Source of the DNA: Bacteroidota bacterium
Lineage (GTDB): Bacteria; Bacteroidota; Bacteroidia; Bacteroidales; JADFUO01
Length of the DNA: 45,565 nucleotides
Direction: 5' to 3'
Assembly (NCBI GenBank): GCA_030622635.1
Contig: JAUXFX010000003.1
Location: forward strand, 1-45,565
Both the position numbers and the translations under genes were made by a program. The notes beneath the pieces were generated by a model. That model did no database searches. It was given only the letters and a program-made list of their open reading frames with translations, and was not told the origin of the DNA. This document shows, in pieces, positions 1-45,565 of this stretch (position 1 is the first letter of the stretch; every line of letters begins with the position of its first letter).

Positions 1-21
1 CATGCATGTAGAAAGAATTCT

Positions 22-72
22 TAAATCAAAAATCGTTAACTTAGCTTCGCTAAGTTAACGATTTTTGATTTA
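22..72. terminator. Perfect 24-bp inverted repeat hairpin, probable bidirectional intrinsic terminator
   Basis: TAAATCAAAAATCGTTAACTTAGC-TTC-GCTAAGTTAACGATTTTTGATTTA; lies about 140 nt downstream of the minus-strand aminotransferase stop. Confidence 0.65.
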
Positions 73-211
73 TTTTCGATTGAATTATTTATTATTTATG
101 ATTTTTCTGTACAGTTTCAATACTTTCTACTTCTTAATTCATTATTCGTTAATCGATATTCGTTATTCACTTTTTTTCCATATCCTGACTTTATAGACAA
201 ACTCAACCATG

Positions 212-1438
212 CTAAAGTAATGGCTTAATACAATCAGCGAGACGTTTAATAGATTCTGCTAACTGCTCTTTTGAAGCATAAGAAAAATTTATTCTCATGT
301 GATTTTTTGCAGGATTTTCGCCGAAAAATTGCTCGCCGGGAACAAAAGCAACTTTATATTTTATTGCTTCAAAAAACAGTTCATCCGTATCAATATGTTC
401 AGGTACGGATACCCAAAGGAAAAGACCGCCTTCAGATGTTGTCCATGTTACTCCTGTTTCTTTTGGAAAATATTCTTCCATTGTTTTCAGAAATACCTGC
501 AGCTTTTCACGATAATATTTTTTACATTTTTCAAAATGAGCATCTAAATCCATTTCAGTAAGAAATGCCATACATAAGTCCTGATTGTATTTTGGTGTGT
601 TAAGAATATTTCCTTCTTTGATATTTGTCATTTTTTTAATTACTTCCGGTGGTCCGATATTAAATCCAACCCTTAATCCCGGACAGAATATTTTTGAAAA
701 AGTGTATAATCCTATCACATTTCCACCACCGTTATTATGTTTTTGGTCAAGTGAGAAAATTGAAGGAATAGGGTCACCATAATAACGAAGGTCGCGGTAA
801 GGGCTGTCTTCAATTATCGGAACATTATATTTATAGCTCAAATCCAATAATGCTTTTCTTTTTTCATAACTCATTGTTATTCCTGTCGGATTTTGGAAAT
901 CAGGCACAACATAAATGAATTTTGGTAATTTATTTTGCTTGTTCATTTCTTCGAGTTTTTGCTGGAAAACCTGAACATTTGAGCCATCGTTTTCAATGTC
1001 AACTCCGATAAATTCGGGACGTTCCATTTCAAAAGCGACCAAAGCACCTGCGAAAGTCGGTCTGTCAATGATAATTCTATCGCCTGGATTTAAGAAAAGT
1101 CGTCCAACTAAGTCCAGTCCATGCTGACCCGATGTAGTGATGAGAATATTTTTCTTTTCAACAGTTATATCATCCCTTTTTAAAAAATCAATTATAGCAT
1201 CTACAAGCGATTGCTCACCGGGGATAGCAGAGTACTGCATGATTTTATCAATATCTATGTCTAAAATCCTTTCGGATATTATTCTCATTTCCGATTTCTG
1301 AAACACTTTTGGCGAAGGTAATCCTCCTGCCAAAGAAATAATTTCAGGGTCAGCCAGATATTTAAGTGTTTTCCCTATAGGATAACCTTCGAAATCCTTA
1401 ATGTTTTCAGAAAATCTGTTTTGCCAGTTTTTAATCAT
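212..1438 (-). CDS. PLP-dependent aminotransferase class I/II (LysN/MocR-like aminotransferase)
   Basis: ISLAGGLP N-terminal motif, PDFQNPTG, EDSPY, TFSKIFCPGLRVG (PLP lysine), GGLFLW, MRINFS. Confidence 0.92.
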   Translation of the reverse strand: MIKNWQNRFSENIKDFEGYPIGKTLKYLADPEIISLAGGLPSPKVFQKSEMRIISERILDIDIDKIMQYSAIPGEQSLVDAIIDFLKRDDITVEKKNILITTSGQHGLDLVGRLFLNPGDRIIIDRPTFAGALVAFEMERPEFIGVDIENDGSNVQVFQQKLEEMNKQNKLPKFIYVVPDFQNPTGITMSYEKRKALLDLSYKYNVPIIEDSPYRDLRYYGDPIPSIFSLDQKHNNGGGNVIGLYTFSKIFCPGLRVGFNIGPPEVIKKMTNIKEGNILNTPKYNQDLCMAFLTEMDLDAHFEKCKKYYREKLQVFLKTMEEYFPKETGVTWTTSEGGLFLWVSVPEHIDTDELFFEAIKYKVAFVPGEQFFGENPAKNHMRINFSYASKEQLAESIKRLADCIKPLL

Positions 1439-1533
1439 AAGCGTTAATGTTAAGATAATTTATAACTAATCAGATATATAAAACACGATAAAATTAAGTT
1501 ATTCATTTATTTTTAACTATAAAAAAAGTGGAA

Positions 1534-1597
1534 TATTCCAACTTTCCAACATTCTAACATTCCATTATTCCATCATTCCAACATTCCATTATTCCTT
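1534..1597. repeat. Degenerate 8-bp tandem repeat (YATTCCAW x8)
   Basis: tattccaa ctttccaa cattctaa cattccat tattccat cattccaa cattccat tattcctt; reverse complement of the TAATGGAG-type array at 23204. Confidence 0.85.
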
Positions 1598-1655
1598 CAA
1601 GGAACCGGCTTTGACACATTTTTATTTATACACTAATGTTTATTGAAATAATTGG

Positions 1656-2177
1656 TTATAATATTTTTTTAAATGTGCCAATTTCCGTGAATATTTTTTT
1701 TCGTAACATTATTTTTAACTCTTTTTTATCAGGGTTAATTATATAATAGTCTATTTCTCCTTTACTTTTATATTTTTCTTTTACATTTGTAATTCTTTTC
1801 AATTCTTCTATTTTTTCTTTGTTTTCACCATCAATCATAAAAACCTTTAAATCCTTTTTGTTATTTAATTTTACAACAATTATATTCCACAGACTGTCGT
1901 TTTTTTCGTTAAGAAAATAGTATTTCTTATATTTTTTCAGGATAATATTTTCTGAAAGTTCTCCTTTACCATTGAAGATTGTTTTTCCATTCCCAAATCT
2001 GTAAGTTACATTATTTATAATCAATGTGTCATTATTCTCATCAATGTATGTACCTTGTAAATCTGCTGGAAATATTTTTTCAGCTTCTATTCCTGCCGGC
2101 TGTGGTTGTTCAAATTTAACTTCCACACAAGAGCTGATAAAGACTATAAAACTAAAAAACAGGATTAAATTTTTCAT
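1656..2177 (-). CDS. Hypothetical lipoprotein
   Basis: 173-aa ORF with signal peptide and lipobox FISS-C; no recognised domain. Confidence 0.75.
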   Translation of the reverse strand: MKNLILFFSFIVFISSCVEVKFEQPQPAGIEAEKIFPADLQGTYIDENNDTLIINNVTYRFGNGKTIFNGKGELSENIILKKYKKYYFLNEKNDSLWNIIVVKLNNKKDLKVFMIDGENKEKIEELKRITNVKEKYKSKGEIDYYIINPDKKELKIMLRKKIFTEIGTFKKIL

Positions 2178-2222
2178 ATTATTATAATAAATTTATGAAA
2201 TTACATTAAATTTTATTTAAAA

Positions 2223-3410
2223 TTAATAACCGAATGAATACTTGATGCCACCTCCAAAAACTGTTGGTCTTCTTATTACTCCGTCAACATCATGACTATA
2301 ATCAATACGTGCTGCAATGAAAATTTTACTTTCTTTAGCAAAATTATATGCCCCTTCTATAAGAAAATCTAATAAATCATATTTCCCTGCTTTTTTTTCG
2401 TTTTCGTTTGGTTTCATATAGTTAAATCCTGTAGCTACATGCCATTTATAATTGTTGGAAATATAATATTTTGCATATAATTCCATACCATAACCCGAAT
2501 AATATACTGTTGTAGTATCATTTAAAGCAAATGTTTCATGATTAATAAAATCAGAGTAAGTTAAAGCTAAATATATTTTGTTCTTTTCATAGCGAATACC
2601 TGCAACTGTGGCCTGGTCACCTTTTTTAGGTTCATCCGGTAACGGATTATTTACCCCATCGAGTACTTTGTTAAAGCCAACTCCTAAATAAAAACCCGAT
2701 TTGCTTTGATAAAAAATACTTGTACCGTAAGTATCGGGAAAAGCCTGATCGTTAGCTGTTAAAGTTCTCATTTGTGCCTGTAAACCAATACTAACAGGTC
2801 CAAATGTCCCAATATATTGCATAATGCTGTTAGATCGTCCCGTACCGGAAACACCACCATCGGTATTTGTATTGTATGTACCGCTTGCTTCACCGCCAAA
2901 TACTAAAAACATATCTGTTATTCCGCTTACCATATAATAAACCGACCATAACTTTCCGAAAGTAAGGTTACCATAAGGCGTTTGAAATCCAACATAACCC
3001 AAGCGTGTAAATAATGCATTATTTGCTTCTGCATATTCCGGCCCCGGATCAGGAGAGAATTTGATCTTATCATCTTTTTTAACCAATGAAGCGCCCCACT
3101 CAGCTCCTGCTAAAACATAATATATTTTTTTCGCCCCTAAAGGTATTTTTCCTTTCAAGCCAAAACGCGATGAATTGTCGGAAACCCCTGTGTGTCCATC
3201 TTTTGAAATACCTGCATTTATTCTGTAACTCCCATAAAATCTTACTTTTTCGCTGACTTCATATATCCATTCAGGTAAAGAATCCTTTTTTGTTGAATTT
3301 TGTTTTCCCTTTTTCTTGTTATTCTCGAATAAATTATTAGCAGATATAAAATCGGGTATCAGAAATAAAACAAACAGAAGAATTAATATTATACTTTTTT
3401 TTATATACAT
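2223..3410 (-). CDS. Gram-negative general porin family outer-membrane protein
   Basis: Signal peptide; VRFYGSYR, DNSSRFGLKG, RLGYVG...YGNLTFGK motifs of classical porins; aromatic C-terminal beta strand (GIKYSFGY). Confidence 0.82.
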   Translation of the reverse strand: MYIKKSIILILLFVLFLIPDFISANNLFENNKKKGKQNSTKKDSLPEWIYEVSEKVRFYGSYRINAGISKDGHTGVSDNSSRFGLKGKIPLGAKKIYYVLAGAEWGASLVKKDDKIKFSPDPGPEYAEANNALFTRLGYVGFQTPYGNLTFGKLWSVYYMVSGITDMFLVFGGEASGTYNTNTDGGVSGTGRSNSIMQYIGTFGPVSIGLQAQMRTLTANDQAFPDTYGTSIFYQSKSGFYLGVGFNKVLDGVNNPLPDEPKKGDQATVAGIRYEKNKIYLALTYSDFINHETFALNDTTTVYYSGYGMELYAKYYISNNYKWHVATGFNYMKPNENEKKAGKYDLLDFLIEGAYNFAKESKIFIAARIDYSHDVDGVIRRPTVFGGGIKYSFGY

Positions 3411-3470
3411 AACTAAGCTCTTTAAAATATCATTAGTGATAATATATTAAAGATAATTATTAAAATGTAT

Positions 3471-3532
3471 TTACGAATTACGTGTTTTGTTTTCGTAACT
3501 TGTAATCTCGTAATCCCGTAATTGTTTGTAAT
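3471..3532. repeat. Short inverted plus tandem (T/C)CGTAATC-type repeat cluster
   Basis: ttacgaattacg followed by tcgtaac ttgtaatc tcgtaatc ccgtaatt. Confidence 0.6.
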
Positions 3533-3618
3533 ATATCACACTTTTGTGGCTTTTTAACAAACTCGATCTTACAGATAAATTTTGAAAAAATATCGGCTCT
3601 TAAATACAGGATTTTATC

Positions 3619-4860
3619 TTAATACGACCCTTTCCCCAATACAACCCTGATTCCTTTTCTCATCATATCTTTGCCGTCGTTGGTTGCACGAAGTGCCTTA
3701 TAATAAATAACATCACCAATTTTTTGAGCATTTGCTTTTCTTTCATCATCCGCCATAAAATATGCAGCCATTGTGTCGAATTCTCTTGCTGTTCCGTCAC
3801 TTTCGTATTTAAAAGTCAAATCTGTTCCGCTTTCGAGAACTTTATAAGCATTTTCTGTCCAATCAAAATTCTCAATTCCCAAATCAGGATTAATACGAAT
3901 ATGAGCAGCAAGACTTACTCCCTTGATACCGCTTTCTTTAAGTTCTTTGGCACATTGAATAAAATTATGAGGACTTACACCGTTACCAATGTTTACTTCA
4001 TAAATCGGGGTAGTCTGGTCATCTCTGATATATTCATTAATGATATTAAACAGCATTCTTAATTGCATTGTGTTTTGAGTGGCAAGCAACATTGAAATTT
4101 TAAAGTTCAGATTTGGAATATCACGTCCAAAGTAACATGCAGCAATTATTGAGCTCCAGCTTGGATTTAGAAAGAAATCTGCACCATTTTCTTTGGCTGT
4201 TCTGATTACTCCATCAAGATAAAATAAATGATTATCATCAGCAATCTCAATTCCTCCGAAGTTTCCAAATGGTGTACCCTGGTTTTTCAAAATGATAGCC
4301 GACTTACCTTCACCCATATCAGCCCTGTCAAATGTTTTACCTGTAACTTCCTCTATTTCTAAGAACCTGCTTTCAGGGTGGGGTATCCCGATTAAGTTTG
4401 TACTGCAATATTTTGACGTTTGCATAATGTTCTCGGTCATGGCTAAAGTAGCCATCAAATCACCGCTGTAAACATAATAATCGGTTAAAGGAACAACTGA
4501 TATCATTTCGGCAGGAACAAATACAGGGCCGGTTTTTGCAGTTTCTACAACTTTTTTCATAAAATTATGTGTAACATAAGCTCCCTGAAAACCTGAAACC
4601 TGGCTTGTAGCAATCCCATAATTACTATTATATTGGGGATTAATCTCTTTAGTGAAATCATCTACTTTAGGGAATTTCTTAATTAATTCCTCTGCATCTG
4701 TTATCATTTCTCCAAAACCTTTTTCAACAAGGATTTTCTTACGTGTTTTAAAATCCCGCATTTCTTTAATGGTTTGGTTAATTTCGTCAGCACCGCCGTA
4801 AAATTCTTTTAAGGCATCAATCGCCTTGATATCACTATCTGATAATAATTTGTATTTCAT
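3619..4860 (-). CDS. Conserved hypothetical cytoplasmic protein, possible enzyme
   Basis: 413-aa ORF with typical globular composition, no signal peptide; motifs YGGADEIN, GDLMA, FGNFGG, NFKIS, RDDQTTP. Confidence 0.8.
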   Translation of the reverse strand: MKYKLLSDSDIKAIDALKEFYGGADEINQTIKEMRDFKTRKKILVEKGFGEMITDAEELIKKFPKVDDFTKEINPQYNSNYGIATSQVSGFQGAYVTHNFMKKVVETAKTGPVFVPAEMISVVPLTDYYVYSGDLMATLAMTENIMQTSKYCSTNLIGIPHPESRFLEIEEVTGKTFDRADMGEGKSAIILKNQGTPFGNFGGIEIADDNHLFYLDGVIRTAKENGADFFLNPSWSSIIAACYFGRDIPNLNFKISMLLATQNTMQLRMLFNIINEYIRDDQTTPIYEVNIGNGVSPHNFIQCAKELKESGIKGVSLAAHIRINPDLGIENFDWTENAYKVLESGTDLTFKYESDGTAREFDTMAAYFMADDERKANAQKIGDVIYYKALRATNDGKDMMRKGIRVVLGKGSY

Positions 4861-4896
4861 AATGTTTGATTTTAATTATTAAATTTTATAATTGTT

Positions 4897-5217
4897 TTAT
4901 TTATAATCTTCTCTTACCGGATTAAAAATATCAATAATCTTACAATCGGTAATAGCTTTTCCTGAGTGCTTTGCATTTGAAGGAATAACAGCAATTTTTC
5001 CGGAATTTAAAATTTGTTTTTCTCCGTTAACTATAAGTTCAAATTCTCCTTCTGTAACACACGATAATTGTTCGTGATGATGTGAATGTTCGGGTAAAGA
5101 ATAACCTTTTTTAATGTTCCATGAGGCAATGGTCATATTTTCGGAATGAATAAATCTTGCTTTATAGCCGGGAACAATTTCTTTTTCTTTAATGTTTTGT
5201 AATTTAATAAACGGCAT
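4897..5217 (-). CDS. Cupin domain protein
   Basis: PEHSHHHEQ...VTEGEF and IPSNAKHS cupin metal motifs, DIFNPVREDY end; start moved to ATG 5217 (MPFIKL) because a -7 box lies at 5236-5243. Confidence 0.9.
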   Translation of the reverse strand: MPFIKLQNIKEKEIVPGYKARFIHSENMTIASWNIKKGYSLPEHSHHHEQLSCVTEGEFELIVNGEKQILNSGKIAVIPSNAKHSGKAITDCKIIDIFNPVREDYK

Positions 5218-5235
5218 AATTATAAGTATTTGTTG

Positions 5236-5243
5236 CAAAATTA
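5236..5243 (-). promoter_or_regulatory. Bacteroidota sigmaA -7 element (TAATTTTG)
   Basis: Exact TAnnTTTG on the minus strand about 19 nt upstream of the cupin ATG. Confidence 0.55.
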
Positions 5244-5270
5244 ACAAAACAGATAAGAATAACAATATTT

Positions 5271-6194
5271 CTAATTCAAGAATTTATAAGTAACACCAAT
5301 ACCGAGTAATTGCATAATCTGGGTTCTTGGACCAATATTACCGTCTTTATCTGTAATCGGCATATCATCATCATAAACCATCTGTAAGCCGAAATTTGCT
5401 GCAAGCCATTCGTTAATTGTAAAATTTATCATTGTATCCCAATTAACATCAATATTTTGCGGATTATTAAAATAATCGGAGAACAGTTCCAGTTTTGTTT
5501 GTAAATCAACATTTTTTATAATTTCTTTTCTAAATAAAATCCGGAAAAAGACTCCAAATTCATTTTTCACTTTTTCCCCCTCTTTGATTATATTTCCCTG
5601 TCCGTTATATTCAGCAGGAGCAACCCCAAAAGCTCCTTTATTTGCCAAATCCTGGTCGTTAACTATGATTAACCTTTCAGTAATTGGCGATAAGTAAAAT
5701 GATAGAAAATCATAAGGGCTGTATTCCATTCCTAAACCTATTGATGTATAAGCGGGAGCTAAAAAATTGGAGATTTTAACTTTTGTAGAGTCCACATTAT
5801 CATGATAATTATAACCCGTGGCAAACTGTGATTTAAAATTGAATAATGCGGAGTAATACCATTTATCAGCCGCTTTTAAGCCATAACCTGACGAAAAATC
5901 AATTTTATCTTCACTTTTACGGAATTCTCTGGTGCCTGTTTTTGTTTGGCCGTAAACCAATGCTAACATATTTTTCCACTTCGACTTATTTTTTTCATAT
6001 TTTTCATACAGATTAATAAATCCATTTAAGGTAATATTGTTTTCCCCACCTGCAGCCCAGTTTGTAAATGAGGCTTGAGAGAACAGTAATGATGCATCTC
6101 CACTTGTTGTCCAGGCTGAAACTGTGTCATTTTGAGCTTTTGAGGCAAGTCCGAAAAAAAGTAAGCCTGCTAATAATACTATAATTTTTTTCAT
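5271..6194 (-). CDS. DUF3078 family outer-membrane beta-barrel protein
   Basis: Signal peptide; FSQASFTNWAAGGEN, RKSEDKI, SQFATGY, FLAPAY, DVNWD motifs typical of Bacteroidota DUF3078. Confidence 0.85.
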   Translation of the reverse strand: MKKIIVLLAGLLFFGLASKAQNDTVSAWTTSGDASLLFSQASFTNWAAGGENNITLNGFINLYEKYEKNKSKWKNMLALVYGQTKTGTREFRKSEDKIDFSSGYGLKAADKWYYSALFNFKSQFATGYNYHDNVDSTKVKISNFLAPAYTSIGLGMEYSPYDFLSFYLSPITERLIIVNDQDLANKGAFGVAPAEYNGQGNIIKEGEKVKNEFGVFFRILFRKEIIKNVDLQTKLELFSDYFNNPQNIDVNWDTMINFTINEWLAANFGLQMVYDDDMPITDKDGNIGPRTQIMQLLGIGVTYKFLN

Positions 6195-6364
6195 TTTATT
6201 TAAATTGTAATTGGTTAATATTGTAATTTTAAAATCCTATCTCATCAATCTGGATAAACCAAAAAAGTTATCTTTTATATGTTATTAGTTATAAAATAGT
6301 GTCTGCAAAAAACTAAATAAATATATCTTTTTATTAATTTCGCAAAAATAAAATATTTTTTTAA

Positions 6365-7756
6365 ATGAATTACGATATTATTATAATAGGTAGCGGACCC
6401 GGTGGATATGTTGCTGCTATCAGGGCTGCTCAATTAGGATTTAAAACTGCTGTTGTTGAAAAAGCCGAATTAGGAGGGATTTGTTTAAACTGGGGTTGTA
6501 TTCCTACAAAAGCATTGTTAAAAAGTGCTATGGTTTATAAATATGCTTCACATGCTTCTGATTATGGTGTTGAAATTGATGGAGAAGTTAAACCTGATTT
6601 TGAAGCAATGGTTGAACGAAGCAGAGGTGTTGCCGAAACCATGAGCAAAGGAATTCAGTATCTTTTCAAAAAAAATAAAATTGAGCATATAAAAGGTTAT
6701 GGTAAAATTAAACCCGGCAAAATTGTTGAAGTTATTGATTATAATCGGAATATTACTGAATATTCAGCAAATCATATTATAATTGCAACCGGTGCATGCT
6801 CACGTGAATTTCCCGGTTTAGAAATTGATGGAAAAAAAATAATCGGATACAGACAAGCCCTGACATTACTGAAGCAGCCAAAGTCAATGGTTGTAGTAGG
6901 TTCCGGAGCAATTGGTTCTGAATTTGCTTATTTTTATAATACTATAGGAACCGAAGTTACTTTGATTGAGTTTATGCCTGAGATTGTTCCGCTTGAGGAC
7001 GGGGAAGTTTCAAGACAACTGGCAAGATCGTTCAAAAAAAATAAAATGAAGGTTAGAACCAATTCAACTGTTGAGTCGGTTGATAAAAGTGGTAAACTCT
7101 GCAAAGTATTGGTAAAAACAAAAAAGGGTGAAGAAATTTTTGAAGCAGAAATTGTTTTGTCAGCAGTTGGGATTACAACAAATATTAAAAATATCGGGTT
7201 GGAAGACGTTGGTATAAAAACCGAAAACGGTAAAGTAAGAGTTGATGAATTTTATGAAACAAATGTGCAGGGTTATTATGCCATTGGTGATATTATTCTT
7301 GGTCCGGCACTGGCTCATGTAGCTTCTGCCGAAGGAATAATATGTGTGGAAAAAATTGCCGGTAAAAATCCTGAACCGCTTGATTATGGCAATATTCCTG
7401 CTTGTATATACACACAACCCGAAGTAGCTTCAGTTGGTTTAACTGAGAAAGCAGCAAAAGAAGCCGGCTATGAAATCAAGGTCGGAAAATTCCCATTTAC
7501 AGCTTCGGGTAAGGCAACTGCTGCAGGAACAAGAGAAGGATTCGTAAAACTTGTTTTTGAAAATAAATCCGGAAAATTGCTCGGAGCTCACATGATTGGT
7601 GAAAATGTTACTGAAATGATAGCCGAAGCTGTTGTAGCAAAAAAATCAGGGTTAACAGCAAATGAAATATTAAATTCAGTACATCCTCATCCAACCATGT
7701 CGGAAGCAGTTATGGAAGCTGCTGCTGCCGCTTGTGGTGAGGTAATACATTTATAA
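6365..7756 (+). CDS. lpdA: Dihydrolipoyl dehydrogenase (E3)
   Basis: GSGPGGY FAD motif, GGICLNWGCIPTK redox disulfide, GSGAIGSE NAD motif, HPHPTMSE. Confidence 0.97.
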   Translation: MNYDIIIIGSGPGGYVAAIRAAQLGFKTAVVEKAELGGICLNWGCIPTKALLKSAMVYKYASHASDYGVEIDGEVKPDFEAMVERSRGVAETMSKGIQYLFKKNKIEHIKGYGKIKPGKIVEVIDYNRNITEYSANHIIIATGACSREFPGLEIDGKKIIGYRQALTLLKQPKSMVVVGSGAIGSEFAYFYNTIGTEVTLIEFMPEIVPLEDGEVSRQLARSFKKNKMKVRTNSTVESVDKSGKLCKVLVKTKKGEEIFEAEIVLSAVGITTNIKNIGLEDVGIKTENGKVRVDEFYETNVQGYYAIGDIILGPALAHVASAEGIICVEKIAGKNPEPLDYGNIPACIYTQPEVASVGLTEKAAKEAGYEIKVGKFPFTASGKATAAGTREGFVKLVFENKSGKLLGAHMIGENVTEMIAEAVVAKKSGLTANEILNSVHPHPTMSEAVMEAAAAACGEVIHL

Positions 7757-7768
7757 AATATTAATATT

Positions 7769-8317
7769 ATGCAAATAATAAAAACAAAAATTCCAGACCT
7801 GTTAATAATTAAACCTGATGTGTTTGAAGATGACAGGGGGTATTTTTTTGAATCATATAACAGGGAAAAATTTGTTCAGGCAGGTATTGATTACAAATTT
7901 GTTCAGGACAATGAATCAAAATCACAAAAAGGGGTTTTACGTGGTTTGCATTTTCAAAATCCGCCTTATGCACAAGGAAAATTAGTGAGAGTGATGAAAG
8001 GAGCAGTATTGGATGTTGCTGTTGACATCAGAAAAAATTCACCGACTTATGGTAAATGGGCTTCAATTGAATTGTCCGAATCAAATAAAATGATGTACTG
8101 GATACCTCCCGGATTTGCACACGGCTTTGTTACTCTTGAAGACAACACTGTTTTCTTTTATAAATGTACAAATGTTTATAACAAACAATCGGAAGGAAGT
8201 ATTAGATGGAACGATCCGGCTTTGAATATTGACTGGAAAACAAAAAATCCTATCCTTTCTGAAAAAGATAAAATTACCCCGTCTTTTAAAAACTTTGAAA
8301 GTAAGTTTGTGTTTTAA
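7769..8317 (+). CDS. rfbC: dTDP-4-dehydrorhamnose 3,5-epimerase
   Basis: DDRGYFFES, FVQDNESKS, VLRGLHFQ, DVAVDIR, GFAHGF. Confidence 0.96.
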   Translation: MQIIKTKIPDLLIIKPDVFEDDRGYFFESYNREKFVQAGIDYKFVQDNESKSQKGVLRGLHFQNPPYAQGKLVRVMKGAVLDVAVDIRKNSPTYGKWASIELSESNKMMYWIPPGFAHGFVTLEDNTVFFYKCTNVYNKQSEGSIRWNDPALNIDWKTKNPILSEKDKITPSFKNFESKFVF

Positions 8318-8370
8318 TAAGCAGGATATTGGTTTTATGTTAAATACTATGGATGTTTTAACACAAGAAA

Positions 8371-8437
8371 GTTTCAGGTTTCTATGTTCCAGGTTCAAGG
8401 TTTTATTGGTTATAACATTGAACTTTGAACCTTGAAT
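8371..8437. repeat. Facing 7-bp repeat arrays (GGTTYCA... / ...TTGAACY) forming an imperfect hairpin
   Basis: gtttcaggtttctatgttccaggttcaagg ... acattgaactttgaaccttgaat between rfbC and uvrA. Confidence 0.7.
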
Positions 8438-8484
8438 AATAATAATAAATTACCCACAAAAAACAACATAGTACCATAATAGTT

Positions 8485-11373
8485 TTGAAGGAAGAATTAC
8501 AAAATAATATTCAACAATTAAATGAAAAAAAGCCTGATTTTGAGGAAAACCTTGAAACTTATGGTGCCCGTGTTCATAACCTGAAAAATATTGATGTTGT
8601 TATTCCCCGAAACAAATTAGTAGTTATAACAGGTTTAAGCGGAAGCGGAAAATCCTCACTGGCATTTGATACGATCTATGCCGAGGGACAACGTCGTTAC
8701 ATGGAAACGTTTTCCTCTTATGCCCGCCAGTTTATTGGCAATCTTAAAAGACCTGATGTTGACAAAATAACCGGTTTGAGTCCGGTAATTTCAATAGAAC
8801 AAAAATCCATTAATCGTAATCCTCGTTCTACTGTTGGCACAATTACTGAAATTTATGATTTTCTGCGTTTATTATTTGCCCGTGTTGCTGAAGCTTATTC
8901 TTATGTTACAGGTGAAAAAATGGTAAGATACAGCGAGGAGCAGATCACAAAACTGATTATTGATAATTATTTAAACAAAAATATAATCATTCTTTCGCCG
9001 GTAGTTAAGGGCAGGAAAGGACATTACAGGGAGCTTTTTGAGCAAATTCGCAAACAGGGTTTTTTAAAAGTCAGAATTGATGGTGAAATTCAGGAAATTG
9101 GCTTTAGGTTACAACTTGACAGGTATAAAATTCATGATATTGAAATTGTTATTGATAAAATAAATGTAAGAGACGATGTGAAAAACCGTATCGGTAAATC
9201 AGTTCAAACAGCACTCAAACACGGAAAAGGCTCGTTGATGATTTTAGAAAATGAAACCAAAAAAATCAGGCATTTTAGCCGGTTACTGATGTGTCCGTCA
9301 TCCGGTATTTCTTATGATGAACCCGAGCCAAATATATTTTCTTTTAATTCGCCCTATGGTGCCTGTCCGAAATGCAATGGCTTAGGCAGCATCTCTGAAG
9401 TGGATTTAAATAAGATCATTCCTGATAAAACAAAAACCATAAGAAAAGGAGGTTTAGCACCTGCCGGAGAATATAAAAATAACTGGATATTCAGCCAGAT
9501 AGAAGCAATAGGCGAAAAATTCGGCTTTAACCTGAATACACCCATAAAAGATATTTCCGAAGAAGCAATAACTACGATTTTATACGGGTCAAATGAAACT
9601 TTTAATGTAAAAAAAGAATATTTAGGCGTAACTTCTACATATACCTTAAATTTTGAAGGTATAGTAAATTTTATCGTAAACCAATATAACGAAAACTCTT
9701 CAATAAGTATCAGAAGATGGGCAAAAAATTTTATGAACAAAATTGATTGTCCGTTATGCAATGGAAGCAGACTTAAAAAAGAGTCATTATATTTTAAGAT
9801 TGCAGGGGAAAATATTGCCGGACTGGCAAATAAAAATATTATTCATTTAGATGAATGGTTTTCAACTGTTGAAACAAAATTAAACGAAAGGCAGAAAATT
9901 ATTGCTCATGAGATTATTCGTGAAATCAGGACAAGGATACGATTTCTGCTTGATGTAGGAATTGATTACCTGACACTTAACAGAAGTGCAAGAAGCTTAT
10001 CGGGAGGGGAGTCGCAACGTATCCGGCTTGCAACACAAATCGGGTCGCAGCTTGTTGGTGTACTTTATATTTTGGATGAACCAAGCATCGGGTTGCATAA
10101 GCGTGATAATCTTAAATTAATTAATGCTTTAAAGGATTTGAGGGATATTGGAAATTCGGTTATTGTAGTTGAGCATGATAAAGAAACAATACTTTCGGCC
10201 GACCATGTGATTGATATAGGGCCGGGTGCAGGCATGCATGGCGGGAAAATTGTTGCTATCGGTTCACCCGATGTAATTGAAAAAAGCGAAACAATTACAG
10301 GCGAGTATCTTAGCGGTAAAAAGGAAATAAAAATACCCAAATTACGGCGTAATGGTAATGCGGAATTGATAACTCTTAAGGGTGCAAAAGGAAACAATTT
10401 AAAAGAAATTGAACTTAAATTACCTCTTGGGAAATTTGTTTGTGTAACCGGTGTTTCAGGCAGTGGAAAATCCACTTTAATCAATGAAACTCTTTATCCG
10501 ATTTTAAGCAGGCATTTTTACAACTCAAATAAAAAACCTTTAGCTTATCAATCAATTGAAGGACTGCAAAATATTGATAAAGTAATTGAAATTGACCAGT
10601 CGCCTATCGGGCGAACACCACGCTCAAATCCGGCTACTTATACAAAAGTTTTTGATGAGATAAGAAAATTATATGTACAACTTCCCGAATCAAAGATCAG
10701 AGGGTATAAACCCGGAAGATTTTCATTTAATGTAAAAGGCGGCAGATGTGAAACCTGTAAAGGCGCGGGAGTAAGAGTAATTGAAATGAACTTTCTGCCG
10801 GATGTTCATGTCCATTGCGAAACCTGTAACGGAAAAAGATACAACCGCGAAACTCTTGAAATCAGATACAAAGGAAAATCAATTAATGATGTTTTGAACA
10901 TGACAATCAATCAGGCAGTTGAGTTCTTTGAAAATATCCCTCATATTGTTCAAAAAATTAAAACTTTAAAAGAAGTCGGGCTTGGATATATCACACTTGG
11001 ACAGCAATCAACAACACTTTCGGGTGGTGAGGCACAAAGAGTAAAATTAGCTGCCGAGCTTTCAAAACGTGATACTGGTAAAACACTTTACATTCTTGAC
11101 GAACCTACTACAGGATTACATTTTGAAGATGTGAAAGTCCTGCTTGATGTATTGAACCGCCTTGTTGATAAAGGAAATACGGTAATTATTATTGAGCATA
11201 ATATGGAAGTAATAAAAGTTGCCGACCACATTATTGACCTTGGTCCCGAAGGCGGCGACAGGGGAGGAGAAATCATAACACAAGGCACACCTGAAGAAAT
11301 CATCAAAAATCCTAAAAGTTATACAGGGAAATATTTGAAGGAGGAGTTGGGAAATTACAGGGAACGAGAATAA
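8485..11373 (+). CDS. uvrA: Excinuclease ABC subunit A
   Basis: Two Walker A motifs ([18 protein letters not shown]), LSGGE signatures, CPKC/CPLC/CETC zinc fingers; TTG start. Confidence 0.98.
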
Positions 11374-11395
11374 TAATTTGTAGAATTTAGAATTT

Positions 11396-11460
11396 GTTTC
11401 ATGGTTTCATTGCTTCATTGCTTCATGGTTAAATTGTTGAATTGCTTAAACATTCCATTT
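11396..11460. repeat. Degenerate 8-bp tandem repeat (TTCATKGY)
   Basis: gtttcatggtttcattgcttcattgcttcatggttaaattgttgaattgct just after the uvrA stop. Confidence 0.7.
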
Positions 11461-11679
11461 CTTATTATATTACGACAGAGATAACTGTTTTAGAAATGGA
11501 ATGTTTTAGGTTGTAAACAATTTCAATAAATTTTTTTCTAATTCCCAAATCAAAAATTATATAATATTCTTTTGTTATAATAGAAATATTTAATATAATT
11601 GTGAAAAATAATATCCATGAGTGATTTTTTCAGTTATTGACTAAATTTAATAAATATATTAATCTAAAATTTTTATATC

Positions 11680-12131
11680 ATGAAAACAAAAAGTATGATT
11701 TTATTATTAGCTGCTTTATTTTTTTGCAGCGTATTAATTTTACAGTATGGATGTAAAAAAGATGAAGACGAACCCGAGCAAAATAAACCACCAACAGCCG
11801 TTTTCACAATTGATCCTACCTTAGGCCCAACTTCTACAATATTTGAATTTGATGCTTCTGGCTGTTTCGATCCGGAAGAACCAATTTCGGTGCTTAAAGT
11901 GCGCTGGGACTGGGAAAATAACGGAAACTGGGATACAGACTGGAGCAATGATAAAACTAAAAATCACCAATATAGCAGTGAAGATACTTATACTGTAAAA
12001 ATGGAAGTTAAGGATACTGAAGGTTTAACTGATAATACAACACATTCGTTAACAGTAGATAACAGCGGCGGAAGAGTAGTTGTCAAGGAATAAGTTCAAT
12101 AAGTTACCAGGGCAAGATTTACAAAAAATAA
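11680..12131 (+). pseudogene. PKD-domain lipoprotein, frameshifted and truncated at the start of a probable FISUMP (Fib_succ_major) domain
   Basis: Lipobox QYG-C, PKD motifs FDASGCFDPE, VRWDWENNGNWD, YTVKMEVKD; ORF stops at 12093, but the shifted frame 12075-12131 reads SSCQGISSISYQGKIYKK*. Confidence 0.6.
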
Positions 12132-12250
12132 TTTTTTGAGAAATGAAGATAAGCGAGATAGTAAAAGATGAAATCAATTGAGGAGGCGGATAGTTTTTGA
12201 TAAAATCAATAAATAGTTTCGTGAATATTTTGAAGTTTATAAATAGCACC

Positions 12251-12284
12251 TGTCATCCCGACGACCGAAGGGAGGAGGGAACTC
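12251..12284. repeat. REP-like GC-rich palindromic element (TGTCATCCCGAC...GAGGGA type)
   Basis: tgtcatcccgacgaccgaagggaggagggaactc; GC-rich island in AT-rich DNA resembling the widespread TGTCATCCYG...GGATCT extragenic repeats. Confidence 0.6.
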
Positions 12285-12396
12285 CATCGTCCTATACTGC
12301 TGCTACCAAAATACCTTGTCAACATATTACAGAAAAGTTAATAAAGTGCTTTGACGGCGGGTTGCCAAACAAAATAATTTTCAATCTTCTTTACTT

Positions 12397-13083
12397 TCAA
12401 AACGGATAATCCATAGTGTTTAACGGTGATGGTGGTAATGTTGGTGATGAAGGAAAGTTATGCGAAGGTCCGAAGTAAGGTTGAGGATAATAGGGATTTA
12501 CACCGTTTGAAACATTAATCTGCCCCCTGATAAATACATTTTCTCCGAGTTTATAATCAATGCCAAAAATAAATCCTTTTCTGTCAAAATTAAATTCCCG
12601 TGTAGCAGGATCAGGGACATTCAACAGGTTAATTTCTTTATATACAGCTCCTGTAAGCGTTACTTTTTCATTTAACCGGTAAGCTCCTTCAAGGTAAACA
12701 TAAGTTTGTGAAAATCCTGAGCCATGTATAGTAGACATATCGCTGTAAAAAGGATTGTAAGAATATCTGCCAAAATTATTATTAATAATTGCTCCGGCAT
12801 TCAGATTGAATCTTGGGCTAATACTGTAGCTTAAATGCGGAGCAAGATAAGTCCCGAAATAATTACCCGAACCGAATGTTGTTCCAAAGCTTGTTCCTAC
12901 TTCAACTCTAAGCTTAAGCTTTCTCTCTTTCAAAAAAGCAGCAATTTCTTCAGCATTGAAGTCTGAATTAGAATATTGAGTTGAATCATTTCCTGAATAC
13001 AAAAAATTGTTTCCTTCAGGGTTCTGGCTCAGAATCATCAAAGGAATAAATAAAATAAAAGCTATAAATAATTGTTTATACAT
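12397..13083 (-). CDS. Hypothetical exported protein, probable small outer-membrane beta-barrel
   Basis: Start at ATG 13083 gives a signal peptide (MYKQLFIAFILFIPLMILS-Q); alternating beta strands (YLEGAYRLNEKVTLTG, GIDYKLGENVFIRGQINVS); Pro-rich tail. Confidence 0.72.
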   Translation of the reverse strand: MYKQLFIAFILFIPLMILSQNPEGNNFLYSGNDSTQYSNSDFNAEEIAAFLKERKLKLRVEVGTSFGTTFGSGNYFGTYLAPHLSYSISPRFNLNAGAIINNNFGRYSYNPFYSDMSTIHGSGFSQTYVYLEGAYRLNEKVTLTGAVYKEINLLNVPDPATREFNFDRKGFIFGIDYKLGENVFIRGQINVSNGVNPYYPQPYFGPSHNFPSSPTLPPSPLNTMDYPF

Positions 13084-13128
13084 AGATGACAAAAATAAAA
13101 CAAAATTCAATAATAAAAAAATTCTGTT

Positions 13129-13136
13129 TACTTTTG
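13129..13136 (+). promoter_or_regulatory. Bacteroidota sigmaA -7 element (TACTTTTG); a divergent -7 box lies at 13090-13097 on the minus strand
   Basis: Exact TAnnTTTG matches on both strands of the short divergent spacer. Confidence 0.55.
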
Positions 13137-13145
13137 AAATTTAAA

Positions 13146-13880
13146 ATGAAAATGAAAATGGAAGAAATGATTAATAAAAAAGAAGAAGCCAAGATAAGAA
13201 AAGCATTCAAGGATAAAAACTGGAATGAAATAAAAACCTATGACTCATGGCAGATATTCAAAGTTATTGCCGAGTTTGTGGAAGGTTTTGAAAAATTATC
13301 CAGAATAGGTCCTTGCGTGTCAATATTTGGTTCGGCAAAAGCCAAGCACGGAAGCCGGTATTACAAAATGGCTGAAGAAATTGCTTATCTTTTAACAAAA
13401 AAAGGATTTGGTGTAGTTACCGGAGGTGGACCCGGAATTATGGAAGCTGCAAATAAAGGTGCTCATTTTTCAGGGGGAAAGTCCGTTGGTTTGAACATTA
13501 ATTTGCCTAACGAACAAACACCTAATATTTTTATTGACCCTGATAAATTATTGGAGTTTGATAATTTCTTTGTAAGAAAAGTTATGTTTATGAAATATTC
13601 TCAGGGTTATATTGTTTTGCCCGGTGGCTTCGGAACTCTTGATGAAGCCTTTGAAGCAATCACACTTATACAAACCCAGAAACTTGTCCATTTCCCAATT
13701 ATAATGGTTGTTAAAGATTACTGGAAAGGATTGGTTGATTGGATTAATGAAAAACTGCTTAAAGAAGAAAGTATCAGTCCTGAAGATATAAATATTTTCA
13801 AAATGGTTGACACACCCGAAGAAGCTGTGAAAAATATTGAAGAATTTTATAATAAATATGCTTTGAAACCGAATTTTTAA
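13146..13880 (+). CDS. LOG family protein (TIGR00730 Rossmann-fold nucleotide phosphoribohydrolase)
   Basis: VSIFGSA, TGGGPGIMEAANKGA, FFVRKVMF, PGGFGTLDE motifs; true start among ATGs at 13146-13167, downstream of the -7 box. Confidence 0.93.
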   Translation: MKMKMEEMINKKEEAKIRKAFKDKNWNEIKTYDSWQIFKVIAEFVEGFEKLSRIGPCVSIFGSAKAKHGSRYYKMAEEIAYLLTKKGFGVVTGGGPGIMEAANKGAHFSGGKSVGLNINLPNEQTPNIFIDPDKLLEFDNFFVRKVMFMKYSQGYIVLPGGFGTLDEAFEAITLIQTQKLVHFPIIMVVKDYWKGLVDWINEKLLKEESISPEDINIFKMVDTPEEAVKNIEEFYNKYALKPNF

Positions 13881-13915
13881 AAATTGTTTTTGCACTATAA
13901 AAACTTAACACTGTT

Positions 13916-14350
13916 TTGATTACAAATATCCCTATAAAAATAATAACGATTGAGAACGATGGATGCCATATATTGGTTATAGTGAAAATTAATGGTAAAA
14001 AGGCAAATCTGTTAATTGATACAGGTGCATCACGAACTGTATTTGACAGAACTAAAATCAAAAAATTTATTCCCAAAGATCATAAAGTTTTTAAAGATAA
14101 TGAAAAGCTTTCAACAGGCATTGGAACAAATAAACTTGAAAGTCAGGTAACAGTACTGAAAAAACTGGAATTAGGAGAGATTATTGTTAAAAATTACAAT
14201 GCTATTGTTCTTGACATGAAACATGTTATTCAATCGTACTCATCTTTGAAACTTCCTGTAATTGACGGTATTTTGGGCGGGGATTTGCTTGCTAAATACA
14301 AAGCAATTATTAATTATCAAGATAAGGTTTTAACTCTTACTTCTGCATAA
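13916..14350 (+). CDS. Retropepsin-like (clan AA) aspartyl protease
   Basis: LLIDTGASRTV catalytic motif and DGILGGDLL C-terminal motif. Confidence 0.88.
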   Translation: MITNIPIKIITIENDGCHILVIVKINGKKANLLIDTGASRTVFDRTKIKKFIPKDHKVFKDNEKLSTGIGTNKLESQVTVLKKLELGEIIVKNYNAIVLDMKHVIQSYSSLKLPVIDGILGGDLLAKYKAIINYQDKVLTLTSA

Positions 14351-16682
14351 TAAACTTTCTATTCACAATAAACTTTCTATTTGGGTTTTCAGAATCAGCA
14401 ATTATTTTACAATAATAAACACCATTGCTTAGATTTGAAATATCTATCCTTAATTTTTCTGCTGAACTGAAAACTTCTGATTTAACAGGTATTCCCAGCG
14501 AATTAAAGATATAAATTTCTATGTTCTTCAGACGATTGGGAAATGAGATATTTAAAATTTCTTTAACAGGATTAGGGAACAGATTAATTTTTATTTTGTT
14601 TGTTGTATTTTCAATTATTCCCGGACTGACATTTGGATTTTCAACACCTGCAAAATATTTTAAACCACCTGAATAATTACCAACAAGTAAGTCAAAATAT
14701 CCGTCATTATTTAAATCGGCAATTGCAGCACCGGTTCTAATTCCTGTTGAGATTTCAAAAGGAATAGAATCTATTAAAATATACAATGAATCGGATTCGG
14801 TAAAAGCACCCGTTAGATTATCTTCAATATCTTTAAAATAAAATATTTTTCCCTGTTCGGAACCGACAAGCAGTTTCATCTTATTCTGATTATCCCTGAA
14901 AAAACACGGAACACTATAACCAGAGTATGAAAAATTGTAATCCGTAACATTAACTTTTCCAAGACTGTCGGTTTCAAGAGTAAATATAGGGTTGGATGAT
15001 GTTCCTGTGTTTTTATAATAATTCAGGTTTCCTTTTTTTTCGCCGATTACAATGTCAATCAAATCATCTTCATTTATATCAATTAGCTGTGGAGTGCTGT
15101 ATTCGCCAACATCAATTTCCTGATAATTCAATTCAGATAATTCATATTCAGCAGGATTGCCTGAACCGGCTATATTTTCAAAATAAATAATTGTTCCATC
15201 AGCATTACCAATTAACATATCTTTATCGTCATCGCCATCAATATCACCAAAAGTCGGGAAAATGCCATCCAAATCAAGTGAAGATATATTTGCAAAATCA
15301 CGTGTAATTAGTTCAAAAGCAGGAACAGTATCAGTTCCGACATTCTCAAAAAGTGCAATTTTTGAAATATAATTTGAATGTAATATCAACCAATCGTCGT
15401 AATATGATGATTGATAATAACCGAAATTCCCGATAAATAAATCCGGCAAACCATCATAATTATAATCAAACAAGACAGGATATGCTCCGGAACCCACATC
15501 TATTGTTTCATCCTGTAAAAATTTATTTGTCTGGAAAGTAAACACGGGCGCATTATTCTGTCCGGAATTTTTATAAATCCACACACTTTTGTAATTTCTT
15601 GATGTAATAATACTTGGGTCAAAAGGTGAAACTATCAAATCCTTTAAGCCATCATTATCAACATCAAAATAATTTGCCAAGGGCATAGAAAACTGCCTGA
15701 CAGGCAACGAATTTGACGGAAATGAAGTATCCTGACTTATCATAAAGGCTTCATCGGGAGTTCCGCCATTGATCAGTTCAATTAAATTAGGATAATCAAC
15801 ATCACCAAGTACAAGGTCTTTATCATTATCACCATCCAGATCAATAACGAGAAAAGTTGAACCGGTGTGTCTTTGCCCTTTATCCCAATCCCTTTTTATC
15901 TCATTAATTTTATTATCAGCGGTTTTATCAAAACCACAATTTTTATAAAAACATGTGTCAAGATATACCACGTTAGATTCTTCATTCTCTGCAAACCTCC
16001 CCCAGCAATATTCGGTTTTAATAAAATCCAGCGAATCGGCTGTTCCGTATTTTTCCATTGACATGTTTTTGTGCATTTCAACAAATGAGCCCAGCCCCCA
16101 GAAAGTAAGAATATCCAGATCACCGTCATTATCCAAATCAGTAATTGCAGGATAATCGGCGTAAGTAACAAATATATTCACATAACCACCACTCTGAAAT
16201 GATGTAAGATAAGGAGAAATTATTAAATCAAATTTTAAATCCGTATCCGAGATATTTTTATAAACCTTCATACTTGCCCATCCAACCGAATAAGTGAAAA
16301 TATCCTCTTTTCCATCTAAATCATAATCTACAAGGATTGCCCAGTCAAAAAGCTCAGGAAATAAAAACTGATATTCAGGAGCATAAGAATAATCAATACA
16401 ATTTGGTGTTCCGTTATTTATAAAAGTCATAATCCTGTTTCCGTTCCTGTCAAAAACAAACAAATCCTTTATTCCATCCATGTTCATATCAATTTCAGCA
16501 AACTGGCATGAGTTAAAACCTCCTGTCCATGGGAATAAATAATTATCTTTATTTGGGCTTTTAACTTTTATGGGATTTTTTACATCTGAATTTAATTTGA
16601 AAATTAACTGGGCATGTGAACTTCTCCAGAAAGTCAGCAGGAAAAGAAAAAACAAAATGACAGATAAATGTTTTGGTTTCAT
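14337..16682 (-). CDS. FG-GAP/VCBS repeat beta-propeller protein with T9SS type A C-terminal sorting domain
   Basis: Signal peptide; many DxDxDGDxD repeats; C-terminal LFPNPV...IFNSLG...GVYYCKI...KFIMQK. Confidence 0.92.
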   Translation of the reverse strand: MKPKHLSVILFFLFLLTFWRSSHAQLIFKLNSDVKNPIKVKSPNKDNYLFPWTGGFNSCQFAEIDMNMDGIKDLFVFDRNGNRIMTFINNGTPNCIDYSYAPEYQFLFPELFDWAILVDYDLDGKEDIFTYSVGWASMKVYKNISDTDLKFDLIISPYLTSFQSGGYVNIFVTYADYPAITDLDNDGDLDILTFWGLGSFVEMHKNMSMEKYGTADSLDFIKTEYCWGRFAENEESNVVYLDTCFYKNCGFDKTADNKINEIKRDWDKGQRHTGSTFLVIDLDGDNDKDLVLGDVDYPNLIELINGGTPDEAFMISQDTSFPSNSLPVRQFSMPLANYFDVDNDGLKDLIVSPFDPSIITSRNYKSVWIYKNSGQNNAPVFTFQTNKFLQDETIDVGSGAYPVLFDYNYDGLPDLFIGNFGYYQSSYYDDWLILHSNYISKIALFENVGTDTVPAFELITRDFANISSLDLDGIFPTFGDIDGDDDKDMLIGNADGTIIYFENIAGSGNPAEYELSELNYQEIDVGEYSTPQLIDINEDDLIDIVIGEKKGNLNYYKNTGTSSNPIFTLETDSLGKVNVTDYNFSYSGYSVPCFFRDNQNKMKLLVGSEQGKIFYFKDIEDNLTGAFTESDSLYILIDSIPFEISTGIRTGAAIADLNNDGYFDLLVGNYSGGLKYFAGVENPNVSPGIIENTTNKIKINLFPNPVKEILNISFPNRLKNIEIYIFNSLGIPVKSEVFSSAEKLRIDISNLSNGVYYCKIIADSENPNRKFIVNRKFIMQK

Positions 16683-16717
16683 TGTAAATAGAAATAAAAG
16701 GTTAATAATATTAATTA

Positions 16718-16725
16718 CAAAGATA
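16718..16725 (-). promoter_or_regulatory. Bacteroidota sigmaA -7 element (TATCTTTG)
   Basis: Exact TAnnTTTG about 35 nt upstream of the FG-GAP gene start. Confidence 0.55.
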
Positions 16726-16767
16726 CTTATTTTTTAGGGAAATTGCAAGTATTACTTTTTTTAAACA

Positions 16768-16828
16768 GATACTTGATGCTCGATACCGGATGTCATAATC
16801 TTTTAACCAGAATCCAGAATCCAGAATC
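16768..16828. repeat. Facing 7-bp repeat arrays (GATRCYN x3 / CCAGAAT x3)
   Basis: gatactt gatgctc gataccg gatg ... ccagaat ccagaat ccagaat c. Confidence 0.7.
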
Positions 16829-16929
16829 ACTTTTTATAAAGCACAGCATCTCTGTACATTAAGGCAGTAACATCGTCGGTACTTTCTTCAACAGCATTAT
16901 TAAAACAGAAGCCGGAATTATATATCTTT

Positions 16930-18204
16930 TCATAATGGAACAACATTAAATGAAAAATCAATCGTTATTATAAAATGAAGCCCGTTATCTAAACCTATCC
17001 GAAAAGCTGTGAGCAACAAAAGAAACAAAATAATATATCCAATATTCAAGCTATACTTTCTTCGGATTTTTTTGTATATTTTATAGGGTTTTGCCATATC
17101 ATTAAAAAATACCGGAATTACCACAAAGGCAAGAGAGAAAAACATAAGAGTTTCGTAAGGATAATTAAAATTATTCGGAATTCTGATAATTATTAATATT
17201 AAGCTTCCAAGTAACCATGGAAGAAAAGCCTGGTTAAAAAGAAAAGTATTTCTTACACCCACTTTTACACGTTCAAGAGAATTAGAGGTGCTTAAAAATT
17301 TTGAAGTTGATTGATAACCTATTATTATTAAAATAAAGAATGCAATAAATATTAAAATAAATTTAAAAACTATTCCTAAATACAGCCATTCAACAACATA
17401 ACCAAAACCATCTGTTGTGACAATTCCGAGAATTAATGCACCTGCAAAATGATTGAAAGCATGTAGCGATATCCACAAAATAAAAAGTTTTTGTAAGCTC
17501 TTAAATCTTTTTAATTTAAAAAGATAATTAAAAAGGAACAGTCCGATTACCAAAGAAATAAATGGACCGGAAAAAGTGATAAAAATAATATTTAAACGTG
17601 ACCACAGTGGAGAAAGATCATCAAAATCAAGAGTAAAATAGTATAAAATGGAATCAATATTAAAAAGAGACGCACTTAAAATTACTGTAAGCTGGTAAAT
17701 GAAGTAAACTATAATATAAGAAATAATAAAAATTAAAGTTGAATTGAAAATATAATGATAGTTCTTTTTTAGTACGTTTTTTTGAATAATTTCTAAAACA
17801 ATTGCAAACAACTTATATTTTTCTTTGAGATTTTCAAGCCGTTCACTTGTATGAGGAACCCGGCTTTTCTTTTTTCTTTTTTTTGTTTCAGATTTTATTA
17901 ACTTTATATTTTCAAGTTCTTTTCTTTTATCCCTGTCTAAACGTTCACGCCTGTGTTTTGCCCTTATTCTTTTTCTTGCCTTTTCTTTCCTCTTCTTTTC
18001 GATACGCTCTTGTTTTCTTTGTGACCATTTACGCAAAAACAAGTCAAATGGATTTTTTGTTTTTTTATGCTTTTTTCTTCTTCTTTTTTTTATTTTTTTA
18101 ACAGGTTCATTTGTTTTTTCTTTTTCGTATAAATCTTGTACAGTAAATTTTGATTTTGTTTTTCTTCTATGATGACGGTTTAAAATTTTATCAAAAATAT
18201 TCAT
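16930..18204 (-). CDS. Hypothetical polytopic membrane protein with long Lys/Arg-rich N-terminus
   Basis: About 130 highly basic N-terminal residues followed by roughly 7 hydrophobic segments; ITFSGPFISL motif. Confidence 0.8.
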   Translation of the reverse strand: MNIFDKILNRHHRRKTKSKFTVQDLYEKEKTNEPVKKIKKRRRKKHKKTKNPFDLFLRKWSQRKQERIEKKRKEKARKRIRAKHRRERLDRDKRKELENIKLIKSETKKRKKKSRVPHTSERLENLKEKYKLFAIVLEIIQKNVLKKNYHYIFNSTLIFIISYIIVYFIYQLTVILSASLFNIDSILYYFTLDFDDLSPLWSRLNIIFITFSGPFISLVIGLFLFNYLFKLKRFKSLQKLFILWISLHAFNHFAGALILGIVTTDGFGYVVEWLYLGIVFKFILIFIAFFILIIIGYQSTSKFLSTSNSLERVKVGVRNTFLFNQAFLPWLLGSLILIIIRIPNNFNYPYETLMFFSLAFVVIPVFFNDMAKPYKIYKKIRRKYSLNIGYIILFLLLLTAFRIGLDNGLHFIITIDFSFNVVPL

Positions 18205-18241
18205 TTTAGCAATTTTATTTTTCGGTAAAGTTAATAAAATT

Positions 18242-18249
18242 TATTTTTG
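18242..18249 (+). promoter_or_regulatory. Bacteroidota sigmaA -7 element (TATTTTTG)
   Basis: Exact TAnnTTTG 14 nt upstream of the M23 ATG. Confidence 0.55.
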
Positions 18250-18263
18250 CAAAAAAAACCTTA

Positions 18264-20003
18264 ATGAATAATACAGAATTAATAAAAATAATTTTTTTTT
18301 CAATATTTTATTTATTTAGCAATTTAGCAGAAAGCCAGAATAAATATCCTCAATATTATTTCCGTTCACCTGTTGATTTTCCTGTCAAATTGTCGGGAAC
18401 TTTTGGCGAATTAAGAACAGACCATTTTCATTCGGGAATTGATATTAAAACCAACGGAAAGCAGGGAAAATTTATTTATGCAATTGCCGATGGTTATGTT
18501 TCAAGGATCAAAGTTTCTCCGTCAGGATTTGGAAAAGCTATTTATATTATTCATCCAAACGGGTATGTTTCGGTTTATGCCCATCTGAAAAAGTATAACA
18601 AAAAAATTGAAAAATTTGTCAGAGCAAAACAATATGAATGTGAGTTGTTTGCTATTCAGATTTTCCCTAAAAAAAATGGGTTTCCTGTTACAAAAGGAGA
18701 GATAATAGCTTTATCAGGAAATTCGGGAAGTTCAAATGGGCCTCATTTGCATTTTGAAATTAGAGAAACAAAAACCGAAATTCCAATAAATCCGTTGTTA
18801 TTTGGTATTGATGTGAAGGATTATGTTAAACCCAAGATCAGAACCCTGAAAGTTTATCCTTTTGATAGTAATAGCCGGGTTGACAGTAGTAGCTCCCCAG
18901 TTCAATATAAAGTTGTTGGTTGGGGACAATTACACCGTATAGAAAATTATGATACACTTGACATTTCGGGGAAGATCGGATTTGGCATTCAAACTTATGA
19001 TTTGCTTAATGATGTGAATAATAAGAACGGCGTGTATTCAATTGAACTTTATGTGGATTCGGTTTTGTATTATTCGCACAGCTTGGAAAAATTTTCATTT
19101 AATGAGTCGCGTTATATTAATAGTTTTATTGATTACAAGGAGTTTAAGCAGAATAAAAGACGAATTCAGAAGAATTATATTGACCCGAATAATAAATTAA
19201 GTATTTATGATAGTATTATCAATCGTGGCTGGGTCACTTTTTCAGATACATCATATCATAATATTACTTATATTGTTAAAGATGTTAAAAAAAATACTTC
19301 AAAGCTGCTTTTTACAATTAAAAGTCATTTATGTGAAAATAGTGATACTGTAATACATGATTCAACTTATGTTTCAGAGAATAGATTTTTATATGATACT
19401 GCAAACAGTTTTGAAAATGAAAAAATTAAAATTTACTTTCCTGAAAATAGTTTTTACGATTCTTTTAATTTTATTTATTCTGAATCCGAATCAATAGAAG
19501 AAGGTTTTTCAAAAGTTTATCATCTTCATAATGAATATACTCCTGTACATAAAAGATTTAAATTATCCATAAAAACGGATTCTTTACCGGAATTCCTAAG
19601 GGAAAAAGCTATAATTGTAAGACTGAATAAAAATGACGACCTAAGGACAAGAGGCGGAAAATGGAAGAACGGTTTCATAACAGCTAAAGTCAGGGAATTT
19701 GGAAGATATACTGTTGTTGTTGACACAATTGCTCCTGAAATAAAACCAGTAAATATTCATAATAAAAAGAAAATTTACAATTATAAAACTATTAAGATAA
19801 AGATTATTGATGATCTTTCAGGAATAAAATTTTATCGTGGCACAATGAACGACAAATGGATTTTAATGGAGTATGATGCTAAAAACGACCTTCTTACATA
19901 TTTTATTGATGACAGGATAAAAAAGGGAACTAACCTTTTTAAACTTGAGGTGAAAGATGAAAGAGGTAATTTGTCGGTTTATAAGGCGGTTTTGGATTAT
20001 TAA
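18264..20003 (+). CDS. M23 family metallopeptidase (Bacteroidota long form)
   Basis: GELRTDHFHSGIDIK (HxxxD), YAHL, GPHLHFEIR (HxH) motifs; signal peptide. Confidence 0.93.
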   Translation: MNNTELIKIIFFSIFYLFSNLAESQNKYPQYYFRSPVDFPVKLSGTFGELRTDHFHSGIDIKTNGKQGKFIYAIADGYVSRIKVSPSGFGKAIYIIHPNGYVSVYAHLKKYNKKIEKFVRAKQYECELFAIQIFPKKNGFPVTKGEIIALSGNSGSSNGPHLHFEIRETKTEIPINPLLFGIDVKDYVKPKIRTLKVYPFDSNSRVDSSSSPVQYKVVGWGQLHRIENYDTLDISGKIGFGIQTYDLLNDVNNKNGVYSIELYVDSVLYYSHSLEKFSFNESRYINSFIDYKEFKQNKRRIQKNYIDPNNKLSIYDSIINRGWVTFSDTSYHNITYIVKDVKKNTSKLLFTIKSHLCENSDTVIHDSTYVSENRFLYDTANSFENEKIKIYFPENSFYDSFNFIYSESESIEEGFSKVYHLHNEYTPVHKRFKLSIKTDSLPEFLREKAIIVRLNKNDDLRTRGGKWKNGFITAKVREFGRYTVVVDTIAPEIKPVNIHNKKKIYNYKTIKIKIIDDLSGIKFYRGTMNDKWILMEYDAKNDLLTYFIDDRIKKGTNLFKLEVKDERGNLSVYKAVLDY

Positions 20004-20084
20004 AGTAAAAATTGTGTAAGCAAGTATGAGATTCAGAACCGCTAACCAGCTTTAAAACAAAATGCAAAATTTCCAATTTCCAAT

Positions 20085-21440
20085 TTATAACTTAAACCAC
20101 CCTTCTTTAAAATGTTTTTTTCTCGATTTGCATTTATCGGAAATTAATGAAAATTCAAGAACATTATCTTTTAAATTTATGCGGTAAGTTCCTTCAATTC
20201 CACTACATACATCTGAATCGGGTTTATAAAGAAAAATAATTTTATTTCCTTCAATTTTATAAGTGCCTTGGGTGCTTGCTGCAGATTCAACTGAAGGATA
20301 GTCAATAGTAAATGTTCCGTTGGAGTTTATTGTCAGCATGGCGCCGTCCATATTACTTACCCATGTTGTTTCAAATAAAAATTTGTTTTTGAAAACAGTT
20401 ACGGGTTTTGAATGTTTTTTTAGAAATGAGACCATCTTGGAATAAATTGTTTGCCATTCATTTCCGAACCAGAATAGATGTCCTAAGCCATCAAATGTAT
20501 AAAATTCGGCATTTGGGACGGTTTTAGCAACGAATTCACCATTATCAAATTCCACATCCCTGTCAACTTTACTTTGTGTGACAAGCGTGGGAACTTTTAT
20601 TTTTTCAAGGGGGTATCTCGGGATTTTTGCTGCATATTCAATTTCACTGTTTAATCCGGTTTTTCGTTTGCTCATTGGAGAAATCATATTAATTAATGCT
20701 TCTAATTTTTCAACCTCTTTAGGATCTTTCATGATTTCTTCGGCAAGTTGCTTTGTTTTATTTTTATCGTAAAAAGTTTCAAGCTGAAGATATTCATCAA
20801 ACAATGATACCGGAGTATATTTTACTGCCAGGTATTGTATCCATCCAGACAGATCACTACCAAATTTTGATAAGAACAATTTTCCCAAAAAGGAGTCTTT
20901 GGCTTTCTGACTTGGGAGATATTTTTTACTTACAGCATCCTGCATTATCAATCCTTTGCAGCGGCCGGGATGTCGGAGTGCAAACTGTAGTGCAGTGGGA
21001 CCGCCAAGAGATATTCCAAGCATAAATACTTTTTCTTTTATTTTAAGAGCATCCAGCAAAGCAGCCATCATGTCTGCCTGCTCTTCAAAAGCAGGCCCTA
21101 CATCTAATGGTGTGCGAAGGTATCCCGGACGAGACGGACAAAGCAATGTAAATCCTTCATCCACTAGATCTTTATACATGTAAATATTATCATAGCCTGT
21201 AGCCCCTCCATGCGAAATCAATATCACAGGTCCTTTGCCCATTTTGGCATACTCAACCGGACCAACTGAAGTTTGAATAATTTGACTCCCGTGTTCCAGA
21301 CTGCTGATCAAGTTGCTTTTCCATGAATAAAAACTGATGAGACCGGCAATGATCAATAGTATAATTATTGATAAAAGGATTAGCAATATCTTTTTTATTA
21401 TGCCTGTTTTTTTTTTTATAGCTTTTCTTTTTTTATTCAC
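20085..21440 (-). CDS. Membrane-anchored alpha/beta hydrolase with extra C-terminal beta domain
   Basis: N-terminal TM helix, HGG oxyanion motif, SRPGYLRT, GISLGG nucleophile elbow, DRDV, GLGH catalytic His; about 100-aa C-terminal extension with two Cys; GTG start. Confidence 0.88.
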   Translation of the reverse strand: MNKKRKAIKKKTGIIKKILLILLSIIILLIIAGLISFYSWKSNLISSLEHGSQIIQTSVGPVEYAKMGKGPVILISHGGATGYDNIYMYKDLVDEGFTLLCPSRPGYLRTPLDVGPAFEEQADMMAALLDALKIKEKVFMLGISLGGPTALQFALRHPGRCKGLIMQDAVSKKYLPSQKAKDSFLGKLFLSKFGSDLSGWIQYLAVKYTPVSLFDEYLQLETFYDKNKTKQLAEEIMKDPKEVEKLEALINMISPMSKRKTGLNSEIEYAAKIPRYPLEKIKVPTLVTQSKVDRDVEFDNGEFVAKTVPNAEFYTFDGLGHLFWFGNEWQTIYSKMVSFLKKHSKPVTVFKNKFLFETTWVSNMDGAMLTINSNGTFTIDYPSVESAASTQGTYKIEGNKIIFLYKPDSDVCSGIEGTYRINLKDNVLEFSLISDKCKSRKKHFKEGWFKL

Positions 21441-21517
21441 AATTTATTTGTTATTTAAAATTTGTTATTTGGTGCTTTATTTCAAAATTTGTTTGACTTT
21501 ATAGATACAGACTAAAT
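21441..21517. mobile_element. Partial copy (right end) of the MITE-like element at 25670-25927
   Basis: aatttatttgttatttaaaatttgttatttggtgcttt...tttgactttatagatacagactaaat aligns with 25850-25927. Confidence 0.6.
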
Positions 21518-21603
21518 AATACACAATTATATTTTTCCGACTGCTAAATTAATATTTTCAGGGGAAAATAATAATTAAATTTTGAGTTCTGAATTCTTAA
21601 TTC

Positions 21604-21611
21604 TAAATTTG
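21604..21611 (+). promoter_or_regulatory. Bacteroidota sigmaA -7 element (TAAATTTG) for guaA
   Basis: Exact TAnnTTTG about 65 nt upstream of the guaA ATG. Confidence 0.5.
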
Positions 21612-21676
21612 TAAGTTTAATTGCTAATGGAATATAAGGCTGTAAAAAAATATTTAATTTAAAGAGTAATATCTCA

Positions 21677-23206
21677 ATGGAAGAAACAATAATAATCCTG
21701 GATTTCGGTTCACAATACACACAATTGATAGCTCGCAGAGTGAGGGAACTAAATGTTTATTGCGAGATACATCCTTTTAATAAGATTCCTGTAATTACTT
21801 CAAATGTCAAGGGTGTGATATTTTCCGGAAGTCCATATTCAATTATGGATATAGATTCTCCAAAACCCGGACTTGAATTGATTAAATCAAAAATACCTGT
21901 TCTCGGAGTTTGTTATGGTGCTCAATATATGGCTCATGTGGATGGAGGAGAAGTTCGGAAGTCAAAAAACAGGGAATACGGAAGGGCCAATCTTTTATAT
22001 ATTGATCGTAAAAGTCCTTTGCTTAAAGGAATTTCAAATGATAGTCAGGTTTGGATGTCGCATGGTGACACTATTCTAAGTATTCCTGAAAATTACGAAA
22101 TCATAACCAGCACAACTGATGTTAAAATTGCAGGATATCAGATTAAAAATGAAAAAACTTTTGGTATCCAGTTTCACCCGGAGGTTTATCATACACCAGA
22201 AGGAAGTGTTTTACTAAAAAATTTTATTGTTGATATTTGCGGCTGTTCTCAATCATGGACACCCGATTCGTTTATTAAATCAACAATAGATAATTTGAAG
22301 AAAAAAATTGGAAATGATAAAGTTGTTTTAGGTTTATCAGGTGGTGTTGATTCGTCGGTTGCAGCAATGCTGTTATATGAAGCTATTGAAGATAATTTGT
22401 TTTGCATTTTTATTGATAACGGCTTATTAAGGAAATTTGAGTTTGAAAGCGTTTTGGATCAATATAAAAATGTGGGTCTGAATGTAAAAGGTGTTAATGC
22501 AAAAGATCGTTTTCTGGATGCTTTGAAAGGGATTTCCGAGCCTGAGAAAAAAAGAAAAGTTATTGGTAATACATTTATTGAAGTTTTTGATGAAGAAGCT
22601 CATAAGATTGAAGATGTTGAGTGGCTGGCACAGGGAACGATTTATCCGGATGTTATTGAATCGATTTCGGTTAACGGACCATCTGCAACAATAAAATCCC
22701 ATCACAATGTAGGTGGGTTACCCGATTTTATGATTCTTAAAGTTATTGAGCCATTAAATTCTTTATTTAAGGATGAAGTTAGAAGAATAGGAAAAGCACT
22801 TGCTATGCCGCCAGAAATAATTGGCAGGCATCCTTTTCCGGGTCCCGGTATGGGAATAAGGGTTTTAGGTGAAGTAACCAGAGAGAAAGTTCGTATCTTG
22901 CAGGATGTGGATTTTTTATATATTGAAGGTCTGAAAAAATATGGCTTATATGATAAAGTATGGCAGGCAGCTGCAATCTTACTGCCTGTTCAGTCAGTAG
23001 GTGTGATGGGTGATGAAAGAACTTATGAAAATGTTGTAGCTTTGAGGGCGGTAGGTTCAACTGATGGTATGACTGCCGACTGGTCGCACCTTCCTTATGA
23101 CTTTCTGGCTAGGATTTCAAGTGATATTATTAATAAAGTGAAAGGTGTGAACAGAGTAGTTTATGATATAAGCTCAAAACCACCTGCTACTATTGAATGG
23201 GAATAA
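21677..23206 (+). CDS. guaA: GMP synthase (glutamine-hydrolysing)
   Basis: [47 protein letters not shown]. Confidence 0.98.
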
Positions 23207-23352
23207 TGGAGTAATGGAGTAATGGAGTAATGGAGTAATGGAGTAATGGAAATAGGGAAATAAGGGGAATAAGGGAAATAGGGGTTTAGCCTTTTCACTT
23301 TAGCCTTTAGCCTTTTCACTTTAGCTTCCCCCTATACCATTTAACAATTTAC
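23204..23352. repeat. Composite tandem array: (TAATGGAG)x5 plus one variant, 9-bp ATARGGRAA x4, then 7-bp TTTAGCC/TTTTCAC x6
   Basis: Read directly; the first unit includes the guaA TAA stop codon. Confidence 0.9.
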
Positions 23353-23431
23353 CCTTAAAGCCACAAAATAGAAATTGATTATTTAGCTGATTAGTTGCTG
23401 ATTTTTTTTAATTCAAAAAAAATAATATAAA

Positions 23432-25675
23432 GTGAGAAAAAATATTGTTCTGTTAATTGTTTTTAGCTTTTTTATCGGAAACCTGATTTATGCCCAGGAA
23501 AATGTTCCGGTTACAAAAACCACTGTTGTTAAAAGCATTAATGGAAAAGATTATTATATGCACAAGGTAGAAAAAGGGCAAACATTATATTCTATTTCAA
23601 AAGTTTACAATGTTCCCATTGACGATATTATTTATGAAAACCCAGGTGCAAAATCAGGAATAATAATTAATCAGATTTTAAAGATACCTTTGGTTAGCCG
23701 TGAATCGGAAATATCAAAAACATTAAGCAGGAAAGATTTTGAATTTTTTTATCATGTAGCAAGGCGAGGTGAAAGATTTAAAGATGTTGCTGATATATAT
23801 ATGGTATCAGTTAATAATTTAAAAATGGCTAATCCTGATGTTGTTGAGCCGATGAAAGAAGGTGAATATGTAAAAATTCCAGTGGTTATTAAGGAATCCA
23901 AACCGGTAAAAACTTACGAGAAACCTAAAATAAAACATCAAAAACCTCCTGTAACTGATCAAAAACCTCAGGATATCAGTGATGATGAGTATATAAATCA
24001 TATTGTAAAAAAGGGAGAAAATCTATACAGGATTGCCTTATCATATAAAATCAGTATAGACAGTTTGAAAATTATTAATCCGGGTTTGTCTGAAAAACTG
24101 AAGATCGGACAGATTATAAAAATTCCGAAAAAAAAATCCGATAAGGGTTTCATCAATCATACGATTCAAAAAAGATCAAATGTAAAACGGATTGCAAAAA
24201 AGTATGATATGGATGTAATGGAAATACTTGAAATAAATCCTCTCGTTGATTATAAATTAAGAAAAGGGCAGATATTAAAAATTCCTGTTGAAGAAATTAT
24301 TTTGGATTCTGAAGCCTTATCCGATACTTTACCCGGAGATTTTATAAAAAAAGAAAAACTGCTGAATATAGATAGTATAAGGTGTAACCAAGCATTTAAA
24401 AATATTGAAAAAACCTATAATGTTGCCCTTATGCTTCCGTTTTATCTTGAAGAAGCTGATAGTCTGATTATTGAAGAACCTTTTGAAATTGATTATATCT
24501 TATCAGCAAAACCATTTAATTTTATACAGTTTTATGAAGGGTTTATGTTGGCGGTTGATTCATTAAAAAAATCAGGATTAAAATTACGCTTGTTTGTTTA
24601 TGATGTAGATCAAAATATTACAAAAACTATTAAAGTTCTGCAACAACCCGAATTAAGCACTATTGACCTGATTATCGGCCCTTTATACAGTAAGAGTTTT
24701 GCTTTGACATCAAATTTTGCTAAAATTTTTAATATAAAAATTGTAAATCCCTTATCAGGCAGAAATGAAATTTTGTATAACAATCCTCATGTTTATAAAG
24801 TTAATCCTTCACTAAATGCTCAAGCAGAACAGGTAGCAGAATTTATAAAAGAATATTATCCTGATGCAAAAATTATTTTTGCCCGCCATAATAAATACCG
24901 TGGAACTAAGGAAATTAACCGTTTTGAAAAAGCGTTAAAAAATGTAATGAACGAAAGCGTATTAATACCTAATGTTTTACTTTATAATATTTTAATAGAA
25001 TGTTCGGAAAATGATACTGCTTTGGTTGTAGGTGAATTAATGGAAAATGTTCAGGTTGAAGAAAATGTAATTTTTAGGGATCAACTGGAAAATTTATTAG
25101 ACGATAGTACAAGGTTCAGGAATTATATTACCGAAGTAATTTATGATCGCGACAGCATATATGGTGTTATTAATAATGCTTCGGTTGCCCGTGAAAATAT
25201 AATTTTAACTTTTACAAATGATAAAGTATTTGTTTTGGATTTCCTTACAAAGTTAAAAGTACTGAGAGATACTTTTGATATTAAAGTAATTGGTTTGCCT
25301 GTGTGGAATAAATTCAATGATATTGAAGCCGGGCTATTTATAAATTTAAAACTACATGTGTTTTCTCCAACTTACATCAATTATAATGAAGATAATACCA
25401 AAAACTTTGTTTTGGGATTTCGTTCAAAATATCGAACAGAACCACAGCAATATGCTTTTGAGGGATTTGATATCGCATTTTATTTTTTAAGTGCATTAAT
25501 GAAATTTGGAAAAGATTTTGATAATTGCCTGCCATATTTTTATCCGGGTTTATTACATACTAAATTAAATTTTGAAAGAAATTCACCTAACAATGGATAT
25601 GGAAATACTTATTGGAATATTTATAAATATGAGGATTATAAACTAAAGAAACTCCCAAATCCAGCATTCAATTAG
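23432..25675 (+). CDS. LysM peptidoglycan-binding protein with C-terminal periplasmic-binding (PBP1-like) domain
   Basis: Signal peptide, four LysM repeats (HKVEKGQTLYSISK, HIVKKGENLYRIA and others), YNVALMLPF, QFYEG, DLIIGP, YAFEGFD; follows guaA as commonly seen in Bacteroidota. Confidence 0.9.
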   Translation: MRKNIVLLIVFSFFIGNLIYAQENVPVTKTTVVKSINGKDYYMHKVEKGQTLYSISKVYNVPIDDIIYENPGAKSGIIINQILKIPLVSRESEISKTLSRKDFEFFYHVARRGERFKDVADIYMVSVNNLKMANPDVVEPMKEGEYVKIPVVIKESKPVKTYEKPKIKHQKPPVTDQKPQDISDDEYINHIVKKGENLYRIALSYKISIDSLKIINPGLSEKLKIGQIIKIPKKKSDKGFINHTIQKRSNVKRIAKKYDMDVMEILEINPLVDYKLRKGQILKIPVEEIILDSEALSDTLPGDFIKKEKLLNIDSIRCNQAFKNIEKTYNVALMLPFYLEEADSLIIEEPFEIDYILSAKPFNFIQFYEGFMLAVDSLKKSGLKLRLFVYDVDQNITKTIKVLQQPELSTIDLIIGPLYSKSFALTSNFAKIFNIKIVNPLSGRNEILYNNPHVYKVNPSLNAQAEQVAEFIKEYYPDAKIIFARHNKYRGTKEINRFEKALKNVMNESVLIPNVLLYNILIECSENDTALVVGELMENVQVEENVIFRDQLENLLDDSTRFRNYITEVIYDRDSIYGVINNASVARENIILTFTNDKVFVLDFLTKLKVLRDTFDIKVIGLPVWNKFNDIEAGLFINLKLHVFSPTYINYNEDNTKNFVLGFRSKYRTEPQQYAFEGFDIAFYFLSALMKFGKDFDNCLPYFYPGLLHTKLNFERNSPNNGYGNTYWNIYKYEDYKLKKLPNPAFN

Positions 25676-25927
25676 TGTCCGTCTATAAATTCCGAAAGTT
25701 TAAATAAATATTAAAAATCACAAATGACAAGCACCAAAATACAAAACTTGTCCGTACGAAGCAAAGCAAGTCCGTATGGATGGATAAATCTCAATGACCA
25801 AAATCTCAATATTCAAAGCTGTTTTGAACATTTGATCATTGATATTTGTAATTTATTTGTTATTTGTTATTTGTTATTTGGTGCTTCATTTTATGTAAAT
25901 CTTTGACTTTAAAGACAGGCACTAATT
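25670..25927. mobile_element. MITE-like non-autonomous element with imperfect 23-bp terminal inverted repeats and internal heptamer hairpin
   Basis: Left AATTAGTGTCCGTCTATAAATTC versus reverse complement of right end AATTAGTGCCTGTCTTTAAAGTC (19/23); internal aagcaccaaa.../...tttggtgctt inverted arms; no transposase. Confidence 0.65.
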
Positions 25928-25942
25928 AAAATCTTTCAAGAA

Positions 25943-26614
25943 ATGACCGGAAAAATACATTTAGTTATTTTTATTTCTATCCCGTTAATTATACTTATTA
26001 GCAGTTGTAATAAGAAAAAGATAAATTATTGGGAAAACGGAAATAAAAAATCGGAAATACTATACAAAAAAGGAAAAATTGATGGTATTGCTGTTTGGTG
26101 GTATGAAAACGGGAAAAAACAATTGGAATCAAATTATAAAGATAATATTTTAAATGGTTTGACTATCAGGTGGTATGATAACGGAGTTAAACAATCCGAG
26201 GCTAATTACTTAAACAATATGCTAAACGGAACTTCTATAGAATGGAATGTGTCAGGAAAAAAAATATCAGAGGAAAACTATGTTAATGATACTTTACATG
26301 GCAGTTATAAAAAATGGCATCCCATTGGTGAACTTCAAATTGAAGGTTCGTATTATAAGGGCAAGTTTGACGGATTATGGTATTATTATGATTTCAATGG
26401 TAAAGTTGTAGGTTCTGCAAATTTTCATAAAGGAACAGGCAAACAAAAAGCCTGGTACTCTAACGGGCAACTTAAAAGAGAAATTAATTATATTAATAAT
26501 TTAAAAGATGGCAAAGAGCGTTGGTGGTATGATGACGGAAAGTTGCAAAAAGTGATCACTTATGAATTTGGTGAAATAATTTCAGAGGAATCTTATTATA
26601 CTGATAGAAATTGA
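25943..26614 (+). CDS. MORN-variant repeat lipoprotein (YwqK-like)
   Basis: Lipobox LISS-C; repeated WYENG/WYDNG/WYSNG...Y units. Confidence 0.88.
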   Translation: MTGKIHLVIFISIPLIILISSCNKKKINYWENGNKKSEILYKKGKIDGIAVWWYENGKKQLESNYKDNILNGLTIRWYDNGVKQSEANYLNNMLNGTSIEWNVSGKKISEENYVNDTLHGSYKKWHPIGELQIEGSYYKGKFDGLWYYYDFNGKVVGSANFHKGTGKQKAWYSNGQLKREINYINNLKDGKERWWYDDGKLQKVITYEFGEIISEESYYTDRN

Positions 26615-26705
26615 GAATTGAGATTTGAGATTTTAGAATTAAGATTTAAAATTTAAGATTTTAGATTTCAGAATTTCTAATTTCTAATTTCCAATTTCCA
26701 ATTTA
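26607..26705. repeat. Facing 7-bp repeat arrays (AGAWTTD xN / AATTTCY xN) between convergent genes
   Basis: gaaattgagaattgagatttgagattttagaattaagattt... then aatttctaatttctaatttccaatttccaattt; overlaps both stop codons. Confidence 0.85.
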
Positions 26706-27575
26706 TACCTTCTTATAATTTTTATGTCGTCCGATTTCCAAACCGGTTGCTTTTTCCATATAATTAAGGAATTTTAGTCTGGGCGAGAGTTTTATTCCTT
26801 GGGTCGGATCAAAGTCGAAAGTCCAGTTTTGTTTGCTGATCCTTTCTTTCATAACCTCGGGATGTTCACCTTCAAATCTGGTAAGTGTATCAATTTTTGA
26901 ATAATCAAATTTATTTGTTTGAGCAATATATTTTTCAACATAATCATCGTTATGCCAAAGTTTTTCAAAAGCTTCACGTTTTGCTTGCTGTGCTTTCGGA
27001 TGTTTTACCCATCCATAGTGATAGATTGTTGCATTTACAGGTTTAACTTTTAAGAGTTTATTATTTTTTCTGAAACTCATCGCATCTTTCCATGAATGGA
27101 TTTGTTTATCGTTTCTGATAACACGAATTTGATTATATAACCATTTTCTTGAATCGGCAATATAATCATACGAACCGTAAAAATTAATATGTTTAAAAAG
27201 TAAGCCCTCAACTTTTGGATTATCTTTCCATTTTAACATTGCTTCCTTTATTGCCGGCATATCTTTTTCCGACATTATCTCATCAGCCTGGATATAGAAT
27301 GCCCAATCACTGTCAGGAGAAATGGCATCAAATGCTTTATCGGTTTCAACAGCCAGCACTTTTCCTCCTTCTCTTAAAGAATCATCCCAGATGGTTTCAA
27401 TAATCCTGATTTTTTCTGAATCTATACTTTTAATTAATCCCAGTGTATCATCCTCTGAATTACCTACTGTCACAATTACTTCATCGCAAACCGGAAGAAT
27501 GGATCTTATTGCCTCAACAATGGGAAAATCAAATTTAATTCCGTTTCTGATAATTGTAAAGCCCGAAACTTTCAT
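26703..27575 (-). CDS. Glycosyltransferase family 2 protein
   Basis: MKVSGFTIIRNG, SILPVCDE, YIQADE (DxD-like), IYHYGWVK motifs. Confidence 0.9.
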   Translation of the reverse strand: MKVSGFTIIRNGIKFDFPIVEAIRSILPVCDEVIVTVGNSEDDTLGLIKSIDSEKIRIIETIWDDSLREGGKVLAVETDKAFDAISPDSDWAFYIQADEIMSEKDMPAIKEAMLKWKDNPKVEGLLFKHINFYGSYDYIADSRKWLYNQIRVIRNDKQIHSWKDAMSFRKNNKLLKVKPVNATIYHYGWVKHPKAQQAKREAFEKLWHNDDYVEKYIAQTNKFDYSKIDTLTRFEGEHPEVMKERISKQNWTFDFDPTQGIKLSPRLKFLNYMEKATGLEIGRHKNYKKV

Positions 27576-27598
27576 TTTTTATTGATAAAAATTCCGGG

Positions 27599-27606
27599 CA
27601 AAGTTA
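27599..27606 (-). promoter_or_regulatory. Bacteroidota sigmaA -7 element (TAACTTTG) for the GT2 gene
   Basis: Exact TAnnTTTG 23 nt upstream of the ATG, suggesting GT2 is transcribed independently of the protease. Confidence 0.55.
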
Positions 27607-27648
27607 CAAAAAGATAATTTTGAATAATATTTTTTAGAAAAACAAATA

Positions 27649-29940
27649 TTAATCCGTATCATAATCCGGTAAACAATACCTGCAGCCATTATAATTATGT
27701 TTAATGGCACGTGGGATTTCTTTGTAGGCAATTTTATTTTTGTTATTCATCTTTTTTACCCATTTGCAATTATTGTTATGCAGTTCTTTTGTGTTTTTAT
27801 TTGCTATAAATGGATGCTCTCCCACAGCAAGTAATTGAGTAACACGACCCATTTCGAGGTTATCAACTAATTGTGCTACTGATATCTCATATCCTCCGTC
27901 CGGTATTGAATCAGGCAAGATAAATTCCAGTTTGGCAATACAATTATCATTTGATTTTAATTTGATATTACGCAAATAAGATTTTTTCCCGGATAAGACA
28001 TAATATTCATTGTAAAGTGTTGATTCGTTAATTTTTGATAAACCATCAGTTGAAGCCTCAATACACAATCTTTTTAATATCTTCAAATTCACTTCCATAC
28101 CTGTTGGTAAAGAACTCAGATCAATTTGAAGGTCTGAATAAATATTATTACCTGACCATCCTTGTATATGGAAATTAAGACTGTTAACTGAGCCTGCAAA
28201 CATATCTATTACATCAAAGTTTTTCCATGTTGCATTATTATTTTCCCTAATGAAGTTGTAAAAATCATTCATCGAAAGAATAGTGGCAGGGTCTGGTGCA
28301 GGATCATTACCACTGTTTACCAATGCAATAAAACAATAATGTCCCTGAGCAGGAATATCATCTGAAGGCCAAACCACAGGACCAACAACTTTAACACTAT
28401 TTGAAGGAACAGATGGAATAGTTATTTGATCAACAAGATTCCATGAAGCCGGAGTTGGAAAAGTTGAAGGGTGTGACCAATATACGGTGGCTGTTCCTCC
28501 GGTAGCATTATTTCCTCTGTTATGAACTCTGAGATAGATGTAATTGTTTTGTCCGAATTCCACCTGTTCACCAAGATTTGCCTGGCTAAGTGCTAAAGTA
28601 GTTCCCAAAATAGCTTCGGGATCGAGTAATTCCTGATTAAAAATTATTACATCAGGGCTGCATGAAATACCACCGTCAATAAGAGGTTCGCGGCCATGAT
28701 CTTCAAGATTATCTCGTAAATATAAGTCATGAGCAGGATAACCAAGAAAAATATTATCTCCTGCCCCTGCAGGTGATTCAGCTTCTACCGGTGTATCCGA
28801 ATAACCCCAATGCAGAACTACAACATCATCAGCGTAAGTATGTGCTTCAGCTGCAGAGATCCTTCCGTCAGTATTTGTGTCAACCACCTGTGAAAGAGCG
28901 CCACCATCTGCATATTGACCAGTTACTGCAGCAATCCAATCCAATGCAAACGGGTCAAAATCTGCCCCTCCGTTAGAATTTCTATCTTCTTCGCATGCTG
29001 CTGAAAAATGAGTCCATTTTGCAGTGCTGTTATTAATTACTGCATTTTCAAATCCTCCGGAATGACATTGTTCCATCATCACCATTAAAACAGCAAATCC
29101 AGGTAACTCAGCAAGTTTATTCCCAAAATCAGTGGAAGAATATTCATCCCATTCTATGTTATTATAGGCACATAAACCACTTATCGGGTATAATGGACTT
29201 GGTGGGCCATATCCATGATTATTTGTATGTATAAACAGAAAATCATCTTTTTTTAATTTTGTTTTCAGATCATCTATGGCATTTTCAAGAGCAACACCTG
29301 TTCCTTCATCATCAACAGGCATCTGGTAAGCCGTATTATCTCCAGGCCAATTATTGACCGGTTTTGGGCCACCATTATAGTTTAGTGTGCCATCATGATT
29401 TAAAACTGTGATCTTATTGGCATCAAAGCCGTAAATATCAATAAGGGTCCGGTAAAGAAATTCCATGTCATTAACATGTCTGTTGTTTGACTCACCGGAA
29501 AAAAATATAGCATACCTGTCTCCCCTGGCATTATTTAATGCATTTGTTATTGCCGGAATAGGTGAAGTAGAAAGTTTCCTGCCTTTTAACACATTTTCTC
29601 TTTTGACAGGAGTGTGAATATCTTCAAAATTTTCCGGATTTCTTATAAATTCTGCCGGAGGGAAGCATGCTTTTATTCTATTATATATTTCTCCGGTTTC
29701 AGAATCACATAAAATATGTTCACAGGGATGTGCCCAGTTTAGAGTTGGAGCCTCATCAATAAGAACAAAGGCAGTTTTTTTGGGGATGTCAATTTCTTGT
29801 AAACCTGCATTCATTTTAACTCCGGTATCAATTATATCATTCTTTAAATAAATATTGAATGCTTTCTGACAGTTCATCCTTCTCAGTCCACTAAGAACTT
29901 CATTCTTAATTTTACTTTTAATTTCATTTTTAATTTTCAT
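27649..29940 (-). CDS. Clan CD (C13 legumain-like / caspase-fold) cysteine protease with N-terminal NWxHxC domain, Ig/CARDB-like middle domain and C-terminal Ada-like Zn-binding domain
   Basis: RYAIFFSG first strand, FLFIHTNNHG (His242), VMMEQCHSGGF (Cys292), DTNTDGRIS EF-hand-like loop, NYIYLRVHNRG...GHYCFIA, C-terminal H...C...CRYC; no signal peptide. Confidence 0.85.
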   Translation of the reverse strand: MKIKNEIKSKIKNEVLSGLRRMNCQKAFNIYLKNDIIDTGVKMNAGLQEIDIPKKTAFVLIDEAPTLNWAHPCEHILCDSETGEIYNRIKACFPPAEFIRNPENFEDIHTPVKRENVLKGRKLSTSPIPAITNALNNARGDRYAIFFSGESNNRHVNDMEFLYRTLIDIYGFDANKITVLNHDGTLNYNGGPKPVNNWPGDNTAYQMPVDDEGTGVALENAIDDLKTKLKKDDFLFIHTNNHGYGPPSPLYPISGLCAYNNIEWDEYSSTDFGNKLAELPGFAVLMVMMEQCHSGGFENAVINNSTAKWTHFSAACEEDRNSNGGADFDPFALDWIAAVTGQYADGGALSQVVDTNTDGRISAAEAHTYADDVVVLHWGYSDTPVEAESPAGAGDNIFLGYPAHDLYLRDNLEDHGREPLIDGGISCSPDVIIFNQELLDPEAILGTTLALSQANLGEQVEFGQNNYIYLRVHNRGNNATGGTATVYWSHPSTFPTPASWNLVDQITIPSVPSNSVKVVGPVVWPSDDIPAQGHYCFIALVNSGNDPAPDPATILSMNDFYNFIRENNNATWKNFDVIDMFAGSVNSLNFHIQGWSGNNIYSDLQIDLSSLPTGMEVNLKILKRLCIEASTDGLSKINESTLYNEYYVLSGKKSYLRNIKLKSNDNCIAKLEFILPDSIPDGGYEISVAQLVDNLEMGRVTQLLAVGEHPFIANKNTKELHNNNCKWVKKMNNKNKIAYKEIPRAIKHNYNGCRYCLPDYDTD

Positions 29941-29944
29941 TATT

Positions 29945-29951
29945 ACCTCCT
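29945..29951 (-). promoter_or_regulatory. Canonical Shine-Dalgarno (AGGAGGT) before the protease
   Basis: Minus strand reads CAGGAGGTAATA-ATG. Confidence 0.6.
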
Positions 29952-30124
29952 GTTTTAAGTTTATTTAAATATTAATACACTTTTATTTTTAATAAATTCA
30001 GTATTAGTTTACTATTATTAGTTCCGAAAATTGATAAAAGGTAACCCCGTAAGAAGAAAAAAATTGAATTTAAAATCAATCTAAATAATAATATAATAAA
30101 TCGGATTTTATATAAAAGGAATTA

Positions 30125-30154
30125 TTCGTAGAAAATATTTTCGTAGAAAGTATT
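30125..30154. promoter_or_regulatory. 15-bp direct repeat, candidate regulator binding site
   Basis: TTCGTAGAAAATATT TTCGTAGAAAGTATT (14/15 identical) between the small gene and the protease. Confidence 0.4.
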
Positions 30155-30174
30155 TTTAGCGAATGTTAAGCTCA

Positions 30175-30537
30175 CTAATCATAAACATTAAAATGCCTGT
30201 CATCAGAAGGTTTTGATCCATATCTTAAGAGCACTCTGTAGCTATCCGGATAATCTTCATAAAAAACAGGAAACTGTTCATGAAACAGTTCGGTTTCAAA
30301 TGTCTTGGAATCAATCAGAATATATATGCATGAATGCCCCCAGTTTAGGCGAGGTTGGAGATCTATAAATGCCAAATAGCTGGGTTTTTTTACTTCAATA
30401 CTCTTTCTGCCAATATTGATAATATCTCCATTTTTGTATGGTTCATAATTCAAATAAATAATTGATTGATCTTTTTGCTCTTTTGTCAAATGGTTCAGGA
30501 TTATTTTAAGTATTTCTTCTTTATTAAGATTTTCCAT
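30175..30537 (-). CDS. Small hypothetical protein, stand-alone paralog of the protease N-terminal domain
   Basis: FIDLQPRLNWGHSCIYILIDSKTFE versus LIDEAPTLNWAHPCEHILCDSETGE; -7 box TATATTTG at 30563-30570 on the minus strand. Confidence 0.82.
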   Translation of the reverse strand: MENLNKEEILKIILNHLTKEQKDQSIIYLNYEPYKNGDIINIGRKSIEVKKPSYLAFIDLQPRLNWGHSCIYILIDSKTFETELFHEQFPVFYEDYPDSYRVLLRYGSKPSDDRHFNVYD

Positions 30538-30638
30538 TTTAAATTATTATTATTGATTTATGCAAATATAGTAAATTAATAGCTGAAAAGCAAGCATATA
30601 ATTAGTTATACTCAAGTTTTAATCCAACACCCACTTCT

Positions 30639-30974
30639 CTAAGATTTATTACTTTTTTTAGAATAAAATGTTAAAGGATGAGCTATGATGATGGGATTCT
30701 TGTGATTTAAGTTTTCTATTATTGCTTCTGTATAGAGTCTGATCAGAGGATCTAAACCCCAGGTATGATCGAGGTGTCCATGAGAAAGAACCACAAAATC
30801 TAAATTTAATAGATCAATATTTAGCTTTTGTGCATTTTTAATAAATACATCAGAATATCCTAGGTCGAATAAAATTTTATTACCTTCATCTTCAATAAAA
30901 TAAGATACTCCTGGTTCGCCATAGAAATACCGGTCAATCAGAGTATTATTATCAACAAGGACTGTTAATTTCAT
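30639..30974 (-). pseudogene. Truncated MBL-fold metallo-hydrolase (N-terminal part only)
   Basis: MKLTVLVDN, GEPGVS, ILFDLG, LSHGHLDHTWG (HxHxDH), IIAHP; stops at 111 aa, well short of a full MBL fold, with no downstream continuation. Confidence 0.78.
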
Positions 30975-31084
30975 TTTTTATCATTTTTGGGTATTTCACT
31001 AATCAATTGTAAAATTTTATTTTTAGTTATTTATTGAAATTTTAACTAATAAATTTAACCTGAATAATTCACGGGTTATTATTA

Positions 31085-31177
31085 AACGCTGACAGGTTCT
31101 GCAAACGCTGTCAGGTTTCAAAAAATCTGTCAGAGTCTGTACATACGCATCCCTTCGGGAAAAGACCTGACAGCGTT
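31085..31177. repeat. REP-like cluster (AACGCTGWCAGGTT) with nested TCCC-TTC-GGGA hairpin
   Basis: Copies at 31085 and 31104; 31104-31116 is perfectly complementary to 31165-31177. Confidence 0.7.
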
Positions 31178-31310
31178 GATATAACAAAAGTTTATGAATA
31201 GATCAGGTTAAGACATTGTGTGCTAACAATAAGGAAAAAAGTAAAGCAATTTAATAATGTTGAAAAATTTTAAAAACAGATTTTATAAAGCTTTACCTTT
31301 TACCAGCAAC

Positions 31311-31373
31311 CAGTAGTCGGCAGTCAGTAGTCGGCAGTCAGCAGTCAGCAGTCGGCAGTCAGTAGTCGGCAAT
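31311..31373. repeat. 7-bp tandem repeat (CRGYAGT x9)
   Basis: cagtagt cggcagt cagtagt cggcagt cagcagt cagcagt cggcagt cagtagt cggcaat. Confidence 0.92.
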
Positions 31374-31684
31374 CACATTATCCACCAGCGACACGAAGTC
31401 CATCCATACGGGCTCCTTTTAGTTGTACGGATTTACTTCGTTTCATTAGCCCGCATGGGCCCGTATGGGTAACCAGCGAAGAAATGTAAGCCGGTAGTGT
31501 AACCGGTCCGCTTTTTTTCCTGTTAAAATAACTCTTAAACAATAATTAGAATATGTGTAATGTTAATAACTTAAACATGCAGGAAAAATATTAATAATTA
31601 ATTTTGCTTTTCTATAGCTTATTATAGCTGGAATTGGTTAAAACTTAGCGTAGCGAAGATACAAACAAATTAGCTTAAGTGAAA

Positions 31685-31805
31685 GCAGTCGGCAGACAGC
31701 AGTCGGCAGTCGGCAATCGGCAGTCAGCGATTAATAGACTGAAGACTGGGGACTGAAGACTGAGGACTGACCCCGAAAGCTTTCGGGGGAGGACTGGGGA
31801 CTGAT
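31685..31805. repeat. Facing 7-bp arrays (GCAGTCR x6 / GACTGRR x7) with an inserted 18-bp palindrome
   Basis: CAGTC and GACTG cores are complementary; CCCCGAAAGCTTTCGGGG at 31771-31788. Confidence 0.9.
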
Positions 31806-31881
31806 AATCAAAAAACAAATACTTTGCAAAAAAACAAAGTTTTACAGGATAATAGAATAAAAATTTAGAGTAGTATTTATT

Positions 31882-33948
31882 ATGGAATTTGTAAATCCTT
31901 ATTTTTTATTCGGACTTTTTGCGGTGTCTATTCCGGTGATTATTCATTTATTTAATTTCAGAAAGTTTAAAAAGGTTTATTTTACAAATGTTAAATTTCT
32001 TAGGGAATTAAAGCAGGAAACCAAAAAGAAATCCCAACTGAAGCATTTGATTATTCTTATTTTGCGGATACTTGCCATTATTTGCCTTGTTCTGGCATTT
32101 GCCCAACCTTATGTTCCATTATCAAAAAATATTATTAGTCAGGATGAAAAAAGTGCAGTAAGTATTTATATTGATAATTCTTTTAGCATGGAAGCAAGGT
32201 CAACTGATGGATTTTTGATTGACGAGGCGAAAAATAAAGCTGCCGAAATTGCACAGGCTTATAATTCTTCCGACATTTTTCAAATACTTACAAATGATTT
32301 TGAAGGCAGACATCAGCGTTTTGTAAGCAGGGATGAATTGATTGAAATGCTTGATGAGATTCATGTTTCACCTTCGGTAAAAAATATCTCAGACGTTGTA
32401 AAACGTCAAAACGATAGGTTTTCTACTTGTCAAACAGAAAATAAAATATCTTATCTTATATCTGATCTTCAGATAAGTATTTCCGATATTGACCGGATTG
32501 ATGAGGACACCACCATAATCAATTATTTTGTTCCGGTTTATCCCGATAACACCGGTAATCTGTATATTGACAGTTGCTGGTTTGAATCGCCCGTTCATCA
32601 TATTAATCAAAATGAAAAACTAAGCGTTAGAATAAAAAATACTTATGATAATGATATGGAAAAGATACCTGTAAAATTAAAGATAAACGGCAATCAAAAA
32701 GCTATAGCAAGCGTTGATGTAAAAGCAGGTTCTGAAACGGAAATAATTCTGCGGTTTACTAATTACGAAACAGGTATTAAAAACGGTTTTATTGAAATTA
32801 CCGATTATCCGGTTGTTTATGATGATATTTTTTATTTTTCATATTTTGTATCTGACAAAATACCTGTTTTATGTATTAATGGCACAGAAGAAAATATTTA
32901 TCTGAAAGCACTTTTCGGAGGGGATACATCCTTTGTATTTGATAATTCACACAGGACTTATCTTGATTATTCATCGCTAAAAAACTATAAATTGGTAATT
33001 ATCAACAAGCTGGATGAGATTTCATCGGGTTTGGGACAGGAATTAAAACGATTTGTTGAAAATGGTGGGTCACTGGTTGTTCTTCCTTCCGGAAAAATGG
33101 ATTTTGATTCGTATAAAAACTTTTTATTAACAATGAATGCTGCCTGGTATTCAGGTTTGGATACTTTTAATACCAAGGTTGATTATATAAATTATAATAA
33201 CGAAATATTTAATGATGTTTTTGAAGATGATCCCACAACTAACAGGAAAGATAACAGGATCATAGATTTGCCTGTAGTTTTAAAACATTTTAAATTTACC
33301 CGCTTAAGCCGGTCTGAAATTGAACCATTATTGAAAATTCAAAATGGAGATGAGTTTTTAAGTGTTGTACCATCCGGATATGGGAAATTATATCTGTTTG
33401 CTGTGCCTTTTGAAACCTCTTTTAGTAATTTTACAAAACATGCAATATTTGTACCTGTTATGTATAAAATTGCTTTGTTAAGCGATATTGGAAATAGATT
33501 ATTTTATACAATAGGAAGTAATGAATATGTTGAGCTTAATCAGGCGCAGCTTAAAAAGGATGATGTTTATAAGATTATAATGGAGAATTCTGATTTTGAA
33601 ATAATCCCAGGACAAAAATATATTAATAACAGCTTACGCCTGAACATGTATGATCAGATTAAACAAGCAGGTAACTACATGTTAATGAATGGTGAAAAGA
33701 ATATTATCGGTATTTCATTTAATTACGATCGCAGGGAATCAAATCTCGGCTCGTATAAGATTGATGATTTAAATAATATTATCAGCAGTAATAATTTAAA
33801 GAAATTTATGGTTCTTGATGTTGGCGACAGGACGTTATCACAGGCGTTGATAGATTTGAACAAAGGAATACAACTTTGGAAGTTATTTATTATTTTAGCG
33901 ATGATTTTTTTAGCAGCAGAAGTGTTAATTATAAGGATTTGGAAATAA
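31882..33948 (+). CDS. BatA-domain (N-terminal double-TM) vWA-containing membrane protein
   Basis: PVIIHLFNFRKFKKVYFTNVKFL, LAFAQPY, YIDNSFSM (DxSxS MIDAS-like), ISDLQ, C-terminal LWKLFIILA...AEVL. Confidence 0.9.
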   Translation: MEFVNPYFLFGLFAVSIPVIIHLFNFRKFKKVYFTNVKFLRELKQETKKKSQLKHLIILILRILAIICLVLAFAQPYVPLSKNIISQDEKSAVSIYIDNSFSMEARSTDGFLIDEAKNKAAEIAQAYNSSDIFQILTNDFEGRHQRFVSRDELIEMLDEIHVSPSVKNISDVVKRQNDRFSTCQTENKISYLISDLQISISDIDRIDEDTTIINYFVPVYPDNTGNLYIDSCWFESPVHHINQNEKLSVRIKNTYDNDMEKIPVKLKINGNQKAIASVDVKAGSETEIILRFTNYETGIKNGFIEITDYPVVYDDIFYFSYFVSDKIPVLCINGTEENIYLKALFGGDTSFVFDNSHRTYLDYSSLKNYKLVIINKLDEISSGLGQELKRFVENGGSLVVLPSGKMDFDSYKNFLLTMNAAWYSGLDTFNTKVDYINYNNEIFNDVFEDDPTTNRKDNRIIDLPVVLKHFKFTRLSRSEIEPLLKIQNGDEFLSVVPSGYGKLYLFAVPFETSFSNFTKHAIFVPVMYKIALLSDIGNRLFYTIGSNEYVELNQAQLKKDDVYKIIMENSDFEIIPGQKYINNSLRLNMYDQIKQAGNYMLMNGEKNIIGISFNYDRRESNLGSYKIDDLNNIISSNNLKKFMVLDVGDRTLSQALIDLNKGIQLWKLFIILAMIFLAAEVLIIRIWK

Positions 33949-33978
33949 GAAAAAGATATTAGGAAAACTAAAAAATTA

Positions 33979-36675
33979 ATGGATATAAAAGAAGAAAATA
34001 AAGACCTGAAGCAAAATTTTGAGGAAAGCAAGAATAGTTCCGGCGAGTTGCACAAAACCATTCATCTTTCGGGGATGTATAAAAGCTGGTTTTTGGATTA
34101 TGCTTCGTATGTGATTCTCGAAAGGGCGGTTCCTGATATTTATGATGGTTTAAAACCCGTTCACCGGAGAATATTGCATGCAATGAAAGAGCTTGATGAT
34201 GGAAGATATAACAAGGTTGCAAACATTATTGGTCATACTATGAAATATCATCCGCATGGCGATGCTTCAATAGGTGATGCACTGGTACAATTAGGACAAA
34301 AAGACTTACTGATCGATACACAAGGAAACTGGGGAAATGTCCTGACCGGCGATGGAGCTGCAGCTCCACGTTATATTGAGGCTCGTTTATCCAAATTTGC
34401 GCTTGATGTTTTATTTAATCCCAAAACAACCTCATGGAAGTTGTCTTATGACGGAAGAAATAAAGAACCTGTTTCCTTGCCTGTTAAATTTCCTTTGTTG
34501 CTTGCTCAGGGTGTGGAAGGTATTGCAGTTGGCCTGGCATCAAAAATTTTACCTCATAATTTTAATGAACTGATTGATGCTTCTATAAATGTTTTAAAAG
34601 AAAAGGATTTTGAGATATATCCTGATTTTCAAACCGGATGTATGGCAGATTTTTCGAGGTATAACGATGGAATCAGGGGAGGAAAGGTTAGAGTAAGAGC
34701 AAAAATTAATCAACAGGATAAAAAAACATTGGTTATTACTGAAATTCCTTTCGGGACAAATACAACTAATTTAATAGATTCAATTGTTTCAGCTAATGAC
34801 AAGGGCAAGATAAAGATCAAAAAAATTGATGATAATACAGCCGAAGATGTTGAAATAATTATCCATCTTGCACCCGGGGTTTCTCCCGATCAAACTATTG
34901 ATGCTTTATATGCATTTACTAATTGTGAAATTTCAATTTCTCCTAATTCATGTGTAATTGAAAAGGATAAGCCTAAATTTGCCGGAGTTAAAGAAATACT
35001 AAGAACTTCAGTAAATAATACTGTGTCGCTTCTTAAAATGGAACTGGAGATCAGAAAAAATGAACTTCAGGAACAATGGCACTTTTCCTCTCTGGAAAAG
35101 ATTTTTATTGAAGAAAGAATATATCGTAATATTGAAGAATGTAAAACTTGGGAATCGGTTTTAAAGACTATTGATAAGGGATTAAAGCCGTTTAAAAGCA
35201 AATTCTTCAGGGAAATAACTAAAGAGGATATTATCAGGTTAACTGAAATAAAAATCAAAAGAATATCAAAATACAGTTCATTCAAAGCCGATGAAATTAT
35301 TAAAGGTATTGAATTTGAGATTGATGAAGTAAATAATCATCTTGAGCATCTGATTGATTATGCAATAAATTTTTATAGGCAAATAAAAAAGAAATACGGT
35401 AAAGGCAGGGAAAGAAAAACCGAAATACGAAATTTTGATACTATACAGGCAACTATGGTTGCAGCCGCTTCGCAAAAACTTTATGTTAACCGTGAAGAAG
35501 GTTTTGCAGGTACTTCCCTTAAAAAAGATGAATATGTTTGTGATTGCTCTGATATTGATGATGTTATCGTGTTTCGTTCGGATGGTACTTTTTTGGTGAC
35601 CAAAGTTTCAACAAAAACATTTGTTGGGAAAGTGATTATTCATATTGATGTTTTTAAGAAAAATGATGACCGGACAATTTATAATATGATATATCGCGAT
35701 GGCAGAAGAGGAAAAACTATGGTAAAACGATTTCCTGTAAAAGGAATAACTCGCGATAAAGAGTATAGCCTGACTAAGGGTACTGAAAGTACAAAAATTT
35801 TATATTTTACTGCTAATCCTAATGGTGAAGCAGAAATTGTAAAAGTTAATTTAAAACCAAAACCCAAACTTAAAAAGTTAGCTTTTGAATATGATTTTAG
35901 CGACCTGACTATAAAAGGAAGAAATTCAAAAGGAAATATTCTTACTCGTCATATAGTTAAAAATATTATTCAGAGAGAAGAGGGTGTTTCTACACTTGGA
36001 GCAAGGGATATCTGGTATGACGATATTGTAAAACGCCTTAATACCGAACAACGCGGTGAATATCTCGGAGCTTTTAAAAGTGATGATAAAATTCTTACAA
36101 TAATGCAGAACGGAACTTATAAACTGGTTAATTACGACTTATCAACACATTTTGATGAAGATATGATAAGAATTGAAAAGTTCAATCCTGATAAAATAAT
36201 TTCAGTTGTTTATCTTGAGGGAAATCAGAAAAAATATTATATTAAAAGATTTCAGATTGACCAACAAAGCAATGGAAGTAAAAAAGTTAATTTTATTGGT
36301 GAACATCCCGATGCTTTATTAATAAATATCAGTCTTGACAGTTTACCAAGGATAGAAGTGCTTTTTGATGCAAAATCAGATAAAAGAAGTGTTAAAAATG
36401 AAATTATTCAATTAGCTGATTTTATTGCCCTAAAAAGTTATAAGGCAAGAGGTAAACGTATTTCAAATAAAGAAATAAAAAAGATTGTTGTATTAGATGC
36501 TGTTCCTTATGAGAAAGAAGAAGCATCTCAACAGGAAAATCATGAAGTTAAAGACAATAATATTGCTGAAACCCAAGTTAATGAAGGTGAAAATAATATC
36601 AAGGTAAAGCAAAAAGAAAAAGAAAAAGAAAAAGAGGAACATGATAAGAACCAACAAATGACCATTGACTTTTAG
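33979..36675 (+). CDS. parC: DNA topoisomerase IV subunit A (Bacteroidota type)
   Basis: FLDYASYVILERAVP, DGLKPVHRR, YHPHGDAS, AAAPRYIEARL catalytic Tyr; lacks a GyrA-box. Confidence 0.93.
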   Translation: MDIKEENKDLKQNFEESKNSSGELHKTIHLSGMYKSWFLDYASYVILERAVPDIYDGLKPVHRRILHAMKELDDGRYNKVANIIGHTMKYHPHGDASIGDALVQLGQKDLLIDTQGNWGNVLTGDGAAAPRYIEARLSKFALDVLFNPKTTSWKLSYDGRNKEPVSLPVKFPLLLAQGVEGIAVGLASKILPHNFNELIDASINVLKEKDFEIYPDFQTGCMADFSRYNDGIRGGKVRVRAKINQQDKKTLVITEIPFGTNTTNLIDSIVSANDKGKIKIKKIDDNTAEDVEIIIHLAPGVSPDQTIDALYAFTNCEISISPNSCVIEKDKPKFAGVKEILRTSVNNTVSLLKMELEIRKNELQEQWHFSSLEKIFIEERIYRNIEECKTWESVLKTIDKGLKPFKSKFFREITKEDIIRLTEIKIKRISKYSSFKADEIIKGIEFEIDEVNNHLEHLIDYAINFYRQIKKKYGKGRERKTEIRNFDTIQATMVAAASQKLYVNREEGFAGTSLKKDEYVCDCSDIDDVIVFRSDGTFLVTKVSTKTFVGKVIIHIDVFKKNDDRTIYNMIYRDGRRGKTMVKRFPVKGITRDKEYSLTKGTESTKILYFTANPNGEAEIVKVNLKPKPKLKKLAFEYDFSDLTIKGRNSKGNILTRHIVKNIIQREEGVSTLGARDIWYDDIVKRLNTEQRGEYLGAFKSDDKILTIMQNGTYKLVNYDLSTHFDEDMIRIEKFNPDKIISVVYLEGNQKKYYIKRFQIDQQSNGSKKVNFIGEHPDALLINISLDSLPRIEVLFDAKSDKRSVKNEIIQLADFIALKSYKARGKRISNKEIKKIVVLDAVPYEKEEASQQENHEVKDNNIAETQVNEGENNIKVKQKEKEKEKEEHDKNQQMTIDF

Positions 36676-36693
36676 AAATAAGTTTTTTCTTTT

Positions 36694-36720
36694 CAACCTG
36701 AAACCTAAAACCTGAAACAA
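36694..36720. repeat. Short 7-bp tandem repeat (AAACCTR)
   Basis: caacctg aaaccta aaacctg aaacaa. Confidence 0.6.
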
Positions 36721-36725
36721 ATATC

Positions 36726-37601
36726 ATGTCCAAACGAATAAATTTTACGAAACTTATTCTGTTAGTACGTAAATATTATTTGCCAGTATTTTTTTTTATC
36801 ACATCGTTTTTGTTGTTTTCATGCAGTATTGAAAGAAAAATTGCAAAACAATACATTGAACTGAACAAGCCCGGTTCAATGCTTATCCTTATCCCGGATT
36901 ATGTTTACAAGAACAGCCTTAAGCAGTTTGAAATTGAAAATGCCGATAGCCTTAATGAGTGGACATTAGACTCCACTTTATTTGCAAACAGCCATTATAT
37001 TCAGAATATATCAGATTCAATTATTTTGAAAAAATTCATAGATAATATGATAAGTGGCTTGAAACAATATGGCTTTAAAATCTTTACTGAAAGCCAAACT
37101 GATACTTTTATGCTTATCTCACCACCGTCATTTATTGTAAATATTGCCCAGATAGAACTTGAGGAATATATTATGCCTGTGAGAGATGAAGAATTTTTTA
37201 ATGATGGCGATCTTTATTATATGGAATTTGACCTGAATGCTGTAAATATTAATTCATGGTTTGAAATAACAGAGTTGAATACACAAGATCAGGAAAGTAA
37301 AATTTTATTTACAAGTGATTATACCTTTGATGATATTGAGGGCAGTTTCAGGCAAATGCCTTTTACGTGGGAGGTTAAATATAAATATACAATTGATACG
37401 CTTACAGTTGATGATATCTATGATTTTGCAGAGTTTTTAGGTGAAGAATATGCAGCTTATATTTATGATTATATTATGAATGAATACATAAAAAAGCACC
37501 TTCCAGAAAATATTTTGCCTGATTATTATTTTCATTATAACAGGCAAAGACAAAGTTTATTGCCTGTACTTGAAGATAAGTTTATTGAGATGAAGCCGTA
37601 A
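36726..37601 (+). CDS. Hypothetical lipoprotein
   Basis: Hydrophobic stretch ending LLFS-C; 291-aa ORF. Confidence 0.72.
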   Translation: MSKRINFTKLILLVRKYYLPVFFFITSFLLFSCSIERKIAKQYIELNKPGSMLILIPDYVYKNSLKQFEIENADSLNEWTLDSTLFANSHYIQNISDSIILKKFIDNMISGLKQYGFKIFTESQTDTFMLISPPSFIVNIAQIELEEYIMPVRDEEFFNDGDLYYMEFDLNAVNINSWFEITELNTQDQESKILFTSDYTFDDIEGSFRQMPFTWEVKYKYTIDTLTVDDIYDFAEFLGEEYAAYIYDYIMNEYIKKHLPENILPDYYFHYNRQRQSLLPVLEDKFIEMKP

Positions 37602-37633
37602 AGTTTTTATTTATTTATTCACTCACTTACATA

Positions 37634-38380
37634 GTGTCTACAAGAAAACTCAATATTTTGATAACACTATATAAAAATATTAATACAGGGAAAAAAGAGC
37701 AGGTTGTAGCAATGTTTGACAATATTGCCGGTAAGTATGATTTTTTAAATCATTTACTTTCAATAGGCATTGATAAGAATTGGAGAAAAAGAGCAATAAA
37801 AATCCTTAAAGAATTTAATCCTGAAAGCATTCTTGATGTTGCCACAGGAACCGGTGATTTTGCTATTGAGTCGATTAAATTAAATCCAAAGGAGGTAATT
37901 GGGATTGACATTTCACACGAAATGCTTAAAATCGGAGAAAAGAAAATAAAAAAAACAGGATTAGAAAATCTTGTGTCTTTTTATCCCGGAGATTCGGAAA
38001 AATTAAATTTTCAAGACCACCGCTTTGATGCCGTTATTGTAGCGTTCGGTGTGAGAAATTTTGAAAACCTGTCATCAGGAATTAATGAAATATTCAGAGT
38101 GATTAAACCCGGTGGAGTTTTTGTTGTACTTGAATTTTCAATACCCGGAAATTTTCCGGTTAAACAATTATTTAATTTTTATTTTTTTAAAATTCTTCCT
38201 GTTATTGGCAGAATTATATCAAAGGATAAATCGGCTTATAGTTATCTTCCTGCATCTGTCAAGGCTTTTCCTGACAGAGACGATTTTCTTTCCGTATTGA
38301 ATAGTGCAGGATTTGTTAATACAAAATATAAGCTGCAATCATTTGGTATTGCTGCAATATATTGGGGAACAAAAAATTGA
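37634..38380 (+). CDS. ubiE: Demethylmenaquinone methyltransferase (UbiE/MenG)
   Basis: MFDNIAGKYDFLNHLLS, LDVATGTGD, AFGVRN, LEFS, AYSYLP; start may be TTG at 37658. Confidence 0.94.
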   Translation: MSTRKLNILITLYKNINTGKKEQVVAMFDNIAGKYDFLNHLLSIGIDKNWRKRAIKILKEFNPESILDVATGTGDFAIESIKLNPKEVIGIDISHEMLKIGEKKIKKTGLENLVSFYPGDSEKLNFQDHRFDAVIVAFGVRNFENLSSGINEIFRVIKPGGVFVVLEFSIPGNFPVKQLFNFYFFKILPVIGRIISKDKSAYSYLPASVKAFPDRDDFLSVLNSAGFVNTKYKLQSFGIAAIYWGTKN

Positions 38381-38406
38381 AAAATATAATGTAATAAATC
38401 ATTTCC

Positions 38407-39429
38407 CTATTTAAAATATTCAGTCCTTGCATAAGGCACCGCTTTCTGGTCGGTAAAATCTTTTTTTAGAAATTTAAAGTATCCTGTAATGGCTATCATA
38501 GCTGCGTTGTCGGTTGTATATTCAAATTTGGGAATAAAAACCTTCCAGCCCAGTTCTTTTTCCGTGTTTTTAAGAGCTTCCCTGAGTTGAGAATTGGCTG
38601 AGACTCCTCCTGCTATTGCAATTTGTTTTATGCCCGTTTTTTTTGCTGCTGCTTTTAATTTTTTCATCAACACATTGATAATGGTTAATTGTATTGAAGC
38701 ACACAGGTCGGCTTGGTTTTGTTCAATGAACCTGGGGTTTTCTTTTAGCCTGTCTCTGATAAAATATAAAAATGATGTTTTTAAACCGCTAAAGCTAAAA
38801 TCCAGATCAGGGATGTCAGGTTCGGGAAATTTAAAAATATTCTGGTTGCCTTCCCGGGCGAATTTGTCAATTTCCGGTCCGCCGGGATAGGGGAGTCCGA
38901 GAATTTTCGCAGCTTTATCAAATGTTTCTCCTGCCGCATCATCAATAGTTTTCCCGATTATCTCCATGTCAAAATAATCCTTTACTATAACTATTTGAGT
39001 ATGACCTCCTGAAACTGTAAGACATAAAAAAGGAAATTCAGGTATTGAATTAGTTTCTTCATCTTCAATAAAATGTGCCAGAATATGCGCCTGCAGGTGA
39101 TCAACTTCAATCAACGGAATATTTAATCCTAGTGCAAAGGATTTTGCAAATGAAGTACCTACCAATAATGAACCAAGCAATCCCGGACCACGTGTAAAAG
39201 CAATTGCATTAAGCTGTTTTTTATTTATCTTTGCTTTTTTTAAGGCACTTTCAATTACAGGTATTATATTTTGCTGATGTGCCCTTGATGCTAATTCAGG
39301 AACAACACCACCATATTTTTTATGTACTTCCTGATTTGCAACAATATTGGCAAGAATTTTGGTGTTTTTTATAATTGCCGCAGAAGTGTCGTCACACGAA
39401 GACTCAATACTTAGAATAAAAGTGCTCAT
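38407..39429 (-). CDS. tsaD: tRNA N6-adenosine threonylcarbamoyltransferase
   Basis: ILSIESSCDDTS, GGVVPELASRAH, HLQAH, VSGGHT, DDAAGE, TDNAAMI; start moved to ATG 39429. Confidence 0.97.
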   Translation of the reverse strand: MSTFILSIESSCDDTSAAIIKNTKILANIVANQEVHKKYGGVVPELASRAHQQNIIPVIESALKKAKINKKQLNAIAFTRGPGLLGSLLVGTSFAKSFALGLNIPLIEVDHLQAHILAHFIEDEETNSIPEFPFLCLTVSGGHTQIVIVKDYFDMEIIGKTIDDAAGETFDKAAKILGLPYPGGPEIDKFAREGNQNIFKFPEPDIPDLDFSFSGLKTSFLYFIRDRLKENPRFIEQNQADLCASIQLTIINVLMKKLKAAAKKTGIKQIAIAGGVSANSQLREALKNTEKELGWKVFIPKFEYTTDNAAMIAITGYFKFLKKDFTDQKAVPYARTEYFK

Positions 39430-39442
39430 TGTAATTTGGTAA

Positions 39443-42400
39443 TTGTACAATTTTTTAAAGAACAAAGTTATTAAAAAAAGGATTAGAAGAATATTAATAT
39501 ATACTTTTATGGTAATTCTTGCATTACCGGTATCATTATATTTTCTTGTAAAAAACCCGTTTGTTCAGACATTTTTAGCACAATCTGCAGCTAATTATCT
39601 TTCCGGGGAATTACATACCGAAATCAAGATAGGAAGGGTGAAAATTTCAAATTTATTTGATATTGTTTTAGCCGATGTATTAGTTAAAGATTTGCACGAT
39701 AATACGATATTAAGTGTTAAAAATCTCAGTCTGAACATTCAGAAGCTGAAAATAAAAGACAACATTATAAAAGTAAACAAGCTGATTCTTGAAAAGTCCG
39801 AAATCGGATTAATAAAATACAAGGGTGATTCAACTATGAATTTTAATTTTATTATTGATTATTTTGATACAGGTAAATCATCTGAAGTTATTGATACATC
39901 TGAAAAAAAAGCTTGGAAGATTCAATGTAATATTTTGAAAATCAAAGATTCACGTTTTAAGTATCAGAATCAAGATAAAGATAATTCACGTGAAGGAATT
40001 AGTTTTACAGATTTAGATATATCCGGCTTAAATTTGGATTTCAGGAATATTGAAATTATTAATGACACTATCCGGGTAAAAATAAATAATTTATCATTAC
40101 AGGATACAAGTGGCTTTATAATCCAAAAATTGAAAGGTGATTTTATAGTAAATTCTCAACTGATTCAAGCCGACCACCTGAAAATTATTACTAATAATTC
40201 TGAACTTTCATTGAAATTTGCTTTTACTTATAAAGATATTAAAAGTTTTAATGATTTTTTAACCGATGTAAAAATCAAAACAACCATTGGAGCTTCGGTG
40301 TTAAATCTTCATGATATCGGATATTTTGCACCTGAGTTATTTGTAATGAATAATAAAATTAAGATTTCCGGTGATATTAAAGGGACAGTAAGTAATTTCA
40401 GGGCTAAAAACTTTAAGTTTTATTATGGTGATAAAACAAAATTTATAGGAAATATTGATTTGAATGGATTACCTGATATTAAAGAAACATTTATTCATGC
40501 AAGAGTTAAAGATTTTGCAATTAATAAAAATGATATTGAATCATTTTTGATTCCCGGAAAGGAAAATCATCTGAACATGCCTGAAGAACTACTTGCTTTT
40601 GGAAATATAAAAATTAGAGGAACATTTACTGGGTTTTATAATGATTTTGTATCTAATGCCGAATTTTCAACTGATATTGGTGAGTTTTCTACTGATGTGT
40701 TGTTAAAAGACAATAAAAAAACCGATACGGTTGAATATCAGGGGAAAATTACAGCTAATGATTTTGATATGGGAAAATTTCTGAATATCAGTGATTATTT
40801 TGGAAAATTAAATTTAAATATTGATATTAAAGGAAAAGGATTAACTGCCGAATCGGCAATAATTGATTTGAATGGAGTTGTTGATTCTTTAGATTTTAAG
40901 GGAATTAATTATAATGAAATTGATATTAAAGGAGAATTAGCTGATAAAAAATTCAGTGGTCGTCTTAATGTTCTGGATGATAATATTAATCTCAACTTTG
41001 AAGGCATGGTTGATTTTAGTAAGGAATTACCTGTGTTTGATTTTTCATCACAAATAAGAAATGCAAAATTATATCAGCTTAATTTATTGGACAGGGATTC
41101 AACTATTATGCTTTCAACAAATTTGAATATTAATTTTGTTGGTGATAATCTTGATGATATTCAGGGTAAAATTATGATTGACAGTACCTTTTATTATGAA
41201 AAAAATAAAAAACATTATCTTGATCATTTTGCATTGGTTACAAAAGTGGATACTAATAACCACAAAAACATACAATTACATTCTGATATAATTGATGTTG
41301 ACTTAAAAGGAGATTTTCTTTTTACAGAACTGTATCCATCATTTAAAAAATTATTTAGCAATTACATAGATGTTTACTACACTGATGCTAAAGATATGCC
41401 TGAAGATAGCTTGACTCAGAGCTTTGACTTTCAAGTCAATTTGAAAAACACGGCAAATGTCAGTGAATTATTTTACCCTGATCTATTAGTAACTCCAAAT
41501 ACTGAAGTTTCGGGAAGTTACAATTCAAGCCTGAATTCTTTGGCAATTAACGGAAATTCTTCATTAATAACTTATAAAGGGATTAAATTTGAAAATTGGT
41601 TTATTGAATGTAAATCAGAAAATGATGATTTTTTTATAAAAACAGGTAGTAAAAATATATTGTTTAAAGAATCAAATGAAACCGACAGCATTTCGCTGGG
41701 AGTTGAAAATACTGTCTTTAGTGCTAATATTCATCGCGACAGCATAATCTATAATATTTCATGGAACGACACTTCTGCTAATGACCGGAATATTGGTAAT
41801 ATCATCGGCTATGTTTACTTTATTGACAGCAATAGAATTAAAGCTAAAATTTCTCATGCTGAAATGATAATTAATGACACGGTATGGAAGATAAGTGAGG
41901 ATAATTTCATTGAGATTGATACATCTTCAATATTAGTTAAAGATTTTGAGGTAATGGGAGGTGATCGTCAAAAATTTGAAATTGACGGAATAATTTCAAA
42001 ATTACCAACTGATACTTTTAATTTAGAATTTAAAAATTGGGATTTCTCTAATTTTGATATACTTATTGGAAATGATAATCTTGATTTTGATGGAATTATT
42101 AACGGCGATTTAAGTTTAGCTAATCTGTATAATTCCCCGAATATTTTTTCCGATATTATAATTGATGATTTTGTTTTTAATGATGAAAAATTGGGAAATG
42201 CAAAATTAAAAACAAACTGGAATTACCAGCAAAATTCTTTATACACAAATATTGAAATTATTAATGTAGGAAATGTTGGTAAGAGTAAAACCTTATCATT
42301 GAATGGATATTATTATCCGGCTAAGGATTCAAATAATCTGGATTTTGAAATATCCTTGCAAAATTTTAAATTAAGAGCAGTTGATCCGTTTATTTCAGGT

Positions 42401-43942
42401 TTTATATCAAATTTAAAAGGAATAGCATCGGGTAATTTTAAGTTAAGCGGTTCAACATCAAAACCCGATTTAACGGGAAAACTTAAGCTGATGCGAACCG
42501 AATTCAAAATTGATTATCTTAACGTTGTTTATTCGCTTGCAAATGAAATTGATTTTAATAAAAATGAAATTGTTTTTAATGATATGGTTTTATACGATTC
42601 ATTAGGTAATCAGGCAATTTGTAGCGGAAGAATTACCCATAAGAATCTTAAAAACTTCAAATTTAATATTAATATCAAACCAAAGAATTTCTCCTGCCTT
42701 AATACGGACAGTTACTTAAACAGTGAATTTTATGGCCAGGCAAATATTAGCGGAGATATAAAAATTAATGGTCCCTTAAACAAGCTGGTGTTGAACGTTA
42801 CCGTAACTACAAATAAAGGAACTAATATTAAGATACCCATCAGTACTACTGCAGATGTATCTGAACAGAATTATATAATTTTTATTAATAAAAGTGATAC
42901 GGCATTAGAAAAACCAACTTATAATGTTAATACCTCCGGTATTACATTGAATTTTAAGTTGAATGTTACACCAGATGCAAAAATCCAGTTATTTCTTCCG
43001 TCACAAATAGGTACTATTAAAGCTGATGGGAATGGAAATATAAACTTATCAATAAATCCTCAAGGCGATTTTCGGATAGTCGGTGATTATGTGATAAAAG
43101 AAGGGGTATTTCATTTTACTCTGCAAAATTTAGTAAACAAGCGATTTAGTATTATTGAAGGTGGGAAGATTTCCTGGACAGGCAGCCCCTATGATTCTGA
43201 GGTAGATTTAAAAGCATTATACAAGGTAAAAACATCGCTTGACGGTTTAGGACCGGAAATGGATTCTACAGTCAATTATGGCAGACGTGTATATGTTGAT
43301 TGTATTCTCGGATTAAAGGGTAAGCTTTTTGACCCTGATATTCACTTTAGTATCTTATTACCAAATGCGGATGAGACAACCCGTCAAATGGTTTATTCAG
43401 TTCTTGATACAACTAATGAGGCAGAAATGAATCAACAAATGTTATCTTTATTAGTGCTTGGAAGCTTTAGTTATAATACAACTGCAACACCATCATTGGA
43501 AGCATCATCATATAAATTAATTTCCAATCAGTTAAGCAATTGGCTGTCGCAAATTAGTAAGGATTTTGATATAGGTATAAACTATGTCCCGGGTAATCAA
43601 GTGTCAGATGAAGAACTTGAAGTGGCGCTTTCCACACAATTATTTAATGACAGGGTTTCTATTGATGGAAGTTTTGGTATTACAGGTGAAAAAACTGCTG
43701 ATAATGCAAGTAATATTGTTGGTGATGTAAATGTTGAAGTTAAATTAACCGAAGACGGAAGATTCAGGGTTAGAGCTTTTAACAGGTCAAATGCTAATTC
43801 AGCATACGATATTTATTCTTACGATCAAAGTTCTCCATATACACAAGGAGTCGGAATATTTTACAGAAAAGAATTTAACAGTTTTGCTGAAATTTTTCAA
43901 CGACAGAAACCTAAGAAACCGAAGAAAAAGAAGAAGAAATAA
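39443..43942 (+). CDS. tamB: Translocation/assembly module TamB family protein
   Basis: 1499 aa, N-terminal TM anchor plus FVQT motif, beta-taco repeats, C-terminal DUF490-like region (GKISWTGSPY, QMLSLLVLGSF, QGVGIFYRKEF); divergent from tsaD; start codon uncertain. Confidence 0.88.
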   Translation: MYNFLKNKVIKKRIRRILIYTFMVILALPVSLYFLVKNPFVQTFLAQSAANYLSGELHTEIKIGRVKISNLFDIVLADVLVKDLHDNTILSVKNLSLNIQKLKIKDNIIKVNKLILEKSEIGLIKYKGDSTMNFNFIIDYFDTGKSSEVIDTSEKKAWKIQCNILKIKDSRFKYQNQDKDNSREGISFTDLDISGLNLDFRNIEIINDTIRVKINNLSLQDTSGFIIQKLKGDFIVNSQLIQADHLKIITNNSELSLKFAFTYKDIKSFNDFLTDVKIKTTIGASVLNLHDIGYFAPELFVMNNKIKISGDIKGTVSNFRAKNFKFYYGDKTKFIGNIDLNGLPDIKETFIHARVKDFAINKNDIESFLIPGKENHLNMPEELLAFGNIKIRGTFTGFYNDFVSNAEFSTDIGEFSTDVLLKDNKKTDTVEYQGKITANDFDMGKFLNISDYFGKLNLNIDIKGKGLTAESAIIDLNGVVDSLDFKGINYNEIDIKGELADKKFSGRLNVLDDNINLNFEGMVDFSKELPVFDFSSQIRNAKLYQLNLLDRDSTIMLSTNLNINFVGDNLDDIQGKIMIDSTFYYEKNKKHYLDHFALVTKVDTNNHKNIQLHSDIIDVDLKGDFLFTELYPSFKKLFSNYIDVYYTDAKDMPEDSLTQSFDFQVNLKNTANVSELFYPDLLVTPNTEVSGSYNSSLNSLAINGNSSLITYKGIKFENWFIECKSENDDFFIKTGSKNILFKESNETDSISLGVENTVFSANIHRDSIIYNISWNDTSANDRNIGNIIGYVYFIDSNRIKAKISHAEMIINDTVWKISEDNFIEIDTSSILVKDFEVMGGDRQKFEIDGIISKLPTDTFNLEFKNWDFSNFDILIGNDNLDFDGIINGDLSLANLYNSPNIFSDIIIDDFVFNDEKLGNAKLKTNWNYQQNSLYTNIEIINVGNVGKSKTLSLNGYYYPAKDSNNLDFEISLQNFKLRAVDPFISGFISNLKGIASGNFKLSGSTSKPDLTGKLKLMRTEFKIDYLNVVYSLANEIDFNKNEIVFNDMVLYDSLGNQAICSGRITHKNLKNFKFNINIKPKNFSCLNTDSYLNSEFYGQANISGDIKINGPLNKLVLNVTVTTNKGTNIKIPISTTADVSEQNYIIFINKSDTALEKPTYNVNTSGITLNFKLNVTPDAKIQLFLPSQIGTIKADGNGNINLSINPQGDFRIVGDYVIKEGVFHFTLQNLVNKRFSIIEGGKISWTGSPYDSEVDLKALYKVKTSLDGLGPEMDSTVNYGRRVYVDCILGLKGKLFDPDIHFSILLPNADETTRQMVYSVLDTTNEAEMNQQMLSLLVLGSFSYNTTATPSLEASSYKLISNQLSNWLSQISKDFDIGINYVPGNQVSDEELEVALSTQLFNDRVSIDGSFGITGEKTADNASNIVGDVNVEVKLTEDGRFRVRAFNRSNANSAYDIYSYDQSSPYTQGVGIFYRKEFNSFAEIFQRQKPKKPKKKKKK

Positions 43943-43979
43943 TATCATTAAGTCAAACATACATGAAACTAACATGAAA

Positions 43980-43999
43980 CCGACGGGTTAACCCGTCGG
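43980..43999. repeat. Perfect 20-bp palindrome, REP-like or terminator
   Basis: CCGACGGGTTAACCCGTCGG; GC-rich, intergenic, no U-tract; preceded by ACATGAAAC x2. Confidence 0.7.
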
Positions 44000-44041
44000 C
44001 TCACACTGGGATATGATTATTTTTTACAAATATAAACAAAC

Positions 44042-45403
44042 ATGAAAAAATTTACATTGATTATTTTTATAACCGGCTTAATAAGCATGGTAGCATTATC
44101 GCAAATTACTATTACCACTGATGACATGCCGAATATTGATGATACAATTCGGTTAAGTTCAACTGTTTTTGTTCAAGGTATTGATTATACTGAAACCGGT
44201 GAAGATTATACATGGGACTTTTCAAGTCTTTTGCCATTATCACAGCAGGTTGACACTTTTGTAAGTGTTACTTCAACTCCTCTTCTGTATCAGATTGTTT
44301 TTATCCCTTATATCATATCAAATATAGCTTCTCCTATCGGTGAAATTGATTTTATTCCAAACTTTGAATTTACTGATATTTATCAGTTCTATAAGAATAC
44401 AGATACAGAATATAAGGATGTTGGATTTGCTTTTTCTTTTAATGAAATTCCTATTCCGGTAAAATATGATGATCCTGACATCCTGTATGAATTTCCAATG
44501 AATATGAGTAATGTTGATTCTTCCGAATCAAGTTTTGAATTTGAATTGAGTGGTTTGATTTATATTTCAAGTTATAAAAAACGTGTAAATACTGTTGATG
44601 GATGGGGAACTTTAATAACACCTTATGGTTCGTTTCAAACACTGCGTATAAAGTCAGAAATTGAACAATACGACAGTATTTATATTGATTCATTAGGTAT
44701 TGGATTTCCTGTTTACAGGGAAATAACCGAATATAAGTGGCTTGGAAATAATTTTGGATTACCATTATTGCAAATTAATGAAGAAGGCTTTGCTTTAAGT
44801 GTAAATTATATTGATTCGGCTCGAATATCTTATGCACCTCCTGCACCAAATGCAATAGCAGCTACAAATATTACACAAACAAGTTTTGATGCTAATTGGG
44901 AAACTTCAATATTTGCTGAAGGTTATTATCTTGATGTTGCAACCGACACAGGTTTTACAAGTTTTGTTTTAGGATATGAAAACCTAAATGTTGAAAATGT
45001 TGCAACTTACAATGTTTCAGGCTTAAGTGCAAATACCGGCTTTTATTATAGACTAAGAGCTTATAATGCAGGAGGTACAAGCGGAAATTCAAATGTTATT
45101 ACTGTAACTACAATTTCTGATATAAATGAACTTAAATATAAGTTGCTCAATATTAATGTTTATCCAAATCCTTGTGATGATATAATTACACTTGAATACA
45201 ATCTTCACGAGCCTTCTAAGGTAAATATTTCGTTATATTCAATAATTGGCTATGAAATTAAAAATTTGATTAATACTTCCAAATCAGCAGGAATACACAA
45301 AGAATTATTTAATCTTAAGAAATTAAATATATCCTCCGGAGAATATTTATTTAGGATAATAATTGATGATGCTATTTATATAAAAACAATTATAGTTAAC
45401 TAA
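44042..45403 (+). CDS. T9SS type A cargo protein with fibronectin type III domain
   Basis: Signal peptide, TGEDYTWDFS, VDGWGTLITPYG, FN3 (SFDANW...YYLDVA...SGLSANTGFYYRLRAYN), CTD VYPNP...GEYLFRI. Confidence 0.9.
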   Translation: MKKFTLIIFITGLISMVALSQITITTDDMPNIDDTIRLSSTVFVQGIDYTETGEDYTWDFSSLLPLSQQVDTFVSVTSTPLLYQIVFIPYIISNIASPIGEIDFIPNFEFTDIYQFYKNTDTEYKDVGFAFSFNEIPIPVKYDDPDILYEFPMNMSNVDSSESSFEFELSGLIYISSYKKRVNTVDGWGTLITPYGSFQTLRIKSEIEQYDSIYIDSLGIGFPVYREITEYKWLGNNFGLPLLQINEEGFALSVNYIDSARISYAPPAPNAIAATNITQTSFDANWETSIFAEGYYLDVATDTGFTSFVLGYENLNVENVATYNVSGLSANTGFYYRLRAYNAGGTSGNSNVITVTTISDINELKYKLLNINVYPNPCDDIITLEYNLHEPSKVNISLYSIIGYEIKNLINTSKSAGIHKELFNLKKLNISSGEYLFRIIIDDAIYIKTIIVN

Positions 45404-45565
45404 ATGAAATCCCGATTCAGCAGGGAATAATACATGCTGTAACTTCCTCTAATTATTTTCGTCTAAAAAAATGAAGTGAATACTTTATTTCCTTGTTCGC
45501 TTGTGAACATAAATAATCAAAAAACGAACAGTTTTATATAAAAAAATATTTACAAAACGGTTTTA

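What the first reader, a model, noticed from the sequence alone, without database searches (positions are those of the whole stretch)
27649..30570. Candidate two-gene system: caspase/legumain-fold protease preceded by a free-standing copy of its own N-terminal domain
Seen: residues 27-81 of the 120-aa protein (30175-30537) align without gaps to residues 30-84 of the 763-aa protease. My hand count is 22/55 identities (IYL...G...N.G...I...K...ID..P.LNW.H.C..IL.DS.T.E), and both are followed by an FP motif. The genes are co-oriented and adjacent, neither has a signal peptide, and the protease keeps an intact His242-Gly/Cys292 dyad. Established: clan CD proteases (caspases, legumain, gingipains) are usually controlled by prodomains or homotypic adaptor domains, and bacterial caspase-like proteases act in gasdermin and type III-E CRISPR defence. 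Inference: the small protein is a trans-acting prodomain/inhibitor or a homotypic adaptor, analogous to CARD-only proteins, for a cytoplasmic protease. The pair could form a regulated proteolytic switch for defence, stress or cell death. I do not know of a described system with this architecture.
Basis: partly seen in the sequence, partly recalled or inferred. Interest (0 to 1): 0.85.

Follow-up and report, generated by a model that had tools for sequence, protein, structure and literature searches.

The report
Legumain-like protease plus free-standing domain copy
A bacterial legumain-like cysteine protease gene sits next to a small gene that encodes a separate copy of the protease's own N-terminal domain; the pairing is widespread, has no family name in the libraries searched, and probably controls when the protease is active.

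Summary
The 120-aa protein (30175-30537, minus strand) matches residues 8-84 of the 763-aa protein (27649-29940, minus strand) at BLASTP E=6e-11.

The large protein is a clan CD, C13 (legumain)-like peptidase. It has His242-Gly, Glu290-x-Cys292 and an Arg154-His155 S1-pocket pair. Its AlphaFold2 model matches legumain best.

The pairing is conserved:
- Starting from the protease, 28 of 29 genome loci from several phyla hold a free-standing copy next door.
- Starting from the small protein, 66 of 80 metagenome loci hold the protease next door. The other 14 are cut by a contig end.

On a tree, free-standing and fused copies form two old, separate groups, so the small gene is not a decayed fragment. 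Neither protein matches a model in Pfam, NCBIfam or PADLOC.

Best reading (confidence about 0.5) is a prodomain-like partner acting in trans that gates a protease with no signal peptide. This resembles Spi-SpeB or LSD1-AtMC1. Binding and inhibition are inferred, not shown. A defence role has no support so far.

I rate it a new variant of a known kind, with moderate to high interest.

The parts
30175..30537 (-). Small gene S (120 aa, P0002): free-standing copy of the 'NW' domain. The model has two helices and seven strands.
   Evidence: ORF. AlphaFold2 mean pLDDT 86.9. Family alignment A1 has invariant F57, D59, P62, N65, W66, H68 and P90. 1174 cluster representatives match at E<=1e-3.
30328..30345 (-). 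NWGHSC motif of S (residues 65-70). It lies mostly in the long loop between strands 53-59 and 70-76; C70 begins the second strand.
   Evidence: Translation checked. Conservation. Secondary structure.
29941..30174 (-). A+T-rich 234-bp spacer between S and the protease gene. It holds a 15-bp direct repeat at 30125-30156.
   Evidence: No terminator-like site. In many other loci the two genes overlap by 4 bp instead.
29572..29940 (-). N-terminal NW domain of the protease (residues 1-123), the paralogue of S fused in cis.
   Evidence: BLASTP E=6e-11 against S. Same order of helices and strands as S. D62, P65, N68, W69, H71, C73 and P95 are at least 90% conserved and P94 is invariant in 78 sequences.
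29722..29739 (-). NWAHPC motif of the fused N-domain (residues 68-73).
29530..29571 (-). Linker, residues 124-137 (STSPIPAITNALNN), predicted disordered. It holds Asn133, a possible Asn-specific self-cleavage site (inference).
   Evidence: pLDDT is below 50 for residues 124-137. Asn133 is present in 54 of 78 homologues.
28741..29529 (-). C13 (legumain)-like catalytic domain, residues 138-400. Key codons: Arg154-His155 at 29476-29481, His242 at 29215-29217, Glu290 at 29071-29073, Cys292 at 29065-29067.
   Evidence: Best Foldseek match is legumain 4n6o_A (E=1.4e-9, TM 0.68 on the target). The profile of A2 matches plant legumain VPE-gamma 5obt at E=2.3e-4 and aligns RH, HG and E-x-C-x-SG. Conservation. 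Codons checked.
27652..28740 (-). C-terminal module, residues 401-763: beta-rich domains plus a Cys/His tail. It varies among homologues and is also found fused to an M64 metallopeptidase.
   Evidence: Secondary structure. Many homologues are only about 457 aa or carry other C-terminal domains. P0089 is M64 plus this module. The tail gives a weak Ada_Zn_binding hit (E=0.1, below the cut-off).

Best explanation
This is a self-contained two-gene module. The large gene encodes a C13 (legumain)-like clan CD cysteine protease with no signal peptide, so it is probably cytoplasmic. From N to C it has a roughly 120-aa alpha+beta 'NW' domain, a disordered linker, the catalytic domain, and a swappable C-terminal module. 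The small gene encodes an old, free-standing paralogue of the NW domain.

I propose that the small protein is a stoichiometric, prodomain-like regulatory partner acting in trans. It would dock on the protease or pair with the fused NW domain, keeping the enzyme latent or correctly folded until it is released or degraded.

Shown here: the homology, near-obligate linkage in both directions, the age of the duplication, purifying selection, legumain-like catalytic and S1 residues, and the absence of signal peptides.

Inferred only: physical binding, the direction of the effect (inhibition is my sub-guess at about 0.35), Asn/Asp specificity, and self-cleavage in the linker.
For: 1. Linkage starting from the protease. 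28 of 29 genome loci hold a free-standing 115-160-aa copy beside the protease. The loci are titled Bacteroidota, Nitrosomonas, Chlorobiaceae, Methylococcaceae, Acidobacteriota, Methylomirabilis, Kofleriaceae and others.
2. Linkage starting from the small protein. Of 80 metagenome loci seeded with the small protein's motif, 66 have the protease adjacent. Four have a second NW copy and then a contig end. The other 10 have no protease in view, but each has a flank of 540 bp or less. No locus has long flanks on both sides and lacks a protease.
3. In 13 of the 21 genome loci where the small gene lies downstream, the two genes overlap by 4 bp, which suggests coupled translation. The gene order flips: 7 upstream and 21 downstream, 39 and 27. 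I saw no genuine fusion of S to this kind of protease. The one fused form in view, P0139, looks like a frameshifted read-through.
4. Apart from synteny within one Nitrosomonas-like group, no other gene recurs at these loci.
5. All 79 fused N-domains fall on one side of a branch (SH-aLRT 98). With them are 3 rows that I had labelled S but that are N-domains of cut or broken protease genes. The duplication is therefore old and both copies have been kept.
6. Both paralogues keep the same motif, D..P..NW.H.C plus FPP.
7. Secreted relatives have a signal peptide and a Por_Secre_tail domain, and pass the Pfam cut-off for Peptidase_C13. They carry two NW domains in tandem ahead of the protease, where pro-regions normally sit, so two NW domains per protease recurs in a second lineage.
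8. The enzyme looks active and legumain-like. His242, Gly243 and Cys292 are at least 90% conserved and Glu290 is invariant. Arg154-His155 align with the Arg-His of plant legumain. PMC4357240 (passages read) names Arg44 and His45 as S1-pocket residues in legumain.
9. 0 of 78 proteases have a hydrophobic N-terminus.
10. Precedents exist: Spi beside speB, and LSD1 with AtMC1 (PMC2873492 and PMC4357240, passages read).
Against: - No tool result shows binding or inhibition.
- Fold matches of the small protein to inhibitor-type folds (PepSY-like YpeB/YpmB, cystatin fold, M4/M36 propeptides) reach only Z 3.5-5.2. The tool says this range is common for unrelated folds. Foldseek found nothing at E<=0.001.
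- The linker is predicted disordered rather than lying in the active site.
- The invariant polar set D, N, W, H would also suit a ligand-binding pocket.
- The Cys of the motif is replaced in a few members: L005 and L009, P0139.
- Some proteases that carry an NW domain have no free-standing copy. One is the second paralogue in this genome. Another is the single large-frame hit in G006. The partner is therefore not needed by every relative.
- dN/dS among the five closest relatives is only weakly informative: 0.16-0.88, from 3-8 synonymous changes per pair.
Confidence: 0.5

Rival explanations
1. Homotypic adaptor or activator. The small protein pairs with the fused NW domain to assemble or dimerise the protease and switch it on, as a positive cofactor rather than a brake.
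For: The two domains are paralogous. Tandem NW-NW forms exist in secreted relatives, so the two domains can work side by side. Gene overlap suggests the two proteins are made in matched amounts.
Against: No evidence of oligomerisation. By analogy, known free-standing copies of protease pro-regions act negatively: Spi, and LSD1 with AtMC1 (PMC2873492 and PMC4357240, passages read).
Confidence: 0.15
2. Toxin-antitoxin-like or anti-phage cell-death module. The protease is a toxic effector and the small protein a labile antidote whose loss during infection or stress releases the protease.
For: The distribution is patchy. The pair is found in 5 of 5 genomes of the window's genus. Only 2 of 56 genomes from other families of the same order have any hit, and neither shows the pair. 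Close homologues occur in distant phyla. It is a two-gene unit with a protease and variable C-terminal binding modules. One of 10 loci has a TIR-domain neighbour.
Against: PADLOC gave 0 hits. Of the 15 flanking genes with a Pfam hit, nearly all look like housekeeping or general genes, among them IlvD, pyruvate kinase, ArgH, RpoB and aldehyde dehydrogenase. In 48 of the 94 paired loci (21, 27) the small gene lies downstream of the protease, which is unusual for an antitoxin (the rule is recalled, not from a call).
Confidence: 0.12
3. Folding helper or substrate. The small protein acts in trans as a folding chaperone for the protease, or is itself a substrate that the protease cuts or ligates.
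For: Legumain cannot be expressed without its own accessory C domain (PMC4357240, passages read). The small protein has an invariant Asn in an exposed loop, and the enzyme keeps legumain-like S1 residues.
Against: The small protein is a well-folded, conserved domain (pLDDT 86.9), not a peptide precursor. Its C-terminus varies between clades.
Confidence: 0.1
4. Paired ligand sensors. The NW domains bind a small molecule or metal through the D/N/W/H(/C) patch and pass that signal to the protease.
For: The invariant residues are polar or aromatic, which is typical of binding pockets. Weak fold matches include NTF2-like and LolA-like ligand binders.
Against: No match to any known sensor family. 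The fold matches lie in the noise range. This idea alone does not explain why a second, separate copy is kept.
Confidence: 0.08
5. The small ORF is a decaying 5' fragment of a duplicated protease gene.
For: It resembles the 5' end of the neighbouring gene.
Against: There are 1174 cluster representatives, and 140 of the best 150 are 215 aa or shorter. Columns are invariant across phyla. The small proteins form a group separate from every fused N-domain. The model is confident.
Confidence: 0.01

Closest known systems
SpeB-Spi of Streptococcus pyogenes (C10 cysteine protease with a neighbouring inhibitor that is an analogue of its propeptide)
   Same: The protease gene sits beside a small gene whose product resembles the protease's own N-terminal pro-region. 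PMC2873492 (passages read) calls Spi 'a propeptide analogue' found juxtaposed to the protease gene.
   Different: SpeB is clan CA, family C10, and is secreted. The enzyme here is clan CD and C13-like with no signal peptide. The NW domain matches no named family. Inhibition has been shown for Spi (Kagawa 2005, seen only as a reference entry) but not here.
Metacaspase AtMC1 and LSD1 (clan CD, family C14)
   Same: A clan CD protease whose N-terminal domain has a free-standing homologue that interacts with it in negative regulation (PMC4357240, passages read).
   Different: There the shared domain is a zinc finger, not an alpha+beta NW domain. The system is eukaryotic, and I know of no neighbouring-gene arrangement for it (recalled, not from a call).
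Legumain with its C-terminal AP/LSAM prodomain, and with cystatin E/M
   Same: Same catalytic fold. The His-Gly, E-x-C and Arg-His S1 residues align. Legumain is kept latent by an accessory domain that blocks the active site (PMC4357240, passages read). PDB entry 4n6o, legumain bound to cystatin E/M, was the top fold hit.
   Different: Legumain's accessory domain is C-terminal and made of five helices (PMC4357240). Here the conserved accessory domain is N-terminal, alpha+beta, and duplicated as a separate gene. The C-terminal part here is beta-rich.
Staphopain-staphostatin and the Bacteroides Bfp-Bfi pairs
   Same: A small specific inhibitor is encoded next to a cysteine protease gene (PMC2873492, passages read).
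   Different: Staphostatins are lipocalin-like and are not homologous to the protease's pro-region (PMC2873492).
CARD-only proteins next to caspase-1; trans-inhibition by gingipain N-terminal prodomains (both recalled, not checked in any call)
   Same: Free or released copies of a clan CD protease's N-terminal pro-region act on that protease.
   Different: Different folds and different organisms. Neither case was tested or read about here.

Membership tests
Clan CD, family C13 (legumain-like peptidase) | Catalytic His (in His-Gly) and Cys dyad | tested here: met
   His242-Gly243 and Cys292 are present and at least 90% conserved in 78 homologues. They align with the HG and C of plant legumain VPE-gamma.
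Clan CD, family C13 (legumain-like peptidase) | Caspase/haemoglobinase fold closest to legumain | tested here: met
   The AlphaFold2 model has pLDDT 90.2. The top Foldseek hits are legumains (4n6o_A E=1.4e-9, TM 0.68 on the target) and rank above metacaspase 9.
Clan CD, family C13 (legumain-like peptidase) | S1-pocket Arg-His on helix 1 (Arg44/His45 in legumain, per PMC4357240) | tested here: met
   Arg154-His155 are at least 90% conserved and align with the RH of VPE-gamma. The other pocket residues, Ser216 and Asp231, were not mapped.
Clan CD, family C13 (legumain-like peptidase) | Reaches the Pfam PF01650 gathering score | tested here: not met
   P0001 gets 0 Pfam hits at E<=1. Relatives that share the NW domain do pass: P0170 scores 36.6 bits, P0277 40.4 and P0164 33.9, against a cut-off of 22.8. 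Part of the homologues carry a precomputed PF01650 hit. I therefore call it C13-like and divergent.
Clan CD, family C13 (legumain-like peptidase) | C-terminal activation peptide plus helical LSAM prodomain | tested here: not met
   Residues 401-763 are almost all beta-strand in the model. LSAM is a five-helix domain (PMC4357240, passages read).
Family C14 (caspase/metacaspase) | Closer in sequence or fold to C14 than to C13 | tested here: inconclusive
   The A2 profile hits metacaspase-4 at E=1.4e-5, but only through short stretches. It hits VPE-gamma at E=2.3e-4 through one long stretch. Foldseek ranks legumain first.
Propeptide-like inhibitor pair (Spi-SpeB type) | Small gene next to the protease gene, and homologous to the protease's N-terminal region | tested here: met
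Propeptide-like inhibitor pair (Spi-SpeB type) | The small protein binds and inhibits the mature protease, and the N-terminal region is removed on activation | not testable with these tools
   This needs biochemistry. The model coordinates and error map were not available to me.
Known anti-phage defence systems (PADLOC-DB 2.0.0) | Match to a defence-system protein model | tested here: not met
   0 hits for both proteins at E<=1.
PepSY (PF03413) inhibitory propeptide domain | Sequence match to the Pfam model | tested here: not met
   None of the 29 members of A1 matches PepSY at E<=10. A PF03413 search of the window's genome and its four same-genus genomes finds nothing.
PepSY (PF03413) inhibitory propeptide domain | Fold similarity | tested here: inconclusive
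   VIA-align Z is 5.2 (5boi YpeB), 4.6 (2gu3 YpmB) and 4.4 (7atk UipA), with 59-68 residues aligned. This is within the range the tool calls common for unrelated folds.

The most novel reading that the evidence does not exclude
A widespread prokaryotic 'split-prodomain' legumain switch. An Asn/Asp-specific cytoplasmic protease is held by two paralogous NW domains, one fused and one free. It carries interchangeable C-terminal recognition modules (lectins, beta-propellers, a Zn-ribbon-like tail). Loss of the free domain fires it as a cell-death, stress or anti-phage effector. This would be a new family of regulated clan CD effectors in bacteria and archaea.
Probability: 0.15. Interest if true: 0.85.

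Novelty: new variant of a known kind. Interest (0 to 1): 0.62.

Why it matters
Clan CD proteases such as caspases, metacaspases, legumain and gingipains are switch enzymes, and their control mechanisms are central to cell death, immunity and virulence. Here a large set of prokaryotic legumain-like enzymes turns out to carry an accessory domain that matches no model in the libraries searched. In one major branch, a second, separate copy of that domain is almost always encoded next door.

This gives a clear and easily tested hypothesis for how a protease without a signal peptide is kept in check. It defines a domain family that Pfam does not cover (1174 clusters at 50% identity). It also points to cultured carriers where it could be tested, by the record titles: Nitrosomonas oligotropha Nm45 and Pseudarcicella hirudinis.

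If the enzyme is Asn-specific and can be gated, it could also be of interest as a controllable peptide-cutting or ligating tool, since plant legumains are already used that way. The PDB titles name asparaginyl ligases.

Tried and rejected
Complex prediction. I submitted P0001 residues 1-410 with alignment A2, plus P0002 with alignment A1. The verdict was 'no answer' (score 0.00, mark 0.32, controls not run). This counts neither for nor against binding.

RNA evidence. No RNA holder was listed. One run holds 0.05 of the sampled words and three hold next to none. Read laying was not used. Nothing can be said about expression.

Family libraries. Pfam, NCBIfam and PADLOC gave 0 hits for both proteins. 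Scanning all 29 A1 members against Pfam gave only scattered single hits at E>=0.015. The ESM Atlas returned only 'hypothetical protein' clusters with no common Pfam family.

PepSY lead. I followed it from the weak fold hits. PF03413 found nothing in the window's genome and reached its cut-off in only 2 of 31 genomes. That was too few sequences for a profile comparison, so I dropped it.

Fold of the small protein. Foldseek against the PDB gave no match at E<=0.001. VIA-align wide gave a best Z of 5.2, within the noise range.

'The free copy equals the first of the tandem copies in secreted relatives'. I considered this. The tree rejects it: the tandem copies cluster with each other and not inside the S or N groups.

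RiPP-precursor idea. Rejected because S is a conserved, folded domain whose C-terminus varies.

Longer small proteins with a hydrophobic N-terminus (7 of 140). All five that I inspected have an internal Met at the usual start, so their starts are probably miscalled. The same holds for L006.

Promoter and terminator scan. Promoter-like sites were not above the shuffled expectation (22 against 17.3 +/- 3.7), and there were 0 terminators. The scan does not cover Bacteroidota-type promoters.

Rfam scan of the whole window: 0 matches.

Literature. The phrases 'bacterial legumain' and 'prokaryotic legumain' had 0 occurrences in the 15 papers listed, of 49 that matched any of the four terms. The 12 papers listed for peptidase C13/legumain combined with anti-phage terms showed no bacterial C13 defence system. 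Searches turned up nothing on this pairing either. These searches cover only the held library.

Limits on the counts:
- The loci were not de-replicated. L042 and L044-L050 are near-identical. So are L015, L016, L017 and L026. L111 may be the same contig as L012.
- The tree is a 'quick' LG+G4 tree on 118 columns with SH-aLRT support only, and the tool flagged several long branches.
- Only the best 150 of the 1174 hits were visible, so rarer fused forms further down cannot be excluded.
- I could not read model coordinates or error maps. How the N-domain sits on the catalytic domain is therefore unknown to me.


Full report
WHAT IS THERE

The window holds two ORFs on the minus strand. One is a 763-aa protein at 27649-29940 (P0001). 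The other is a 120-aa protein at 30175-30537 (P0002). A 234-bp A+T-rich spacer separates them, and no terminator-like site lies between them.

BLASTP of the small protein against the large one gives 26/77 identities at E=6e-11.

THE LARGE PROTEIN

Pfam, NCBIfam and PADLOC return nothing for it, but it is clearly a clan CD enzyme of the legumain (C13) type.
- A word-seeded search found 463 homologues. Two source names among them are 'caspase family protein' and 'peptidase C13 family protein', and part of them carry a precomputed PF01650 hit.
- In an alignment of 78 of them, His242, Gly243, Cys292, Arg154 and His155 are at least 90% conserved, and Glu290 is invariant.
- A profile of that alignment matches plant legumain VPE-gamma over residues 132-323 (E=2.3e-4). 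It aligns Arg-His, His-Gly and Glu-x-Cys-x-Ser-Gly. It also matches metacaspase-4, but only through short pieces.
- The AlphaFold2 model is confident (mean pLDDT 90.2). Its best PDB matches are legumains (4n6o_A, E=1.4e-9, TM 0.68 on the target).
- PMC4357240 (passages read) names Arg44 and His45 among the residues that give legumain its Asn/Asp-specific S1 pocket. Asn/Asp specificity here is therefore a reasonable inference, not a result.

The model divides into four parts:
- an N-terminal alpha+beta domain, residues 1 to about 123;
- a disordered linker, residues 124-137, with pLDDT below 50;
- the catalytic domain, residues about 138-400;
- a beta-rich C-terminal module, residues 401-763.

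Legumain's own accessory domain is C-terminal and helical (PMC4357240). This enzyme therefore shares the catalytic core but not the known control domain.

THE SMALL PROTEIN

It is not a fragment.
- Twenty-nine free-standing homologues align along their whole length. F57, D59, P62, N65, W66, H68 and P90 are invariant, and Y28, L60, C70, Y72 and P91 are nearly so.
- A profile search of 1.84 billion cluster representatives finds 1174 proteins at E<=1e-3 and 292 at E<=1e-10. Of the best 150, 140 are 215 aa or shorter, with a median of 119 aa.
- Its AlphaFold2 model is confident (pLDDT 86.9): two helices followed by seven strands. The order of elements matches the protease's N-domain.
- The fused N-domain keeps the same motif: D62, P65, N68, W69, H71, C73, P94 and P95.
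- No solved structure matches clearly. Foldseek finds nothing at E<=0.001. VIA-align's best Z is 5.2, and its list includes PepSY-like proteins, a cystatin-fold design and M4/M36 propeptides, all in the range the tool calls common for unrelated folds.
- PepSY is not supported by sequence.

Starting from the protease. A genome-collection scan seeded with protease peptides gave 29 loci. By their record titles they come from Bacteroidota, Nitrosomonas, Propionivibrio, Chlorobiaceae, Methylococcaceae, Spirosoma, Segetibacter, Acidobacteriota, Methylomirabilis, Kofleriaceae and others.
- In 28 of the 29 loci, a free-standing copy of 115-160 aa lies directly beside the protease.
- It is upstream in 7 loci and downstream in 21. 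In 13 of those 21 the genes overlap by 4 bp.
- The exception, L028, has a broken protease frame and stops at a contig end. L029 also has a broken protease frame, but its small gene is intact.

Starting from the small protein. A metagenome scan seeded only with the small protein's motif gave 80 loci.
- 66 have the C13 domain next door: 39 with the small gene upstream and 27 with it downstream.
- 4 have a second NW copy followed by a contig end.
- 10 show no protease, but in every one a contig end lies within 540 bp on one side.
- No locus with long flanks on both sides lacks the protease.

These loci were not de-replicated. Apart from synteny within one Nitrosomonas-like group, no third gene recurs.

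AGE OF THE DUPLICATION

I built a tree of 193 NW-domain rows. All 79 fused N-domains fall on one side of a branch with SH-aLRT 98. Three rows that I had labelled 'S' fall with them, and on inspection these are N-domains of cut or broken protease genes. The free and fused copies are therefore old paralogues that have been kept together, not repeated local decay.

dN/dS among the five closest relatives is 0.16-0.88 for the small gene and 0.19-0.32 for the protease. Changes are few, so this adds little beyond the deep conservation.

WIDER FAMILY

Some relatives have a signal peptide, two NW domains in tandem, a C13 domain that passes Pfam's cut-off, and in most cases a type IX secretion sorting domain (P0170, P0250 and P0264; P0164 lacks the sorting-domain hit). 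Two NW domains per protease, placed where pro-regions normally sit, therefore recurs in a second, secreted lineage.

In the branch that includes the window:
- 0 of 78 proteases have a hydrophobic N-terminus.
- The few longer small proteins look like miscalled starts.
- C-terminal modules vary widely. About 457-aa forms have none. Others carry ricin-type lectin, hemopexin, fucose-lectin or FG-GAP-like repeats, and none of these has a signal peptide.
- The window's own C-terminal module is also found fused to an M64 metallopeptidase (P0089). This suggests it is a portable targeting module.

DISTRIBUTION AND CONTEXT

The pair is present in all 5 genomes of the window's genus. Only 2 of 56 genomes from other families of the same order give any hit, and neither shows the pair. 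The closest outside homologues come from other phyla. It therefore behaves as an accessory module.

The flanks do not look like defence islands. Of 20 neighbouring genes scanned in 10 diverse loci, 5 had no Pfam hit, and only one of the other 15 is defence-like, a TIR-domain gene. The rest include IlvD, pyruvate kinase, ArgH and RpoB. In the window the neighbours are a LysM protein, a MORN-repeat protein, a weak GT2-like ORF, a truncated metallo-beta-lactamase-fold ORF and a BatA-domain protein.

HOW IT MOST LIKELY WORKS

My best reading (confidence 0.5) is that the small protein is a stoichiometric, prodomain-like partner of the protease acting in trans. It would sit on the catalytic domain or pair with the fused NW domain, and hold the enzyme latent or stable until it is released.

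The supporting steps are near-obligate linkage, frequent gene overlap, retention of both paralogues, the pro-region position of NW domains in secreted relatives, and the lack of any genuine fusion in about 110 loci. The last point suggests the partner must stay a separate chain.

Binding, the sign of the effect, and cleavage at the partly conserved linker Asn133 (54 of 78 sequences) are inferences. The single complex-prediction job gave no verdict, and I could not read model coordinates.

The rivals are an activating adaptor, a toxin-antitoxin-like or defence module, a folding helper or substrate, and a ligand sensor. None is excluded. The decayed-fragment idea is excluded.

COMPARISON WITH KNOWN SYSTEMS

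The logic is known, but this instance matches nothing in the libraries and papers searched.
- Spi is a propeptide analogue encoded next to speB, and staphostatins sit next to staphopains (PMC2873492, passages read).
- LSD1 pairs with the LSD1-like N-terminal domain of metacaspase AtMC1, and legumain is blocked by its C-terminal AP/LSAM domain (PMC4357240, passages read).
- CARD-only proteins and gingipain prodomains are recalled parallels that I did not check.

What differs here:
- the NW domain matches no Pfam or NCBIfam model;
- the partner enzyme is C13-like, whereas the known C13 control domain is C-terminal and helical;
- both a fused and a free copy are present;
- the pairing spans bacteria and, by source names and Atlas taxa, some archaea.

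My word searches of the held paper library found no description of it. Supplements were closed.

VERDICT

I rate it a new variant of a known kind, interest 0.62.

Noticed in passing
L032:1528-3330 (own genome, contig C147, about 25705-27507): A second, more distant paralogue in the same genome. It is an ORF of at least 601 aa with an NW domain (E=3e-12) and a C13-like domain (E=7e-19). No free-standing copy lies in the roughly 1.5 kb of upstream flank held, and the ORF runs off the 3' end of the locus. The genome-wide search found only three NW-domain matches in all.
   Followed up: partly
P0164, P0170, P0194, P0250, P0264; also P0195, P0236, P0255: Secreted relatives carry a signal peptide, two tandem NW domains, a Pfam-level Peptidase_C13 domain and (not in P0164) a Por_Secre_tail sorting domain. 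Proteins of 400-424 aa, and the 595-aa P0194, have the tandem NW domains, and P0195 the sorting tail (the only one of them scanned), but no protease domain. P0255 is near-identical to the two ends of P0264.
   Followed up: partly
P0089 (654 aa), compared with window 27652-28740: The window protease's C-terminal module of about 360 aa is also found fused to an IgA-peptidase M64 domain in place of the NW and C13 domains. This suggests a portable targeting module shared by unrelated proteases.
   Followed up: partly
window 27652-27843 (-): The last 64 residues hold a His/Cys pattern (H-x3-C ... C-x2-C) and give a weak Ada_Zn_binding hit (E=0.1, 13.1 bits against a cut-off of 23).
   Followed up: partly
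window 30639-30974 (-): A 111-aa ORF holds only the N-terminal half of a metallo-beta-lactamase fold (PF00753, E=5e-14). It ends about 100 bp before the small gene and does not continue in another frame. It may be a remnant left by insertion of the two-gene module.
   Followed up: partly
window 30125-30156: A 15-bp direct repeat (TTCGTAGAAAATATT, 2.1 copies, 94% match) lies in the spacer between the small gene and the protease gene. It could be an operator or a promoter element.
   Followed up: no
window 31304-31375 and 31684-31770: Two arrays of 7-bp tandem repeats (CAGCAGT, GCAGTCG and AGACTGA types) flank a non-coding stretch of about 300 bp. There is no Rfam match anywhere in the window.
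   Followed up: no
L015:7881-8447 and the matching genes in L012, L013, L016, L017, L021, L026, L029: In the Nitrosomonas-like group, the pair is followed by a lone Pvc16_N (contractile-injection-system tail protein) domain gene (E=1e-35). After that come a conserved 286-aa ORF with no Pfam hit and a large PAS/histidine-kinase gene.
   Followed up: partly
L022:4862-5695: A TIR-domain gene (PF13676, E=6e-24) lies directly upstream of the pair in the Methylomirabilis locus. It is the only defence-like neighbour among the 20 flanking genes scanned.
   Followed up: no
P0098, P0100, P0102, P0104: Homologues with no signal peptide carry C-terminal ricin-B lectin, fucose-lectin-like, hemopexin or FG-GAP-like repeat domains. 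These domain types are usually extracellular.
   Followed up: no
L028:5911-6905 and L029:6001-6994: In these two MAG loci the protease reading frame is broken into pieces. In L029 the neighbouring small gene is intact. Assembly error cannot be told from a pseudogene here.
   Followed up: no
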